Of a DNA stretch of 64,000 bases, positions 1 to 64,000 are shown one piece after another. The number at the start of each line of letters is the position of its first letter. The first letter of the stretch is position 1. This DNA is from Phycisphaerae bacterium (GTDB lineage: Bacteria; Planctomycetota; Phycisphaerae; UBA1845; Fen-1342): positions 64,001 to 128,000 of the forward strand of contig JASFQK010000010.1 of NCBI GenBank assembly GCA_050115495.1, given 5' to 3'. The position numbers and the translations under genes are program-made. The notes beneath the pieces were generated by a model. The model had not been told where the DNA came from and searched no databases. It saw only the letters and a list, made by a program, of their open reading frames with translations.

Positions 1-2
1 TC

Positions 3-425
3 GGTCTCGACGCCGCCTTCAAGTACCGCGGCTTCTCGCTGTCCGGCGAGTACATGCTGCGCATGCTCGACGTCCGCCGCGCCTGGCGGACGCCGTACGC
101 GCCGCTCTGGCTGCTGACCGGCGACGACTCGACCACGGTCATGCATGGTGCGTACGTTCAGACCGGTTACTTCCTGCCCATCCCCGGCCTCGAGAAGAAG
201 CTCGAAGCCGTGGCTCGCGTCGGCGGGATCTCGACCAACCATGGCCAGCAGGAAGGCACGTGGTTCTACTCGGCCGGCCTGAACTACTACTTGCAGGGCA
301 ACAAGGTCAAGCTCCAGACGGACGTGACCAAGATCTCCGAAGTCCCGATCAGCTCCACGGGCTGGCTGGGCAACGTGAACGACGACGCCCTCATCTGGCG
401 CGTCCAGCTCCAGGTCGCCTTCTAG
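3..425 (+). CDS. Outer-membrane porin (OprO/OprP-like beta-barrel), C-terminal part; 5' end lies outside the window
   Basis: The frame is open from position 3 (GLDAAFKYRGFSLSGEY...). It has alternating amphipathic strands, GLNYY..GNKVKLQTD, and a terminal beta-signal WRVQLQVAF ending in Phe. Confidence 0.75.
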   Translation, partial: GLDAAFKYRGFSLSGEYMLRMLDVRRAWRTPYAPLWLLTGDDSTTVMHGAYVQTGYFLPIPGLEKKLEAVARVGGISTNHGQQEGTWFYSAGLNYYLQGNKVKLQTDVTKISEVPISSTGWLGNVNDDALIWRVQLQVAF

Positions 426-644
426 GCTGATCGCGGAGCCTCCCGCGGTTCGGCCCGCGTGCCGAATCGCCCGACATGCTGACGCTTAGCACGGCGGCCG
501 GCCCTGTGCCGGCCGCCGTTCGTATCCGGCAACACCCGACGGGGCGCTGCGGACGAGCGGGCCGCTTTTGCGTACACTCTGGGCGTCGGGCCGGGCGCTT
601 CGCTGTGGATGGCGGGCGCCGCGGCAGCAGCGCGAGGACCCAAC

Positions 645-2078
645 ATGCCCACCGCAGGATTCGTAACGAAACGTCGCCGGCTGGCCGCCGCGATCGGGTT
701 GGCCGTGTTGTTTGCCGGCTCCGTGGCGATTGCTCAGACCACGCAGCCGGCGAGCGTCCCGGCCGGCATCCCCTTTGCGAACGCCACGTTCGGTTTCGAG
801 ATGATGCTGCCGCCCGGCTGGGTGTACGACCGCGGCATCTTCGCCGGCCCGCAAGGTGCCCTCGGCCTGTTGCGGGGCGAGAGCCAGGGAGCTCGGCAGG
901 CGATGCAGATCCTCGTCTTCCGGCGGGGCGAGATGCCGCCCTTCGGTGACTGGGTGCGTGTCTTCGAGGAGGAGCTGACCGAACTGCACAAGCCGCATCC
1001 GCTCCGCCACGCCGAATGGAAGGGCCTCGATCGCCCGGCGGTGCTGCTGACCGTCGATCCGGTCGTCGCCGGCCGACGGACCATCACGCGCTACCTGTGC
1101 GTCTCGTTCGATCCGAACACCGTGTGGGTGCTGGTGGTGGCCGGCGGTGTGGACGAGGAGGCCGAGGCCGAGGCGCTGGAGTCCTTCTTCAAAACCCTGG
1201 CGGCCACGGTGCACGTCAGCTACGACGCCAATGACGTGCAGGCGGTGGCCGCGGCGCTGAAGCGCGGCATGGCCGTGCTGGAAGAGCTGCGGAGCGGGGC
1301 GGCCGGCGTCGAGGTTGACCCGGCCGAGCACTACTACGAGATGACCATCGACGGGCAGCCCGAGGGGTACATGATGCGCTGGATGCGGCGCGAGTCACAG
1401 GGGCTCGACGATCCGCGCTTCGACGACCGGCACAAGGAAGGGCTGCGCGTGCACGAAGAGTCCTGGAGCTTCGCCGAAGACGGGACCGTGCGCAACTCCG
1501 AGCTGAACCTCTTCAGCAGCCTCGACTTGCGCAGCGAGTTGATCGAGAACCGCCTCACGCAGGTGCCGGCCCCCGACGTGCAGTCGCAACGCCTCTACAT
1601 CGAACTCGACCAGTGCGTGCGTGAGGATACGGTCCTGTTCTCCAGCTTCAGCACGAACCTGACGCTGGCCTTGCCGGAGCCGCGTCGCCCGCTGCCGGTC
1701 GGGCAGGCGTATCTGGACCTAGCCTGGGCTCGTTGTCTACCGCGCCTGCTGCTGAAGGCGCCGACCGAGTCGTACGCGTTCTGGATCTACGACACGCGCA
1801 CGCGGGCGCTGACCATTCATCGCATCCAGCAGCGCGGCCCGGGCCTGGTCCCCGGCGGCAGCGGACGTCCGGGCTATGTCTTCGAGGTGCGTGAGGGCTT
1901 CGCCGCCGAACCGAGCCTCGTCTACACGGATGCTCGCGGGCAGGTCGTGCGGATGGAGATCGGCGGGTTGGTGCTGACGGCCACCGATCGCGAGCAGATC
2001 GACCGGCGTTACGGCGAGCGACGCGAGGCAGCCCGGCAGCGGATGATACCGGCGGCTACCCGTCAGCCCGCACCGTAA
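645..2078 (+). CDS. Hypothetical secreted protein
   Basis: ATG at 645 follows a GAGGA RBS. Signal peptide (RRRLAAAIGLAVLFAGSVAIA|Q) is followed by TTQPAS. No family recognised. Confidence 0.75.
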   Translation: MPTAGFVTKRRRLAAAIGLAVLFAGSVAIAQTTQPASVPAGIPFANATFGFEMMLPPGWVYDRGIFAGPQGALGLLRGESQGARQAMQILVFRRGEMPPFGDWVRVFEEELTELHKPHPLRHAEWKGLDRPAVLLTVDPVVAGRRTITRYLCVSFDPNTVWVLVVAGGVDEEAEAEALESFFKTLAATVHVSYDANDVQAVAAALKRGMAVLEELRSGAAGVEVDPAEHYYEMTIDGQPEGYMMRWMRRESQGLDDPRFDDRHKEGLRVHEESWSFAEDGTVRNSELNLFSSLDLRSELIENRLTQVPAPDVQSQRLYIELDQCVREDTVLFSSFSTNLTLALPEPRRPLPVGQAYLDLAWARCLPRLLLKAPTESYAFWIYDTRTRALTIHRIQQRGPGLVPGGSGRPGYVFEVREGFAAEPSLVYTDARGQVVRMEIGGLVLTATDREQIDRRYGERREAARQRMIPAATRQPAP

Positions 2079-2084
2079 CCGTCC

Positions 2085-3440
2085 TTACCGGCGCGTTCTC
2101 ACCGACACCGTCCAGACGAACGGCGGATCGGCCTGGAGGCGGACGCCCTCCAGCAGCACGCGGTCCGGCGGTGTGGTCTGTTCGAGGGTTAGTCCCACAT
2201 CGTCCAGGCTGGCCGCCGTCACGCGATCCAGCCGGAGAATCACGTCTCCCGGTTGCAGGCCGGCGTCGTCCGCGGGGCTGTTCGCCTCGACGTCCTCGAC
2301 GATCAGGCCCATGTGCGCCGGCAGGTCATAGTGGCGGCGCAGGCGGGCGGGGATGGGGCCCAGTTCCACGCCGATAAGCTGGCGGGCCAGCTTCTGGCCG
2401 TCGGGCAGGGGGATGGCTTGGAGCGGCACCGTCGCGGTCACGTCCTGGTCGCCGCGGTGAACGGTGAGCTTGACCTCGGCGCCGGGGTTCTTGGCCAGCA
2501 GATGCACGTAGTAGTCGATGCCGTCGCGCACGGTGTCGCCGTCGAACCGGGCGATGCGGTCGCCGGGCTTCAGGTCGGCGGCGGCGGCCGGGCTGTCCGG
2601 ACGCACGGCGACGACCCTGGCGTCTTTACCGGCCACTTGCAGGCCGAAGCGCACCCGCGCGTGTCGCTCGACGTCGAGCATGGCCGGCAGCAGCTCCCAC
2701 AGGGCGTCGACCGGGATGGCGAAGCCGATGTTCTGGGCGTCGCCGCGAATCGCCGTGTTGATGCCGATCAACTCGGCGTTGACGTTGAGCAGGGGGCCGC
2801 CGGAGTTGCCGGGGTTGATGGAGGCGTCGGTCTGGATGAGGTTGCGGTAGGTGGTGTCGCGGTTGAATTCGAGGTCGCGGTGCAGGGCGCTGACGATGCC
2901 GGCGGTGACGGTGTGCTGGAGGCCGAGCGGGTTGCCGATGGCGACGACGGTCTCGCCGACCATGATGTCGCTACTGCGGCCGAGCTTCAGGGCGGGCAGC
3001 GGGCGGTCGCCGTCGAGCTTCAGGACGGCGAGGTCGTGCTCAGGATCGACGGCGACGATATCCGCCGTCTTCGTCCGGCCGTCGGCGAAGGTCACCCGCA
3101 CGTCCGAGGCCTGGGCCACGACGTGGGCGTTGGTGACGATGTAACCGCTCTCGTGCACGATGGCACCGGAGCCGACGGACTGCACCCGCTGGTCCCGCGT
3201 ACGCGGCAGCGCGAAGTCGAAGGGGTCGTCAAAGGGCGAGTGCCGGCCCAGGGAGCGCATGCGGATGACCCGCGTCGTGCTGATGTTTACGACGGCGTCA
3301 CGCGATTTCTCGAAGACCTCGACGACGGGCGAGCGGCGGCGGTCCGGGTCGGCGGTCCGCGACGATGTAACGCCCGCGGTCAGCAGGACGGTGGCGGCCA
3401 GAACGAATACGGTTCGGCGGTGGGCATGGTTCATAAGCAT
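2085..3440 (-). CDS. HtrA/DegP-family trypsin-like serine protease with two PDZ domains
   Basis: TNAHVV (His), DLAVLK (Asp) and IQTDASINPGNSGGPL (Ser) motifs; two SPA..AxLxPGD PDZ motifs; signal peptide. Confidence 0.95.
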   Translation of the reverse strand: MLMNHAHRRTVFVLAATVLLTAGVTSSRTADPDRRRSPVVEVFEKSRDAVVNISTTRVIRMRSLGRHSPFDDPFDFALPRTRDQRVQSVGSGAIVHESGYIVTNAHVVAQASDVRVTFADGRTKTADIVAVDPEHDLAVLKLDGDRPLPALKLGRSSDIMVGETVVAIGNPLGLQHTVTAGIVSALHRDLEFNRDTTYRNLIQTDASINPGNSGGPLLNVNAELIGINTAIRGDAQNIGFAIPVDALWELLPAMLDVERHARVRFGLQVAGKDARVVAVRPDSPAAAADLKPGDRIARFDGDTVRDGIDYYVHLLAKNPGAEVKLTVHRGDQDVTATVPLQAIPLPDGQKLARQLIGVELGPIPARLRRHYDLPAHMGLIVEDVEANSPADDAGLQPGDVILRLDRVTAASLDDVGLTLEQTTPPDRVLLEGVRLQADPPFVWTVSVRTRR

Positions 3441-3690
3441 CTTCCTATCGTGCCGGTCCAGGCCGTGCTGACTCCCCCGGCCGGCCCGGTCGGTCTGATT
3501 TTATGGCGGCGGCCCGGGTGGCGGCACCGCCGGACGGGCCCTTTCCAAGTCCGTGACGGCCATTGTCGCCCATTGCTGTCAAAAAGCGCTCCCGGAGCCC
3601 CCTGGCCCGCGGCTTGCCGGGGCCGGTCAGCCGTGGCATAATGTTCGGTTCTGATTCATTGACATTCGTAACGTCATCGGGAGCTTGTGA

Positions 3691-4422
3691 ATGGGAGCAA
3701 CGCTCGAAGCCCTTCTGGAACTACAGGACGTCGAGCTTCAGATTGTTGATATACGCCGGCAACTCGCCCAGAAAGAGCGGCTCGTGCGGCGGCAGTCGGC
3801 CAAGCTTGAAGCGGCGCAGGCCAAGCTCGCCCAGGAACGCAGCGTACTTCAGCGCAATCAGATCGAGATAGACGAGCTCGACATGGACCTCAAGGGCCGC
3901 TCGGCCCAGGTCACGCGTCTCCGCGAGCACCTCAACTCCGTCAAGACGAACAAGGAATACGCGGCCGTTCTGGCACAGCTCAACAACGAGAAAGCGGACG
4001 CCAGCCGTCTCGAAGCCCGGGCTCTGCAGATGATGGAGGGGCTTGAGTCGCAGCGTCAGGCGGTGGCCGAGTGTGAGCGCGAGGAGCAGGAGGGGGCGGC
4101 CCGTCTCGGCGATCTGAAGTCCCAGTCGGCGCAGTCGCAGCGTACGTTTTCGGAGAAGCTCGAGGAATTGCAGGGCCGTCGGAAGCGCTGTGCAGAGGCT
4201 CTGCCGCGGGAGACGATGTCCCTGTTCGAGCGGTTGTCGGAACGCTACGAGGGCGAAGTACTGGCTCGCATCGAGCGGACGCATCCGCGGCGGGACGAGT
4301 TCACGTGCGGCGGGTGCCACATGACGCTCTCCGCGGAGACGGCCAACGCAGCCCTCACGCGGGACGACGTGCTCCAGTGCCAGAACTGCGGGCGCATTCT
4401 GTATATCTTGAAAGGCACGTAG
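3691..4422 (+). CDS. Coiled-coil protein with C-terminal C4 zinc ribbon (DUF164/CT398 family)
   Basis: LLELQDVELQI start, long coiled coil, KTNKEY, CGGCHM...CQNCGRILY. Confidence 0.9.
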   Translation: MGATLEALLELQDVELQIVDIRRQLAQKERLVRRQSAKLEAAQAKLAQERSVLQRNQIEIDELDMDLKGRSAQVTRLREHLNSVKTNKEYAAVLAQLNNEKADASRLEARALQMMEGLESQRQAVAECEREEQEGAARLGDLKSQSAQSQRTFSEKLEELQGRRKRCAEALPRETMSLFERLSERYEGEVLARIERTHPRRDEFTCGGCHMTLSAETANAALTRDDVLQCQNCGRILYILKGT

Positions 4423-4430
4423 GCGGGCGC

Positions 4431-5258
4431 GTGGGTTTGATCATCCATGTCGACGGGGGCTCGCGGGGTAACCCGGGCCCGGCCGGCGCCGGCGTCCGCA
4501 TCGCCGCCGCCGACGGCACGCTGATCTTTGAGGGGGCGTATTACCTCGGTCGCCAGACGAACAACGCCGCCGAGTACCACGCCGTCATCCGCGCCCTGAC
4601 GCGGGCGCAGCAGTGCGGGGACCCGCAGCTCACGGTGTTCTCGGATAGCGAGCTGCTCGTGCGGCAGATCACGGGGGAATACGAGGTCAAGAGTCCGAAT
4701 CTCATCCAGCTCTACCGGCAGGTGCAATTGCTCCTGCTGCGCGTGCCAAACTGGAGCTTCCGGCACGTTCGGCGGGAGGAGAACACGCGGGCGGACGAGC
4801 TGGCGAACCTGGCGATGGATCGGAAGCGCGACTCGGTCGTCTACGACGCCGCCGGCGAATCCGGGAACGGTTCCAGCTCGGATGCCGAGGCGTCGGTGGA
4901 CGACGACGATGTACCGGCGCCGGCGTCTGAAGACGTGTCCGATAACGACATCATTGGGCCGGAAGAGCGGGCCGTGAGCATTACGGTTGCCCGGTCGCCG
5001 AAGGCGGGGGCCTGTCCGGCGGGGCTGGGCAAGGGCGAGTTCGTGGTGCAGGCGACGCTGCCGGCGGGGATGTGCGTGCACGCTGCCCACGCCCTGTTGC
5101 CGACGGTGTTGGCCATTCTCAATACGGACGCCGAGGAGTTCGCCGCCGTCCCGACGATGACGGTGCGCTGTGGCCGGCCGGGTTGCGGCGCGACGTTTCA
5201 AGTCTCGGCGGTCAGGTCGCCGAATGGGCGGGGACACCGAAAGCGCAGGAAGCCCTGA
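4431..5258 (+). CDS. rnhA: Ribonuclease HI (RNase_HI_like) with acidic linker and Cys-rich C-terminal domain
   Basis: GTG start. Catalytic motifs VDGGSRGNPGPAG, TNNAAEY, FSDSEL and ENTRADELAN are present. It follows the DUF164 gene, a known gene neighbourhood. Confidence 0.85.
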   Translation: MGLIIHVDGGSRGNPGPAGAGVRIAAADGTLIFEGAYYLGRQTNNAAEYHAVIRALTRAQQCGDPQLTVFSDSELLVRQITGEYEVKSPNLIQLYRQVQLLLLRVPNWSFRHVRREENTRADELANLAMDRKRDSVVYDAAGESGNGSSSDAEASVDDDDVPAPASEDVSDNDIIGPEERAVSITVARSPKAGACPAGLGKGEFVVQATLPAGMCVHAAHALLPTVLAILNTDAEEFAAVPTMTVRCGRPGCGATFQVSAVRSPNGRGHRKRRKP

Positions 5259-5260
5259 GC

Positions 5261-5821
5261 TTACTTCGTCCAGCCGCCGGCGCGTTGGGCCAGTTGCTTG
5301 ATGTGCCGCTCGACGGACGCCTGGACCTCGGCCATGGCGGCGGCGGCGTGGTCCCATCCCTCGGACTGGATTTCCACTCCTTCGAGCTGCTTGTACGTCA
5401 GGAAGAAGTGCTCGACCTCGCGCAGGTAGTGCTTGGGCACATCGGCCAGGTCGCGGACGTGCTCGAAGAGCGGGTCGGAGTTGGGCACGCCGAGGATCTT
5501 GTAGTCGTTGACGCCGCGGTCCTTCATGCGGAACAGACCGACGACGTGGGTCTCGATGAGGCAGCCGCTGAAGGTCGGCTCGTTGACCATGACGATGACG
5601 TCGAGGGGGTCGCCGTCCTCGGCGAGCGTTTGGGGGATGAAGCCGTAATCGCCGGGATAGTGGCTGGAGGAATAGAGGTAGCGGTCGAGACGCATCAGGC
5701 CGGTGACCTTGTCGACCTCGAACTTGCTGCGGCGACCCTTGGGGATCTCGACGATGGTATTGACGACTTCCGGCGGTCTGGCGCCGGCGGGAACATGCAT
5801 GTAGGGGGCGCGATCGGGCAT
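5261..5821 (-). CDS. ppa: Inorganic pyrophosphatase (family I)
   Basis: EIPKG..KFE, YPGDYGFIPQTLAEDGDPLD, HFFLTYKQLEG. Confidence 0.97.
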   Translation of the reverse strand: MPDRAPYMHVPAGARPPEVVNTIVEIPKGRRSKFEVDKVTGLMRLDRYLYSSSHYPGDYGFIPQTLAEDGDPLDVIVMVNEPTFSGCLIETHVVGLFRMKDRGVNDYKILGVPNSDPLFEHVRDLADVPKHYLREVEHFFLTYKQLEGVEIQSEGWDHAAAAMAEVQASVERHIKQLAQRAGGWTK

Positions 5822-6061
5822 CGGCGCGGTTCTCCCGGGCTCGCTATGCATCGAGGCTAGGAGCCGGACCGCAGGCTGTCAAATCGGTCCGCCAGCATGG
5901 CCTCCACGGCGCTCTCGCGGGCCCGTACCGGGCCCCGCGTGCCAGCCGTTCACTTCTTCATTACAATGCTTCCCTTCCGTGCCACGCCCCGGACGCGGCG
6001 ATCCGAGGGCACACTCCGGTGCGGGGACAAGCTCAGTTACGCCGGCTGGAAAGGAACAACC

Positions 6062-7624
6062 ATGGCAGTCGTATTGGACGGGAACTCGCTCTCGATCGAC
6101 AAGGTAATCGCGGTGGCCCGGGAGTGGGCTCCGGTCAGCATATCCCCCGAGGCCCGCGAGCGCGTGCAGCGCTCCCGGGCACTGCTGGAGAAGCTCGTCG
6201 CCGAGGATGTGGCCATTTACGGCGTAACGACCGGCATTGGCGAACTCGCCCGCGTCCGCATCTCCCCCGAACAGAGCGCCGAGCTCAGCCGGCGGATCGT
6301 GTACAGCCATTCCGCCGGCACCGGCGACCCGTTCCCGGAGGATTCCGTACGGGCGGCCATGCTCCTGCGGGCCAACGTGCTGTCCAAGGGCTGCTCCGGC
6401 GTGCGCGTGCAGCTCATCGAGACCGTCCTCGACATGATCAACAAGGGCGTCGTGCCGTACATCAACGAGAAGGGCTCGCTCGGCGTCAGCGGCGACCTGT
6501 CGCCGATGTCGCAGTTCGCCGAGGTCGCGCTTGGCGAAGGCCGGGCTTTCTACAAGGGCGAGCTCATGACCGGCGCCGACGCCATGAAGCGCGCCGGCGT
6601 CAAACCGACCAACCTGACGTACAAGGAGGGGCTCGGGCTCATCAACGGCTCGCAGATGATGACTGGCGGGGCGGCGCTGCTGTGCTACGACGCCGAACGC
6701 GTCATCAAGAACGCCGTGATCGCCGCGGCCATGACCTTGGATGCCCTGCGGGCGGTCGAGCGGGCGTTCGATCCGACCGTGCATCGCGCCCGCGGCTTCG
6801 CCGGGCAGTGCGCCGTCGCCGCTAACCTGCTGCGTCTGTTCGAGGGCAGCGAGATCATGGCGGACAAGACGGGCAAGGTGCAGGACGGCTACAGCATGCG
6901 GTGCACGCCGCAGGCGCAGGGCCCGACGCTCGAAGTGCTGGAGTACGTGCGGAACGTCGTGCACACGGAGATGAACGCCGCCGCCGACAACCCGCTGTTC
7001 TTCCCCGATGAGGGCAAGTACTTCGCCGCCGGCAACTTCCACGGTCAGCCGGTGGGCATGGCGGTCGACTTCCTGTGCATCGGCCTGGCGGAGCTGGCGG
7101 ATCTGTCCGAGCGGCACACGAACCGCATGCTCAACCCCGTGCTGTCCGGCCTGCCCGACTTCCTCATCGAGGGCAACGGGCTCAACTCAGGCCTGATGGT
7201 CGCCCAGTACACCGCCGCGGCGCTGGTCTCCGAGAACAAGGTGCTCTCGCACCCGGCGAGCGTGGACTCCATCAGCGTCTCGGCCGACCAGGAAGATCAT
7301 GTAAGCATGGGGCCGATCGCGGTGCGGAAGTGTGGCGAGATTCTGCGGAACGTCCGGGCCGTGCTGGCGATCGAGATGATGGCCGCGGCGCAGGCCATGG
7401 ACTTCTACGGCGGCAAGCGGCCGGGGCGGGGCACTGCGGTCGCGTACAAGCTGATCCGCGAGAAGGTGCCGTTCATGAAGGACGACCGGGTGATGTACCC
7501 GGACATCGAGGCGATCCGCCAGCTCATCGCGTCGAACAAGATCGTCGAGGCAGTTGAGGCGGAGATCGGCCCGTTGCAGATGGCCCGCGACCTGGACTTG
7601 CCGCGGCCGAACGTCGGGCAGTAG
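6062..7624 (+). CDS. hutH: Histidine ammonia-lyase (MIO-dependent aromatic amino acid lyase)
   Basis: YGVTTGIG, YSHSAGTG (HAL Ser-His), GSLGVSGDL, KEGLGLING, QDGYSMRC, DNPL, GNFHG, QEDHVSM. AAGGA RBS precedes ATG 6062. Confidence 0.88.
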   Translation: MAVVLDGNSLSIDKVIAVAREWAPVSISPEARERVQRSRALLEKLVAEDVAIYGVTTGIGELARVRISPEQSAELSRRIVYSHSAGTGDPFPEDSVRAAMLLRANVLSKGCSGVRVQLIETVLDMINKGVVPYINEKGSLGVSGDLSPMSQFAEVALGEGRAFYKGELMTGADAMKRAGVKPTNLTYKEGLGLINGSQMMTGGAALLCYDAERVIKNAVIAAAMTLDALRAVERAFDPTVHRARGFAGQCAVAANLLRLFEGSEIMADKTGKVQDGYSMRCTPQAQGPTLEVLEYVRNVVHTEMNAAADNPLFFPDEGKYFAAGNFHGQPVGMAVDFLCIGLAELADLSERHTNRMLNPVLSGLPDFLIEGNGLNSGLMVAQYTAAALVSENKVLSHPASVDSISVSADQEDHVSMGPIAVRKCGEILRNVRAVLAIEMMAAAQAMDFYGGKRPGRGTAVAYKLIREKVPFMKDDRVMYPDIEAIRQLIASNKIVEAVEAEIGPLQMARDLDLPRPNVGQ

Positions 7625-7665
7625 CAGAATGTGGCACCGGCGCTCAGTGGCCGGTGTTGACGTCG

Positions 7666-7720
7666 AGGAAGGGGACTGGCTCCGCAGTGCGAAGCGCTCG
7701 CGGTGCTGGTCCCCTCCTTC
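7666..7720. repeat. REP-like palindrome, family A (GGGGACTGGCTCC...GGTGCxxGTCCCC), copy 1
   Basis: Imperfect inverted repeat between convergent hutH and the phosphatase gene. The same arms occur in reverse orientation at 50553 and 57620. Confidence 0.75.
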
Positions 7721-7723
7721 GCG

Positions 7724-9172
7724 CTAGCGCACCCAGCGGCCTTCCCACATGCTGGCGGCGTTGAAAACGTTCAGGCTGGCGCCGTCGCTGATCATGAGGA
7801 TGATGTTCCTGGCACCGCTGTTGCGCATGATTGTGAAGATGTCCGTGTTGTCGAGGTAGCGATCGATCCCCCAGTGGACCCGGGCGGTCTCGTCAGTGCC
7901 GTCGAGCAGCTTCGCCGCGGCGGCAGCGCCGGCACCACGGATGTAGAAGGGCACGAGGCAGTGCGTGTGGCCGCCGGAGTAGTGCCGCATGCCGGGCAGG
8001 TGACCTTCACCTTGATCGACGATGTCGTCAAACGGGACGGTGTCGGCGTTCGGTCCCCAAACCATGCCGCAATCGTGGTCGGACGTGACGATCACGAGCG
8101 TCTCGTCCCAATTGCTGTGGGTCTCGACCCACTTGCACACCGCTTCGACCGCACGGTTGAAGTCCATTTGCTCTTCGATCATGCGTGCCGGCTGTCTGGC
8201 GTGGTTGGCCCAGTCCACGGCGCCGCCCTCGATGAGCAGGAAGAAGCCGTCTTCGTCGGCATCGAGGATGTTCAGGGCGCCGCGCGTCATGAGTGCGAGC
8301 GTCGGTACACCTTCGTTCAGCGGGTCACCCTGTGAACCGCGGCTCGGGTCGTGGACCGGCGAAGAGCGGGCGTCGTCACCGTCGATCTTCCCGTCGCCGT
8401 TCCAGTCGGCCGTGGGTGTGCGGCGTCCCTGCAGCGTGTCGCTGACCTGCGGGCAGCCGAGGAAGTGGCCGGTGGGATCGCCGGTGGTCAGGGCCTGGAA
8501 CTCGGCGAGGGTCTGGCGGAGCTGCCAGCGGCCGGGGTGCGTGCCGGCTTTGAGCTGTGCCCAGGTATCGGCGCCGCCGACGTACTTGGGGTCGCGCTCG
8601 GCGGGGTGGCCGTCGTTGTCGAAGCCCGGGTTGCCGCAGCCCATGATGACGTCGAGGACGTCGCCGTTGAGCATTTCGTTGGCGATGGCTTCGTAGTTGC
8701 CGCGTTTGACGTTGTGCGCGTTGGACATGCCGGCCGGCGTGGCGTGGCTCCACCACACGGTAGAGATCGTCCCGGTTGCCTTGCCCACGCTGCGGGCCCA
8801 CTCGACGATGGTCGGCTTGATGGCCTCGTCCTTGTCGCTCCAGTTGATCGCGCCGACGTAGGTCTTCTGACCGGTGGCCATGGCCGTGATGGCCGCCGCG
8901 GAGTCGGTGCAGCCGGACTTGAGCCATTCGTAACCGCGGAAGCCGGACTCCGTCGGCGTCGCGTCCCAGGCCAACGCCGGGTCGTACACGACGGCTGGAT
9001 CCTGCGTGCCCTTGCCACTCGGTTTGCTCGACGGGTTCAGTGGGTACGTCGTGCAGCCGTACCTGACCCAGCCGGGGCCGTCGTACACCTGTGTGCTGTG
9101 ACCGCCGGCCAGGGCGGTTGCGGTGATGGCGGATACGGTTAACAGGACGAGGGCGGCAGTGGTACGGTTCAC
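7724..9172 (-). CDS. Alkaline phosphatase family protein (secreted), apparently circularly permuted
   Basis: TDSAAAITAMATG (catalytic Ser), HATPA, IEGGAVDWANH, TSDHDCG and HT motifs. The NIILMISDG motif is at the C-terminus. Confidence 0.9.
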   Translation of the reverse strand: MNRTTAALVLLTVSAITATALAGGHSTQVYDGPGWVRYGCTTYPLNPSSKPSGKGTQDPAVVYDPALAWDATPTESGFRGYEWLKSGCTDSAAAITAMATGQKTYVGAINWSDKDEAIKPTIVEWARSVGKATGTISTVWWSHATPAGMSNAHNVKRGNYEAIANEMLNGDVLDVIMGCGNPGFDNDGHPAERDPKYVGGADTWAQLKAGTHPGRWQLRQTLAEFQALTTGDPTGHFLGCPQVSDTLQGRRTPTADWNGDGKIDGDDARSSPVHDPSRGSQGDPLNEGVPTLALMTRGALNILDADEDGFFLLIEGGAVDWANHARQPARMIEEQMDFNRAVEAVCKWVETHSNWDETLVIVTSDHDCGMVWGPNADTVPFDDIVDQGEGHLPGMRHYSGGHTHCLVPFYIRGAGAAAAAKLLDGTDETARVHWGIDRYLDNTDIFTIMRNSGARNIILMISDGASLNVFNAASMWEGRWVR

Positions 9173-9528
9173 GCTTCTGTCTCCGATCCTGGGTTCAGCC
9201 GCGGTGCGTGTCGGCGGTCGTGGCGGTTACGCCGTGCTCGCCCGAAGCACTGAGGCTGCGTCGGTTCTCACTGAGTGAACCTGCCCCGCACTGGTCACCT
9301 CAACCGGCAAACCACGTCCGGCGGCCAGCCCGCGCGTTGCGGCCGGCCGCACCAGGTCACCGGGCAGAACCATATAGATACGTCGAGGTTGTTTCAAGCA
9401 CATCAAGCCGCCGCGAAAGCCCCGCCAAGATCGTGTTGCCGTTGACCGCCGTCGCCGTCAGCGCGGCGCCGGAACGTCCATCCGGCTTGTACCGCAGAGC
9501 GGGCCCGCAACCGTCGGCGTGAGGCCGA

Positions 9529-10545
<1,017 letters not shown>

Positions 10546-10591
10546 CTATGGAGCCGTCGGTCGAAAGGGGCCCCGCGGGCCGCGACGGCTG

Positions 10592-11884
10592 TTACTGCGG
10601 ATGGAGGACGAGGCTCTCGCGCTCGACCTCGTAGATGCCCGAATACGTGTTCTCCAGCGGCTCTTCGCGCGCGAACTCGCAGACGACCAGGCCGGTCTCG
10701 CCCATGCGGCGGGCGAAATCGAGGGCCAGCGACACGGCGTCGTCGCGGTCGCGGGCGACGACCTGGTAGCTGCGTTGGAAGCGCGTGACGGGGGCGCCGC
10801 GGGTGGCGCCGGGCTCGTGGATCTCGCAGAGGCCGTCCCGGTGGTTGGCTTCGACCACGAGGCTGAACCAGTAGCCGTGGCGCAGGTAGCGGCCGGTCAA
10901 TTCGCGGTAGGCCTCGCACAACTCGACCGTGCAGGCGTTGGCGTGATAGGCGCGGTGCAGCAAGTGCTCGCCCTGCAAGCGCATCTTCCGCCGGGCGAAG
11001 AAGTCCATGGCCATCTCGAAGACGTAGGAGGCTTCGGAGAAGCCGGACTCGTTCGTGCCGCGGACGGCCTTGGCGTAGCAGCGCTGGGCGGCGCGCAGGT
11101 TGCCCTTCTCCTCGTGGATGAAAGCCGCCAGCAGCAGGGCGCGGCTTGATTCGCCGTCCACCTCACGTAGCCGGTCGAGCTGCCTCTCGGCCAGCGGGAT
11201 CTGTCCGGCCCGTACGGCCGACACTCCCCAGTTCAGGCGCAGCGAGGCTGAGTCCGGCTGGATTTCCTCGGCCCACCGATAGCAGGCGAAGGCCTCGTCG
11301 TACTCGTCGTCATCGCTGTACAGGATGGCCAGGGCGATCCACTGTTCGGCGTCTTCCGGGGCCAGCGACAGGTAGCGCTTCAGCGTGCTCTTGGCGGCGG
11401 CAGTGTCGCCGGACTCGCTCAGTGCCGCTGCCTTGCGTTGCAGGGCCCAGTCGAGGTCGGCGCCGAGTTCGAGGGCACGGTCGTAGAGGCGGATGGCGGT
11501 GGCGTAATCGCGCAGGCGCTCGTAGACGAGGGCCAGGTTGGCCAGCAGCGACTCGTCCTCGGGGTCGAGCGAGACGGCGGTTTCGAGTGCCTCGCGGGCT
11601 TGTTCGAGATCGTTCGTTCCCGACAGCACAACACCGAGAGCGCCGAACAGTCGCGCCGATTCGGGGTATTCCTCGATAAGCGGATCGAGCATGAGCAGGG
11701 CTTCCTCGGCCTGCCCGGTGTCCGCCAGGGCGTACGCGCGCAGGGCACCCCACTCGATGCGGTCGTCTGCGTCCACGAGCTCGCCTTCGACCTCGTTCAG
11801 ACAACGCAGGGTTTCCGCCGGGCGACCGGCCTCCAGCAGACGGTTTGCCCGCTCGAGAACGGCGTCTATGTCTTCGGGCTTCAT
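10592..11884 (-). CDS. Tetratricopeptide repeat protein
   Basis: Multiple TPR-type helical repeats (LANLALVYE..A..LYDRALEL; WIALAILYS..AFACY), followed by a non-TPR C-terminal domain. Confidence 0.85.
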   Translation of the reverse strand: MKPEDIDAVLERANRLLEAGRPAETLRCLNEVEGELVDADDRIEWGALRAYALADTGQAEEALLMLDPLIEEYPESARLFGALGVVLSGTNDLEQAREALETAVSLDPEDESLLANLALVYERLRDYATAIRLYDRALELGADLDWALQRKAAALSESGDTAAAKSTLKRYLSLAPEDAEQWIALAILYSDDDEYDEAFACYRWAEEIQPDSASLRLNWGVSAVRAGQIPLAERQLDRLREVDGESSRALLLAAFIHEEKGNLRAAQRCYAKAVRGTNESGFSEASYVFEMAMDFFARRKMRLQGEHLLHRAYHANACTVELCEAYRELTGRYLRHGYWFSLVVEANHRDGLCEIHEPGATRGAPVTRFQRSYQVVARDRDDAVSLALDFARRMGETGLVVCEFAREEPLENTYSGIYEVERESLVLHPQ

Positions 11885-12027
11885 GCAGTGCCTCTTGCCG
11901 AGCAAACGGCCGCGCGTCCGCGGCCGGGGGTTTCACACCCTGTATAGTATATCCGAGATCGCCCGGGGGGTCGTCCAGGGGGCTCCGGCGGTTGCGGCGT
12001 GTCGCCGTCTGGCGGATCATGGCGCCC

Positions 12028-12702
12028 ATGAGCACGCTTCTGGAATCCGTCCGGCCTCCCCATATCCGGGCGTCGGCGACGCAGAGACGATTGAACTGCC
12101 CACGTACGCTGTTGCGCTACGCGCTCGTCGCAATGACGGCGTCGCTCGCCGGCGGCTGCGCCAACTGGAGCTACGACCGCGTGCGGTTGGGCATGACGCA
12201 GAGCGAATGCGAGCGCCAGTTGCCGGCGGAATCGCTCTGGCGCACGGAGCTCGGCTTCTGTCATCGGACGACTGACATCGCCGGCCGCACCGATGCCCTG
12301 GTGATTCTGCTCGGACGCGATCAGCGTGTGGCCGGCAAGCTGCAAGCAACGCGCTATCCGTCGCAGCAGCGCTGGGGGCCCGAACGCGGATTCCTGCTGC
12401 GCGGCGAGATTGACCCGGTCGCGACGGGGCTGGAGGCGACGGGGCCGGTGGATGCGCTGCGCGCGGTGGCGGCCGATTTGGCGGATTATCAAGGGGCCAA
12501 GCCGGCGCTGGACGCACACGCCCTGGTCGCCGCGGGCCTGGTGCGGCTGGTCGAGCGCTGGCCGCACGTCGGGCCGGCGGGGGCGAGCTTCCCGCGTCTG
12601 GCGGAAGCGCTGGACGTCGTGCCGGGCGGCGGCGAAGGGCTCCTGCGCGTGGATGCCCGCGGGATCTACTTCTTCGAGTATCGGCAGCCGATCGCCCCCT
12701 GA
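12028..12702 (+). CDS. Hypothetical lipoprotein (start uncertain)
   Basis: Lipobox-like LAGGC followed by [10 protein letters not shown]..., which resembles an SmpA/OmlA-like start. Confidence 0.6.
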
Positions 12703-12788
12703 GGGCCCTTGTTGCTGCCGAGACGCTCGGCGAGGGATTGCCCCGCGGCAGTATAATGGTGTGCCAGAGACGCTAGCCGGACGGGCGG

Positions 12789-13166
12789 ATGCGGCGTTTC
12801 GTCGACATAGCGGTGGATCGCTTGCGCACGCTTCAGGACCTGGGCGCGCAGACCGCCGTGTTCGTGCGCACCGACCGTCGACTGCGAATCCTGTTCATCC
12901 TGTCTGCGGTTGTCGTTCTGGTTCTGGTGGCCGGCTTTTATTGGACGTTCTTCGGTGGAGCCGAGGCGACACCGGCCGGCGATGCGGACGATGCGTGGCG
13001 GTATCTGGTCGTTTGCTCGAACTGCGGCTACCGGGAACGCTGTACCGAGCATCCGGCCCACCATCTCGAGCAGCGCCACGGAGCGCTCAAGTGTCCGAAG
13101 TGTGGCGAGTTCAAGGCGGCGTGGTACCGCCGCGGAGGTCAGGCACTGCCGCCCGGCGGCTGGTAG
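12789..13166 (+). CDS. Single-pass membrane protein with zinc ribbon
   Basis: TM helix [23 protein letters not shown]...CPKC; TATAAT at about 12752 upstream. Confidence 0.7.
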
Positions 13167-13198
13167 GGGAGACCGGCGGGGCTGAACGGGAGAGGCCG

Positions 13199-14233
13199 AT
13201 GACATCGCCGACCCGCCGACTCGCATTCACGTTGATCGAGTTGCTCGTCGTCGTCGCCATTATCGCCCTGCTCATCGCCATTCTTCTGCCGAGCATGAGC
13301 CGGGCGCGCGAACAGGCCAAGCGGGCCTATTGCCTGTCGAATCTGCACAGCATCGGTTCGGCGGCCCTCTCCTACGCCAGCGAGGACTCCAAGGAACTCA
13401 TCATCCCCATCCATCAGATGATGGTCTCGCCGATGCCCGCCGACGATTACTGGCTCTGGCGGACGGCGATCTGGTTCAGCGCCGGCGGCCGGTCGGCGCC
13501 GCTGCCCTTCATGACCGACTCGGGGGCGAAGCCCCTGGACGACAGCAGCCGCTGGGCGGCGCATACCCGCCCGCTGAACCGCTACATCTACCACGACGTT
13601 CATCAGGCGGACGGCAAGGCGCTCAAGCTGTTTCAGTGTCCGTCGGATCGCGGCTATCCGGAACATGAGGACATCGACGATTCCCCGATAGAGAACTCCA
13701 ACCGGCCGTGCTACGACACACTCGGCAACAGCTATCGCGCCAGCCTGTACTGCTTCCTGCCGCCGCCCGGCGGTCCGTACACCGGCGCGTTTGCCATCGG
13801 GCCATGGGGACATCGCCTGTCCACGATCACGAGCCCGTCACAGGTGGCGGTCTTCGGCGAGCCCACGTTCTTCAACATGATCGGGATGGACAACGGCGTC
13901 GTGGATCCCGACCCGGTGCTGGCCACCGGCTGGCACCAGGGCTGGATGGTGGACAACCTGCTCTTCTGCGACGGCTCGGCTCGACCCACCCGCGCCGAGG
14001 GGCACGAGACCGTCGGCGAGGCGGTCGCCCGCCGCGAGATGGGCGTGGGCAGCAACTGGGATCTGATCTCGCGTGGGCCGGGCTGGCGGTTTGATCTGTG
14101 GCCAACACCCGGAGCGAAGATCTGGGCCCAGGACCCGAACGACCTGTTGTGGAACCCGCCCTACACGGCTTGGCCGAACGAACGCTGGCGGTACTGGCCG
14201 TTCAACGGGGCGCAGAACAACCTGCACGACTGA
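13199..14233 (+). CDS. Prepilin-type N-terminal cleavage/methylation protein (DUF1559/H-X9-DG type)
   Basis: [46 protein letters not shown]...NLLFCDG. Confidence 0.93.
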
Positions 14234-14248
14234 CCGCGGCCGGGGGGA

Positions 14249-14764
14249 TCAGCGGAGACCTTCCACGTAACGGCTGGCGAGGTCGACGTACAGCTTCTTG
14301 AAGTGCGTCCACTGTTCCTTGAAATCGTCGGCGACGCGCTTGTCGAGCACTCGGGCGGGCGTGCCGACGGCGATGCAGTCTGGGGGGATCTCCTGCCGCT
14401 GGCGGACGACCGCCCCTTCGCCAACCACGGCCCACCGCCCGACGACGGCCCAGTCGGAAACGATCGAACCCATGCCGACGAGGGCGTAATCGCTCACGCT
14501 GGCATTGTGGATGATGGCGCCGTGCCCGACGGTGACCCATTCGCCCAGGGTGGTCTGCTCGCCGGGTCGAGCGTGGATGACGCAATTGTCCTCGACGCTG
14601 GAGTAAGCTCCGATAACTATGCGGCCATAGTCCCCGCGGATCCGGGCGCCGGGGCCGATCCAGCATCCCGGTCCGATCTGGACATCGCCCAGGACGTCGG
14701 CGGAGGGGTGCACGTACGTGCCGGCACCGAGGCTGGGCGTCTTGCCTTCAAACGTGTTGATCAT
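14249..14764 (-). CDS. Gamma-carbonic anhydrase family hexapeptide-repeat protein
   Basis: VHPSADVLGDV.IG, IRGD, EDNCVIH, TVGHGAIIH, VGTPARV. Confidence 0.92.
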   Translation of the reverse strand: MINTFEGKTPSLGAGTYVHPSADVLGDVQIGPGCWIGPGARIRGDYGRIVIGAYSSVEDNCVIHARPGEQTTLGEWVTVGHGAIIHNASVSDYALVGMGSIVSDWAVVGRWAVVGEGAVVRQRQEIPPDCIAVGTPARVLDKRVADDFKEQWTHFKKLYVDLASRYVEGLR

Positions 14765-14859
14765 GGTCTGCCTCGCGCGAACAGAAGCGGCGCAGCGCAC
14801 CTGCGCGGCTCGGGCACTATAGCGGATTGGCCGGGTGTGGGCGACGGTGGGGGGGGAGG

Positions 14860-15108
14860 TCAGCTCGGCGGGGCGACTTCCTCGACGGGCACGGCTTCTT
14901 CGGCTTCCTCGACGCTGTCGCCATTCTCGTCGTCCGATTCGCCCTTGACCGCCTTGGTGCGGGATTGGAGGAGGAGCTTGCCGTATTCGTCGAGCAGGGA
15001 CTCGCTTGATTCCTTGCAGCGCAGCACCGCGTGCAGCAGCACGAGGGCTCCGGTACAGGCGGCAACGAGCGTGGCGAACAGTGCGGCGGACACGGACGTC
15101 GTCCCCAT
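14860..15108 (-). CDS. Small single-pass membrane protein with acidic tail
   Basis: 82 aa; N-terminal hydrophobic helix and Glu-rich tail. Confidence 0.55.
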   Translation of the reverse strand: MGTTSVSAALFATLVAACTGALVLLHAVLRCKESSESLLDEYGKLLLQSRTKAVKGESDDENGDSVEEAEEAVPVEEVAPPS

Positions 15109-15400
15109 CCGGGCGCGGCACAGCCGGCGCCCGCGGTTTCGGGTGCGGTGCCGGGTCCGACGACGTGGCGGCCCGGCGGTCGCCGGTGATATCGGCAGGA
15201 TGAAGGGGGCGGTGAAATCGTCGGAGGGGGCGGTTGCGAGGTCCACCGGGTGCTACTACGATGTCCGGTCAATACAGCAGGTTGTGCCTGCGGTTTCGCG
15301 AGCAAGGACGTGGGTTTGAGCGCGCGGTCCCAGCCGGCGACGGCCGGCACAACCGGCGGTGCCGTCGTAGCGAGTACAGGCTCCAGCAAGTAGTACGGAC

Positions 15401-15952
15401 ATGAACCCGGAGAGTGGCTGCATCGAGGTATCCGGGACGGTGGATTTGCGGCGGCTCCTTCGGGAGGTGCCGGATTTTCCAAAGCCGGGCATCGTCTTCA
15501 CGGACGTCACGCCGCTGCTGGCCGACCCGAAGGGGCTGGCGTTCGCCGTGGAGCTGATGGTTCAGCCGTTCCGCGGACAGCGTGTCGACCTCGTTTGCGG
15601 GGCGGAGTCCCGGGGGTTCATCTTCGGGACAGCGGTGGCCCGGGAGCTGTCGGCGGGCTTCGTGCCCATCCGCAAGCCGGGGAAGCTGCCGTACCGGGTC
15701 CGGCGGCACGAATACGAACTCGAATATGGCACGGACGCCCTGGAGATACACGAAGATGCGGTTCACGATGGGCAGTCGGTGCTGGTCGTGGACGATCTGC
15801 TGGCGACGGGGGGGACGCTGGGGGCGTGCTGCCAGCTAGTTAGCGGACTTAAGGCTACGGTTCTGGCCGTGGTCGTACTGGTAGAATTGGTTGCGCTGCG
15901 GGGCCGGGAGCGGTTGAGCGAATACCCGGTCCACAGCATCATTCGCTGCTAG
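15401..15952 (+). CDS. apt: Adenine phosphoribosyltransferase
   Basis: PDFPKPGIVF.DVTPLL, ESRGF, RKPGKLP, LEYGTD, VVDDLLATGGT. Confidence 0.97.
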   Translation: MNPESGCIEVSGTVDLRRLLREVPDFPKPGIVFTDVTPLLADPKGLAFAVELMVQPFRGQRVDLVCGAESRGFIFGTAVARELSAGFVPIRKPGKLPYRVRRHEYELEYGTDALEIHEDAVHDGQSVLVVDDLLATGGTLGACCQLVSGLKATVLAVVVLVELVALRGRERLSEYPVHSIIRC

Positions 15953-16122
15953 GGGCTGCCGGCCCTATCCCGGCCGGCCCCAGGGACAGGTTGGGATTTG
16001 GCCCGGCCTGCACAATGGCAGTGTCCGGGGTCGTGGAGTGCCCGGTCCGAACGGCCGTTGCGGCCGAGGCGGGCAGCCAGTTGGATTGCCGGGCAGCGGA
16101 TCAGTCGGAACGAGGTGTCCAA

Positions 16123-16656
16123 ATGAGGTGCAAGCGTATTACTGTCGTGGCGACCGCGGTTGGTACGTGCGCCCTGCTGATGACCCTGGGTTGCGTCGTG
16201 GCGGCGGACACGCTGAACCCAGCTTTCTTCTCGGCGATGGGGTTCGATCCGGGGACGATCTTCCCGTCGCAGGGAACAGTGATCGTTTCCTTTACCAATC
16301 CCACGGATTACACAGTGACGTTCCACGCGTTCGAGTCGGCCGATCCGGACGACCTGTCGGCGGACTCCCGGAACTTCAGCGTCGTGGTGCCGCCGAACAG
16401 CTCCCGCAACGAAGTGCTGAGCTGCCCGGTGGGGCTGGTCTCGACCGGTGTGCTGGACGAGAGCTACGAGTGGGACGGCAGCCAGGCGGCGGAGATCGTG
16501 ACCGGTGAGGAGACGATCGACGTGGAGTACGCGTGGCCATTGCGGGAGGGGGACGCGTTTTCGTGCGGCGACGTGATCGATTTTCGGCTTGAGTCGGGTT
16601 ACGTCGGTGAGGATCTCCAGTACATCATCACCGTCCGGATCATTCCGGGGCGTTAG
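16123..16656 (+). CDS. Hypothetical lipoprotein (paralogue 1 of a CPV...CGD family)
   Basis: GAGG RBS; lipobox TLGC; LNPAFFSAMG, CPVG, EGDAFSCGDVIDF. Confidence 0.8.
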   Translation: MRCKRITVVATAVGTCALLMTLGCVVAADTLNPAFFSAMGFDPGTIFPSQGTVIVSFTNPTDYTVTFHAFESADPDDLSADSRNFSVVVPPNSSRNEVLSCPVGLVSTGVLDESYEWDGSQAAEIVTGEETIDVEYAWPLREGDAFSCGDVIDFRLESGYVGEDLQYIITVRIIPGR

Positions 16657-16680
16657 CGGTGCCAAAGGGAGCGATGATCG

Positions 16681-17229
16681 ATGATGCATAGGCACATGCG
16701 GCTGATGGTGGTGGCCATGGTGCTGAGCGTCGGCCTGTCCATGGGCGGCTGTTTCTCGCCGGCGAGCTACCTCAATCCGGACTTTCTGTCGGCCCTGGGG
16801 GCGGGGTCGCAGGTGGCGAGCATTCCCGGTGACGCCCCGGCGCTGCTGGTCTCGCTGGAGAACCGCACGGACCGCATGGTGCGGGCGATGCTCTCCTACC
16901 GGCTGCCGGACGTCGGCGTGGAAACGGTGACGTACACGATCGCGGCCGGCGAATCGACGGCGCAGGCGCTGATCTGCCCGGTCGAGGAGATCACGCTGGG
17001 TGACGTCTCCGACGCCAACGTGATCGGCGCGGAAATCGTGCTGGACACGGGCGTGGGTTACGAGGCCCTGGCTCCGGTGATCGAGGTGGAGCCGTTCGGC
17101 GTGGTGATGAAGGACGGGGTCAACTACGACTGCGGCGACGCGATCCAGTTCACGGTGCAGGCTTCGGGCGTGACCCGTTCGGGCTACCAGATCTTCGCCT
17201 ACATCCAACGGACGGGGGACAATCCATGA
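16681..17229 (+). CDS. Hypothetical lipoprotein (paralogue 2)
   Basis: Lipobox MGGC; LNPDFLSALG, CPVE, DGVNYDCGDAIQF. Confidence 0.8.
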   Translation: MMHRHMRLMVVAMVLSVGLSMGGCFSPASYLNPDFLSALGAGSQVASIPGDAPALLVSLENRTDRMVRAMLSYRLPDVGVETVTYTIAAGESTAQALICPVEEITLGDVSDANVIGAEIVLDTGVGYEALAPVIEVEPFGVVMKDGVNYDCGDAIQFTVQASGVTRSGYQIFAYIQRTGDNP

Positions 17230-20081
17230 TGGCAGAAGGCCGCCGAGGCTTCCGGGAGCATGCGATGAGAGCAGTGCAAGGGTTCGTGGCGGCGCTGGCC
17301 GTGATGGCGCTGGGCGGCTGCCCCATGCAGCAGGCCGTGGAGTACATCGCGGGGCAGACCGGCGACCGGGCCATCGTGTCGGACACCGCTTCGGTGAGCG
17401 TCTTCTCGCCGCAGAGCGACCTGGCCATCACCGGGGGCACGCCGGTTGAGGTGAACTGGCGTGCGGTGGGCACGACGGCGTTTGCCGTGGTCGACGTCCT
17501 CATCGACGTGGACGAGGAGCCCGACAACGGCAACGAGATCGTCGCGTTCAGCAACCTGGACCTTAGTGCGACGACGGAGACGCTGGACACGACGCAACTG
17601 ACGGCGGGGACGTACTACGTCGGCGTGCGGCTGGAGGAGTTGGGCGAGGTCGTGACGGCAGGTTACGCCGCCGGCCGCCTGATCATCAACCAGCGTCCCG
17701 ACTTGTACTTCACGTCGCCGCGTGACAACTTCCGGTTTGACCGCACGCCTCGCGTCAACCCGAGCTTCGACGTCTCCTGGGTGGTCAACGATCCGGACAG
17801 CACGGTTTCGGTGCGGGTCTATCTGGATCCGGACGCGACGCCGAACGGCAACGAATTGCTGCTGCGCACGAGCGACGCGCAGGATACGGACAGCTTCACC
17901 TTCGACCTGCCCACGATGAGCTTCGAGGCCGGGACGTACTACGTGCTGGCGCTCGTGTCCGACGGTGTAGACACTTTCGCCTTCTACGCCCCGTGTACCA
18001 TCCTGCTCCGCTCGCGGCTCGCCGGTCCGATCGACCTGCGCGACATGTACTTGGTCGAGAGCGGCGTCCGCGGGGCCATTTTCGAGGGTTTCAACCCGCG
18101 AGACAACGTTGGCAGTTTCGTCGCTACGCTCCAAGACATCGACAACGACGGCTTTGACGACTTCATCATCGTCGGGCAGTTCGGCAAGCCCAACTACGAA
18201 TCCAACCAGCAGCGTCTTGGCGTCGGCGAGGCCTACCTCATCTACGGTCGTGCCGACGCCTTCACCGGTTTGATCAACCTCAACTCGGCCGGGACTCTCT
18301 TCCGCGCTGAAATTTACACGGGCGTGCCTGAGGTCACCGATCCCATCCGTCCCAGCCGCGGCATCACCAGCTTCACGACGCTCACCGACTGGGATCGCGA
18401 CGGCGTGCGGGAGTTCGCCTTCGGCCTGCCGTTCACTGATTCTCAGGGGCTGGGTACTAGCGGGTTACTGGATCCATCGGGCTATTTCCGCTCCGGCGGC
18501 GTGGTCGTGGTGGCTGGCTCGTCGCTACGGCCGGATCTCGGTTTCCCCGGGCGCAACGTGTTCACCCTCGCCGAATTCGGCACGCGGCCGCACCAGCCGC
18601 AGACGACGACCGAATGCCCGCAGGGCTTCGGCGGGCCGAAGTACTCGACCTTCGCCGGTGCTGGCCCGGGCGGCTCCACGTTGTTCCACCGGCAGTTGTT
18701 CAATCCGGCCGACCCGCTCGTCGGTGGTCTCGTTCTCGGTTGCCGTTTCTCGACGCACGAGTTCGACGATCAGTACGGCGAGTCGATCTCCAACTATGAC
18801 TTCAATGGGCTGGTCATGAGTGCCCCGAACCGTGACGCCTCCGTGTCTGTTTCCGGCATTGACGAGGTTCCCGGCGCTGGGGTGGTTACGGTCTACATGC
18901 CGGCGGTCTTCGCGCCCTTCTTCCCGTGGTCGATTGCCAACTCCACGCCAGCCAACACCAACCTCGGCTATGAGGGCGCCCCCACGGAGCCCGAGGAGAT
19001 GGACCACCTGCCCCAGGGTGGGCCGTATCACTATGTGCTGGACGATATCGGTTTCATTGCCGCTCCCGGGCTTGGCTCCATCATGGCCACGCCTGGCTAC
19101 ACGGTCAGCGATGCCACGGCGCCGCCGGACTGCAACGCCGTCTCACACGGCGGCGTGGGGCTGGGCACGACACTAACGCTTTGGACGGATGAGCCCGGTG
19201 CCCGACTGAGCAACGCAGCGGGCATTGGCGACGTGAACTCCGATGGTTTGCAGGATTTGCTGATCGGGGCCCCGTTCATCGGCGATGGCGCCGGCGCGTG
19301 CTTCATCGTGCTGGGGCGCGTGCGGGGCCTGGTCCGCGGTGCGGAGCTTCAGGTTGAGGAGCTTGCTCTCCCGATGAACAGCTCCGACCCGGCTGAGGAG
19401 CGGATCTTTGACGGCATCCGCATCGTCGGCAGTGCCGGCGAGCGCCTGGGGCAGGCCCAGGATGATGCCGGTGATTTCAATAACGACGGCTTCGGCGATG
19501 TTGTTATCGGTTCTTCGTTGCTCAACAATCGGCAGGGTGGGGCCGCCGTGTTCTTCGGCTCCCGTGAGATCATCAACCTGACGCAGACAGACATCCCCTT
19601 CAGCGAGATTCCGGCTCGGGGGCTCGGCGTGGTCTTCGTCGGCGAAGAGGAGGGTGACTTGGCTGGAGCACGCGTGTGTTCGGCCGGCGATGTGGATGGG
19701 GATGGGAATGATGACATTCTCATTGCGGCGCCCAACCGGTCTATCCAGATGGATGTTGACCTGGACGGTGAACTGGAGATCGACCGCACCGAGTGCGGCG
19801 TTGTGTACCTGATCTACGGCTCGCCGGATCTCAGCGGTACGATCAGCCTGTCCCTCGTGGGCACGGAACGGCTGCCTGGCGCGGTCTTCATCGGCCGCAA
19901 CAGCCAGGACCAGCTCGGGGCTGGTCTCGGCGAACAGGGGGACCGCAGCAACGGCATGGCTCGTGCTGGGGACGTCGATGGCGACGGCTTCCAGGACCTC
20001 CTGCTCGGTGCCGTGCGGGCGTCGCCCCGCGACCGGGCCCAGGCCGGCGAGGCGTACTTGATCTACGGTACGGGCAACTGA
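17226..20081 (+). CDS. Large lipoprotein with Ig-like domains and FG-GAP (integrin-alpha beta-propeller) repeats
   Basis: Lipobox LGGC. Two similar N-terminal beta domains (PDNGNE/PNGNE...AGTYYV). Repeats GDVNSDGLQDLLIGAP, GDFNNDGFGDVVIG, GDVDGDGNDDILIAAP and G.AYLIYG. Confidence 0.9.
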   Translation: MMAEGRRGFREHAMRAVQGFVAALAVMALGGCPMQQAVEYIAGQTGDRAIVSDTASVSVFSPQSDLAITGGTPVEVNWRAVGTTAFAVVDVLIDVDEEPDNGNEIVAFSNLDLSATTETLDTTQLTAGTYYVGVRLEELGEVVTAGYAAGRLIINQRPDLYFTSPRDNFRFDRTPRVNPSFDVSWVVNDPDSTVSVRVYLDPDATPNGNELLLRTSDAQDTDSFTFDLPTMSFEAGTYYVLALVSDGVDTFAFYAPCTILLRSRLAGPIDLRDMYLVESGVRGAIFEGFNPRDNVGSFVATLQDIDNDGFDDFIIVGQFGKPNYESNQQRLGVGEAYLIYGRADAFTGLINLNSAGTLFRAEIYTGVPEVTDPIRPSRGITSFTTLTDWDRDGVREFAFGLPFTDSQGLGTSGLLDPSGYFRSGGVVVVAGSSLRPDLGFPGRNVFTLAEFGTRPHQPQTTTECPQGFGGPKYSTFAGAGPGGSTLFHRQLFNPADPLVGGLVLGCRFSTHEFDDQYGESISNYDFNGLVMSAPNRDASVSVSGIDEVPGAGVVTVYMPAVFAPFFPWSIANSTPANTNLGYEGAPTEPEEMDHLPQGGPYHYVLDDIGFIAAPGLGSIMATPGYTVSDATAPPDCNAVSHGGVGLGTTLTLWTDEPGARLSNAAGIGDVNSDGLQDLLIGAPFIGDGAGACFIVLGRVRGLVRGAELQVEELALPMNSSDPAEERIFDGIRIVGSAGERLGQAQDDAGDFNNDGFGDVVIGSSLLNNRQGGAAVFFGSREIINLTQTDIPFSEIPARGLGVVFVGEEEGDLAGARVCSAGDVDGDGNDDILIAAPNRSIQMDVDLDGELEIDRTECGVVYLIYGSPDLSGTISLSLVGTERLPGAVFIGRNSQDQLGAGLGEQGDRSNGMARAGDVDGDGFQDLLLGAVRASPRDRAQAGEAYLIYGTGN

Positions 20082-20102
20082 CAACCCCGCGGATCTGAGG
20101 GA

Positions 20103-20936
20103 ATGACGACGATGAAGCGGATGCAGATTCTCATGTGTCTGTCCTGGTTCGTTGGGCTCGCCGGCTGCACCGGTACTTCGCTCGAGCTCAACCCGTTCCT
20201 GACGCTCACGGAGGAGTTCGGCTACGGCTCGACGGACAGCGCGACAGATAACCAGGGCGGCCAGGGAATCCAGTTGGAAGGCGGGTTCCGCCGCGAGGCG
20301 ACCCTCACGTTCCAGAATAACCACGCCACCGCCGACTTGAATGTCTCCTTCGTCGCCTGGGTGAACGTGGGCAGCATTCGCACGGCCGCGCAGCAGGACG
20401 CACTGCTGACCGGCGGATACGTGCAACTGGGGCACGAAGTCCGCCTGGGCAACGCCTTTACGTTGCCCGTGGGCACGTTCGTCTACAACGGTCCGGGGAC
20501 GGCCGGAGCGACGGCCGTGACGCTATCCTCTCCCGGGACGGACGCCGAAGAGCCCACGAGCCAGGCGTTCACCCTGATCACCCCCGACGTGATCCTGGCC
20601 TTCGTCGAGCCGCCTGTTTCGTGCGAGAGCGTGGCCTTTACTTACACGCGAAACGATGAGCCACTGGAGACGATCCCGGTCGGTGGCCCGCTGGGGCCCC
20701 TGGAGGGGTCGACATCCGGGGGGCCGTACAAGACGCTCGCGCAGGTTGACGTGTACCAATGCGATCCGTTCGAGCCCGGGCTTTTCATTCGCCTGGGCGG
20801 CGGAATGCGCGAGGCAAACGAGTTCGTCGAGGGCGATGAGATTACGTTCGACTTCAACGAGAACCCGGACGCGAACGGAAACTTCGCCAATGTGACGATT
20901 CTTAGTAATACGGATACCAGTGGGACTACGCCGTAA
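20103..20936 (+). CDS. Hypothetical lipoprotein (distant paralogue 3)
   Basis: Lipobox LAGC; LNPFL after the Cys; FVEGDEITFDF near the C-terminus. Confidence 0.78.
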   Translation: MTTMKRMQILMCLSWFVGLAGCTGTSLELNPFLTLTEEFGYGSTDSATDNQGGQGIQLEGGFRREATLTFQNNHATADLNVSFVAWVNVGSIRTAAQQDALLTGGYVQLGHEVRLGNAFTLPVGTFVYNGPGTAGATAVTLSSPGTDAEEPTSQAFTLITPDVILAFVEPPVSCESVAFTYTRNDEPLETIPVGGPLGPLEGSTSGGPYKTLAQVDVYQCDPFEPGLFIRLGGGMREANEFVEGDEITFDFNENPDANGNFANVTILSNTDTSGTTP

Positions 20937-20997
20937 CGGCTGGGCGGTCGCTTGGGCGATGCGTAGAATGAATCGGAGCGACAGTGAGGGTTCGACC

Positions 20998-22392
20998 ATG
21001 AAGACCAGTCTGATAACGATCGCCTTGCTTGTGGCACTGGTGTGTGTGCCGACGGTGCTGGCGCAGTCGGGCACGCTGCCCCCGCAGATCGAGGCCCGGC
21101 GCTTCTATATCAACGGCGCATTACTGGACGTCTCTGAGACGCCCGGATTGCCTGTGCAGCTCGACGTCGAGGAACTGGACCGGGTCCGACTCGAGATAGA
21201 CGTGCGGATCATCCAGGAAGGCGACAGCGAGGAGGAGGAGACGGAGGAGATCGAGCTGTTTTACGAGAAGTTGAGCCAGTGGATCCCCTCCTATCCGTAT
21301 CTCTCACCGGAAGGCCCCCCCATCGGGGCGGACACGCAGGAATGGGAGTTTCTGCCGCTGGTACTGACCCGCCTGGACGCCTACTTCTACCGCGTCGCCA
21401 TCACCTTCGACATCCCGGAGATCAATGGCGTGAGCCAGGCCAAGTTGCGTGGCCTGGTCGATTACGACGTGTATTATCAGGTGCGCGTGCGCATCTGGGA
21501 TTCGGACGGTCCGAGCGAAGACGACCCGGTTCCGGGTTTCAGTTTCTTCATGGCCGTGGTTGAGGATCCGTCGCTGCGTCCGCCAAATCCGCCGCCCTTT
21601 GCCGATGCCGGGGCCGACGTGACGGTAGCTGCGGGCGCGACGATCTCGCTGGATGGCAGCCGGACATTCGATAGCTTTAACCTCGGATTTTACCCGCTGG
21701 ATCCGAACGTCTTCGAGCGTGACAATCTCGAGTACGTCTGGGAGCAGGTCACCGGAACGCCCGTGACCATCACGTATCCTGATCTGGTTGCCACGCCCTG
21801 GCTGGCGGAGGCGACGCTACAGGTTATCGGACAATATACGTTCCGCCTCGGTGTCACGGATGGCTACACGACCATGCCCGATCTCGACACGATGGTCGTC
21901 AACGTCGTCAGCTCCGTGCCCGTGAACCGTCCGCCGCACGCCGTCATCAACGGTCCCACGGAGACCGTCTCCGTCGGGGACGTCATCGAACTGGACGGCG
22001 GCGACTCCAGCGATCCCGACGGCGACACGCTCAGCTACCGCTGGCGCCAGACCGACGAAGTCGGTGGCGAGTTGCCCGCTTCCGAGTTCGGCGATCTCTT
22101 CCAACCGCTCGGTGGTGTCGAGGCGGAGATCACCACGTGGCAGGCGCAGCGGGCCGGCACGTACTACTTCATGCTCATCGTGGACGACGGCGAGCTGATC
22201 GATTCGGCCACGACGTCCGTCGAGGTGGTTAGCGTTGGCGGGCTCCAGGTCACCAGCGAGCAGGAGTCCGGCGAGGACAGCCAGCAGTCGCTGAACCTCA
22301 TCGTGCCCGGCACGGCCGGTTGCGGTGGCAGCCTGTTGCCGCTGGCCATGTTGCCGGCGTGCCTGTGGCTGATGCGCGGCCGTCGCCGCTAA
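20998..22392 (+). CDS. Secreted PKD/Ig-like domain protein with C-terminal Cys-TM-Arg tail
   Basis: Signal peptide; NPPPFADAGAD...LDGSRT and NRPPHAVI...LDGGDSSDPDGDTLSYRWRQ; ends GCGGSLLPLAMLPACLWLMRGRRR. Confidence 0.85.
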   Translation: MKTSLITIALLVALVCVPTVLAQSGTLPPQIEARRFYINGALLDVSETPGLPVQLDVEELDRVRLEIDVRIIQEGDSEEEETEEIELFYEKLSQWIPSYPYLSPEGPPIGADTQEWEFLPLVLTRLDAYFYRVAITFDIPEINGVSQAKLRGLVDYDVYYQVRVRIWDSDGPSEDDPVPGFSFFMAVVEDPSLRPPNPPPFADAGADVTVAAGATISLDGSRTFDSFNLGFYPLDPNVFERDNLEYVWEQVTGTPVTITYPDLVATPWLAEATLQVIGQYTFRLGVTDGYTTMPDLDTMVVNVVSSVPVNRPPHAVINGPTETVSVGDVIELDGGDSSDPDGDTLSYRWRQTDEVGGELPASEFGDLFQPLGGVEAEITTWQAQRAGTYYFMLIVDDGELIDSATTSVEVVSVGGLQVTSEQESGEDSQQSLNLIVPGTAGCGGSLLPLAMLPACLWLMRGRRR

Positions 22393-22454
22393 GCTGCTTC
22401 GCGAAGGTTGATTTCACAGGCGGGCGTCGAGCGAACTACTCGGCGCCCGCTTTC

Positions 22455-23453
22455 TTATGCGCGCTCGCGCCGGCCGCCTCGGCGGCGGCGTGGGTCGCCC
22501 GGCCGCGGCGGCTGGTGCTTCCACCGGCGGTGGGCCCAGAGGTATTGCTCGGGAGCGCGGCGGATCGCCGCTTCGAGGGCGTGCGAGAACGTCTGTGTGA
22601 CCCAGTGGAGCGGGTCGGCCTCGTCCTGCCACTCGGCGGGCTGGATGATGCGCTCGACCTGGACGCGATAGCGGAAGCCGGTGCCGCGGCGGGTCGCGGC
22701 CCCGATGATCACCGGCACGTCGTGCCGCATGGCAAGCAGCCCGATAGCCTTATACGTCGAGGCGGGTCGGCCAAAGAACTCGACGAACTGGCCTTTGCGG
22801 CCGGCGTCCTGGTCGGCGATGAAGCAGAGTGTGCCGCCGCGGTCCAGGATGTCGTCGGCGAACTCGGTGGCGCCCTTCTTGTACAGCAGGGTCAGTCCGC
22901 CGGCTTTGCGCGTCGCCACCAGGTAGCGGTTGATCAGCGGGTTGTCGAGCGGCCGCATGATCGCCGACAGGGGCAGACCGAGGTGGCAGATGATGAAGCC
23001 GGTCAGCTCGTAGTTGCCGAAGTGGCCGGTGAGCATGATGACGCCGCGGTCGCTGAGCAGCTCGCGGAGGGCGGGACCGAGGTTGTCCAACTCGACGTAG
23101 CGGGCCCAGGACCACTTGGTGATCAGCCGCGGCATCATCAGCAGCTCGACCAGATAGAGCTGGGCGAAGTGCTCGAGCGACTTGCGGCCGATGTCGATGA
23201 TCCTCTCGCGAGGGTACTCGCGAAAGGCTCGCCGCAGATTCCGTAGCGCCCGTCGGCGGTGCCGCGGAAAGAGCAGCCACCACAGCTTGCCCAGCACCCG
23301 CGCCGTTGCCAGGTTCGTCTCGATCGGGAAGCAATTGATGATCAGCGTCCACAGTCGCAGGCCGACGTACCCTGCGATTCGCTTCAGGGCGACGCCTAGC
23401 GTGGGCGCTTCCGTCCACTGCAACAGCGCTCGCCGCAGACGCCCAAGATTCAT
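22455..23453 (-). CDS. LpxL/HtrB-like lysophospholipid (lipid A-type) acyltransferase
   Basis: TGHFGNYE, RPLDNP, ADQDAG...FFGR, PEQYLWAHRRWK. ATGA overlap with the upstream gene. Confidence 0.9.
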   Translation of the reverse strand: MNLGRLRRALLQWTEAPTLGVALKRIAGYVGLRLWTLIINCFPIETNLATARVLGKLWWLLFPRHRRRALRNLRRAFREYPRERIIDIGRKSLEHFAQLYLVELLMMPRLITKWSWARYVELDNLGPALRELLSDRGVIMLTGHFGNYELTGFIICHLGLPLSAIMRPLDNPLINRYLVATRKAGGLTLLYKKGATEFADDILDRGGTLCFIADQDAGRKGQFVEFFGRPASTYKAIGLLAMRHDVPVIIGAATRRGTGFRYRVQVERIIQPAEWQDEADPLHWVTQTFSHALEAAIRRAPEQYLWAHRRWKHQPPRPGDPRRRRGGRRERA

Positions 23454-25399
23454 CCGTCGCTGCCTTGAGATGTGGCCGGCATGGTCGCCGGCTGACTCGA
23501 TGGCCACTCGGTCGCCCAGCCCTTTTCCTTCCGCTGCGCTTGCCCCTCATCACTGAGCCACAGCGCCGGCTCCGGGAACGGCGGCGGCCGGTTGCCGAAC
23601 AGCACAAAGTGGCGGTCCTCACGCCCGTAGCGTGTCTGGAGCCACAGATGCACGGGCGGCAGCGGCCGGCCCTGTTTCGCCAGCTCGGGCGGGGCCGCAT
23701 TGATGAACGTCAGGTAGTCCCTGAACCCGGCCAGGAACAGCACCGGCTCCGGCCCGGCGAGCTTGTTCACCATCTCCTCGCCGTAGCGGCGGATCTCGTA
23801 GTCCAGATCGCGGCGGTAGTCCTGCTCGGCGAGCAGTTCCAGTTGATCGATGACGCGCGGGAAGCGGAAGTCGCCGTACCAGATGATCCGCGAGTCCTGG
23901 CTGCCTACGTTCAGGATTCGGGCCTGGTCGGCGGCGGGCACTTTCGCCCGAATCTGCTCGGCCATGTCGATGAACGGGCGCTGCGACATCAGCAGCGGTA
24001 CCAGGTTCGGCCACGCCCACAGCCACGTCGCCCACATCGTCACGACGATCGCCCCGAACGAGGCGTGCTCCCGCCGACGGTAGTAGAGCCAGGCCGCCAG
24101 CGAGAGGCTGACGGTTAGCAGGATACCCGTGACGATGTACGCGGTCGCCACGTCGCTTCCATCGGCCATACCGGCGAGTTCGTAGCTGCCCCGCAGCCGC
24201 CACCAGCGTCGCAGGCCGAAGACGCCGCATGCTGCCAGGCCAATCGGCAGGGCCAGCCAGACGACGATCGCGCCGGTGAGGTCCCGCTGGCGGCTGGCGG
24301 CCCGTTGCGGGTCGAAGAATGCGGCCAGCTCGATTCCGAGCAGGACGAACAGCGGCGGCAGCGCCGGCAGGAAATATCGCCATTCCTTGCCGGTCGACGC
24401 CGTGAAGAAGACCAGCAGGCTGGCGAACCAGATCACCATGAACAGCGTGCCGTCACGGTTGACGCCCGCTTGTCGCCGAAAGGCGCGGACGAATGCGCCC
24501 GGCAGCGACAGCGTGAACGGCAGGCAGTACAGCAGCGGCGGCCCGAGATACGTGAACAGGAACTTCCAGCTCCCTTGCCCCTCGACATTCGGCAGGTCGC
24601 CAGTGAAGCGGTCGATGAATTCGACGCGCCACTTGGCCAGGGCCGTTCCTTCGGCCAGCGTGACGCTCGCCGCCCAGGGCAGCCACGGCAGGAAGAACAG
24701 CACCAGCCCGAGCAGGTGCCAGCGGTCGGCCAGCAGCCCCCATCGCCGCCGGAGCACGATGTAGCACACCGCCGGCAGCCCTACCACGACCAGCGGCATG
24801 GGCATCTTGTAGAGCATGCCCACGCCGGCGGCGAAGTAGCCGAGCATCCACAAGGCGTGCCGTCGCGGTCCGCGTGGGTAGCACTCCGCTCCGATCCACA
24901 CCGCCGCCAGGGCCACCGTACAGCACGTCGTCAGGCCCAGGTCCGATGCTCCGCGGTGTGACCACCACAGGATGAGCGTGCTGCCGGCGGCGGCGAAGCC
25001 GGCGAAGATCGCGGCCCGCTCGCCCGCCACGTGCCGAGTGAGCCAGAAGATCACCGCCACGAGCAGGACTGCAGCCAGCGCGTTCGGGATTCGGGCACAG
25101 ATCTCGTCGACGGGCGTTCCGCGGGCCATGCTGACCAGCATGACGGCCCAGTACGGCCCGGGTGATTTCTGCATGCGCACTTCGCCGGAGAACTGCGGCA
25201 CGAGCCACTTGCCCTCCTGCTGCATCTCGCGGGCGGTCTGGGCCACCCAGCAGTCGATGGGTTCGAAGCGGGCGCCGCCGGCGAGATCGTAAAAGCAGAG
25301 CACCGTGGTCCAGCCGAGGATGGCGAGGAGCCAGGCGGTGGTCGCCGGCCGGGCCGGGCCGGGCGTGATGGCGGTGCGGGGGCTGTCCGCTGCACTCAT
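23450..25399 (-). CDS. ArnT/GT83-like membrane glycosyltransferase (GT-C)
   Basis: AREM...WLVPQFSGEVR.QKSPGPYW, ARIPNAL, KEWRYFLPALPPL; many TM helices. Confidence 0.88.
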   Translation of the reverse strand: MSAADSPRTAITPGPARPATTAWLLAILGWTTVLCFYDLAGGARFEPIDCWVAQTAREMQQEGKWLVPQFSGEVRMQKSPGPYWAVMLVSMARGTPVDEICARIPNALAAVLLVAVIFWLTRHVAGERAAIFAGFAAAGSTLILWWSHRGASDLGLTTCCTVALAAVWIGAECYPRGPRRHALWMLGYFAAGVGMLYKMPMPLVVVGLPAVCYIVLRRRWGLLADRWHLLGLVLFFLPWLPWAASVTLAEGTALAKWRVEFIDRFTGDLPNVEGQGSWKFLFTYLGPPLLYCLPFTLSLPGAFVRAFRRQAGVNRDGTLFMVIWFASLLVFFTASTGKEWRYFLPALPPLFVLLGIELAAFFDPQRAASRQRDLTGAIVVWLALPIGLAACGVFGLRRWWRLRGSYELAGMADGSDVATAYIVTGILLTVSLSLAAWLYYRRREHASFGAIVVTMWATWLWAWPNLVPLLMSQRPFIDMAEQIRAKVPAADQARILNVGSQDSRIIWYGDFRFPRVIDQLELLAEQDYRRDLDYEIRRYGEEMVNKLAGPEPVLFLAGFRDYLTFINAAPPELAKQGRPLPPVHLWLQTRYGREDRHFVLFGNRPPPFPEPALWLSDEGQAQRKEKGWATEWPSSQPATMPATSQGSDG

Positions 25400-25520
25400 G
25401 CGGGGACCCTCATGCTGGAGATTGCCGACCGTGCCAAAGACTCGGATTTTAGCCTGCGGTCGCCTTATCTGCATCAGGCCTGTATCATGGAGCCGTCGGG
25501 GTTCCCCGCGGAGGAAAGAC

Positions 25521-26606
25521 ATGACCATCAGCAGACGCGATTTTGTACGTACCACCGCAGCTGGCCTGGCGGCGGTTGGGCTCACTGGCGGTACGTCCGA
25601 AGCCGCTGCCCAGGAAGACGAGAAGCCGGAGACGCCCCCGGGTCCCGGCGGGCCGATCGTAATCGCCAGTGCCAATGGGGTTGGGGCCTGTCAGCGAGCC
25701 ATGGAGTTGCTGCGCGAGCACGCCGACCCGGTGGACGCTGCCGTTGCGGGCGTGAGCCTCGTCGAGGATGACCCCAAGGATCATTCGGTTGGGTACGGCG
25801 GGCTGCCCAACGAGGACGGCGTCGTCGAGCTCGATTCGTGTGTGATGCACGGCCCCACGCATCAGGCCGGCGGGGTCGCCGCCTTGCAGAGGATTCGCCA
25901 TCCGAGCCAGGTGGCGGCGCTGGTCATGCGCCGCACCGATCACGTTCTGCTCGTTGGCGAGGGCGCCCTGCGCTTCGCTAAGGCCCACGGCTTCGATGAA
26001 GAGGAGCTGCTCACCGACGAGGCCCGTCGGATTTGGCTGAAGTGGAAAGAGACGCACTCGGACAAGGACGACTGGCTCCACCCCGAGGCGAACGAGGAGG
26101 CGGCCCGTCGTCTGCGCAAGCTCGGGTTGCCGTTTACGTACGGCACGATTTCCTGCCTGGCGCTCACGGCCGGCGGGGACCTGGGTGGCTGCACGACGAC
26201 GAGCGGGTTGAGCTACAAGCTGCCCGGCCGCGTTGGGGACTCACCCATCATCGGCGCCGGGCTGTACGTGGATAACGGCGTCGGGGCCTGCGGGTCGACC
26301 GGGCGTGGCGAGGCCAACCTCCAGAACTGCTCGTCGTTCATGATCGTCGAGCTGATGCGTCGTGGGATGACGCCGACGGAGGCCTCCCTCGAAGTGCTCC
26401 GGCGGGTGGCGGCCCGGACCGTGAAGCGGCTGCTCGATGCCGCCGGTGAGCCAAACTTCGGCCTCACGTTCTACGCGCTGCGCAAGGACGGGGTCGTGGG
26501 CGGGGCTTCGCTCCGGGGGCCCGGCCGGATGGCGTTTCACGACGGGGACCGGTGCCGTTTGGTGGATGTGCCGGGTTTGTACACGGCGCTGCCGGACGAG
26601 GAGTAG
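25521..26606 (+). CDS. Tat-exported N(4)-(beta-N-acetylglucosaminyl)-L-asparaginase / type 2 asparaginase (Ntn hydrolase)
   Basis: Tat motif SRRDFV; SVGYGGLPN, ELDSCVM, GTISCLA (nucleophile Thr), GRVGDSPIIGAG, STGRGE. Confidence 0.9.
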   Translation: MTISRRDFVRTTAAGLAAVGLTGGTSEAAAQEDEKPETPPGPGGPIVIASANGVGACQRAMELLREHADPVDAAVAGVSLVEDDPKDHSVGYGGLPNEDGVVELDSCVMHGPTHQAGGVAALQRIRHPSQVAALVMRRTDHVLLVGEGALRFAKAHGFDEEELLTDEARRIWLKWKETHSDKDDWLHPEANEEAARRLRKLGLPFTYGTISCLALTAGGDLGGCTTTSGLSYKLPGRVGDSPIIGAGLYVDNGVGACGSTGRGEANLQNCSSFMIVELMRRGMTPTEASLEVLRRVAARTVKRLLDAAGEPNFGLTFYALRKDGVVGGASLRGPGRMAFHDGDRCRLVDVPGLYTALPDEE

Positions 26607-26636
26607 ATCTCGCGCTGTAGACGCGCGAGGTGCCGG

Positions 26637-28037
26637 TCAAGGTTGTATCGCGGCGGCGGCCCGCTGGGCGGCGCGTCGTTCTTCGATGGCGCGGACGAGC
26701 CGGTCGCGGGTGTAGAGGGCGGCGGATTCCCGGCCGTTGCGCGTGGCGAGAATGTGCAGGACAGCGAGCGTGCGGTCCGGCTCGTACGCGTACGTGTGTC
26801 GGGCGAGGTATGTGGGGTCTTCCAGCAGCAGGTCGTACGTCTGCGCCATGGTCTTGTCCGGTGCAGGCACGAAGCGGAAGTCGATCTGGAAGGGGTACCG
26901 GCCCTTGGCGAAATGCCGGCGGCACTCGTACGCCTGCACGTTGGCCCAGGATATGGCCAGCACCATCAGGCCCACCGCCACGCCGCGCCAGGCTCGACTC
27001 GGCCGCCGCCACAGCGCATCCCAGAACAGCCCGGCGAACAGGAGGACGCACATCACGATTGGCACGCCGCGACGCATGCCGGAAACTCGGCCGGACGCCG
27101 CGTAGAGCCCGACGGTTCCCAGCAACACGAGCCAGAGCCACAGGTGTTTCCGTTGCCGGAGCGTCAGCACCATGCCCGCCAGGGCCGATCCCCAGACGAG
27201 CGGAGACGACAACGCCGGATAGTCGTTCGAGCCGCAGTAGTAGCTGCCGCCGCGCACGACCGCCTCGTGCAGCATCTGTGCCAGATCGGCCACGAACTCG
27301 CGGGAACTCGACAGACTTCCGCCGCCTTGCAGCATCCGCGTGGCGTTGGTCCACCACAGCGCGGGCACGGCCAGCACGATGCCCGCGACTACGGGCACGC
27401 TGATCAGCAGCAGCCACGGCCGGCGCGGGGCCCGTCCGTGCCGCCAATAGATCATGCCGAACACCGCCGGGAAGAACCCCAGGCCGGCCGGATAGGTGAT
27501 CGCCGCGTACGCAACCAGGGCGGCGGCAGCGAACGCGGCGGCTTTGGCGGGCCGCGAGGCCAGCAGCAATGCCAGCAGGCCCGTGGGGCATTCGAGGCCG
27601 TACTCTGTTGCCATCCAGCAGTAGTTCAGCACGCCGGGCATGAGTATCGATATCAGGGCCACCCCCGCGGCCGCCGGCAGGGAACACTCCAGCACGCTCA
27701 CGGCGATCAGGAACAGCAGCGGGGCGATCGTGGCCATGGTGACGGCCTTCACCGTTCGGCCGTAGAACAGGTCGATGTGCGGAAGCACGTGTGATGCCGC
27801 CCAGTAATACGCGTGGGCGCCGATGTTCGTCGCCAAGGGATTGTGCTGGATGCGTTCCGGCAGCAGGGCGATGTCCCGGAATGATACGGAGGTTTCCTCG
27901 CCGGACAGCAGGCCGTTGGCGTTCACCGTCGCCAGCATGGCCAGGTTGACGCCCAGGTTGGCCAAGTACAGCACAACCACGCAGGCGACGAGCAGACGCC
28001 GATGAAACCCGCGCGGTAGTGGTGCCTCGCTTGTCAT
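26637..28037 (-). CDS. Polytopic membrane protein, probable GT-C glycosyltransferase
   Basis: About 10 TM helices; acidic GEE motif after TM1 and later ATEY, RR motifs, as in GT-C topology. Confidence 0.55.
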   Translation of the reverse strand: MTSEAPLPRGFHRRLLVACVVVLYLANLGVNLAMLATVNANGLLSGEETSVSFRDIALLPERIQHNPLATNIGAHAYYWAASHVLPHIDLFYGRTVKAVTMATIAPLLFLIAVSVLECSLPAAAGVALISILMPGVLNYCWMATEYGLECPTGLLALLLASRPAKAAAFAAAALVAYAAITYPAGLGFFPAVFGMIYWRHGRAPRRPWLLLISVPVVAGIVLAVPALWWTNATRMLQGGGSLSSSREFVADLAQMLHEAVVRGGSYYCGSNDYPALSSPLVWGSALAGMVLTLRQRKHLWLWLVLLGTVGLYAASGRVSGMRRGVPIVMCVLLFAGLFWDALWRRPSRAWRGVAVGLMVLAISWANVQAYECRRHFAKGRYPFQIDFRFVPAPDKTMAQTYDLLLEDPTYLARHTYAYEPDRTLAVLHILATRNGRESAALYTRDRLVRAIEERRAAQRAAAAIQP

Positions 28038-28080
28038 GATCGCCCCTCGGCGGGATCAGTGGTGAATTGTCTACATAAGG

Positions 28081-29904
28081 CTAGCTGCGTTTGAACTGTC
28101 GTTCAAGGTCGCGCAGGCTCAGCCGGAGGGTTGTGGGGCGTCCGTGGGGGCAATGGCTGCTGCGTTCGGCGACGTCGCGGCGAGCGAGCAGGGCGCGGAT
28201 TTCATCGTCGGTCAGCGGGTCGCCGGCCTTCACGGCGGCTTTGCAGGCCATCATGTCCAGGACGCTGTGCACGAGCGATTCGGTGTCGGGTCGGCGGCCG
28301 ACCTCGCTCAGCAGGTCCATCAGGTCGCGGACGAACGCCGCCGGCTCGAGTCGTTCGAGCAGCAGCGGAAAGGCGTGCAGGGCGACGCTGCGCGGGCCCG
28401 CCGCCTCCAGCACGAGTCCGAGCCGCCGCAACGTGTCGGCGTGCGTTTCGAGGATTTCGAGCCGGTCGGCGGGGACGGCGACGACCTCCGGGATGAGCAG
28501 GCGTTGGGCTTCGAGCGGCTGTTCGGTCAGGCGCTGCCGCAGCTCTTCGTAGAGAATGCGCTCGTGCAGGGCGTGCTGATCAATGATCATCAGCCCTTCG
28601 TCCGTTTCGACCACGAGATAGGTGTTGTGGATCTGGACGGCTCGCGCCGGCCGCGGCTCGGGGGCGATCATCTCCGGCGTCGCGACCGGCTCAGGTTGAG
28701 TAGGGGGCGCGACCGGGTGTTGTGTCGGCGGCGGGACTGGTTGCTCGCCGAAGTGCTCAGGTGTCGGCGACGTGGCGCGCGGCGGCGCGGCTGGAGCGGC
28801 GACTGGTGCGCCCGCCGCCGGCTGCGACCGCGTGAAGAAGTCCACCATTGCCTCCCGCACACGCTGCCGGTACGGGTTATCCGCTGGCGGTGCCGGACGC
28901 AGTCCGCGGTCGAGGTTCGTCGACAGGAACTTCTCCCGCAGGGCGGCTAACACCTGTCCGTGCACGTAGTTCGCGTCGCGCCAGCGGACCTCGACCTTCG
29001 TCGGGTGCACGTTTGCGTCCACCGCGGCCGGGTCGATGGTGATGAAGAGGAAGACGACGGGGTGCTGGTCCGGCTGAAGCAGGCTGCGGTACGCCTCGCG
29101 GACGGCGTGCGTCACGAAGCGGTCCCGCACGTACCGCCCGTTGACGAACACGTATTCCCACTTCGACGATTTGCGGCACTGCTCGGGCGGGGCGACGAGC
29201 CCCTCGACATGCACGCCGCCGCTGTCGCGCTGCACGGACAGCAACGTGCCGGCCAGCTCCGGCCCGTAGAAGTCGGCGATACGCTGCCGGGCATCGGACG
29301 AGGGTCCGAGCCGGTGCATTTCGCGCTGCTGGTGGCTGAGCGTCAGGGCGACCGCGGGGTGGGGCAGGGCGATCCGGGCGAACTGCTCGGTAACGTGCCC
29401 CATTTCGGTCTGGTTGGTGCGGAGGAATTTCCGCCGGGCGGGCACGCAGTAGAACAGGTCGTGGACGGAGACGGTCGTTCCGGGCGGTGCGGCGCATGGC
29501 TCCGGCTCGCCCACGTCGCCGGCATCGACACGGATGCGGTGGCCGACGTCGCTGTCCCGCCGGCGGGAGACGATCTCCAGCCGGGAGACGGCCCCGATGC
29601 TGGGCAGAGCCTCGCCGCGGAAGCCCATCGTATGGATGTTGAACAGGTCGTCGTCGACGCGGATCTTGCTGGTGGCGTGCGGCGTGACGCAGAGCCGCAG
29701 GTCGTCGACGTCCATGCCCACGCCGTCGTCGGCCACCTGTACGAGCCCGCGGCCGCCGTCGAGGATGGTCACATCGATGCGGGACGCCCCGGCGTCCAGG
29801 GCGTTTTCGATCAGCTCCTTCACGATGGACGATGGCCGCTCCACGCACTCGCCGGCGGCGATGCGGTTCACGAGTGTCGGCGGTAATACGCGAATCTGGC
29901 CCAT
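28081..29904 (-). CDS. mutL: DNA mismatch repair endonuclease MutL
   Basis: IAAGECVERP, KELIENALDAG, GFRGEAL, DANVHPTK, DQHALHERILYE, ACK, CPHGRP. Confidence 0.98.
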   Translation of the reverse strand: MGQIRVLPPTLVNRIAAGECVERPSSIVKELIENALDAGASRIDVTILDGGRGLVQVADDGVGMDVDDLRLCVTPHATSKIRVDDDLFNIHTMGFRGEALPSIGAVSRLEIVSRRRDSDVGHRIRVDAGDVGEPEPCAAPPGTTVSVHDLFYCVPARRKFLRTNQTEMGHVTEQFARIALPHPAVALTLSHQQREMHRLGPSSDARQRIADFYGPELAGTLLSVQRDSGGVHVEGLVAPPEQCRKSSKWEYVFVNGRYVRDRFVTHAVREAYRSLLQPDQHPVVFLFITIDPAAVDANVHPTKVEVRWRDANYVHGQVLAALREKFLSTNLDRGLRPAPPADNPYRQRVREAMVDFFTRSQPAAGAPVAAPAAPPRATSPTPEHFGEQPVPPPTQHPVAPPTQPEPVATPEMIAPEPRPARAVQIHNTYLVVETDEGLMIIDQHALHERILYEELRQRLTEQPLEAQRLLIPEVVAVPADRLEILETHADTLRRLGLVLEAAGPRSVALHAFPLLLERLEPAAFVRDLMDLLSEVGRRPDTESLVHSVLDMMACKAAVKAGDPLTDDEIRALLARRDVAERSSHCPHGRPTTLRLSLRDLERQFKRS

Positions 29905-29993
29905 GCGCTTTCCAGTCGGAGTGGCCGCAGTATAGCAGGATTGCGGTAGAATCGGGCCGCGCGCCGCCCCGGCGGCCGGAAAGGAGAGATCGC

Positions 29994-31352
29994 GTGGACA
30001 ACGTACTGACCTGGCTGCGCCAGAACCGCGCCGCCCATCTCGACTGGCTCAGGGAATTCTGCCGGATCCCCAGTATCAGCACCAAGACAGAACGCAGCGC
30101 CGACGTCGTCCGCGCCGTGGAGTGGACGCGTGACCTGTGCCGGCGCATCGGTCTGTCTGCCGAGGTGCACGATACGGGTGGGCATCCGCTCGTCTGTGCC
30201 GAATGGTGCCAGGCGCCCGGCCGGCCGACGGTGCTGGTTTACGGGCACATCGACGTGCAGCCTGAGGGCGATCTCAGCTTGTGGGATGCCGATCCGTTCG
30301 ACCCGGTCGTCAAGGATGATTGGCTCTACTGCCGCGGGGCGGCGGATGACAAGGGGCAGATCATCGCGCACTTGCGGGCCGTCGCCGCGTGGCTGGCGAC
30401 CGAGGGCAAGCTGCCGGTCAACGTGCGCTACCTCTTCGAAGCCGAGGAGGAGATTTCGTCGCCGCACCTGCTTCCCTGGATCGAGAAGCACACGGACCGG
30501 TTGCGCTGCGACCTCGTTCTGATCTCCGACACCGGCCTCGTCGCCGACGGTGTGCCCACGATTACGTACGGCACTCGCGGCATCCTGTACAAGGAAGTCC
30601 GGATCTTCGGGCCCAAGCACGACGTGCACAGCGGTTGCTTCGGCGGCAGCATCGCCAATCCGGCCAATGTCCTCGCCAACCTGGTCGCCTCGCTACACGA
30701 TGAGCAGGGCCGCGTGATGATCCCCGGCTTCTACGGCAACGTGAGCGACCCGACGCCTGACGAGCGTCAGAAGATCGCCGCCGCTCCGTTCGACGAGGCT
30801 GGCTACATGGCCGAGCTGAACGTGCCCGGCGTCACCGGCGAGGAGGGCTTCACGACCAATGAACGGCGCTGGATTCGACCTACGCTCGATGTGAACGGCA
30901 TCTACGGCGGCTTCATGGCGGAGGGGGCGAACACGATCATCCCGGCCCGCGCAGGGGCCAAGATCAGTATGCGGCTCGTCGCCGGCCAGGATCCGGCGGA
31001 GCTCAGCAAGCGATTCGACGAGACCATCCGCGTGCGCGTTCCCGGGACCGTTCGGCACGAGATCATCCACCACGGCATGGCCGCGGCTTATCGGGCCCCG
31101 CTCAACAGTCCGGCGATGAACGCCGCCGAGGCCGCTCTGAAGGCGTCTTTCGGGCGGGACGTGGCTTTCATCTGCGAGGGTGGCTCGCTGCCCATCCTGC
31201 CCGAGTTTAAGCGGCTATTGGGGGCTGACAGCCTCCTGATCGGCCTGGCGAGCCCGAGCTGCAACGCTCACGGGCCGAACGAGAAGGTCTCGCTGGCCGA
31301 CCTGGACCGCGGGGCCGAGGCGATTGCCCGGCTGCTAGCCGGCCTGGCCTGA
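29994..31352 (+). CDS. M20/M25/M40 family dipeptidase
   Basis: YGHIDVQP, RGAADDKGQ, EAEEEISS, DVHSG, HGPNE. GTG start follows AAGGAG. Confidence 0.93.
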   Translation: MDNVLTWLRQNRAAHLDWLREFCRIPSISTKTERSADVVRAVEWTRDLCRRIGLSAEVHDTGGHPLVCAEWCQAPGRPTVLVYGHIDVQPEGDLSLWDADPFDPVVKDDWLYCRGAADDKGQIIAHLRAVAAWLATEGKLPVNVRYLFEAEEEISSPHLLPWIEKHTDRLRCDLVLISDTGLVADGVPTITYGTRGILYKEVRIFGPKHDVHSGCFGGSIANPANVLANLVASLHDEQGRVMIPGFYGNVSDPTPDERQKIAAAPFDEAGYMAELNVPGVTGEEGFTTNERRWIRPTLDVNGIYGGFMAEGANTIIPARAGAKISMRLVAGQDPAELSKRFDETIRVRVPGTVRHEIIHHGMAAAYRAPLNSPAMNAAEAALKASFGRDVAFICEGGSLPILPEFKRLLGADSLLIGLASPSCNAHGPNEKVSLADLDRGAEAIARLLAGLA

Positions 31353-31403
31353 TTTCGCCGGAAAGGACGCACGGACACGAGCCAGGCGCACGGACAGGTT
31401 GGC

Positions 31404-32690
31404 TTGCCGGCAGGCGTGAGCGGAGCCGGGACCGCTCACGGCTGGGGCCGGTGGCTGGCGCTGGTCGTGGCGTGGGCGACGGTGCTCGGCTGGTTGGGGG
31501 TGCTCTCGTGGCTGAAGCCGCAGTACATCGCGGATGAATGGCGGCATCTGCTTGTCATTCAAGGGCTTACGAGAGGTGAGTGGCCGCCGGCCGGCTACCT
31601 GCCCATGCTGCCGGCGTATCACCTGCTGGCGGCGGGGGCAGCGTGCGTCTTCGGCGATGCGCTGCTCGTCGTCCGGGCGCTGAATGCGATATTGGCACTC
31701 GCGTCGGTCTGGGTTGTGGATCGAATCGCGCGTCGGCTGGGCGTCAATGCTGGCGGGGGGGCGGTGCTGCTCTTCGTCTGGAACCCGTTGCTGTTGCCGT
31801 ACTTAGTGATGGGTTACACCGAGTCGGCCACGATGCTGGCTCTGCTGGTTGCGGTGTATCTGCATGTGCGTGGATGGCTGCTGCCGTCGGTGGGAGTGTT
31901 GCTGCTGGCGTGCTTGCTGCGGCAGTCGAGCGTCGTTTGGGTGGCGTTTCTCGCCGGCTGGCACATTCTGGCGACGTGGGACGCCCAGCCGGGCGACGGG
32001 ACACGTTGGGACCGCGTTTGCCGAGTCGTCCGGACGTGTGCGGGCCGGCTGTGGGGGCACTTGGCACTGCTCGTGGTGGCGGCGGGGGTGCTGATCTGGC
32101 ACCCGACGTTCACGGCGGGGTCGGAGGTCGGCAACCGGGCGGCGGTGAACGTTGCCCAGTTCTACCTGTTCGGGCTGGTGGTGGGCGCGCTGTGGCTGCC
32201 GCTGTGGCTGGGAGTGCTTTGCCGGCTGTGGCCGAGTCGGCTGCAACCCTCGCTGGCGTGGGGGTGGGTGTGTGCCCTGCTGTTGGCGGCGGTGGGGGGG
32301 CTGGAGATGGCCTACCGCAATCCGCACCCGTGGAACGGCGACGCCGCCTTCCTGCGCAACTGGCCGCTGATCACCATGATGACGTCGCAGGTTGCCCGCC
32401 TGGCGGCGGCGGTGGCGATCGTGGCGGTCGCCGTCCTCGCCGCGATGTTCGTCTACGGGAAGGCGGGCCGCCGACTGCTGCTGCTGACCTGGGTCTTCAG
32501 CCTGCTCTACATTTCACCGCACTGGCTGGTGGATCCGCGGTACTACATCGTGCCGACGGTCTTGCTCGGCCTGCTCACGCCGTTGGGACCGGTGTCGGCG
32601 CGCTGGCAGATCGCGTGGCAGGCCGCGCTCACTGCCGGGCTGGCGGCGTACATCGTGGTCTGCGGCAGCCCGAACGGCGGGGTGCTTTGA
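31404..32690 (+). CDS. ALG10/DIE2-like (GT59) membrane glycosyltransferase (start uncertain)
   Basis: Ordered motifs YIADEWRH..., PAYH, YTES, RQSSVVW, HPWN and DPRYYIVP in a polytopic membrane protein. Confidence 0.65.
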   Translation: MPAGVSGAGTAHGWGRWLALVVAWATVLGWLGVLSWLKPQYIADEWRHLLVIQGLTRGEWPPAGYLPMLPAYHLLAAGAACVFGDALLVVRALNAILALASVWVVDRIARRLGVNAGGGAVLLFVWNPLLLPYLVMGYTESATMLALLVAVYLHVRGWLLPSVGVLLLACLLRQSSVVWVAFLAGWHILATWDAQPGDGTRWDRVCRVVRTCAGRLWGHLALLVVAAGVLIWHPTFTAGSEVGNRAAVNVAQFYLFGLVVGALWLPLWLGVLCRLWPSRLQPSLAWGWVCALLLAAVGGLEMAYRNPHPWNGDAAFLRNWPLITMMTSQVARLAAAVAIVAVAVLAAMFVYGKAGRRLLLLTWVFSLLYISPHWLVDPRYYIVPTVLLGLLTPLGPVSARWQIAWQAALTAGLAAYIVVCGSPNGGVL

Positions 32691-32893
32691 GGGTTATCCA
32701 GCCGTGCGCGGCAGCAACCAGGACCCGAACACCGGGTGCAGGTCGCGTTAATCCGTGATGAGGAAGGCCGCTGACTTGACGCCCGGCCCGGAATGCGCTT
32801 GAATCCGGATTCTCGTGCGCTTGGCGCGGTTGTCATGGTACATCGGCGGGGCGGGACCGCGCAGTCGGCGTCGAACAGCGAGCGAGGGCGACC

Positions 32894-33130
32894 GTGAACA
32901 TCCCCGAATACTGGTGGCCGTACCTGTATCAATACGGCGTTGGACTGGCCATTTTCCTGACCGGCCTGTGGATCATCCTCAGGTACAAGAGCTGCGTGCT
33001 GAGCCGCCAGAGTGACCGCTTCTGGTTCGGCGTGCTGATCTTCGGCTTCATCTGGTACGCAGGCATTCACTTCCTGTGGTATATGGCGGCGATGTATATC
33101 ATGCCGGCCCCCTCCGGGGGGGCGGGATGA
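32894..33130 (+). CDS. Small two-TM membrane protein, translationally coupled to the symporter
   Basis: 78 aa, two hydrophobic helices; ATGA overlap with the next gene. Confidence 0.75.
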   Translation: MNIPEYWWPYLYQYGVGLAIFLTGLWIILRYKSCVLSRQSDRFWFGVLIFGFIWYAGIHFLWYMAAMYIMPAPSGGAG

Positions 33131-35166
33131 TGCTGACCATGCTCGCGGAAGCCACGCAGCCGGCGTCGCAGGCCGCGGCGGCCGCCGGCTCGGTGGCCCA
33201 GCCGCTGGACTACGTGGTTATCGGTGGCTATCTGCTCTTGATCCTCGGGTTCGGCAGCTTCTTCGGTCGCTACGCGAAGTCGACGCGGGACTTCTTCTTC
33301 AGCGGGGCGAGATTCTCCTGGTGGCTCATCGGCATGAGCATGGTGGCCACCGGCGTCGGCTCGCACAGTTTCATCAAGTACGCCCAGAAAGGCTACGAGT
33401 ACGGCATGTCCAGCGGCATGTCGTACATGAACGATTGGTTCTTCATCCCCTTCTTCATGTTCGGTTGGCTGCCGATTATCTACTTCTCGCGGGTGCGCTC
33501 GATCCCGGAGTACTTCCAGCGACGCTTCGGGACGGTGGCTCGCTTCCTGGCCGTGTTGGCGATCCTGGAGTACATGGTCGGCTACATCGGCTACAACCTG
33601 TTCACGTTGGGCACCGTCGCCCATCAGGTGCTCGGTGTCGAGATCTGGCAGGCGATCGTCGTCATCTCCGTGATCTCGGGTATCTATATCACCGCAGGCG
33701 GCCAGACGGCCGTCATTTTCACCGACCTGGCCCAGGGCTTCATGCTGCTGTTTGCCGGATTGCTGCTGTTCGGGCTGGGGCTGGACTACCTGGCGTTTGA
33801 CGGCGCGATACTCGATGGCCTCAAGACGTTCTGGACACACCTGAGCCTGTCGGAGCGCTTGCCTTTTGCCGGCTTCAACGAGCCGCAGAACTTCAACTTC
33901 GTCGGTGTGTTCTGGCAGGACGGGATCGCCGGCAGCATCGCGTTTCTGTTCATCAGCCAGGGGCTCATCATGCGCTTCCTGGCGGCCAAGAGCGTGAATG
34001 AGGGCCGCAAGGCGATTCTGTTCAACACGGTATTCATTCTGCCCATCAGTATGATCGTCGTGGGGAACGCTGGCTGGCTCGGCAACGTGATGGTCGATAT
34101 GGGGTTGATCGACGCCCCTGCCAAGTCGCGTGACATCTTCATCGAGGTTGCCGGGCGCATCTGCGTGCCGGGCATATTCGGGTTTGTGCTGGCGGCGCTG
34201 TCGGCCGCGCTGATGTCCACGATCGACACCCTAACGAACGCGACGGCGGCGCTGTTCATCTACGACGTGTACCAGCCGTACCTCCGGCCCGGCGCGTCCG
34301 ATCGGCACTACATGAGGTCCGCCCGCGTGGCCTCGGCGTGCACGGCCCTGCTCGGGCTCGGCGTGGGCCTGTTTTTCATGGGGTTCGGCAAGGACATGTA
34401 CAAGATCCACGGCATGTTCCAGGCCTTCGTGTCCCCACCGATCGTGGCTGCTGTGTTCCTGGGTGCGTTCTGGCGGCGGTTCACGTCGGCAGGGGCTATT
34501 GCCGCCATGGCCGGTGGCATGATCTGTATCGGGCTGTCCAAGGTCTTCCCGACTCTGGTCTGGCCGTTCGCCCACGGCGTGGCGCCGGACGACAGCGGTC
34601 AGTACAACTACATGACCGCGTGCTTCGGGCTGTTCTGTTCGGCGTTCATCGGTGCTGTCGTGTCGCTCATGACGCGGCCGAAGACGGATCAGGAGATCGC
34701 CGGCCTGTGGATCGGCACCATGGACTTCAGCATGCGCCGCTTCAAGGGCGCTACGCCGAATCACGAAGTTGGCAAGCGCGTTTTCGCCGACCTGCGTGTT
34801 TCGCCCGACGGCACCACTCCGGCCACTACTGCGCTGACGTTCGAAGAGCATCAGCGGCCGTCCGACGATTCGCCGCCGTCCGACGCGCTGCAATACGCCC
34901 GGACACCGCTCAGGCCGCCCGGACCGCCGCCGCCCGAGTATGCCATTGTCCGCGTGGGGTCGGCGGACATGGAGCGTATGAGGGCGGAGCCCGGCGACCT
35001 GCTCTATGTCAGTGACGCCCGCTGGTGGCTGGGCGGCTTGCGCTCGCTGCACTGCCGCGCGGGCACGCCGCACGAGCAGGATGGCACCGTGCTCATGAAC
35101 GAGGCGGCTTTCGCCGGCGGTAGCTTCGTTCGCGGCCGGCGCGTGCGCGTCGAGAAGTTCTTCTAG
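33127..35166 (+). CDS. Sodium:solute symporter (SSS) family protein with extra soluble C-terminal domain
   Basis: DYVVI..Y, DFFFSG..FSWW..GMSMVAT, GGQTAVIFTD..QG, RFLAAKS, AALMSTID. Confidence 0.93.
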   Translation: MMLTMLAEATQPASQAAAAAGSVAQPLDYVVIGGYLLLILGFGSFFGRYAKSTRDFFFSGARFSWWLIGMSMVATGVGSHSFIKYAQKGYEYGMSSGMSYMNDWFFIPFFMFGWLPIIYFSRVRSIPEYFQRRFGTVARFLAVLAILEYMVGYIGYNLFTLGTVAHQVLGVEIWQAIVVISVISGIYITAGGQTAVIFTDLAQGFMLLFAGLLLFGLGLDYLAFDGAILDGLKTFWTHLSLSERLPFAGFNEPQNFNFVGVFWQDGIAGSIAFLFISQGLIMRFLAAKSVNEGRKAILFNTVFILPISMIVVGNAGWLGNVMVDMGLIDAPAKSRDIFIEVAGRICVPGIFGFVLAALSAALMSTIDTLTNATAALFIYDVYQPYLRPGASDRHYMRSARVASACTALLGLGVGLFFMGFGKDMYKIHGMFQAFVSPPIVAAVFLGAFWRRFTSAGAIAAMAGGMICIGLSKVFPTLVWPFAHGVAPDDSGQYNYMTACFGLFCSAFIGAVVSLMTRPKTDQEIAGLWIGTMDFSMRRFKGATPNHEVGKRVFADLRVSPDGTTPATTALTFEEHQRPSDDSPPSDALQYARTPLRPPGPPPPEYAIVRVGSADMERMRAEPGDLLYVSDARWWLGGLRSLHCRAGTPHEQDGTVLMNEAAFAGGSFVRGRRVRVEKFF

Positions 35167-35171
35167 CCGCG

Positions 35172-36119
35172 ATGTCTCCGCAGCGCGGGCATAACGAGTG
35201 GCGCGAGGCGGTGACGTATCCCGTCCGTGAGCAGACCGCCACATGGCACGATGCCGCCCGCGGCCGCGACGTGCCGATCCGCGTCTACCTGCCCGATGGG
35301 CTCGAAGGCCGCGCCCCGGTGGTCGTCTTTTCTCACGGCCTGGGCAGCTCCTGTGACGGCTACGCCTACCTCGGCCGGCACTGGGCCGCCGGCGGGTATC
35401 TCGTCGTACACCCCACGCACATCGGCAGTGACGCCGACGCCTTGCGCGGCCCCGGCGGGTTGCCGCCGCGCAGCCTGGCGGAGTTCCTGGCCGATGTACA
35501 GCAATGGCAGGATCGGCCCCGCGATGTGTCGTTCGTGCTCGATCGCCTCGCTGACGAGCCCAAGCTGCGCGAGCATGCCGACCTCGACCGTGTCGCCGCC
35601 GCCGGCCATTCGTACGGGGCGTTCACGGCCCTTGCGCTGGCGGGGCTGGTCATCGACTTGCCCGACCGGCTCGGCGTGACCTTCCGCGACCCGCGGGTTC
35701 GAGCGGCCATCGTCATGTCGCCGCAAAGCCAGGACAAATTCGGCCTGCGCGTCGATTCGTGGAACCGGATCGATATCCCGGTCCTGTCGCTGACCGGCAC
35801 GAAGGACATGGAGTACGGCGTCGGGTCGGCGGCGCCGCGGCGCACGTCGTACGACCGCACGCCAGGGCGGGACCAGTTCCTCGTCACGATCGACGGGGCG
35901 ACGCACGCCACGTTTGATGATCCGCACCGGCTGCGCATCCGCGTCAAGCCGCACAACCCGGCTCATCACGAGTACATCCGGGCGGTGACGGCGGCGTTTC
36001 TCGATGCGTGCCTGCGCGGCTCCGCAGCGGCGCAGCGGTGGCTGTTGAGCGGGGCGGTGGAGCGACTCTCCGCCGGCGCCTGCCGGTTCGAGTACAAGCG
36101 GGTGAACCTGCTCCCCTGA
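35172..36119 (+). CDS. Alpha/beta hydrolase (predicted dienelactone hydrolase-like)
   Basis: PVVVFSHGLG, GHSYGA nucleophile elbow, TGTKD, ATH. Confidence 0.9.
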   Translation: MSPQRGHNEWREAVTYPVREQTATWHDAARGRDVPIRVYLPDGLEGRAPVVVFSHGLGSSCDGYAYLGRHWAAGGYLVVHPTHIGSDADALRGPGGLPPRSLAEFLADVQQWQDRPRDVSFVLDRLADEPKLREHADLDRVAAAGHSYGAFTALALAGLVIDLPDRLGVTFRDPRVRAAIVMSPQSQDKFGLRVDSWNRIDIPVLSLTGTKDMEYGVGSAAPRRTSYDRTPGRDQFLVTIDGATHATFDDPHRLRIRVKPHNPAHHEYIRAVTAAFLDACLRGSAAAQRWLLSGAVERLSAGACRFEYKRVNLLP

Positions 36120-36134
36120 CTGGTCGGGCCGCGG

Positions 36135-37298
36135 CTACTTGCGCCGCTTCGCCTTGCGGATGTTGACGTCGATGCTCTTCACGCGTTTGTTGGCGATCTT
36201 GTAGCTTCCCTCGACGCGTCGGCCGTTCGGCAGCTCGCAGATGACGAGCCGGCGGCCGGGCTTCTTCTCGACGGTCCACGTGCCGCGTGACGGGGCGTCC
36301 TTCAAAGCCTGCGTTAGCAATGCCGACGGCAGCCAGTCGTCAGCGTGGTGCCGCAACTCGCCCGCCTCCGCCGCCGCGGCGAATTCCTCGAACGTGTCGA
36401 AGAACTGGCGCTGGCTGAAAGCCCGGGCATAGAAGCTGGTCAGGGCCGCGACGGTGGTTTCGGCGTACAGGTCTGCGGTCGGGTTTTCATCGAGACTGAG
36501 CCAGTACTCCTCCCAGCGCTGCTGAAAGGCGTCGACGCTGTTGCCGAAGATACGGGCCCAGGCCGCCTCCCAGTTCTGCCCGCGGCTGACCTCTTTCAGG
36601 AAGCGTCCGAATGGCTCCTGGTAGCGTCCGTTGTCGGCGTGCGCGAGGAAATGGACCATGGCCCAGGCCTGGTCGTAGTTCGCCAACGCGTCGCCCATCA
36701 TGACTTCCACGTTCCAGGCGGCGTGCGGCAGCCGCATCATGTCGAGCAGGGGCCGGAAGTGCTTTCGGTTGATGCCGCTCTTGATGCGGATCAGCCGGTC
36801 CGGCGGGATGAGACCGGTGTAGAAACCGTCGCCGGTGTAGATGCCGTGGCCGAAATACTCCGCCATGCCCTCGTTGGCCCAGATGGGCAGGTCGTCACCG
36901 ATAGCCGCGTCGGCGAACTGGTGGAAGCCCTCGTGCTGGAGGACGTGCCAAGTGCGTTCGGTCAGCTCCTCGCCGGCGAGAACCATCAGCCGGTCGCCCA
37001 TGAAGACGCCCGCGGTGTTCGGCATGCCGCCGTGGGCGTAGTAGTTGGAGACGTCGCGGAAGACGTAGACGGGCAGCCGGTCGCGGATCGTGCGTGAGAA
37101 GCCGCTGGTGCGGTTGTGGTACTCCTCGGCCATGAGCGTCAGGCGGCTCACGAGCTCCTGGGCACGCTCGGTGTCCGTGTCGGTGTGCAGGCTGTAGTAC
37201 TTGGTTTCATACGTGCGCAACTGAGCTTGCGCCGATGGGGTCCCGAGTTGCACCGAGACCAGCGTCGCCATCGCGGCGAGCAAAACGGACGGTCGCAT
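36135..37298 (-). CDS. Secreted zincin-like protein (DUF1570/peptidase MA-like)
   Basis: Signal peptide; HEGFHQF...PIWANEGMAEYF; YDQAWAMVHFL. Confidence 0.85.
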   Translation of the reverse strand: MRPSVLLAAMATLVSVQLGTPSAQAQLRTYETKYYSLHTDTDTERAQELVSRLTLMAEEYHNRTSGFSRTIRDRLPVYVFRDVSNYYAHGGMPNTAGVFMGDRLMVLAGEELTERTWHVLQHEGFHQFADAAIGDDLPIWANEGMAEYFGHGIYTGDGFYTGLIPPDRLIRIKSGINRKHFRPLLDMMRLPHAAWNVEVMMGDALANYDQAWAMVHFLAHADNGRYQEPFGRFLKEVSRGQNWEAAWARIFGNSVDAFQQRWEEYWLSLDENPTADLYAETTVAALTSFYARAFSQRQFFDTFEEFAAAAEAGELRHHADDWLPSALLTQALKDAPSRGTWTVEKKPGRRLVICELPNGRRVEGSYKIANKRVKSIDVNIRKAKRRK

Positions 37299-37330
37299 AC
37301 GAAATCCTCCCTATCGTGTCGGGCCGTGGC

Positions 37331-37624
37331 TCAGGTGAGCTTCGCATCGCAGCGGCAGACCATCTCGCCGCAGCCGGGACAGCCCGACGTGAACTTGCCG
37401 ATCGCCTCCTCCAGGTCGATATCCTCGACGTTGGCCAGGGTCACCAGCCAGGCGAAGACGTCGGCGAACTCCTCGCGTAGGTTCTCGCGGTCCTGTTTGG
37501 CGACCCCGCTGGCCAATTCGCCGAACTCCTCAGCGAGCCAAAGGAACGTCTTGGCGGCGCCGCGGCGACGGTCCTTGTCGGAATACATGCGGTCGATCAG
37601 TTGCTGGAATTCGCGGATGTGCAC
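37331..37624 (-). CDS. MazG-like nucleotide pyrophosphohydrolase
   Basis: WLAEEFGELA...LREEFADVFAWL; C-terminal CPGC...CRC; GTG start. Confidence 0.9.
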   Translation of the reverse strand: MHIREFQQLIDRMYSDKDRRRGAAKTFLWLAEEFGELASGVAKQDRENLREEFADVFAWLVTLANVEDIDLEEAIGKFTSGCPGCGEMVCRCDAKLT

Positions 37625-37683
37625 GGTGGCCCTCTTGCCTCTTACAATGGCCGGGCCGGGGGACGCCGGGAGCGACGCTGGCC

Positions 37684-38133
37684 ATGCCGCAGCCACACGA
37701 CCGCAAGCACGCGCCGCCGGTCTTCGAGCCGGCGCTGGCCGACTGGCCTGATACAGGAGTGTATCAGCTTTGGCTGGAGGTGTCAGTCGGGTTGCGGTTG
37801 CGGGTGGGGCGGCTGGGGCGGGTGAGCCTGGAACCGGGTGTGTACGTGTATACGGGGAGGGCGTCGCGGGGGCTGCGGGCCCGGGTGCTGCGGCACGCTC
37901 GGGGGGCCCGCCGGCGGCACTGGCACATCGACTACCTGCTGGCCCGGGCGGAGGTGCGGCTTTTGCGCGTGCGACTGGCTGCCGGCGAGGCGGAGGCGGA
38001 ATGTGCTGTGAACAAGGCTGTTCCGGGTGGCGAGTGCGTGTTGCCGGGCTTTGGCAGCTCGGATTGCCGGCGGGGATGCGGTTCACATTTGCGTTACGTG
38101 CCCGTTGCGCTTGACGCTCGTGCGGCGGAGTAG
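37684..38133 (+). CDS. GIY-YIG nuclease family protein (DUF123)
   Basis: GVYQL, GVYVYTGRA, RVLRH, HWHIDYLL, GFGSSDC..GC.SHL. Confidence 0.9.
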   Translation: MPQPHDRKHAPPVFEPALADWPDTGVYQLWLEVSVGLRLRVGRLGRVSLEPGVYVYTGRASRGLRARVLRHARGARRRHWHIDYLLARAEVRLLRVRLAAGEAEAECAVNKAVPGGECVLPGFGSSDCRRGCGSHLRYVPVALDARAAE

Positions 38134-38172
38134 TATCGGTATGTCCAGGCGTCATATCGAGAGGGTGCAGCG

Positions 38173-38601
38173 ATGCGGTTCGACATCAACAGAGTGGACG
38201 TGTGGGCGGGAGAGGTTCCGGACCGGCGTGGTTCGCTGGCCAATACGCTCCGCGCGCTATTCGACGCGGGGGCCGACCTGGACTTCATCATGGGCCGGCC
38301 GTCGCCGGTGAAGCCGAATACGGGCATCCTCTATGTCGCTCCGGTTGAGGGCGAGGCACAGGTGCAGGCGGCGGCCGCGGCGGGGCTGGTGCCTTCGGGG
38401 TTGGTGCCGGCCCTGCGGATCGGCGGACCGGACGAGCGGGGTCTGGCCGAGCGGATCGCCCGGGCGCTGTCCGACGCGGGTATCAATATCGCGGCCTGGA
38501 TGGCCGGACGCATGGCCGACCGCTGCGTGATGCACCTGCGGTTCGAGCGGGACGAAGACCTGACGAGGGCGGAAGAGGTGCTGAAGGAGGTGTTGAAATA
38601 A
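38173..38601 (+). CDS. ACT domain-containing protein (copy 1)
   Basis: DRRGSLA...GADLDF and DERGLA..IARALSDAGINI tandem ACT motifs. Confidence 0.85.
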   Translation: MRFDINRVDVWAGEVPDRRGSLANTLRALFDAGADLDFIMGRPSPVKPNTGILYVAPVEGEAQVQAAAAAGLVPSGLVPALRIGGPDERGLAERIARALSDAGINIAAWMAGRMADRCVMHLRFERDEDLTRAEEVLKEVLK

Positions 38602-38697
38602 GCGGCGCGCCGTCGGGCGGCGGGCACGACGGCGGCAACGGGTGACAGAGCTGGCCATGCCGGGGCCTGCGTCCCGGCGTCAATCGTGGGGCGAGCG

Positions 38698-39123
38698 ATG
38701 GCATTTGAGATTACCAAGGTCGAAGTCTGGGAGGGGCGGGTTATCGATCGACCGGGGGCGTTGTCCGAGCAACTGGCGGAAGTGATGCGGGCCGGGGCGA
38801 ACCTCGACATGATCATGGCGCGCCCCTGTCCGCTGCGTCCGGACGAGTGCACGCTGGTCCTGGGTCCGCTGCACGGCGAGGCTCAGACCACCGCCGCCGA
38901 ACAGGCGGACCTGCACCGGTCCGGCGAGCATTGGCTGCGGCTGGAGGGTCCGGACCGGCCCTGGCTGGCGGCGGGCATCTCGCGGACGGTGGCCGACAGC
39001 GGCGTGAACATCAAGTCGATGACCGGCACGGTTCTCGGTGACCGTTGCGTGGTGTACATCTCGTTCGCGACCGAAGCCGACGCCCGCCGGGCGGCGCAGG
39101 TGCTGACGCCGGTTTTGGGCTGA
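38698..39123 (+). CDS. ACT domain-containing protein (copy 2)
   Basis: DRPGALS...GANLDM and DRPWLA...VADSGVNI; collinear with copy 1. Confidence 0.85.
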   Translation: MAFEITKVEVWEGRVIDRPGALSEQLAEVMRAGANLDMIMARPCPLRPDECTLVLGPLHGEAQTTAAEQADLHRSGEHWLRLEGPDRPWLAAGISRTVADSGVNIKSMTGTVLGDRCVVYISFATEADARRAAQVLTPVLG

Positions 39124-39145
39124 TGGACGCGTCGGGCGAGCAGGG

Positions 39146-39192
39146 CAGGTAGGGCAGGCCCTGCCCGCCAATATCGGCGGAACCTACCTGCT
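39146..39192. repeat. GTAG-type REP-like nested palindrome
   Basis: GCAGGTAGG...CCTACCTGC inverted repeat enclosing GGGCAGGCCCTGCCC; lies between convergent genes. Confidence 0.55.
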
Positions 39193-39252
39193 GACCGCCG
39201 TGGCCCGCCCCGCATCTTCTGGTGGGTATCGCGTGGCACCCGCCTGTCTTGC

Positions 39253-39525
39253 CTACCCTCTGCGGCTCTTCCGCGGCGCACGCGGTCGTGAGGCTTGCTT
39301 CTCCAGAGCAGCCTTTACCATATCAGGGGGCTCCTCAATCGTTGCATAGCCTTCGGCAATGGCTTGTGCCCAGGCCCGGTAGAGACGCTTCGTTTCATCA
39401 TCCGCGTTGAAGTACCATATCAGGCCGCTTGTGCAGGCCAATTGCTTGTGGCCGTGCTCCTCCTGCATGAAGCGCTCTCGCACTACCTCGGGCACCTGCG
39501 AGTTGAACTTAGCGAACCTAGCCAT
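39253..39525 (-). CDS. Small hypothetical protein, possibly ribbon-helix-helix-like, with basic tail
   Basis: 90 aa. N-terminal strand-helix-helix pattern (KFNSQV/PEVVRERF/KQLACTSGLIWYF); ends RPRAPRKSRRG. Confidence 0.6.
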   Translation of the reverse strand: MARFAKFNSQVPEVVRERFMQEEHGHKQLACTSGLIWYFNADDETKRLYRAWAQAIAEGYATIEEPPDMVKAALEKQASRPRAPRKSRRG

Positions 39526-39596
39526 GGCATCAATATAACCATGGTTCCAGCATGTCATCTATGATCATGAAACCGCGAAAAAACCGTGAAATAAAG

Positions 39597-39625
39597 TTGA
39601 CAACAACCTGGATAGCCCGTATGTT
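39597..39625 (+). promoter_or_regulatory. Sigma70-type promoter P1
   Basis: TTGACA (39597-39602), 17-bp spacer, TATGTT (39620-39625); A-rich UP-like tract upstream. Confidence 0.7.
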
Positions 39626-39734
39626 TTACGTGGTTGCCTGCCGCAACTGCCCAGCACCGGATAGCCTGCAGGTGCTCTCGTTGCGAGAATGCTTGCACTT
39701 GGTAGATGAGCAGGCCGCGCGGGCCAATTTCCCC

Positions 39735-39998
39735 CTACTCCCTCTGCGTGTGCTTGCGTTTCCCCCTGCGCTTGGGCGGATCGGGCACGATCTCAAGGAA
39801 ATCCTGAATGGGAACCTGCAAGGCGAGACAGAGCTTCTCCACGTTCGCCAGAGTCGGGTGATAGTTCTCGCGCGTTGCGATCGACTGAAGCGTGCCAACT
39901 GCCAAGCCTGTCACACGGGCAAGATCCTCATACGTGATGCGCCTGCCAGTTCGACGCCGGTATGCCAACATCGCCTCTCTGAGCTTGACGATCACCAT
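39735..39998 (-). CDS. XRE/Cro-C1 family helix-turn-helix regulator
   Basis: ITYEDLARVTGLAVGTLQSIAT...PTLANVEKLCLALQVPIQDFLE. Confidence 0.9.
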   Translation of the reverse strand: MVIVKLREAMLAYRRRTGRRITYEDLARVTGLAVGTLQSIATRENYHPTLANVEKLCLALQVPIQDFLEIVPDPPKRRGKRKHTQRE

Positions 39999-40046
39999 CA
40001 ATTGTACCCAATAAGCGGAAAACCCGCGCAAAAATCGAGTTTCCTG

Positions 40047-40075
40047 TTGGCAGTCCCGACGCTGCAGGTTATACT
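40047..40075 (+). promoter_or_regulatory. Sigma70-type promoter P2, divergent from the XRE gene
   Basis: TTGGCA (40047-40052), 17-bp spacer, TATACT (40070-40075). Confidence 0.75.
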
Positions 40076-40081
40076 ACCATA

Positions 40082-40471
40082 CGTGTCGATAATTGGGTAG
40101 TGCACGGCTGCATGAGCAACGGCCGTGCCCGGATCTTCATTACGATGATGTCGTGACCTTTGGGCTGTCAATGCAACGCGTCATGCGCGTTGTGCCAGTC
40201 TGGTCATGACAGCCTCGCCCGGGCGAGTGTCCGCGCTTATCATGCGGGCGCTGCCCGGTGCGCGGGGTCGCGGAGACTGGCTTGACGGCCCAACCGCGGC
40301 CTTCAGCGCATCGGGTGGCGCCCGTTTCCTTTAGGTGCCATCGGCTCTCGACGTTTCGCTGTCCCCCGACGGCGCCGTCACCCCTGCGCGAATGTACGCG
40401 GGTCGTGCGCGCCAATTGCGAGTCTGTCCGAGCGCACCCAGCAGGCACGGCCCGCTCTACACGCCGACACG
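40082..40471 (+). ncRNA. Candidate large structured non-coding RNA or leader of unrecognised class
   Basis: Starts at the expected TSS of P2. Its 5' and 3' ends pair (CGTGTCG/CGACACG), and about ten internal helices can be read directly, including long-range ones. No credible ORF. Confidence 0.55.
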
Positions 40472-40495
40472 CAACACGCGAAGGAAGGACACCTG

Positions 40496-40861
40496 ATGGC
40501 AAAATCGCCGGAGCTGGACGAAGACACGTTTCAGGCCATGTGGAAGACCTTGCCGCTTAGCGACAAACGCTTCCTCGGTGCGTTGATCCTCATTACAGAG
40601 GCCGTCGGGGATGAGAAGCTGCGTTACCACGAATTGCCCGCCCGCCTGGAACACACGCTACGGGAAGCCGATCGCGACACACTCTTCAGCCTTATCGCCG
40701 AGTGTCTCGGCCACTTGCTCAACGCCCCGGCGATGGAACGCGTCAGGCGATGTCACCGCCGCGGGCGAAGCGCGCGGCTCGCGTCCAAACAGAATCAGAC
40801 GCGCGAGCCCAGACCGAACGGGGACGGCCGGCCCCCGGCCCGGGGGAGGCGACCAGGATGA
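40496..40861 (+). CDS. Hypothetical protein with Arg-rich C-terminal tail
   Basis: AAGGAAGGA RBS precedes ATG 40496; helical core; ATGA overlap with the next gene. Confidence 0.7.
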   Translation: MAKSPELDEDTFQAMWKTLPLSDKRFLGALILITEAVGDEKLRYHELPARLEHTLREADRDTLFSLIAECLGHLLNAPAMERVRRCHRRGRSARLASKQNQTREPRPNGDGRPPARGRRPG

Positions 40862-41619
40862 ACGCGCGTGGCACAGAACATGTCACGTTTGCTGAGCCTC
40901 CCGTTGGGCGGGCTGTGCCTGCCGGTAGTGACACGCCGGAAGCGGCCGAGTCGGCGGGCGCGGCCGACCCCGCATTGGCCATGTCGCACAACGCATGCCA
41001 ACCACGCCCGTTCGCCCTGACGGCCTTGCTCCGCGACCTCCAGCCGCATCCCGAACTCGACCTGCGGACGATGGCCTATCACCTCCAGCAATCCGACGCC
41101 ACCGCCGGCGACGGCTACGGTCACGCCGCCATCAACGAGGCCCGCTCCGCCCTCGAGGCCCTCATCGTCAGCATCGCCTGCACCATCCGCCACGGCGCGA
41201 CGGATGGAACAGATACGCCCTTGCGCGAACGCGTCCAGAACGGCAGCACGTTCCGCACACATCGCCGCTGCCTGATGGACGCCGGCTTCATTGACGCCGA
41301 CGAGAGTGACTTGCTCCAATTCGTCTACAGCATGGCTAGCGCCAGAGGCAGCCATTACGGCGTGACCGACGAAGCCTGGACCCGCTTAGCTCGGCGAATC
41401 ATCTTCGCCGTCGGCCAATACTTCACGCTGCGCTACGCCACGTGGAAGCGGAATGGCCGCCAACCGGCACCACCCGCTGTCAGTTGCCGTCAGCCAACGC
41501 CACGCTCCTGGCTCCCGAGTCTCCTCGCCAACCTCCTGCCCTGGCGGAGGGATACCCCAACCCGCCCCTCTTCCATCAGGACGCCGACACGCCGCAAGCC
41601 CACGGATGGACACAAGTAG
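40858..41619 (+). CDS. Hypothetical helical protein, HEPN/Abi-C-like
   Basis: AINEARSALEAL...VYSMASARGSH...A pattern; coupled to the upstream ORF. Confidence 0.55.
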   Translation: MNARGTEHVTFAEPPVGRAVPAGSDTPEAAESAGAADPALAMSHNACQPRPFALTALLRDLQPHPELDLRTMAYHLQQSDATAGDGYGHAAINEARSALEALIVSIACTIRHGATDGTDTPLRERVQNGSTFRTHRRCLMDAGFIDADESDLLQFVYSMASARGSHYGVTDEAWTRLARRIIFAVGQYFTLRYATWKRNGRQPAPPAVSCRQPTPRSWLPSLLANLLPWRRDTPTRPSSIRTPTRRKPTDGHK

Positions 41620-42847
41620 GACTGGCCGTGCCCGCCCCACTTCTGTGGCTGGTGGGTCCGGACCGGCCATGTTCGCTTTGCCGCAGGTGCTTCTGCACGT
41701 ACTCGATCAACTTGCCGGCGGTTTCGTCGCAGGCTTTCGCGGCCTCTGGAGTGCCGCAGTTGGTGGCGACTAGAACGGCGAAGTCACGCTTCGGGGCCAG
41801 CCAGGCGACGGCGTACCAATACGTGTTGCTGCCGGCGTGCGTGAGGGCGGTGCCGCCGGCCCAGGGACGCTCGACCACGCCCCAGCCCAGGGCATAGTCG
41901 AAGCCGGGAGGTGGACGGTGCAGCGTGGTGATGGTCTCTGCCTTCAGCAGGCCCGATTCGCCGCGGGCGCCACGCAGATGCAACGCAGCGAAACGTGCCC
42001 AGTCGCCCAGCGAGCAATGCACCGTGCCGGCGGGGCCGAGACACGCCGGATTGTCGGACAAAGCCAGCGGCTCCAACGGCAGGAGCTCCTCGCCGACGAG
42101 GCGGTGCCCGCGCGGCTGGTCGGGTTCGAGTGGCGTGCCCGGTGGGCCGAAGCCGGCGGTGTCCATCTTCAGCGGCGTGAAGAGCAGGTCGCGCATCAGC
42201 TCTTCCCAGGAGCGGCCGGTGACACGCTCGGCCATCGCGCCGGCGACGGCGTAGCCCATGTTCGAGTAGATCATCTTCGAGCCGGGTTGCGCCGCCGGCT
42301 CCTGGCCGAGGGCGAGTCGGACAAGTGTCTCCCGCTGCTGGCGGATGGGGCCGTCGAGCGTGCGGAGACGCATGAACACCGGGCCGGGTACGCGATCCTC
42401 GGGCAGGCCGCTGCGATGCGTCAGGAGTTGCTCGATCGTGACGGCGTGATATTCGGGGCGAATCTCGCCTTTCAGGTCGGGGAACACGTCGGCGACCGTC
42501 GTGTCCCAGCGGAGCTGGCCCTGCTCGACGAGGCGGCCGATCAGTGTCGCGGTCATGGCCTTGGTGCAGGAGCCGATGTGGAAGCGGTCGTTCGGCGTAA
42601 CCAGCGTCGTGTCGCCCATGCAGCGCACGCCGGTGGCGCCGAGGGCGACCAAGTCGTCACCGCGGATGATGGTCCCCGCCAGTGCGGGCAGGTTGTGTTG
42701 GGCGCGGATGGGCTCGAGCAGCTCGGCCAGGTCGCGCACGGGTTGCGTCGTCGGCGGAGGCTCAGCCCAGGCCCACGCCGCGGCGAGCAGCACCAAGATG
42801 GCGGTCGCCGCGGCGTGGGCCGGCGCGTGTCGGGTTGAGCGGTTCAT
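41576..42847 (-). CDS. Serine hydrolase, beta-lactamase/AmpC-like family
   Basis: FHIGSCTK (SxxK), LLTHRSGL, YSN, HAGSN; signal peptide. Confidence 0.93.
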   Translation of the reverse strand: MNRSTRHAPAHAAATAILVLLAAAWAWAEPPPTTQPVRDLAELLEPIRAQHNLPALAGTIIRGDDLVALGATGVRCMGDTTLVTPNDRFHIGSCTKAMTATLIGRLVEQGQLRWDTTVADVFPDLKGEIRPEYHAVTIEQLLTHRSGLPEDRVPGPVFMRLRTLDGPIRQQRETLVRLALGQEPAAQPGSKMIYSNMGYAVAGAMAERVTGRSWEELMRDLLFTPLKMDTAGFGPPGTPLEPDQPRGHRLVGEELLPLEPLALSDNPACLGPAGTVHCSLGDWARFAALHLRGARGESGLLKAETITTLHRPPPGFDYALGWGVVERPWAGGTALTHAGSNTYWYAVAWLAPKRDFAVLVATNCGTPEAAKACDETAGKLIEYVQKHLRQSEHGRSGPTSHRSGAGTASPTCVHPWACGVSAS

Positions 42848-42856
42848 CGGCGTTGG

Positions 42857-44500
42857 CTACGAGGGACGCCGGTCGGCGGCCACCTCGTCCTTGAGCCGCT
42901 TCATGTGGCCACGGCCGAGGCCCTTGACCTCGCAGCCGAGCTCGAAGTAGCGGCGGATCTTGTCGTCGTCGAGGACGCCGAAGCAGTCGATGACCGCCAC
43001 CGGCTGGCCGGCCATGCGCACGACCTCGTCCGGCGAGAGGGCAAGGTAGGGCTTGTGACGGACGGCGAGGATGACGGCGTCGGCACCTTCGAGGGCGGTG
43101 GCGAGATCCTGCTGGATGCGCAGGTCCTTGAGGCCCTCCTGGTTGCGGAAGAAGCGGGCCCAGCTATAGCCGGGGGAGGGGTAGGTGTCCTGGGCCTCGA
43201 TTTCCCACCAATGCGTGACGTAGGGGTCGTGGACGCGCAGGTCGCCACCCATCTCCGTCAGCTTGCGGACGACAAGCTCGCTGCCGCTGTAGCGGGTGTC
43301 GCCGACGTCCTCGCGATAGGCGGCGCCGAGGAGCGTGATGCGGGCGGCGGCGACGACCTTGCCCATGTTGCGCAACGCGTCGCGGGTGAGCTGGCCTACG
43401 TGCAACGCACGGGTGTCGTTGATGTCGATGGCCGTCGGCGTGATCATGAAGATGTCGTCTTCGAAGCCCATCAGGTGGCGATAGGCCCACATGCCCAGGC
43501 CGCCGTCCTTGGGCAGGCAGTAGCCGCCGATACCGGGGCCGGGGAAGATCATGTTGTTGTGGGTGGGGCGCATCTTGATGGCCTGGATGACCTTGATGAG
43601 ATCGACGCCGTTGCGCTCGGCGAAGAGGCTCCATTCGTGGAGGAAGGCGAGGATGGTGGCCCGGTAGCTGTTCTCGACGATCTTGGTGGTCTCGCTTTCG
43701 AGTGGGCGATCGAGGACGGTCAGCGGGAACTCGTCGGTGTTGAGGACCTCGGTGAGGAACTTCTCGACGCGACTGCGGGCCTCGGCGTTCACGCCACTGC
43801 ACACGCGCCAGAAGTCGCGGATGCTGCTGACGTAGTTGCGGCCGGGCATGACCCGTTCGAAGCTGTGGGCCAGGAGCGGCTCGGTCTTGATGCCGCGAGC
43901 GGCGAAGGCCCGGCGGAGAATGGGCATGGCCACGTATTCGGTCGTGCCGGGCGCGACGGTCGTCTCGATGAGGACGAGACACTCGGGCGGGATGTGCTCG
44001 CCGATGACGCCGAAGCTCTTTTCGAGGGCGGCCATGTCGGCGTGGCCGCTGCGCAGGTTGCCCAGGTCCTCCTTGAGGTAGTCGCACTGCACGTCGACGA
44101 CGACGCAGTCGGCGAGCTTGAGCACCTCGTTGGTGTACGTCGCGATGAGCGTCTTCTTGTCCTTGACGCAGCGGGGGATGATCTGGTCGACCTCGGGGTC
44201 TTCGGCCTTGACCGGCGACACGCCGCGGTTGAGGTAGTTGATCTTCCAGAAGCTGCGCGTGCTGGGCCGCTGCATGCCGATCACGAACTTCGTGGGCTGG
44301 CCGGTCTTGCGGTCGACCGTGTCGGCCACGACGGCGGCCATGACCGCGCCGACGAAGCCCACGCCGACCACGACGACGATCTCGCGGCCCTGCTGGCGCT
44401 GCTCGGCGACGATCTTCTCCAACCGCCGGAACTCCTCGGCGTAATCCTTCTCCGTGGGCAGAGGGAAACGTTCCCCATCCGGACTAATCGAGTAATCCAT
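42857..44500 (-). CDS. Nucleotide-sugar dehydrogenase (UDP-glucose/GDP-mannose dehydrogenase family)
   Basis: GVGFVG, ETTVAPGTT, ERVMPG, KIVENSYR, GPGIGGYCLPKD, AYREDVGDTRYS. Confidence 0.93.
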   Translation of the reverse strand: MDYSISPDGERFPLPTEKDYAEEFRRLEKIVAEQRQQGREIVVVVGVGFVGAVMAAVVADTVDRKTGQPTKFVIGMQRPSTRSFWKINYLNRGVSPVKAEDPEVDQIIPRCVKDKKTLIATYTNEVLKLADCVVVDVQCDYLKEDLGNLRSGHADMAALEKSFGVIGEHIPPECLVLIETTVAPGTTEYVAMPILRRAFAARGIKTEPLLAHSFERVMPGRNYVSSIRDFWRVCSGVNAEARSRVEKFLTEVLNTDEFPLTVLDRPLESETTKIVENSYRATILAFLHEWSLFAERNGVDLIKVIQAIKMRPTHNNMIFPGPGIGGYCLPKDGGLGMWAYRHLMGFEDDIFMITPTAIDINDTRALHVGQLTRDALRNMGKVVAAARITLLGAAYREDVGDTRYSGSELVVRKLTEMGGDLRVHDPYVTHWWEIEAQDTYPSPGYSWARFFRNQEGLKDLRIQQDLATALEGADAVILAVRHKPYLALSPDEVVRMAGQPVAVIDCFGVLDDDKIRRYFELGCEVKGLGRGHMKRLKDEVAADRRPS

Positions 44501-44720
44501 GGTGCCTTCCTCCAAAGGTGTGAGTCGTGCGCCGAGTGCCGGGGGGGCGGAACGACGGGGCCCCGCGCCGCACGGTGGACACCGTAGACCGGCGGCGGCG
44601 GGCCGTCAAATGACGGGGGGTGGGTGGGGCGGTGAGTGAAATCGGCGGGTATGCTGGCAATCCGTGCGACGGCGCTGCAAGATCAGCCCTGCGACGCATG
44701 GTGTTGGAGTGGAACGTGTC

Positions 44721-46724
44721 ATGAACGAGGCTTCGCCATCGGCCAAGCGGCCGCTCGACGACCCGCGCCTGCACCGGGTGCTGGTGCCGGGACTGCTGGT
44801 GTTGACGGCGGTGTTGGCGGTGACGTCGCTGTTGGGGGACAGCCTCACGTACGATGAGAACAGCCACCTGACGGCGGGGATGAGCGTGCTGGAGACGGGC
44901 GACTATCGATTAGCGCCCGATCACCCGCCGCTGGCCAAGATCTGGGCGGCGTGGCCGCTGCTCTTCACGGATCAGGAATGGGTACCGGCGGACAACCACG
45001 GCTGGCAGATCGCCGACGTGTTCATCACCGGGCGGACGTGGCTGTTCGAGTTGAACGACGGCGAGCGGCTGCTGCCGATCGCGCGGTGCATGATCGTGGT
45101 ACTGCTGGTGGCCCTGTGCCTGGCGGTGTATGCGACAGCCCGCACGCTGTTCGGGCCGTCCGCGGGGCTGCTGGCCCTGGCGCTGGCGGCGCTGAGCCCG
45201 ACGTTCCTGGCGCATGGCCGGCTGGTGACGACCGATCTGCCCATCACGTTGTGTCTGACGTTGGTGTTGCTGACGATGGCCCGGCTGTTGCAGCGGGTCA
45301 CGGTCTGGCGGTTGCTGGCGGCGGCCGCAGCGCTGGGGGCGGCGAGCGTGACGAAGATGTCGTGGCCGCTGATTCTGCCGGCGGTGGCCGGGATGTTCGT
45401 CGCGGTGCTGGTGCGGCAAACGCCGCTGGAGGTCCGCCGGGGGCGGGGCGAGTCGGCGGTGCGCTTGCTGGAACGGCCGCGGCAGCGGGCCAGAGTGCTG
45501 GCCGTGCTGGCGGTCGTGCTGGGGCTGACGACGTGGACCAGCATCTGGGCGTGCTACTCCGGGCGCGTGAGCATGTTCGGGCCGGCGGTGACGAAGTCGC
45601 TGGAGGACGGGACCGCCGACGCGGCGACGCGTGATTTGGTCGACAACCTGTCGGTGGCGTGGAATCGGGCCCTGTCCGATGAGAACGGCCAGCCGCGCAC
45701 CAGCTTCGTGCCGAGCACGCTGCGCTTCCTGGCCGACTGGAACCTGCTGCCCGAGGCGTACCTGTTCGGGTTGGCGTGGACGTTCGAGGTAACGGGCGGG
45801 CGGATCGCGTACTTCTGCGGCGAGGTGAACACGGCGGGGTTCACCTGGTATTTCCCGGTGGCGTTCGCGATCAAGACGCCGGTGGCGACGATGTTGCTGG
45901 TCATCGCGGGCATCGTGGCTCTGGCGCGGCGGCGCTGCGCGTGGAACCGGGATGTGCTGCTACTGACCGGGCACGCGGTTTTCGTGGCTCTGTACGTGCC
46001 GTACGTCATTCACAGCGGCTTCAACATCGGGCAGCGGCACCTGCTGCCGATCTATCCGGCGCTGTTCGCAGTGGGCGGGGCGGCGGCGGCGTGGCTGAGG
46101 AGCCGGGTGGGGCGCGTGCTGATCGGGTTGGCGGTGGTGTGGCTGGCGGGGGCGAATGCGCACATCTATCCGCATTACCTGAGCTACTTCAACGAGCTGA
46201 TTGGCGGGCCGGCCAACGGGCGTTACTACCTCGCCGACAGTAACATCGACTGGGGCCAGGATCTCAAGCGGCTGGCCACGTACGCCCACGAGCACCCGGA
46301 AGAGACGATCAAGCTGTCGTATTTCGGCAGCGCCGATCCGACGTGTTACGGCTTCCCGGTCACGCTGCTGCCGAGCTCGATCGAGACGGGCTCGTACGGA
46401 GCGCTGGCGGGCGGGGGCCTGTACGTGATCAGCGTGACGAACCTGCTCGGCGTGTACGAGTCGTATGCGTGGGAGTCGTTCTGGGCCGATCCGAAGTGGC
46501 CGGCGTACTATCGCAAAGTCGAGGACTACCTGGCCGCACCGCCCGTGGATGACACGGCGGCGACGCAGAAGGAGCGGGCCGTCGCCACGCGCGAGCGGGA
46601 CAAGCTGCGCTGGGGCCGGTTCTTGTATCGGCTGCGGCGGCGGCCGCCGGGCCAGCGCATCGGCTGGTCGATGTTTGTGTACCACCTGTCGGCGGCGGAC
46701 GTGGAGGAACTGGCCAAGCCCTGA
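44721..46724 (+). CDS. GT39/PMT-like membrane glycosyltransferase (GT-C)
   Basis: SLTYDENSH, HPPLAK, GRLVTTD, RHLLPIYP, YLSYFNEL.GG, DSNIDWGQD. Confidence 0.88.
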   Translation: MNEASPSAKRPLDDPRLHRVLVPGLLVLTAVLAVTSLLGDSLTYDENSHLTAGMSVLETGDYRLAPDHPPLAKIWAAWPLLFTDQEWVPADNHGWQIADVFITGRTWLFELNDGERLLPIARCMIVVLLVALCLAVYATARTLFGPSAGLLALALAALSPTFLAHGRLVTTDLPITLCLTLVLLTMARLLQRVTVWRLLAAAAALGAASVTKMSWPLILPAVAGMFVAVLVRQTPLEVRRGRGESAVRLLERPRQRARVLAVLAVVLGLTTWTSIWACYSGRVSMFGPAVTKSLEDGTADAATRDLVDNLSVAWNRALSDENGQPRTSFVPSTLRFLADWNLLPEAYLFGLAWTFEVTGGRIAYFCGEVNTAGFTWYFPVAFAIKTPVATMLLVIAGIVALARRRCAWNRDVLLLTGHAVFVALYVPYVIHSGFNIGQRHLLPIYPALFAVGGAAAAWLRSRVGRVLIGLAVVWLAGANAHIYPHYLSYFNELIGGPANGRYYLADSNIDWGQDLKRLATYAHEHPEETIKLSYFGSADPTCYGFPVTLLPSSIETGSYGALAGGGLYVISVTNLLGVYESYAWESFWADPKWPAYYRKVEDYLAAPPVDDTAATQKERAVATRERDKLRWGRFLYRLRRRPPGQRIGWSMFVYHLSAADVEELAKP

Positions 46725-46760
46725 GGCTGTGCGGCGTATCGCGGTGGCCGGAGACGGTGG

Positions 46761-48632
46761 ATGAGCAAGGAGCCGACGAGCACGGCGGGGCGAACGCAGT
46801 GGTACGTGCTCGCGCTCGTGTTCCTCGTGGCGCTGGTGATGCGCGGGGCGGATTTCTGGGGGCAGATGCACGACAACCCGTTCTTCGGCGCGCCCATGAT
46901 GGACGAGCGCATGCACCACATGTGGGCGGAGCAGATCGCCAGCGGCGAGGGGATGGGCCCGAAGCCGTTCTTCCGGGCGCCGCTGTACTACTGCCTGCTG
47001 GCCGGGCTGTATGCGCTGGCGGGGCCGAACATCGCACTGGCGCGGGCGTTGGGCTACCTGATGGGGGCGCTGACGTGCGTGCTGGTGACGCGACTGGGGA
47101 CGATTCTGGTACGGCCGGCGGTCGGCCTGATCGCGGGGTTGCTGGCGGCGCTCTACTGGCCGCAGATCTATTTCGACGGACAGCTACTGACGGTCGGACT
47201 GGAGGTCTTTCTCGGCACGGCGCTGCTGCTCGTGCTGATCGAGGCGGTGCGGCGGGGATCGCTGGGATTGTGCGGACTGGCGGGGATCGTGTGGGGACTG
47301 GCGGCGATCACGCGCCCGAACTTCCTGGTGGCGGCGCCGGTGATCGCGATCTGGCTCTGGGTCGGGGCACCGCTGGCCCGCCGGCGGATGCACAAGCTGG
47401 CGGCGTTGGGGCTGATCGGGCTCGGCGCGGTCGTGACGATTCTGCCGGTGACGCTGTACAACCGGATTGTCGGCGGAGAGTGGGTGCTCATCGCGACAAA
47501 CGGCGGGGTGAACTTCTACATCGGGAACAACCCGTGGGCGGACGGTGAGGCGGCAGTGGTTCCCGGGACACGCCGGGACTGGGTCGGCGGGTTTGAGGAC
47601 ACGCACACAATTCCCGAGCACGAGCTGGGCCGCAAGCTCACCGAGGGGGAGGTGTCCGACTACTGGATGCGGAAAGGGCTGGCGTGGATCCGTGAAGATC
47701 CGGGACGATGGGCGGCGCTGACGCTGCACAAGCTGCGGCTGTTCTGGAGCCCGGTGGAGATTCCGAACAACCAACCGGCGTGGTTCTTCGCGCGGCTGTC
47801 GCTGGCGTCCGGGCTGTATTGGATCGGGTTCCCGGTGGTGGCGTGCCTGGGGTTGGCGGGGCTCGTGGTTATCGGGCGATCAGCGCGGATGTGGTTTGTG
47901 CCGCTGGCGTTCGCGGGCGTGTACATGGCGAGCGTTGTGGCGTTCTTCTGCGCGGATCGGTATCGATTGCCAATCGTGCCGGTCTTGATGCTGCCGGCGG
48001 CGGCGGGATTGGGGCGGCTGCCGGAGTTGTGGCGACAGCGGAGATTCGCGCGGCTTGGCGGCTATGGTGCTGTGCTGGCGGCGGCTGCGCTGTTTCTCTA
48101 CACGAATCCGCCGCCACGGGATGCGTTTAACGAGGCTACGGAGGGGAGCGCGCACTACGACCTGGGTCTGCACTACATCCGGCTGGCGCCGCAACAGCCG
48201 GAGTACCTGCCGCTGGCGGTGGCTCACTTCGAGGAGGCGGTGCGGCTGCGGCCGTATCACGGGATCGCCCGGCTATGGCTGGGGCTGGGCCTGCTCGATC
48301 TGGAGCGTGAGGATGAGGCGGAGGAGCAGTTCGCCGCCGCCCTGGAAATGGGTCACGATGATCCGGGCATCTACACGTTCTACGGACATATCTTGCGCTC
48401 GCGCGGGCGGCTGGCGGAGGCGGCGGAGCAATACCGGGCCGCGATCCAGGAGCAGCCGGCGATGGTGGATGCGTACATGGATCTTGGCGAGGTGCTCGTC
48501 GAGCTGGGTGACAAGGACGAGGCGGCCAAGTGTTATCAACACGTGTTGTCGCTGGACGCCGGCCATGAGGAAGCGGCTCGGCGGCTCGCGGAACTGGAGT
48601 TGGGCGAGCAGACGCCGACGTCAGCGCCCTGA
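46761..48632 (+). CDS. GT39-like membrane glycosyltransferase with C-terminal TPR repeats
   Basis: DERMHH.WA, FFRAPLY, RPN, NGGVNFYIGNNP, RYRLP, then about four TPR repeats. Confidence 0.88.
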   Translation: MSKEPTSTAGRTQWYVLALVFLVALVMRGADFWGQMHDNPFFGAPMMDERMHHMWAEQIASGEGMGPKPFFRAPLYYCLLAGLYALAGPNIALARALGYLMGALTCVLVTRLGTILVRPAVGLIAGLLAALYWPQIYFDGQLLTVGLEVFLGTALLLVLIEAVRRGSLGLCGLAGIVWGLAAITRPNFLVAAPVIAIWLWVGAPLARRRMHKLAALGLIGLGAVVTILPVTLYNRIVGGEWVLIATNGGVNFYIGNNPWADGEAAVVPGTRRDWVGGFEDTHTIPEHELGRKLTEGEVSDYWMRKGLAWIREDPGRWAALTLHKLRLFWSPVEIPNNQPAWFFARLSLASGLYWIGFPVVACLGLAGLVVIGRSARMWFVPLAFAGVYMASVVAFFCADRYRLPIVPVLMLPAAAGLGRLPELWRQRRFARLGGYGAVLAAAALFLYTNPPPRDAFNEATEGSAHYDLGLHYIRLAPQQPEYLPLAVAHFEEAVRLRPYHGIARLWLGLGLLDLEREDEAEEQFAAALEMGHDDPGIYTFYGHILRSRGRLAEAAEQYRAAIQEQPAMVDAYMDLGEVLVELGDKDEAAKCYQHVLSLDAGHEEAARRLAELELGEQTPTSAP

Positions 48633-48959
48633 CGTATCGTCGGGGGGCGGGGGAGGCTCGACGGTAGGTGGACGCTCGCTACGTCGACGGGCGAATCCCT
48701 CGCGGACTTCGTGCTCGGTCAGGCCGAGCCGGTTGAGCGGTACGGTGAAGCCGCGCAGGGCGCCACACTCGGGGCAACGGGGGATGTCGAGGCCTTCGAG
48801 GCTGTAACCGCACTTGGCGCAGCGGGCGCTGTTCTCGCGCTGGCGTCTGGCCCGAGCGGTCAACCTCCGTGCGAGACGCACGAGCACCAGGCTGGCCAAT
48901 CCCACCATTACGGGGATCAGCGCCAGGAGCAGAATCAGGAGTGTCTTGCTCCGCCACAT
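48621..48959 (-). CDS. Small membrane protein with CxxCGY..CPECG zinc ribbon
   Basis: N-terminal TM helix; CAKCGYSLEGLDIPRCPECG. Confidence 0.8.
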   Translation of the reverse strand: MWRSKTLLILLLALIPVMVGLASLVLVRLARRLTARARRQRENSARCAKCGYSLEGLDIPRCPECGALRGFTVPLNRLGLTEHEVREGFARRRSERPPTVEPPPPPDDTSGR

Positions 48960-49009
48960 GGCCGGTGTTTCCTGTCAGACGGCCGCGTGCCGCCGCGGTG
49001 GCGGCAGGC

Positions 49010-49456
49010 TCAGTGGCCGGTGTGGCCGAAGCCGCCGGCGCCGCGTTGGCTTTCGGCGAGTTCGGTCACTTCGGTGACGTCGACGTGTTCGACGCGGTTG
49101 ATGACGAGTTGGGCGAAGCGCATGCCGCGGGTGACGGTGTAGGGCTCGCGGGCGCAGTTGCCGAGGACGACCTGGAGCTCGCCGCGATAGTCGGCGTCGA
49201 TCGTTCCGGGGGCGTTGGGCAGCATCAGGCCGTGACGCAGGGCGAGGCCGCTACGGGCCCGGACCTGGCCCTCGCAGCCGGGGGGAATCTCGAGAAAGAG
49301 GCCCGTGGGAACGAGCTTGATCTCGCCGGGGGCGATGGTGATGGGTTCGTCGTTGGCGGCGTAGAGGTCGAGGCCGGCGGAGTGCTCGGTCATGTATTGC
49401 GGCAGGGGCAGGTCTTCCAGCCCGGGCCGGCGGCGGATCTTGAGTACCGGTCGCAT
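49010..49456 (-). CDS. dut: dUTP diphosphatase
   Basis: AGLDL, RSGLA, GTIDADYRGE, RFAQL, RGAGGFGHTG. Confidence 0.97.
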   Translation of the reverse strand: MRPVLKIRRRPGLEDLPLPQYMTEHSAGLDLYAANDEPITIAPGEIKLVPTGLFLEIPPGCEGQVRARSGLALRHGLMLPNAPGTIDADYRGELQVVLGNCAREPYTVTRGMRFAQLVINRVEHVDVTEVTELAESQRGAGGFGHTGH

Positions 49457-49651
49457 CTTTGCTCCTGCGTGGATCGTCGGGTTCCCAGGGGCCGAGTATA
49501 GCGGCGGGGCGAAGTGGCTGCACGGCGGGGAATAGTGGGCGGGGCGGGGCGGTTAGAGAGAACAGGAAGCGGTTTCCAAACGGGTGCGGTTCACCCCCAG
49601 TACTGATTACGACGCGCTTTGTCAGAGTTTACCCAGAAGGGAGAAGTGTCG

Positions 49652-50239
49652 ATGGAAAACCTGGTGACCAAGCCGGCGCCGGACTTCGCAGCCCAGGCGG
49701 TCATGCCGGACAACACGTTTCGCGAGCTGAAGCTGTCGGACTATCGCGGCAAGTACGTGATCCTGTTCTTCTACCCGCTCGATTTCACGTTCGTCTGCCC
49801 GTCCGAGATTATCGCCTTTGACAAGGAGCTTACGCAGTTCACGGAGCGGAACACCGTGGTCATCGGCGTGTCGGTCGATTCGCACTTCTCGCACTTCGCG
49901 TGGAAGAATACGCCGCGGAACAAGGGCGGTATCGGCAACGTGCAGTTCCCGCTGGTGGCCGACATCACCAAGCGGATCTCGACGGATTACGGCGTGCTGC
50001 TCGACAGCGGCGTGGCACTGCGCGGGCTGTTCCTGATCGACAAGGAAGGCGTGGTGCGGCACTGCATCGTCAACGACCTGCCGTTGGGGCGGAACGTCGA
50101 CGAGGCCCTGCGCACCGTAGAGGCCCTGCACCACTTCGAGAAGCACGGCGAGGTCTGCCCGGCGAACTGGCGCGAGGGCGATGAGGCGATGAAGCCTACG
50201 GCCGAGGGTGTCGCGACGTATCTCGGCAAGCACGGGTAG
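49652..50239 (+). CDS. 2-Cys peroxiredoxin (AhpC/Prx1)
   Basis: FYPLDFTFVCPSE, GRNVDE, GEVCPANW. Confidence 0.96.
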   Translation: MENLVTKPAPDFAAQAVMPDNTFRELKLSDYRGKYVILFFYPLDFTFVCPSEIIAFDKELTQFTERNTVVIGVSVDSHFSHFAWKNTPRNKGGIGNVQFPLVADITKRISTDYGVLLDSGVALRGLFLIDKEGVVRHCIVNDLPLGRNVDEALRTVEALHHFEKHGEVCPANWREGDEAMKPTAEGVATYLGKHG

Positions 50240-50290
50240 TGCGGGCGGCGGCCGGCGCGAGTAGAATAGAGCTGAACGGGAGTGTGCGGT

Positions 50291-50470
50291 ATGCCTCTGT
50301 TTGAGTACGAATGTCGGCATTGCGGGCATGTGCACGAGGTGCTGGCCCGCGCCGGGGCCGCGCCGCCGAAGAAGTGCCCGAAGTGCGGTGAGCCGCAGCT
50401 TGAGCGGCGGTTCTCGGTGTTCGCGACCGGCGGTGGTGAGAAGAAGCGGTCGTGTGCGCCGCGAGGCTGA
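50291..50470 (+). CDS. FmdB-family zinc ribbon protein
   Basis: MPLFEYECRHCG...CPKCG..LERRFS.F. Confidence 0.88.
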   Translation: MPLFEYECRHCGHVHEVLARAGAAPPKKCPKCGEPQLERRFSVFATGGGEKKRSCAPRG

Positions 50471-50552
50471 GGGATCAAGCGTTAGGCCCTCGGTGAGGGT
50501 CAGCGGCGGAGAAGGGGGGCAGCTTAGGTTGTGCGGTTCCTGACGTGCGGTC

Positions 50553-50633
50553 GGAAAAGGGGACAGGCACCGAGCCTTGTGCAGCAGCGGAAACGCCGCG
50601 GTTGTTGTGGGCTCGGAGCCAGTCCCCTTTTCC
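50553..50633. repeat. REP-like palindrome, family A, copy 2
   Basis: GGAAAAGGGGACAGGCACCGAGCC...GGCTCGGAGCCAGTCCCCTTTTCC, between convergent genes. Confidence 0.8.
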
Positions 50634-50654
50634 TTGGGTCGCGCCGAGCCCGCC

Positions 50655-51572
50655 TTACGATGCGGTGGTGGGGGCTTCGAGGAACGAGTTGAGATCGGTC
50701 TCGTTGATCGCCGGCTCGCCGGGGCTGACGTTGTTCAGGCGGCCGTCGAGCATCCATTGTTCGAGCGTGTCGATCTGCTCGAACAGGTGGTCGAACGAAT
50801 CGACGATGAACAGCAGCGGCTGGTAGTGGTCGATCTCAAAGTACTGGTTGATGACCCATTCGAGACGCAGGGGGTAGCGCTGCACGTCGGGGGATTCGAG
50901 GCAATGGGCGAGCTCACCGTAGGAGCTGAGCAGGCCGCTGCCGTAGGCCCGCAGGTCGGTTCCGTCGCGCATCAGGCCGAACTCGACCGTGAACCAGAAG
51001 AAGCGGGCCATGGCCTTGATGATGCTCTCCAGTCGGTGGAGACGCTCCTGGCGGTCGGGGATGTCGCGAACGAGCGTTGCGGCCCGGCGGGCGACCTCGC
51101 CGAACCGGACGAGGACATCGGCGAACTTGCGGTCGGTGTGCATGGGTACGTGGCCGGCGACGTCGTGGAAGATGTCAGGCTCGGGGAGGTAGTCGAGGCT
51201 ATCGAGGCTGCGGACGGTGATCGTCGTGGGGAAGCTGCGCTGGCGCAGGCAGTCGAAGAAGAGGTACGCGGGGACGTAGCCACTGACGGCCTTGGCCGCG
51301 AAGCCGCTGAGCGGTTCCAGAAAACGGTTGATATCCGCCAGCCGCGGGACGCGCTGTGAGTCGAGGGCGAGCTGTTCGACGCCCTGAAGAAACCGGCGGT
51401 TGGCGTACTGCCGCCAGCGGGGGACCATGCGGGCGTAGAGGCGGCGCCAGGCTTCGTGGTTCTCGTCGGTGTACAGGTCGTAGGGTTGCTCGATGTAGAG
51501 CTCCCCGGCGGCCTGGGCCTGTTCGATGAACGGGGCCCGGGTCGTGGTCAGACCGGCGGTGGGCACAGACAT
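50655..51572 (-). CDS. phhA: Phenylalanine 4-monooxygenase (pterin-dependent aromatic amino acid hydroxylase)
   Basis: YLPEPDIFHDVAGHVP, WFTVEFGL, YGSGLLSSYGE, YQP. Confidence 0.88.
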   Translation of the reverse strand: MSVPTAGLTTTRAPFIEQAQAAGELYIEQPYDLYTDENHEAWRRLYARMVPRWRQYANRRFLQGVEQLALDSQRVPRLADINRFLEPLSGFAAKAVSGYVPAYLFFDCLRQRSFPTTITVRSLDSLDYLPEPDIFHDVAGHVPMHTDRKFADVLVRFGEVARRAATLVRDIPDRQERLHRLESIIKAMARFFWFTVEFGLMRDGTDLRAYGSGLLSSYGELAHCLESPDVQRYPLRLEWVINQYFEIDHYQPLLFIVDSFDHLFEQIDTLEQWMLDGRLNNVSPGEPAINETDLNSFLEAPTTAS

Positions 51573-51633
51573 GGGGGTCCTCCAATCGGCCCACCGATTG
51601 TAGCGCGCGTCTTCCTGGCTGGCCGGCGGGGAG

Positions 51634-52317
51634 CTACGGGCCGGGGTTGACCGAGAGCGTGGCGGCGTATTGGACGCGGACGGTGCCCTCGCGGAAGCCC
51701 TCGAGGTCGCGCTCGTTGGTGCGCGTGAGGGTAATGAGCAGCGGGGCGCCCTGGCGGAAGTTGGTCAGGTCGGAGAGTGTGAAGGTGTGAGTCCCCGTGT
51801 CCGTCGCGGGGTCGAGCGAGGCCGTGATCACCTGGCCGAAGAGCGTCTGCGTCACCGTTATCTGGGCGTCGAAGGCCGCGTTGGCGCCGGACCACGTGAG
51901 GGTGAAGCCGGAGAGGGAGACGGTGTCGCCGGCGACGGGGGCGGTGAAGGCGAACCCGCCGGCGGTGGAGACCGTCGTTTGGGCGACGCCGCGGGTGGGC
52001 TCGTAGACGGCGATGACGTACGCCGGCGAGGCGACGACCGTGGCCTCGTAGCCACCGGAGACGGGGCCGACCAGCTCTTCGTCGTTGACGCTGATGGACT
52101 GGCCGTCTTCGAGCACGATCGTCCGGCCGATGGCGGTGGTGATCTCGATGCGGGCGTCGGCGTTGTTGCTGCCGGCCAGCTCCTGGATCATGAGCGTGGC
52201 GTACAGGTCGTTGAGCGTGGGCGAGCCGTCGATGCCGTCGCCATCGAAGTCGATGGTGCAGGTGGCACCGGAGCAGAGCGTGGCGGCGAGGGCGAGCAGG
52301 GCGAGTTTCTTGAGCAT
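51634..52317 (-). CDS. Hypothetical secreted or lipoprotein, all-beta
   Basis: MLKKLALLALAATLCSGATC leader; Thr-rich beta-strand pattern. Confidence 0.75.
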   Translation of the reverse strand: MLKKLALLALAATLCSGATCTIDFDGDGIDGSPTLNDLYATLMIQELAGSNNADARIEITTAIGRTIVLEDGQSISVNDEELVGPVSGGYEATVVASPAYVIAVYEPTRGVAQTTVSTAGGFAFTAPVAGDTVSLSGFTLTWSGANAAFDAQITVTQTLFGQVITASLDPATDTGTHTFTLSDLTNFRQGAPLLITLTRTNERDLEGFREGTVRVQYAATLSVNPGP

Positions 52318-52364
52318 GGCGGTTGGCCTCAGTTGTGTCGGCACGTACGCAGGTCGTTCGGTGA

Positions 52365-52450
52365 TCGACGTCGGCCACGGGGGGCCGACGCTACCAGCGG
52401 GCACGTGGGTCTTTCGGCGATCGACGGCCGACACGGAGGTCGGCCGCTAC
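52365..52450 (-). repeat. Two tandem GTAG-type REP palindromes (family B)
   Basis: TCGACGTCGGCCACGGGGGGCCGACGCTAC (52365-52394) and TCGACGGCCGACACGGAGGTCGGCCGCTAC (52421-52450). Confidence 0.75.
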
Positions 52451-52473
52451 GGAGTCGTGGGCGTAAGAGCATG

Positions 52474-53355
52474 TTAGGGCTCGATCGTGAGCGTGAAGCT
52501 CTGGGCCGCCACCGAGGGCGGATTGTCCGCGTCGGTGACCTGGACGGTGATGGTGATCGTGCCGGCGGTGCGCGGCGTGCCGGCGATGATGCCCAGGGAC
52601 TGGTTCAATTCGAGGTTGCCGCCGACGTCACCGAGGTAGCCGGCCGTGATCGACCAAGTGTACGGGGGCTGGCCGTCGACGGCGACGAGGGTGGCGGCGT
52701 AGGGCTGGTTCACATGGCCCGTGGGCAGGGTGGTCGTCGTGACGCTGACGTTCCGCGGCTTGATGACGAGGAGCCTGGTCAGCGTGACCTGCTGCACTGG
52801 GTCGCCCGTATCGGTGACGATCACCTGGATGGGAAGGGCGAGATACGGCCAGGCGGGCGTGCCGGAGATCGTGCCGGTGGTGGCGTCGAAGGTGAGGCCG
52901 GCCGGCAAGCCCACGACGTTGTATGCATAGGGTGGGACGCCGCCGGTGGCGAGGGGCGTGATGGAGTAAGCCTCGCCGACGCGAGCGATGGCGGCGGTAA
53001 GGGTGACCTCAAGTTCGGGGAGGATCGTGAGGGTGTAATTGCGCTGGCCGGACGACGGGGGGAGGTCGGTGACGCGAGCGCCGACGTCAAAGTTGAAGGT
53101 TCCGGCTTCGGTCGGCGTGCCGGCGAGGGTGCCGCTGGAGGACGAGAGGCTCAGGCCGGCGGGCAAGCTGCCGGCGTCGACGCTCCAGCGTTCGGTGCCG
53201 CCGGCGCCGGTCGTGAGAACCTGCTCGTAGTATTGCCCGGCGGCGCCGGGGGGCAGCTCTTCGGGAGCGATTTCGAGCGGCGGGCCGCTACAGGCCGGCA
53301 AGCCGATGGCCAGCAAACCGGCGACACAGACTGCCAGGAGGCGTTGAGCAGACAC
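52474..53355 (-). CDS. Lipoprotein with three putative Ig (He_PIG) domains
   Basis: Lipobox LPAC; repeats GSLPAGLSL..SGTLAGTP, GLPAGLTFD..TGTISGTP, G.IAGTP. Confidence 0.9.
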   Translation of the reverse strand: MSAQRLLAVCVAGLLAIGLPACSGPPLEIAPEELPPGAAGQYYEQVLTTGAGGTERWSVDAGSLPAGLSLSSSSGTLAGTPTEAGTFNFDVGARVTDLPPSSGQRNYTLTILPELEVTLTAAIARVGEAYSITPLATGGVPPYAYNVVGLPAGLTFDATTGTISGTPAWPYLALPIQVIVTDTGDPVQQVTLTRLLVIKPRNVSVTTTTLPTGHVNQPYAATLVAVDGQPPYTWSITAGYLGDVGGNLELNQSLGIIAGTPRTAGTITITVQVTDADNPPSVAAQSFTLTIEP

Positions 53356-53486
53356 GGGTTCGTCTCCAGGATGGCATACAACGTATAGCGCACGTACCCC
53401 GCGATAGGGCAGGCGCCCTGTTCGGAGACATTATACGTAGGGAGGCGGTGTCCGCGGAGCTTGGTCGGAAGGCCGGGAGAGGGGTG

Positions 53487-54815
53487 TCAGGTGGGGATGA
53501 TGGGGCAGTTTCGGCAGGGGCCCAGCTTAGCCATGTCGCCGCCGACGACCTTGCGGCGAATTGCGCTGATCTCGGGCGAGTTCCAGACCTCCCGGATGGA
53601 GCGGTCCCGGACGTTGCCCAGGTTGAACTGACCGTTAATGTCGCCGTGGCAGAAGCCGTAATCGCCGTTGGCGAGCACCAGCAGGCGCTGACCCTGGCGA
53701 CAGTAGGCGTAGTGGGCGGGGCCGGCGTCGAACGGGACGGTGCGGATCTGACCGTCCGCCGTCATGTAAGCGTTGCCGGGGACCTTGGAGATGCCGTTGA
53801 GGAAGATGGTGTCGACGAGGGCGACCCAGCGCTTGCCGAAACGCTGGACCTCCGGAGCTTGCGGGTCGTCGCAGAGCTTGGAGATGTGCACGCGGGCTTC
53901 GGTGAAGCCGAGTTCACGCCGGACGTCGAGCAGATCGAGGATGTTACGCTCGATGACCTCGTACTTGGCACCGCGACGGATGCGCTCAAGGTCGCCTTCG
54001 AGGGCGTCCAGCGATATGTAAAACTCGCGGAGGCCGGCTTCCAGAAGTCGCCGGGAGCGGTCTCGGTCGAGCAGCATGCCGTTGGTCTGGATGGCGAAGC
54101 TGGAGGGGAGGGGTGAGCGGTCCCGGAGCGAGACGATGTAGCGGACCATCTCTTCGAGCTCGGCGTGCAGCAGCGGCTCACCCAGGAAAAAGAGCATAAT
54201 CCCCGAGCCGGGTTGGGTGCTGCACTCGTCGGCGATCTTGCGCAGATATTCGAGGGGGAGGTCGGTGAGGGGGCGGTGCATCTGGTTGCGCGTGCACATG
54301 ACGCAACGGAGGTTGCAGCGGTTGGTGACCTCGATCTGTACGCGGGGCGGGAATTCGGGTGGTCGCAAGAGCAAACCGGCCTGATCGAAGGCCTGATTTA
54401 CCCGGCAGCGGGCGGTGATGCGCGTCCAGGTGGGCGGCGTTAGCCAGCCGTGGGCCAGGCTGTACCAGAGGTTGTAGGCTTCCTCGGTCTGGCCGAGTTG
54501 GTGCAGAACCTCGCCGAGACGGAACAGGCACAGCTCGCGCACGTCGCGGCTGGATGTGTGGCGGGCGATGTCGCCGAGGGCCTGGGCCCCCTGCTGGAGT
54601 TTCCCGGCGGCAAGCTGCTCCAGGGCCCGGCGGTACTCGGGCAGGCGGTGGGCGGCAGCCTCGGCGTCGGTCGGGGTCTCGGGCTCGCCGGGTCGGCGAC
54701 AGAGCGACTGGATGTCGTCAACGAGTTGGACCAGATCGCGCGCGTGGTCGGTCGGCGGGGCGGCCGACGGGCCGCGTTGCAGGAGGGTCTCCGGTAAACA
54801 GGTGAAAGGCGCCAT
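53487..54815 (-). CDS. Radical SAM/SPASM-type protein with N-terminal TPR-like region (start uncertain)
   Basis: CNLRCVMC, GEPLL, TNG, ISLD; C-terminal C..C...LGNV...I.EVWNS...CRNC. Confidence 0.9.
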   Translation of the reverse strand: MAPFTCLPETLLQRGPSAAPPTDHARDLVQLVDDIQSLCRRPGEPETPTDAEAAAHRLPEYRRALEQLAAGKLQQGAQALGDIARHTSSRDVRELCLFRLGEVLHQLGQTEEAYNLWYSLAHGWLTPPTWTRITARCRVNQAFDQAGLLLRPPEFPPRVQIEVTNRCNLRCVMCTRNQMHRPLTDLPLEYLRKIADECSTQPGSGIMLFFLGEPLLHAELEEMVRYIVSLRDRSPLPSSFAIQTNGMLLDRDRSRRLLEAGLREFYISLDALEGDLERIRRGAKYEVIERNILDLLDVRRELGFTEARVHISKLCDDPQAPEVQRFGKRWVALVDTIFLNGISKVPGNAYMTADGQIRTVPFDAGPAHYAYCRQGQRLLVLANGDYGFCHGDINGQFNLGNVRDRSIREVWNSPEISAIRRKVVGGDMAKLGPCRNCPIIPT

Positions 54816-54950
54816 TATAGTGCCTTTATCGGGGACACGGCTCGTCCTGAACCGAACTTCGTGAGTGTCAGCGGAATATCGCCGCGATATGGGCAAAATC
54901 TGCGCGTTCGGGCTGTGAATTTCATTCAGGGGCGGGAGGCAGGGGGTGTC

Positions 54951-54979
54951 TTGACGTGGGCCACCGACGGGCGTAGAAC
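54951..54979 (+). promoter_or_regulatory. Putative sigma70 promoter of atpC (near-leaderless)
   Basis: TTGACG-N17-TAGAAC, ending 9 nt before the ATG; no Shine-Dalgarno sequence. Confidence 0.5.
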
Positions 54980-54988
54980 CTGTGCCGT

Positions 54989-55393
54989 ATGGCCACTACT
55001 GAACCCGTCCAATTCGTCGTAATCACGCCGGAGCGAAAAGTGCTGGAGCAGGCCGCGGAGGCGGTGGTGTTCACGGCGCACGATGGGGAAATGGGCGTGC
55101 TGACAGGGCGGTCACCGCTGATGTGCGAGCTGGGCATCGGCGAGCTGCGCTACCGGGCGGGCGGGCAGACACGAAAGCTGTACATCGAGCAGGGGTTCGC
55201 GCAGGTGCTGGACAACCACGTGACCGTGCTGACGCAGCGGGCCGTGGCTGCCGAGTCGATCGACAGCGAGATGCTGGCGGCGGCGCAGCGCGGTGTGGAC
55301 GAGCTGACGGGGAGCGACCCGGAGACGCTCGAAGCGCGTTTGCAGGCGCAGCGGAGACTGCGCGTGCTGCAGAGTCTGCACGATAATCACTGA
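54989..55393 (+). CDS. atpC: F0F1 ATP synthase epsilon subunit
   Basis: VITPE, GEMGVL...PL..ELGIGEL, GFAQV..N.VTVL, followed by a C-terminal helical hairpin. Confidence 0.88.
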   Translation: MATTEPVQFVVITPERKVLEQAAEAVVFTAHDGEMGVLTGRSPLMCELGIGELRYRAGGQTRKLYIEQGFAQVLDNHVTVLTQRAVAAESIDSEMLAAAQRGVDELTGSDPETLEARLQAQRRLRVLQSLHDNH

Positions 55394-55468
55394 TCCGTTT
55401 GCCTGGGGGATTCCTGAGGATGTTGATCGGGACGCGACAGGTGCGCGCGGCTGGAGCATGCGCAGATG

Positions 55469-55568
55469 CACTGCTCAAGAGCAGTGGCACACCGAGTGCG
55501 TGTTGAGGAGCGGCGGCGTTCGACGTCGGCCACGGGGGGCCGACGCTACGACCGTGGGTCGACCACGG
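55469..55568. repeat. Cluster of REP-like palindromes, including a family B copy
   Basis: CACTGCTCAAGAGCAGTGGCAC (from 55469); a 30-bp exact copy of 52365-52394 at 55520-55549; CCGTGG..CCACGG hairpin; between convergent genes. Confidence 0.7.
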
Positions 55569-55576
55569 GAGGGACG

Positions 55577-56836
55577 TCAGGGAAGATGCAGCCAGACGGC
55601 CTTGAGGTAGGCGGACTCGGGACAGGCGGGCGTGACGGGGTGGTCGGGGCCGGCGGCGGTGAGGGCGAAACGTTGTGCCGGGCGATTGCAGCGGCGGGCG
55701 GCGCGGTAGACGGTGTCGACGAATACGTCGGTTGAGACGAGACCGCTGCAACTGCACGTGAGCAGCACGCCGCCGGGACGGACCACCTGCATGGCCAGGG
55801 CGTTGAGGTCGCCGTATTTGCGGAGAGCGGTTTCGTATTCGTCGCGCGAGGTGGCGAGCTTGGGCGGGTCGAGGATGACGGTGTCGAACGTGCGGCCGTT
55901 GGCGATCATCTGGCGGAGGTAGGTGAACGCGTCGGCGTGGACGAAGTCGATGCGCGTCTGATTGAGGCCGGCGTTCTCGCGGGCGAGCGCGAGGGCCTGC
56001 TCGTCGAGGTCGACGCCGGTGACGGAGCGGGCGCCGCCGAGGACCTTGGCGCACAGGCTGAAGCCGCCGGTGTAGCAGCAGAGATCGAGTACGTCGGCGT
56101 CGTGGCAGAGGTCGGCGAGCCGGCGACGGTTGTCGCGCTGATCGCAGAAGAACCCGGTCTTGTGGCCGCCGGCGACGTCGACTCGGTAGCGGACGCCGTG
56201 CTCGCGGATGATCAGGCGGCCGGGGGGCTCCTGGCCGGTGGAATCGACGTGAAAGCGCTCGGCAGATTCGATCGGGGCATCGGCCCGCACGTAACGCCGC
56301 CAGGTGCCGGCGGACGCACCAGGGCGGTCGAGGCTGGACGGCGGGCCGAGGACGTCGCCGAGCATATCGGCCAGCATCGACCAACGCTGGTACATGCCGG
56401 CGGCGAAGACCTCGAAGACGAGACAATCGGCGTAGCGTTCGACGATCAAGCCGCTGAGGCCATCGCCCTCGGCGTGCACGAGGCGATAGGCGTCGGTGAC
56501 GTCGGCGAGGCGGAGCCGTTGACGCAGGGTTGCTGCCGCGGCCAAACGCTCACGCCAGAAGCGGTCGTCGATCGGGACGTCGCCGTGAGCGAGGACGCGG
56601 AGAGCGAGCGGGGCGTGCGGGCTGAAGAGGCCGCGGCCGAAGAGCTGGTCGTCGCGGCCGTAGATATTGACGACGTCGCCGGACTTGGCGGCGGGATCGA
56701 TGTCGCCGATCATGCGCCGGTAGATAAGCGGGTGCCAGGTCGTGGTGCGCAGGCGGACCCAGGGCGAGAGGGCGCCGGGTGGGGGTGCGGTCGGCGCGGT
56801 TCTGTGCGATGCTCGGGGATGCGGCTTGCGGGCCAT
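55577..56836 (-). CDS. rlmI: RlmI-like class I SAM-dependent rRNA (m5C1962) methyltransferase
   Basis: PUA-like N-terminus, RLVHAEGDGLSGL, GHKTGFFCDQRDNR, CYTGGF, LDPP, TCSCS, YLK. Confidence 0.88.
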   Translation of the reverse strand: MARKPHPRASHRTAPTAPPPGALSPWVRLRTTTWHPLIYRRMIGDIDPAAKSGDVVNIYGRDDQLFGRGLFSPHAPLALRVLAHGDVPIDDRFWRERLAAAATLRQRLRLADVTDAYRLVHAEGDGLSGLIVERYADCLVFEVFAAGMYQRWSMLADMLGDVLGPPSSLDRPGASAGTWRRYVRADAPIESAERFHVDSTGQEPPGRLIIREHGVRYRVDVAGGHKTGFFCDQRDNRRRLADLCHDADVLDLCCYTGGFSLCAKVLGGARSVTGVDLDEQALALARENAGLNQTRIDFVHADAFTYLRQMIANGRTFDTVILDPPKLATSRDEYETALRKYGDLNALAMQVVRPGGVLLTCSCSGLVSTDVFVDTVYRAARRCNRPAQRFALTAAGPDHPVTPACPESAYLKAVWLHLP

Positions 56837-56898
56837 GCCGACATCATTGTCGCCCGGCGGACGGGCGGCAAGCGGCGACAGGCCGGCAGGAGGCGATC

Positions 56899-57603
56899 AT
56901 GAAGACAATCGGGTTGATCGGCGGGATGAGCTGGGAGTCGTCGATCGAGTACTACCGGATCGTGAACGAGCAGGTGGCCCGGCGGCTGGGCGGGCTGCAC
57001 TCGGCGCGATGCGTGATGTACTCGTTCGATTTCGAGGAGATCGAAGCGCTGCAACGGTCCGGGGGATGGGAGGAGGCGTCGCAGCGCATGATCGAGGCGG
57101 CCAGGGCCGTCGAGCGGGCGGGGGCCGACTTCCTGGTGATCTGCACGAATACGATGCACATGATGGCGACGGACGTCGAGGCGGCGGTCGACGTGCCGCT
57201 GCTGCACATCGCCGACGCGACGGCGGAGCGGATTCTGGCGGGGGGGCTGCACCGGGTCGGGCTGCTCGGCACGCGGTTTACGATGGAAGAGCCGTTCTAC
57301 AAGGGGCGGCTGATCGACAAGCATGGGCTGTCGGTCGTTACGCCGGATGAAGCCGGGCGGCAGTTCGTGCACGATACGATCTACAAGGAGCTATGTGCGG
57401 GGAAGCTGGACGAGGCGTCGCGGGCGCGGTTCCTGGAGATCATCAGCGACCTGGCGGCGGATGGGGCCGAGGGCGTGATTCTGGGTTGCACGGAGATCGG
57501 CCTATTGGTCAAGCCGGGGCACAGCCCGATTCCGCTGTTCGATACGGCGGTGATTCACGCCGAGGCGGCGGCGGCGTTCGCGTTGGCGGAGCATGCGGGC
57601 TGA
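56899..57603 (+). CDS. Aspartate/glutamate racemase family protein (YgeA/RacX-like)
   Basis: MKTIGLIGGMSWESS, CTNTMH, LLGTRFTME, LGCTEI. Confidence 0.95.
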   Translation: MKTIGLIGGMSWESSIEYYRIVNEQVARRLGGLHSARCVMYSFDFEEIEALQRSGGWEEASQRMIEAARAVERAGADFLVICTNTMHMMATDVEAAVDVPLLHIADATAERILAGGLHRVGLLGTRFTMEEPFYKGRLIDKHGLSVVTPDEAGRQFVHDTIYKELCAGKLDEASRARFLEIISDLAADGAEGVILGCTEIGLLVKPGHSPIPLFDTAVIHAEAAAAFALAEHAG

Positions 57604-57610
57604 GGGGGAT

Positions 57611-57717
57611 TGGCAGGCTGTTGAAAAAGGGGGACAGGCACCTCGATCGGGGCGGTTGGCGACGCGGTGCGGGCGCTGTGGCTCGGAGCCAGTCCCCCCT
57701 TTTTCAACGGATCGCTA
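57611..57717. mobile_element. MITE-like element: a family A palindrome (copy 3) nested in IS-like terminal inverted repeats
   Basis: Perfect 14-bp inverted repeat GTTGAAAAAGGGGG (57620-57633) / CCCCCTTTTTCAAC (57695-57708), extending imperfectly, around GGACAGGCACC...GGAGCCAGTCC. Confidence 0.6.
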
Positions 57718-58458
57718 GCGCCGGCGGGTCCATTCGGCGCTGCTGAAGGTCTCGCGGCGGGTGGCGACGTCGGCGAGGCGGTCGGGGGACCAGGTGGCCG
57801 GTTGCGGTTCGAGCTCGAGGCGCGTGGCGAGGACGGCGACGAAGGCGGCGGTCCAGCGGGCGAGCGTCTCCGGCGACGGGCCGCCGAGATGGCCGCCGGG
57901 ATGAGCATCGAAACGACGGGCGAGCAGGAGCGAGCCGTGCTGGAGGACGCGGCCGGGGGTGCGTCGCTGGGCGCTGCCGAGGATCTTGTCGGGGCCGAGG
58001 ATCAGGTCGGTCTGGCCGGGCTTCTGGAAGCAGAAGAACGGGCCGGTGCGCGGCGAGGGGAAGGGCAGGGTCTGCGGAGCGACTTCCACGCCGGGGACGT
58101 CCTCGCCGAGGGCGTCTCGCCAGGCGCCGTGGACGAGGTTGTAGAGGGCGGCGGGAGCCTGGCGAGCGATGTCGAGGCTGTCGTCGACCACGAGGCAGTA
58201 GGTGATCTCGCGGTCGTGGAGGATCGCGCCGCCGCCGGTTTGTCGGCGAACGACGGCGAGCTCACGTACGTCGTCGGGGAGTTGGTCGAGGTCGGCGCAG
58301 CGCTGGAAGTAGCCGAGGCTGATCGTGGGCGGGTCCCAGGCGTAGAGGCGCAGGGCGGCCGACCGCAGGTCGGCGGCGTGGAGCAGGTGCTGATCGCGGG
58401 CCATGTTGGTGGGCCCGTCGAGCGGCGGATCGTGGAAAACGTGCAGCGGCTGCGCCAA
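57715..58458 (-). CDS. Lipoate-protein ligase / octanoyltransferase (LipM/LplA-like)
   Basis: NMARD..L, LRLYAW...ISLGYFQ, VRRQTGGGAILH, KILGSAQRR, LQHGSL. TTG start inferred. Confidence 0.9.
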   Translation of the reverse strand: MAQPLHVFHDPPLDGPTNMARDQHLLHAADLRSAALRLYAWDPPTISLGYFQRCADLDQLPDDVRELAVVRRQTGGGAILHDREITYCLVVDDSLDIARQAPAALYNLVHGAWRDALGEDVPGVEVAPQTLPFPSPRTGPFFCFQKPGQTDLILGPDKILGSAQRRTPGRVLQHGSLLLARRFDAHPGGHLGGPSPETLARWTAAFVAVLATRLELEPQPATWSPDRLADVATRRETFSSAEWTRRR

Positions 58459-58466
58459 GCGGGGCC

Positions 58467-60398
58467 TCAATTGCGGGTCAGGAGGTCGACGAAGGGGCTG
58501 ATGTCGAAGTTGTTGACGGTGCCGTCGTTGTTCACGTCGCCGGCGAGATGGCTGCAATCGGGCCAGAGGGCGTAGTATTCGGGATAGTCGGGCGGCGTCG
58601 CCGTCAGCACGCGGACGAACGGGGCGATGTCGAAGTTGTCGAGCACGGCGTCGCAGTTGAGATCGCCGAGCGGGCAGCCGGCGGCGCCCACGAGCGTGCC
58701 GGGGGGCGTGTCGGCGCAGCGGTCGCAGGCGTCGGGGACACCGTCACCGTCGTCGTCCGGCTGGCACTCGTCGGGGATGCCGTTGGCGTCGCAGTCGCGG
58801 CTCGTGCCGGCGGCGATTTCGAGGTAGTCGAAGACGCCGTTGTCATTGCAGTCACGCGTGGTGTCGAAGGTGAACGTCATGGTGGGGCCCTGCAAGCTGA
58901 CGTCCTCGATGTAGAGGCCGGACGGGCTGCCGTCCCACCACTGCGTGTTGGGGTTGGTGGCCGGCGTGCAGTCCGTGAAGCCGGGTTCCGCCCAGAGATC
59001 GGTGGAGTCGCCGTAGTTCTGGCCGTGTTCGAGGTCCCAGTTGCCGTCCGCCTGCACGAGCGTGACCAGGTAGTGCCGGTCGGGGGTCTGTTGTTCGTCG
59101 TCGTTGCTGCCGAACGTATCGATGTGCCAGATCGCCAGACCGTGGTCGGGCTGCGCGGCGTAGCGGCGTCCGTTGTAGCGGTTCTCAATGAGGTAGTACT
59201 CGTTGTCGTGGCCGGGGCGCTCGTACTTGCAGAACGTGTTGACGTTCGCCGGCACCGACACGTACTCCTGCGGAGCGGTGAGGAGGGTGACGTCACCCCA
59301 GCCGGCCTGGCAGGTCAGGTAGGCGCAGGGCTCGCAGGGATTGGTGTCCGAAGCGCCGTAGGCCATCAGGCAGAAGTTGCCGACGCCGGTGGACTCGTAG
59401 CCGTAGTCGTAGAGGTCGGGCCAGCCCATGAGCATATGGCCGTTCTCGTGGCAGAACGTTCGCAGGTACAGGCGATCCTGCATGTCGGTGATCTGGTAGC
59501 TCTGCGTGCAGACGCCGTCGGCGCAGAACTCCACGGTCCAGGCGTGTGGCCACAGCCCCTCGGCCCAGGCGGAATTGCGGTAACCAGCGTAGAAGCAGTT
59601 GAGGGCGTCGATAATGCCGTCACCGTCGGCATCGAAGTCGCTGTAGTCCAGAGTGTCGTCCCAGTACGTGAGGGCTTCGACGATCAGCTCGCGAGCGCGG
59701 GTGCCATAGGAGATGGACGGGTCGGTGTAATATGACTTCGGGTGTTGAGCGCGGTAGTAGGCGACCGGCACGATGTTGGTATAGAGCAGGCGGCGGTCGG
59801 ACACGTCGAAGTAGAAGTCGCGGACGCAGCCGTTGTTGCCGAACTCGCTGTAGCGGTGCAGGTTGCAGAAGTCGTACACGGCGTCGCGCGGGAGCGTCGC
59901 TTCGTCGTCGGAGAAGTCGATGATCAGGCAGAGGCCGCGGACGATGCCGGTCGTCGGGCCGCGCGTGCTGCGCTGTAGCGGCGGGGCCAGCGGTCCGGAC
60001 CAACGGCGGCGCTCAGCGTCGGCGCGGACGGCGAGTGCCTGGGCGCGGGCGGCGGCGGGGTTGATGCGCAGATGCGGCGTGAGGCCGAGGGCGGCGGGAT
60101 CGGCGTCGCCGGCGGGAACGCCGGTGGAGAGCAGCTCGTTGCCGTCCGGCGAGAGCTCGGCGTAGCAGATCATGCCGGTCGCCGGGTCGCGGGTAAGCGT
60201 GTAGCCGTCCAGTGATTCGGCGACGACGTAGAATTCATCGCCCCAGACGCGGACCTGAATCGTCGTCCCGTCGGGCTGGCGCGCGGGGAACTCATGTCCC
60301 GCGACGGCATCCGCGTATGCCCATGGGCACAGCAGGCCCAGCAGAACGAGGATGCTCAGACACAGGGATCGCTGATGGATGTGTGGTGTCACGCTCAC
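58467..60398 (-). CDS. M6 family (immune inhibitor A-like) metalloprotease with TSP3-like Ca-binding repeats and dockerin-like C-terminus
   Basis: Propeptide QPDG...GDEF, WPH, CHENGHMLMGWPDLYD, LMAYG, EYYLIENR, GLAIWHID; DCNDNG.. and DDDGDGVPD.CD.C; two GD.N.D...NFDI.PFV repeats. Confidence 0.93.
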   Translation of the reverse strand: MSVTPHIHQRSLCLSILVLLGLLCPWAYADAVAGHEFPARQPDGTTIQVRVWGDEFYVVAESLDGYTLTRDPATGMICYAELSPDGNELLSTGVPAGDADPAALGLTPHLRINPAAARAQALAVRADAERRRWSGPLAPPLQRSTRGPTTGIVRGLCLIIDFSDDEATLPRDAVYDFCNLHRYSEFGNNGCVRDFYFDVSDRRLLYTNIVPVAYYRAQHPKSYYTDPSISYGTRARELIVEALTYWDDTLDYSDFDADGDGIIDALNCFYAGYRNSAWAEGLWPHAWTVEFCADGVCTQSYQITDMQDRLYLRTFCHENGHMLMGWPDLYDYGYESTGVGNFCLMAYGASDTNPCEPCAYLTCQAGWGDVTLLTAPQEYVSVPANVNTFCKYERPGHDNEYYLIENRYNGRRYAAQPDHGLAIWHIDTFGSNDDEQQTPDRHYLVTLVQADGNWDLEHGQNYGDSTDLWAEPGFTDCTPATNPNTQWWDGSPSGLYIEDVSLQGPTMTFTFDTTRDCNDNGVFDYLEIAAGTSRDCDANGIPDECQPDDDGDGVPDACDRCADTPPGTLVGAAGCPLGDLNCDAVLDNFDIAPFVRVLTATPPDYPEYYALWPDCSHLAGDVNNDGTVNNFDISPFVDLLTRN

Positions 60399-60675
60399 GT
60401 CTGCTCCCTTGGGCCCTCCGGCTCCGTTTACCCCACTGATTGTGATGTCTCTGTTGTACGCTGGCTGGCACGCGGACAGCGCGATGTCCCCACCGGCCGC
60501 TCCCCGCACATTGGTCCGAAGCGGTTTCATGCCCATCCAGTGCACCCACACGCCAGCCGACGCCGAGGCTCGCCGAAGCTTCCCGAGACCGGCGGCCCCG
60601 CACCTCCTCGCGCCAGCTAATGCATTCTATTGAGAACGGCAAGGCAGCGTCAATGAATAGGTGCGCCGGCGGGTG

Positions 60676-63177
60676 TCAGTGTCGCGTCAGCAGGTCAATG
60701 AAGGGGCGGATGTCGAAGTTGTTGACGGTGCCGTCGTCGTTGATATCGGCGGTGCGGCGGTCGCAGTCGGGGTAGGCGTCGGCGTAGGCGGCCGGGCTGC
60801 ACAGGGCGCGGACGAAGGGGTTGATGTCCAGCGTGTTTACGCGGCCGTCGCAGTTCAGATCGCCGATCATGAGGCCGGGCACGCAGCCCCAGCGGGCGAT
60901 GCACGTCGAGACGCGGCCGCCGGCGCCGAGGAACTGCCCGCCGGCGTACAGGGCCGGGCCGGCGCCGTCGTCGAACTCGGCGAGCGCCAGGACACCGCCA
61001 AACAGATCCGTTCCGCTGCCCAGTGCCGACCAGCGCTGGCCGTTCCAGCGGGCGATGCAGTTTGCCGGTTCGCCGCCGGCCGTGGCGAAACGGCCGCCGG
61101 CGTACAGCGCAGGCCCGCTGCCGTCGTCTATGACGGCCAGCGTCTCGACATGACCGTCGAGCCCACCGCCGACGGGCGACCACGTTTCGCCGTCCCAGCG
61201 GGCAATGCCCGGGATGTCCATTCCGCCGGCGGTTTCGAACGCACCACCGGCATAGAGCGCCGGCCCGGTGCCGTCGTCGAAGACGGCCAGAGCCAGCACG
61301 CACGGGCAGGAGCCGCCGCCGATGCCGCCGCCGGCCAGGGCAGACCAGGTCTGCCCATCCCACCGGGCGACGTTTTCCACCGGGATGCCGCCGGCCAGGG
61401 TGACCTGTCCCGCCGCATACAACGCCGGTCCGCCGCCATCGTCGAACACCGCGAGGGCGTACACGCCGGCGATGCCGAATTCCTCTGCCATCAGTCCGCT
61501 GCCGAGGGGTGACCAGGCTTGCCCGTCCCAGCGGGCGATGCTGCCGGCGCTCAGGCTGCCGGCGTCTTCGAAGATCCCACCCACGTACAACCCCGGTGCG
61601 TCCTCGCCCGGCGGATCGTACACGGCGAACGCCCGCACGGTGGCCTGGTATATTGGATAGGCGCTCACTCCCCCGCCCACCGGCTGGAAGGTCGTCCCGT
61701 CCCAGCGGGCGATGCCGGCCGCGTCGACGCCGTCGGCGACGCGGAACTGCCCGCCGACGTACAGCGTGGGGCCCGCCCCATCATCGAACACGCCCAAGGC
61801 TTCCACGACGTCGTCCGTCCCCTCGCCGAGCGGCGACCACGCCTGGCCGTCCCAGTGGGCGACATGGCTGGCCCGGGCGGCGCCGGCGGTCGTGAAGTCC
61901 CCGCCGGCGTAGAGGGCCGGCGGCTCGGCGCCGGGGGGATCGAGCACCGTCAGCGCCCGGACCCATTGATTCATTCCGCTGCCCGTGCTCAATGCGGACC
62001 AGGTTGTGCCGTCCCAGCGGGCGATGCGGCTGGCGGCCACGCCGCCGGCGACGCCGAACGCCCCGCCCGCATAGAGCGCCGGCCCGCGGCCGTCGTCGTA
62101 GACGGTCAGGGCCAGCACGGCGCCGAAGTTGTACCAGAGCATGTCCTCCATCCCACTACCCAGTGGCGACCAGCTTGTGCCGTCCCAGCGGCCGATGTTG
62201 TGGACGCTGACGCCGCCGGCGGTGTCGAAGACGCCGCCGGCATACAATGCCGGGCCGCTGCCATCGTCAAACACGGTCATGGAGTAGACCGTGGGGTACG
62301 GCCAACCGGCAGTGCCGCTGTCGAGTGCGGACCAGGTTGTGCCGTCCCAACGGGCGATGTTGTTGGCGCTGACGCTGCCAGCGGTGTCGAACCACCCGCC
62401 GACGTAGAGCGCCGGGCCGTGGCCGTCGTCGTAGACGGTCAGCGCGTAGGCGACGGCGTAGTTGGGACCGAGGCTCCCGTCCAGCGCCGACCAGCTCGTG
62501 CCGTCCCACCGGGCGATGGCGGGGGCCGTAACCCCTCCCGCCCCGGCGAAATCCCCCGCGGCGTACAGCGCCGGTCCGCTGCCGTCGTCGTAGACCGCGA
62601 GGGCAGACACCTGGGAGAAGACGTCGCCGATGCCCGTACCCAGCGCCGACCAGGTCAAGCCGTCCCACTTGGCGATGTTGTTGACGACCAGGTCCCCGGC
62701 CGTTTGCCGGAAGTGCCCGGCCGCGTAGAGCGCCGGGCCGCTGCCGTCGTCGAACACGGCCAAGGCGTAGACGGTACCGCTCACGCCGCCGCCGACGGCC
62801 GACCACGCGGAGCCGTTCCACTTGGCGAGGTTGCCGGAGATCCCTCCGCCGGCGTAGAGCGCCGGGCCGCTGCCGTTGTCATAGACGGTCATTGCGTGGA
62901 TGGAACCCCACGCTCTACCGCCCAGCGCCGACCAAGTCTGGCCGTTCCATCGGGCCGTGTATTCAGCGATGGCGTCGCCGGCCGTCCTGAAGTCGCCGCC
63001 GACGTAGAGCGCCGGGCCATGGCCGGCGTCAAAAACTGTGAATGAACGCACGACATCATCCGTGCCCGGCGCGTAGAACCCGTCGGCCCAGTCCAGGACG
63101 CATTGGGCGCCGACGGCACCACCAGCTAGTGATACGGCCACCAGCGCTGCGAACTGCAGCAACGTACTCCGAATCAT
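60676..63177 (-). CDS. Secreted beta-propeller repeat protein (14 repeats) with dockerin-like C-terminus
   Basis: Signal peptide; 14 copies of V.AL.VFDDGSGPALYAGG.F..AGG..A..IARWDG..WS.LG.G; C-terminal GDLNCDG.VN..DI.PF x2. Confidence 0.92.
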   Translation of the reverse strand: MIRSTLLQFAALVAVSLAGGAVGAQCVLDWADGFYAPGTDDVVRSFTVFDAGHGPALYVGGDFRTAGDAIAEYTARWNGQTWSALGGRAWGSIHAMTVYDNGSGPALYAGGGISGNLAKWNGSAWSAVGGGVSGTVYALAVFDDGSGPALYAAGHFRQTAGDLVVNNIAKWDGLTWSALGTGIGDVFSQVSALAVYDDGSGPALYAAGDFAGAGGVTAPAIARWDGTSWSALDGSLGPNYAVAYALTVYDDGHGPALYVGGWFDTAGSVSANNIARWDGTTWSALDSGTAGWPYPTVYSMTVFDDGSGPALYAGGVFDTAGGVSVHNIGRWDGTSWSPLGSGMEDMLWYNFGAVLALTVYDDGRGPALYAGGAFGVAGGVAASRIARWDGTTWSALSTGSGMNQWVRALTVLDPPGAEPPALYAGGDFTTAGAARASHVAHWDGQAWSPLGEGTDDVVEALGVFDDGAGPTLYVGGQFRVADGVDAAGIARWDGTTFQPVGGGVSAYPIYQATVRAFAVYDPPGEDAPGLYVGGIFEDAGSLSAGSIARWDGQAWSPLGSGLMAEEFGIAGVYALAVFDDGGGPALYAAGQVTLAGGIPVENVARWDGQTWSALAGGGIGGGSCPCVLALAVFDDGTGPALYAGGAFETAGGMDIPGIARWDGETWSPVGGGLDGHVETLAVIDDGSGPALYAGGRFATAGGEPANCIARWNGQRWSALGSGTDLFGGVLALAEFDDGAGPALYAGGQFLGAGGRVSTCIARWGCVPGLMIGDLNCDGRVNTLDINPFVRALCSPAAYADAYPDCDRRTADINDDGTVNNFDIRPFIDLLTRH

Positions 63178-63561
63178 GGCGCAAACCTCCCAGGGGCTCG
63201 AGCGCGTTTGCGAACATGTGATGGACACACCACCATTATACACAGTCGTGCGCTGTGCGCGCGGACTGACGGCCGTCGACCCGAACCCTCAGGAGATGCC
63301 GGGTTGTTGGCTGGGGATAGGCCAAGGCGAGGCACTGCAAATGCCGTGCCTCGCGGCACGCGTATCGGCTGCACAAACTGAATTAGAGTATTTGCCTGAT
63401 GGCGGGAGGCTTGACGTGGGCCGTACACTCCACATACTCTTATCGGTCGTTACGTGTGGAGTAGCGGCCAAGGGTCTCGAGCAAGTGCCGCCCGGGGGAT
63501 AGCCGGGGTGGTCCGTTGTGGACGCCTGCCTCCGACGGCCGTTTCGCAGCGGGAGAGAATC

Positions 63562-64000
63562 ATGGAAACACTGAGGCGAGTTGGGATTTCGTCGGTCATC
63601 CTCTGTGTGCTCGGCGTGTACGCTGGCGCGAACGCGTACGCCGAGGAACGGCGCGTGCCCAGCCAGTACTTGACGATTCAGGCGGCAATCGACGCCAGCG
63701 CGGACGGCGATGTCGTGATCGTTGAGGACGACCCCGATCCTTACTCAGGCCCAGAGAACACGGCGCTCGATTTCGGTGGGCGCCGCATCACCGTCCGATC
63801 GGAGGGCGACAATCCTGAGCACTGCAAGATTGACTGTGAGAACGGCTGTCGCGCCTTTCATTTCCATAGCGGCGAGAGCGCCGATTCGATCGTTCGGGGG
63901 TTCAAGATTCTGAGAGGCTGGGTGGGCGACTCAGGTGGCGGGATTCTGTGTGAGGGGAGCAGCCCGACGATTCTGAATTGCGTGTTTGACCAGAATACGT
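63562..64000 (+). CDS. Secreted right-handed beta-helix (pectin lyase-like/Pmp-repeat) protein, truncated by the window end
   Basis: My translation (absent from the ORF track): METLRRVGISSVILCVLGVYAGANAYA|EERRVPSQYLTIQAAIDASADGDVVIV...GGGILCEGSSPTILNCVFDQN. GGAGAG RBS. Confidence 0.88.
   Translation, partial: METLRRVGISSVILCVLGVYAGANAYAEERRVPSQYLTIQAAIDASADGDVVIVEDDPDPYSGPENTALDFGGRRITVRSEGDNPEHCKIDCENGCRAFHFHSGESADSIVRGFKILRGWVGDSGGGILCEGSSPTILNCVFDQNT

Follow-up and report, generated by a model that had tools for sequence, protein, structure and literature searches.

Alkaline phosphatase of the PhoA family serves both as a model for studying metal catalysis, export and folding and as a standard reporter, and circular permutation is in itself a well-known phenomenon. 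The locus at 7724..9172 of the window (the whole stretch of DNA that was analysed, 64,000 nucleotides) raises the question of whether the two have met in nature. An earlier note had proposed that the open reading frame found there, which runs on the minus strand from a GTG start to a TAG stop and encodes 482 aa, is an alkaline phosphatase (AP) whose first strand and helix have moved to the C-terminus.

First strand and helix at the C-terminus of a PhoA-family phosphatase

The encoded protein matched the Pfam family Alk_phosphatase (PF00245) from aa 85 to 370, on positions 55 to 315 of the 423 of the profile, with an E-value of 1.3e-42 and 146.7 bits against a cut-off of 24.4. Two out-of-order Pfam matches had been anticipated, but this one stretch was all that was returned, and the last 30 residues, searched alone, gave no Pfam match even with E allowed up to 1. 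This means that profile searches conceal the permutation, as Pfam shows one ordinary partial match. Against the E. coli-type PhoA equivalog model NF007810, the protein scored 108.7 bits, below the cut-off of 540.

The order of the segments was apparent from a comparison with P0009, a planctomycete AP of normal order. By BLASTP, residues 55-469 of P0009 aligned to 26-452 of the window protein (E 1e-162), and residues 22-48 to 454-480 (63% identical, E 1.9e-8). Because these segments are matched in swapped order and do not overlap, the two proteins are related as circular permutants. The last 30 residues scored 98 against P0009, where the best of 500 shuffles reached 44; with four normal-order relatives the tail scores ranged from 66 to 98, and the 500 shuffles made for each did not exceed 41-44. 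As a second match, phmmer paired residues 450-473 with 38-61 of E. coli AP, in the expected place but below significance. When aa 395-482 alone were used in a homologue search, only the window protein itself was found among 74 candidates. In the canonical chain, the strand bearing Asp51 lies ahead of the catalytic Ser; here the Ser is residue 91 and the strand, NIILMISDG, spans aa 456-464. It had been noted at about 7781-7807, near the C-terminus, after the usual helix and a short linker, and this is where it lies; no such motif is present ahead of the catalytic motif TDSAA (aa 89-93), so that the mature N-terminus indeed lacks the Asp strand, as had been claimed. We conclude that the protein encoded at 7724..9172 is a PhoA-family phosphatase in which the first strand and helix come behind the usual last helix, an order that recurs in relatives (see below). 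Table 1 gives the layout.

Table 1. Features of the permuted phosphatase gene, in window coordinates
Feature	Position	Strand	Basis
Gene for the permuted PhoA-family phosphatase (482 aa)	7724..9172	-	ORF, Pfam PF00245, AlphaFold
Probable Sec signal peptide, aa 1-23, ends A-L-A	9104..9172	-	Sequence: basic start, hydrophobic core, AxA end
New N-terminus, aa 24-41	9050..9103	-	P0009 55-469 aligned to aa 26-452; junction sequences; model strand 36-41
Asp90-Ser91 (E. coli Asp101-Ser102), catalytic nucleophile	8900..8905	-	phmmer alignment to 1y7a
His143, Thr145, Arg157 (E. coli 153, 155, 166)	8702..8746	-	phmmer alignment to 1y7a
Glu315, Asp320, Trp321, His324 (E. coli 322, 327, 328, 331)	8201..8230	-	phmmer alignment to 1y7a
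Asp365-His366 (E. coli Asp369-His370)	8075..8080	-	phmmer alignment to 1y7a
His402, putative equivalent of E. coli His412	7967..7969	-	Motif, invariance in 97/97 aligned relatives
Helix that is normally terminal (aa 441-451) plus the short linker between the old ends (aa 452-455)	7808..7852	-	Model helix 443-451
Relocated first strand NIILMISDG, aa 456-464, with Asp463 (E. coli Asp51)	7781..7807	-	Alignment, model strand 456-462
Relocated first helix, aa 467-477, and protein end	7727..7780	-	Model

The fold, the Ser nucleophile in its DS motif, the substrate Arg and the three-metal ligands are common to the window protein and to PhoA-family APs (PF00245; E. coli AP, TAB5 AP 2iuc, Shewanella AP 3a52), and the difference is that the first strand and helix come last. 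All ligands of the three metal sites (E. coli 51, 155, 322, 327, 331, 369, 370 and 412) are present, as D463, T145, E315, D320, H324, D365, H366 and H402. Apart from Asp463 they keep their normal order, which agrees with the earlier note; this was read from the alignment to 1y7a, His402 lying outside the printed part and being equated with 412 by motif. Asp463 is encoded by 7786-7784, and D463-G464 is invariant in 8 of the 8 aligned proteins. The top sequence match of the window protein, 1y7a, is a D153H/K328W mutant, with which it shares the His153 and Trp328 state; presumably the His143/Trp321 pair could favour Co or Mg. According to PMC3949524, Asp51 of E. coli AP coordinates the metal at the second Zn site as well as at the Mg site; the tail would therefore be needed for catalysis if the enzyme works like its family.

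An AlphaFold2 model was computed from an alignment of 52 rows of permuted and tandem proteins (40 of them tandems), in which the tail is carried in the same order. The model reached a pLDDT of 93.3 and a pTM of 0.91, and the helix, strand and helix of its tail (443-451, 456-462 and 467-477) stood at pLDDT 97-98. It has the alpha/beta sandwich fold (Foldseek E 4e-22 to 1ed8). The best order-bound structural alignment, by VIA-align, was with 3a52 (Z 35.5, rmsd 2.1, 296 aligned) and began at residue 31 of that structure, past its first strand, and all 50 order-bound alignments listed with solved APs ended at residue 454-455. The AlphaFold check that had been proposed thus favoured the permuted reading, the tail being predicted to occupy the first-strand slot of the central sheet.

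The mature chain begins in the loop which, in normal-order relatives, comes after the first helix, and this cut point is a loop of variable length in those proteins. From Asp441 to Asp463 there are 22 residues, the shortest class seen. The tail of the gene has a GC3 of 0.90, the core one of 0.87. Leaders similar to aa 1-23 are present in relatives, and the window protein would be exported by Sec and cleaved after aa 23. Genome-wide, neither a second gene of this PhoA kind nor a repeat of the AP gene was found. A sigma-70-like promoter match lies at 9397-9369 on the minus strand, about 200 bases upstream of the gene (9/12, consensus match only), and no terminator-like site was found for it. The neighbouring genes encode a histidine ammonia-lyase family protein, a malate dehydrogenase and a pyrophosphatase. 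A comparison of window 2001-15000 with 11 loci showed no conserved gene neighbourhood: apart from the AP gene and its shadow frames, nothing matched. Two proteins typical of planctomycetes are encoded further along on the plus strand, a prepilin-type N-methylation/DUF1559 protein (13004-14233) and a 951-aa FG-GAP repeat protein (17226-20081).

Relatives of the permuted protein and their anchor

To place the window protein among its homologues, we surveyed 511 redundant rows, drawn from 190 loci and 319 proteins. There were 393 rows in normal order, 21 with the core followed by the strand, 1 partial row of the latter kind, and 42 complete tandems; other rows without a first strand look truncated at their start and were not counted as permuted. 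At 90%, the 22 permuted rows fell into 16 clusters. Fifteen of these, the cluster of the window protein included, form a main group at 42-68% identity to the window protein, so homologues with the same order, which the earlier note had suggested seeking, do exist. The remaining cluster, P0206, which includes a Thermoguttaceae MAG protein, has a C-terminal first strand with part of the first helix only, a slightly different cut and an unusual N-terminal region. Among the best 120 listed matches, 7 besides the window protein have the same order. In a comparison of 7 relatives, the identity to the window protein is 52-78% for the tail versus 55-69% for the core, so the tail is as conserved as the core. 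The named records of permuted proteins are planctomycete MAGs. Their distribution is patchy: among 40 relatives, a close homologue was found only in G317, of the same family, where it is the normal-order P0016, and in 300 genomes of the class only G160, among the matches listed, reached the end of the permuted profile. One locus, L036, seemed to lack the first strand (4700-5200) and proved to be a normal-order AP gene with a frameshift just past the first helix, probably a sequencing error.

An assembly artefact was named at the outset as something that could undo the permuted reading. The read support is partial. Run X1, which may be the source of the window, has a 37-kb contig that covers 7000-10000 and shows no differences. 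Runs X2 and X3 gave short pieces only, none across the junction; one run alone contains the whole stretch, the junction is spanned by no independent run, and no RNA run was listed as containing the stretch. Against an artefact, 14 further clusters (at the identities given above), which come from different collections, have the same order and cut; one near-identical cluster has 13 members, and the AP gene is not repeated in its genome. Since the order recurs in independently assembled relatives, an artefact can be practically dismissed.

The permuted relatives differ from PhoA-family APs in a further respect, a PEP-CTERM-like tail. By pattern, it follows the moved helix in 11 of the 15 clusters; the other 4, including the window protein, stop right after the helix. 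The anchor stands directly behind the helix except in P0084, where dockerin-like repeats lie in between. TIGR02595 scored above cut-off for P0006 and was not detected for P0003, P0084 and P0136. In the normal-order P0016, the anchor comes after the old last helix, not after the first helix. The PEP-CTERM tail (PEP motif, hydrophobic stretch, basic end) is absent from the window protein, and a frameshifted anchor was sought downstream of the gene in three frames and not found. Its final WVR matches the W-V/I-PEP of the relatives; the idea that these three residues are what is left of another copy of the gene (GWVRY) was rejected, because the relatives run on as W-V/I-PEP. The genome of the window, G000, encodes 128 PEP-CTERM-like tails among 23,281 frames, on many contigs (by a crude pattern), and one exosortase above cut-off (C7:122169-122921), and the two nearest relatives, P0003 and P0004, are anchored. 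For these reasons the anchor was likely lost in the window copy.

Origin of the permuted order

The normal-order planctomycete APs used for comparison were P0016, P0009 and the Thermopirellula and Thermostilla APs. P0009 and P0016 share 53-55% core identity with the window protein, and the same sequence type of first strand and helix. In-frame AP-AP tandems are common among relatives, with 42 of the 511 rows, which are redundant, being complete two-domain proteins and more being partly scored. In several of them both copies are sisters (FastTree), and tandem fusions apparently arose several times. Short-linker tandem fusions were seen in P0122, P0271, P0272 and L025 (Opitutales), and in many Bacteroidota-type proteins with T9SS tails. 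From the old end to the first Asp, the linker is mostly 22-29 residues in permuted proteins versus mostly 29-33 in tandems.

Other cuts were also observed. In P0167, P0175, P0216 and P0248, the last His-bearing segment and the last helix stand ahead of the first strand; residues 111-462 of the P0167 model (pLDDT 90.7) align to E. coli AP 39-381. Six choice-of-anchor-I proteins (P0303, P0305, P0307, P0310, P0313 and P0314) contain AP domains permuted at yet another point, one to three repeats per protein, each domain with the catalytic motif first and the first strand, helix and loop last, so that about 100 N-terminal residues have moved to the end. They branch far from the window protein (FastTree). 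P0303, P0305, P0307 and P0310 are repeats of an already permuted unit, and P0307 is ACF47209.1, from the cultured Prosthecochloris aestuarii DSM 271.

For the shared core, IQ-TREE trees were built from two selections, of 58 and 31 rows, which did not include distant tandems or most of the normal proteins. The subgroup of the window protein (10 rows, support 100/99) is purely permuted. Monophyly of the permuted cores was rejected (p-AU 0.0012 and 0.0004), as the normal-order P0142 and P0144 nest among them. The closest tandems, those of Opitutales, form their own clade and are not sister to the permuted group. Tests of an origin separate from the main group did not establish one, either for the second cut (P0175, P0216; p-AU 0.295) or for P0206 (p-AU 0.107). 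In P0142 and P0144 the ancestral junction of helix and loop is intact, as in P0016, P0022 and P0121, which makes a permutation reversed by re-duplication unlikely. Windows at their ends mostly match normal-order proteins best, the first window of P0144 matching the permuted P0084 best, if weakly; both proteins are possible mosaics.

Two accounts of these data were weighed. In one, the PhoA subfamily has been repeatedly permuted via in-frame tandem fusions, at three or four cuts, and most stages (single, tandem, permuted, permuted tandem) are still living; in the lineage of the window protein, the enzyme would be inactive until fully exported, and the anchor would sit at a new face. We consider the odds on this account, taken as a whole, to be even. 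The metal-bridging strand is made last and adjoins the sorting signal, hence there would be no activity before full export. In the other account, the order is real but no whole-gene tandem was involved: a short 5' piece was moved by cut-and-paste or via a DNA circle as intermediate, and permuted and normal alleles later recombined their cores. No direct tandem ancestor was found, nor, among the 511 rows, any single core flanked on both sides by the first strand, and P0142 and P0144 kept the ancestral junction even though their cores nest among permuted ones. However, in-frame tandems are frequent in the subfamily, repeats of a permuted unit exist, and trimming of a fusion would be expected to leave several cut points whose junctions are short and alike, as observed, so that we view the transfer of a 5' piece as a doubtful, if possible, origin. 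The other cuts and the tandems of permuted units fit duplication and trimming. Several permutations in one family have been explained by duplication and trimming of both ends for the naturally permuted DNA methyltransferases (PMC5944983); their fold is unrelated to PhoA, and the duplication model has experimental support there, whereas for AP we infer it. The trees could reflect either a tandem that persisted and was trimmed more than once or recombination among the forms.

Expected activity and significance

We estimate at about 0.8 the probability that this PhoA-family phosphatase, with its first strand and helix C-terminal, is an ordinary exported phosphomonoesterase once its tail folds back and supplies Asp463. 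The swapped order and the complete ligand set are shown by the sequence; the protein would be exported as described above, and the old last helix is predicted to turn via the four-residue linker into the old first strand. By analogy with the family, Ser91 would form a phosphoenzyme, assisted by two Zn and a third metal. The gene would have arisen by in-frame fusion of two AP genes, both ends being trimmed, with a PEP-CTERM anchor behind the moved helix; the window copy would later have lost this anchor, and its product may be soluble in the periplasm or released. The permuted enzyme is a natural one and is probably active, and its chemistry is probably ordinary.

The permuted family could also be functional while the anchorless window copy is decaying or inactive. 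This copy lacks the tail that P0003 and P0004 have, its end branch, at 0.31-0.37, is longer than those of the other two members of its trio (0.11-0.16), perhaps because selection relaxed once the anchor was lost, and a search with the window protein did not find it in 6 of the 6 other genomes of the genus, where the best matches were distant (E 3e-18 or worse). Such decay is nonetheless unlikely: the frame is open, all ligands are intact, GC3 is as high in the tail as reported above, 3 other clusters likewise end cleanly past the helix without an anchor, and the sigma-70-like site (a consensus match only) lies upstream. Less likely still is that the chain acts as an oligomer with swapped strands, in which each tail completes the sheet of a neighbouring subunit. 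The PhoA-family enzymes of known structure are dimers, in Halomonas AP the first helix contributes to the interface (PMC3949524), and a terminal strand could swap, but the monomer model closes by a four-residue turn at pLDDT 98.

We found no published report of a natural PhoA permutant in the open literature, which was the scope of the search. PMC12419801, in which the relevant terms occur, deals with another fold. The window protein is a new topological variant of a known enzyme, and part of a wider reshuffling in the subfamily. Kojima, Ayabe and Ueda reportedly engineered, in 2005 (PMID 16198264), a circularly permuted E. coli AP of high specific activity; going by its title, this is a laboratory construct, whereas the window protein is natural. 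If the title holds, the PhoA fold tolerates permutation.

A natural PhoA that makes the core strand bearing the metal-bridging Asp last lends itself to testing in which order the protein folds and whether it is activated after export, and it gives engineers new termini to work with. Since normal, tandem and permuted forms exist at about 50% identity, and one permuted form comes from a cultured strain, the duplication route to a new topology becomes directly testable.

Follow-up and report, generated by a model that had tools for sequence, protein, structure and literature searches.

A structured RNA family from small dispersed bacterial cassettes and its possible role as a copy-coded, self-antisense attenuator

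Introduction

The locus described here poses the question of what a strongly structured tract (40082-40471, plus strand), situated between a divergent regulator gene and two downstream genes, might do for the cassette that carries it. The first-pass annotation of the window (the whole stretch of DNA analysed, 64,000 nt in length) had described this tract as an end-closed, possibly pseudoknotted RNA of about 390 nt and of unrecognised class behind a strong promoter, and had suggested a switching RNA such as a regulatory leader, an antitoxin RNA or an RNP scaffold. A structured, switching RNA outside Rfam, possibly a regulatory leader, is supported by the computed folds, by covariation and by the lack of Rfam matches, and the family to which it belongs is real, new and strongly supported. 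The conserved unit is a core of about 185 nt (40150-40332), in which helix P1, enclosing segment B, a variable hairpin and segment A, is followed by a linker, a middle segment, hairpin Y with the A'B' loop and a U-tract.

The cassette and its parts

The features of the window's cassette and its left neighbourhood are given below in order of position.

39253..39525, minus strand: small divergent gene, 90 aa, of the second regulator family of the cassette; homologues replace the XRE gene in other copies
39597..39625, plus strand: second sigma70-type promoter, 10/12 consensus matches
39735..39998, minus strand: XRE/Cro-C1 HTH regulator, divergent from the RNA (PF13443, E 1.2e-10)
40047..40075, plus strand: main sigma70-type promoter, TTGGCA-17-TATACT; predicted start near 40082
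40082..40149, plus strand: copy-specific 5' leader with local hairpins, not conserved (copy comparison)
40150..40210, plus strand: target domain, with P1 (40150-58/40202-10) enclosing B (40160-71), the variable hairpin P2 (40173-93) and A (40194-201)
40213..40267, plus strand: hairpin X, predicted antiterminator, which sequesters 40244-40267 (pairing and fold simulation)
40215..40243, plus strand: candidate internal promoter, with a weak -35 (40215-20), a 17-nt spacer and TATCAT (40238-43) in the X loop; predicted start near 40250
40244..40325, plus strand: hairpin Y (20 + 9 bp), predicted intrinsic terminator stem (pairing across copies)
40273..40294, plus strand: recognition loop, with A' (40274-81, copy-specific) and B' (40282-93; a conserved core with the YUNR motif, then a copy-specific tail), identified by covariation and YUNR
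40325..40332, plus strand: U-rich tract after Y, T-rich in most copies
40496..40861, plus strand: orfA, 121 aa, short form of a cassette-specific helical family (family alignment)
40858..41619, plus strand: orfB, HEPN-fold by structure match and motif, Abi_C-related, with the conserved His and without the usual catalytic Arg
41616..41641, plus strand: GTAG-type REP-like palindrome over the orfB stop, the right end of the cassette in its own genome (repeat search)

The main promoter is one of two such sites in 4 kb (0.5 expected), and ends 6 nt upstream of the tract. The second promoter is probably the relic of a tandem cassette that has lost its RNA, and tandem arrangements are also found at C51 and C42 of the window's own genome (G000). 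The protein encoded at 39253..39525, which we take by eye to be ribbon-helix-helix-like, gave no Pfam match, and no PDB entry matched it below E 0.02. Two tandem ACT-domain genes (38173-39123) adjoin the cassette on its left, and relatives have one or several of them. In sequencing run X1, one contig spans 40243-41190 with 11 differing letters and 3 gaps, the listed ones lying in the loop; it appears to join the loop of another copy to the downstream DNA of the window, and the join between the window's RNA and orfA is thus without independent confirmation.

Structure of the tract and its conserved core

The helices proposed in the first-pass annotation are largely sound: 13 of the 14 that were checked pair fully, when G-U pairs are allowed, at the positions given for them. 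The long hairpin reaches only 16/21 pairs in the ungapped register proposed for it, because a 2-nt bulge breaks that register, and is continuous, with helices of 20 and 9 bp, in the predicted fold. The folding energy of 40082-40471 is -204.9 kcal/mol (z -5.20), which was equalled by none of 100 shuffled sequences, against z -3.10 for the minus strand of the same tract; the core (40147-40333) folds at z -6.24, with 0/200 shuffles as good. Rfam models left the tract unmatched (best E 3.6 inside it), and across 12 loci of the family gave only sub-threshold matches to the long hairpin.

The notion of a 390-nt unit closed at its ends had to be given up. Only the part of about 185 nt is conserved, the closing helix (40082-88/40465-71) is copy-specific, and its cognate and non-cognate pairings are alike in energy (-7.3 vs -7.2 kcal/mol, 44 copies). 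Copies differ from one another in the 5' leader and throughout the region that lies beyond about 40345 on the 3' side. The segment 40444-40460 looks like a GTAG-type repeat of the own genome in reverse complement. The recurrence of CATG, which had also been remarked upon, amounts to four occurrences in the tract with no sign of any role. The earlier description did not include hairpin X, the internal -10 box or the U-tract that follows the long hairpin, and it mentioned none of the 14 further copies.

Copies and distribution of the RNA family

The own genome holds up to 15 copies, about 80% alike over the core and many of them at contig ends. Together with other Phycisphaerae-type genomes and metagenomes, it provided the 50 copies used for folding (50 of 51 given loci were parsed; the truncated C51:698 copy, L034, L036, L095 and L105 lie outside this set). 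A pattern scan of genome contigs gave 10 further loci, namely eight labelled Phycisphaeraceae (one set), one labelled Phycisphaerae and one labelled Dehalococcoidia. The 33 loci reached via the downstream gene comprise 17 with a full copy, 2 with a partial one and 14 with none in the available DNA, which is short for several of the 14. By covariance model, the RNA is present in 4/150 genomes of the order (own included), with 13 matches in genome G400, and in 1/150 genomes of the phylum (own genome included); 10 diverged G400 copies that had no part in building the model keep the architecture. A DNA search of 40 relatives, six of them of the same genus, found no copy, and collections of phage, plasmid and viral sequences gave no match. 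Being rare between genomes and numerous within them, the RNA would seem to belong to a mobile or selfish unit.

The host group, as inferred from the labels of matching sequences, is Phycisphaerae-type. The literature searched, which mostly comprised papers available without subscription, contained no prior description of this RNA family and almost no described regulatory RNAs from Phycisphaerae-type bacteria, to which a well-supported structured RNA family is hereby added.

Several individual observations accompany this survey. At L019, a typical cassette lies on a 10-kb contig of a Dehalococcoidia-labelled, non-planctomycete bin, by mis-binning or transfer. Over 40202-40355 of the core, the contig depths add up to 679 in run X1, where unique parts have about 22, and to 1000 in run X4, where they have about 5; such depth is not a copy number, and indicates that the communities hold many copies. 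Two cassettes stand in tandem at L010 (G000:C51:116-2802), where the first RNA copy is not followed by orfA and lacks the linker and the 5' arm of X (compare L022), apparently because sequence between short repeats was deleted. Stand-alone X-like hairpins occur between the RNA and orfA at L044:265-334, L049:687-753 and L050:1505-1561 and 1692-1757, and in all four the -10-like box carries an A to G change.

Covariation and the copy-specific code

The complementarity between the loop of the long hairpin and two upstream segments, first noticed in the window alone, proved to be real and is the most strongly covarying feature of the family; the covariation that had been called for in homologous loci was found, and is strongest for this A:A'/B:B' pairing. 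In an alignment of P1, B:B', X and Y (21 of the 25 copies then known), two-sided changes affect 6/6 pairs of P1 and 10/12 pairs of B:B', and 98.5% of cells pair, a score reached by 0/500 shuffles, the structure being derived from the same sequences and kin not being independent. The stem that closes the recognition loop covaries as well.

Furthermore, the pairing distinguishes one copy from another. Across 18 code groups (37 copies, out of 41 matches of which 2 were unparsed and 2 dropped as cut or misparsed), cognate pairing scored 7.1 vs 4.3 for A:A' and 4.6 vs 2.7 for the B tail, with 0/5000 permutations as high in either case. The own target is the best fit for the loop in 21/25 copies, and the best among co-resident copies in 8/8, 10/10 and 11/14. 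Clear exceptions are L002 (G000:C42:899-1122) and L013 (G000:C32:1-196), which lie near contig ends, combine the loop of one code with the target of another and prefer the terminator fold; the A segment of L002 is that of the window copy, and both are recombinants or assembly chimeras. With these two left out, near-identical codes were shared by 0/139 within-genome pairs vs 53/989 between-genome pairs (p about 0.04, rising to 0.08 and 0.16 when the cut-off is relaxed, the pairs not being independent), and this lack of sharing within genomes is a modest hint of exclusion.

Two mutually exclusive predicted folds

The segment 40244-40267 is shared between two hairpins, as it can pair upstream to give X or downstream to give the 29-bp Y. 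Paired cells amount to 98-99% for X, with a two-sided change in 1/20 pairs, and to 99.3% for Y, in which 17/29 pairs are invariant and 4 have two-sided changes; since X and the lower part of Y are nearly invariant, covariation barely tests them. In the diverged G400 copies, X carries compatible changes (read by eye).

When the transcript of the window copy is folded as it grows, it passes from P1 to X and then, at 3' ends 40295-40305, to X with A:A' and B:B' and P1 open; at equilibrium from 3' end 40326 it adopts Y with P1. In simulations of the 50 copies, a transcript ending just after B' is dominated by the read-through fold in 49 and has X formed in all 50. At the end of Y, equilibrium favours read-through in 18 and Y in 31, the window copy among those preferring Y, and when B is kept unpaired Y wins in 47. 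By forced-state energy the two folds lie close together, the difference averaging -1.3 kcal/mol over 37 copies, and at least 6 T follow within 9 nt of Y in 45/50 copies. As the full leader prefers Y at equilibrium in 31/50 copies even without an RNA acting in trans, read-through needs kinetic trapping. These models make it quite likely that the core is a two-state transcription attenuator.

The pseudoknot of the first-pass annotation is thereby partly retained: the loop pairing is real, and two alternative nested folds, or a kissing contact, fit better than a static pseudoknot, because the loop pairing is nested in the read-through fold, where it replaces helix P1.

A proposed self-antisense mechanism and the case for a loop RNA

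The reading to which we lean, with little better than even confidence, is that of a copy-coded self-antisense attenuator, a same-strand RNA within the leader of these small, dispersed cassettes (regulator <- promoter -> RNA -> orfA -> orfB), in which each copy's short RNA probably stops transcription of its own two downstream genes and of no other's. According to the computed steps, nascent P1 would fold and display A and B, and X would then hide the 5' arm of the terminator; the emerging A'B' would pair with A and B in cis and lock X, Y would come too late, and orfA-orfB would be transcribed. Repression would require a short hairpin-Y RNA, either started at the internal promoter or cut from terminated leaders, which would show A'B' in a U-turn loop and bind A/B in trans; the nascent A'B' would then be left free, Y would replace X and transcription would stop at the U-tract. 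As A and the B tail differ between copies, each copy would repress only itself and many cassettes could coexist, so that a newcomer would express orfA-orfB in a burst if its code were unused and would be silenced if a resident already had that code. The two genes most likely encode, if on slender indications, a toxic, addiction or defence-type effector.

The YUNR motif, the covarying loop-closing stem, the exposed B and the box in the X loop point to an RNA input in trans. YUNR, which is tied to first contacts between RNAs in the accessible text of PMC2943612, is present in B' of 43/50 copies. Together with the covarying stem, it would make sense only if the closed hairpin starts the contact, because the cis path needs neither; there, A'B' pairs before the loop closes. 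Opening B in the nascent target costs 3.3 kcal/mol vs 11.9 for control windows, and B is more accessible than 98% of these, that of the window copy being partly occluded. Accessibility-corrected binding at B (L002, L013 and L073 left out) is -6.5 for cognate pairs, with 35/47 below -5, and -0.1 for non-cognate pairs, with 9% below -5; for the window copy the estimate is only -3.0. Nested co-folding of the same set, a method which cannot represent loop-loop contacts, gave no net binding (cognate -1.1 vs -1.0), and the two kinds of estimate are in conflict. A loop RNA acting in trans is, on this evidence, slightly favoured.

A possible source of such an RNA lies within the core itself. The X loop carries a TAnnnT box in 47/50 copies, at a fixed distance from an invariant hexamer 17 nt upstream; its T, A and T (positions 1, 2 and 6) are conserved in 39, 37 and 38 of 40, with the middle and flanks variable. 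This pattern is suggestive of an internal promoter from which a small RNA with the loop would arise, and a start near 40250 would yield a hairpin RNA with A'B' and without A or B. The -35 hexamer is weak (rank 352 of 4096 by a genome-derived matrix) and has lost its first T in two G400 copies; the stem of the RNA would end 5 nt before the U-tract, and the RNA may terminate poorly and need trimming. We regard the internal promoter as a possible source of the loop RNA, at somewhat less than even confidence.

The same folds would also serve an attenuator acting purely in cis, with a protein, a ligand or polymerase pausing as its input and with TAnnnT as a protein-binding loop; A/A' and B/B' would then drift with compensation, varying because each has a single partner. 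All computed folding results fit this account, as do the lack of trans binding in nested co-folding and the weakness of the internal -35, and a protein input could come from the divergent regulators and orfA. It leaves unexplained, however, why a YUNR core is conserved in a closed loop, why the box has a -10-like conservation profile at fixed spacing, why the target is exposed in P1 and why codes are not shared within genomes, and we hold it to be rather unlikely. The fullest form of the self-antisense reading, in which the 185-nt module would encode target, antiterminator, terminator and its own repressor RNA from the X-loop promoter, and in which about 13 variable bases would act as an identity code giving 10-15 co-resident, transposase-free mobile cassettes private control and superinfection-type exclusion, is proposed tentatively, with confidence well short of even. 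Since promoter and terminator are of the sigma70 and intrinsic types, the switch is cheaply testable in vitro or in a reporter.

Comparison with known systems

The attenuator is best read, by analogy, as working like the immunity systems of phages P4 (CI) and P1 (C4) while being a member of neither. As far as the accessible text of these sources goes, the CI RNA of P4 derives from the same transcript and brings about termination by pairing with seqA and seqC (PMC4825925), and the a' segment gives C4 its specificity, multi-copy chromosomal C4-like RNAs with variable a' being known from Acinetobacter (PMC5320573). The likenesses of P4 seqA-CI-seqC and P1/P7 a1b1-C4-a2b2 (RF01695; also N15) to the present family are a regulator RNA and target on one leader strand, an upstream target, variable and conserved recognition parts, and premature termination as the outcome, again from the accessible portions of PMC4825925, PMC3632133 and PMC5320573. 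The c4-a1b1 RNA described with PMC2864571 may be relevant to a remote homology with the target domain. In C4, a' and b' lie in separate loops of a three-stem fold (accessible text of PMC5320573), whereas A' and B' are adjacent here in one loop of a 29-bp terminator-like hairpin. P4 and P1 have a second target downstream (seqC, a2b2); here none was found, the own loop ranking 2 to 15 of 15 against downstream DNA of the same copy (13 copies for which sufficient sequence was available). C4 and CI arise by RNase P processing, whereas the present family has a candidate internal promoter and, in addition, the dedicated antiterminator X. Finally, the phage systems serve phage or satellite immunity, whereas no phage or satellite genes were seen in the neighbourhoods of the cassettes and the phage, plasmid and viral sets gave no match; C4/CI covariance models had no match at E <= 10 in the window, nor at E <= 1 in 12 loci.

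The regulator of pT181 is an opposite-strand antisense RNA of a plasmid replicon; here, in contrast, no conserved opposite-strand promoter was found among the 50 copies, the best sites matching 4-8 of 12 positions and none at least 9 (promoters of non-sigma70 type lie outside this scoring). Likeness is found in the leader, which in pT181 has a mutually exclusive antiterminator and intrinsic terminator, as computed here, and is switched off by a kissing RNA (accessible part of PMC4878617). Unlike in pT181, the recognition loop here caps the terminator itself, and its intramolecular partner would be the same sequence as the proposed regulator. Mutation of pT181 yielded only two orthogonal variants, according to the same partial source (PMC4878617). 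The present family, with at least 18 code groups, amounts to a naturally occurring library of attenuators that appear to be orthogonal.

Gifsy-1 IsrK resembles the proposed scheme in that a single locus yields a short and a long RNA, of which the former acts on the latter in trans and tunes a toxic gene (PMC4825925, accessible text); IsrK activates translation, whereas repression by termination is predicted here, and there is no Rfam or sequence likeness. Its example raises the converse polarity, in which a short A/B RNA would bind nascent A'B', keep X and activate read-through as positive feedback. The same complementarity would serve, Y is the equilibrium fold in the majority of copies given above (31/50), and the short isoform of IsrK activates its long isoform in trans (same portion of PMC4825925); against this, no terminator or start site was seen that would free an A/B RNA, and the candidate internal promoter would give an A'B' RNA instead, which leaves this polarity very unlikely. 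The Sib/Ibs type I systems of Escherichia coli share with the present family several chromosomal paralogues told apart by two variable segments and a YUNR loop (PMC2943612, in its accessible part). Sib RNAs, however, are cis-encoded and complementary along the mRNA of a small toxin, whereas recognition here involves 20 nt of the same strand, attenuation and genes of 120-250 aa.

If the self-antisense model is true, RNA immunity in the style of P4 and P1 would reach beyond phages to small chromosomal cassettes of different architecture, and an RNA code would let many selfish modules share one cell.

Cassette genes and the antitoxin alternative

A divergent small regulator accompanies 43/46 copies with enough upstream DNA, and a promoter with at least 9/12 consensus matches lies upstream of 40/49. 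OrfA follows in 37/38 copies with enough downstream DNA and orfB in 23/26, being absent from two G400 copies. OrfA proteins align as one helical family with long and short forms, and gave no Pfam, PADLOC, Atlas, Foldseek or VIA match above Z 5.4. OrfB, as modelled, has a HEPN helical bundle fold: its best structural match is the HEPN protein 2hsb (Z 9.9, below the level advised for helical bundles; 118 aligned positions at rmsd 4.3), HEPN and related domains make up most of the 20 highest-ranking matches, and Atlas Abi_C clusters (0.89-0.90) give independent support. The usual catalytic motif of HEPN proteins is RxxxxH; in the OrfB family the His is invariant, and Ser/Ala/Val-type residues stand where the Arg is expected. 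OrfB is thus like Abi_C (PF14355) and HEPN proteins in its helical fold and conserved His, and unlike them in its replaced Arg and in the lack of a Pfam match, which extended to 25 relatives. Relatives P0077-P0197 reach to proteins of 250-320 aa that have additional N-terminal sequence and share the Arg-less HEPN motif.

A HEPN-fold OrfB recalls type III toxin-antitoxin systems, in which the antitoxin RNA consists of tandem repeats. The RNA could accordingly be a stable, terminated transcript of about 250 nt, a compact pseudoknot in which P1, Y and kissing A:A'/B:B' coexist and which serves as antitoxin or scaffold for OrfB; P1, Y and B:B' all covary or stay paired, and a strong promoter and a terminator would bound such an RNA. 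Hairpin X would then have no explanation, however, the usual Arg is missing from OrfB, no tandem array of the type III kind is present in the RNA, and OrfB is conserved while the RNA code varies. Moreover, the RNA occurs without orfB, and regulator, promoter, orfA and orfB occur without the RNA module at L122:6983-8648 (G253) and L121:410-2251 (G161), which indicates that the RNA is a separable control module and not an obligatory antitoxin. The antitoxin and scaffold roles named in the first-pass annotation survive as minor rivals, and we consider this one unlikely.

Spread of the cassettes and their neighbourhoods

The spread of a cassette without a mobility gene is the second question raised by these results, as no integrase, transposase, recombinase or replication gene was seen among the cassette genes. 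The structure might act as single-stranded DNA or as a guide for cassette movement, in the manner of a bridge RNA or of a HUH transposase substrate. The 15 dispersed copies of a cassette without integrase or transposase, the REP-like ends and six Y1_Tnp matches in the own genome would suit such a role. The many conserved G-U pairs and the better folding of the plus strand speak against it, the REP ends are not general, and comparison of the loop with flanking DNA within 3 kb gave no copy-specific match beyond chance 8-12-mers; we regard it as most improbable, and retain the self-antisense attenuator as the preferred reading. In IS110 bridge RNAs, variable loop segments match donor or target DNA and a recombinase gene lies alongside; membership of this class found no support, as neither a loop match within 3 kb beyond chance nor a cassette recombinase was found.

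In the own genome, 14 of the 15 listed orfB-family stops are TAG, most of them then followed by the GTAG-type repeat, against 1515 TAG stops among 4201 genes genome-wide. As a general mobility signal the REP ends were rejected, since only 4/19 orfB-family ends in other genomes are TAG. Contigs from four DNA sequencing runs held no joint across the cassette. In G001 and G003, unrelated genes and no cassette come after the orthologues of the upstream ACT gene; downstream synteny is lost there, and no clean empty site was obtained.

GTAG-type REP-like repeats lie at 39125-39250, 40444-40460 and 41616-41641 of the window, and three motifs of this type were counted 87, 191 and 100 times in the own genome at up to 3 mismatches. 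At L005:827-1718 and L008:882-1795, repeats that score above the Rfam gathering threshold for Acido-Lenti-1, and are REP-type in look, adjoin the regulator gene. The flanks of C1, C21, C43, C56 and C73 of G000 carry what we take, by eye, to be DUF4062-, AbiTii- or endonuclease-TPR-like proteins. Defence genes adjoin the cassettes at L022:3811-5515, L108:10133-11983 and L045:1343-1975, with DarT-DarG at L022, an OLD nuclease at L108 and, further, PDC-M19A.
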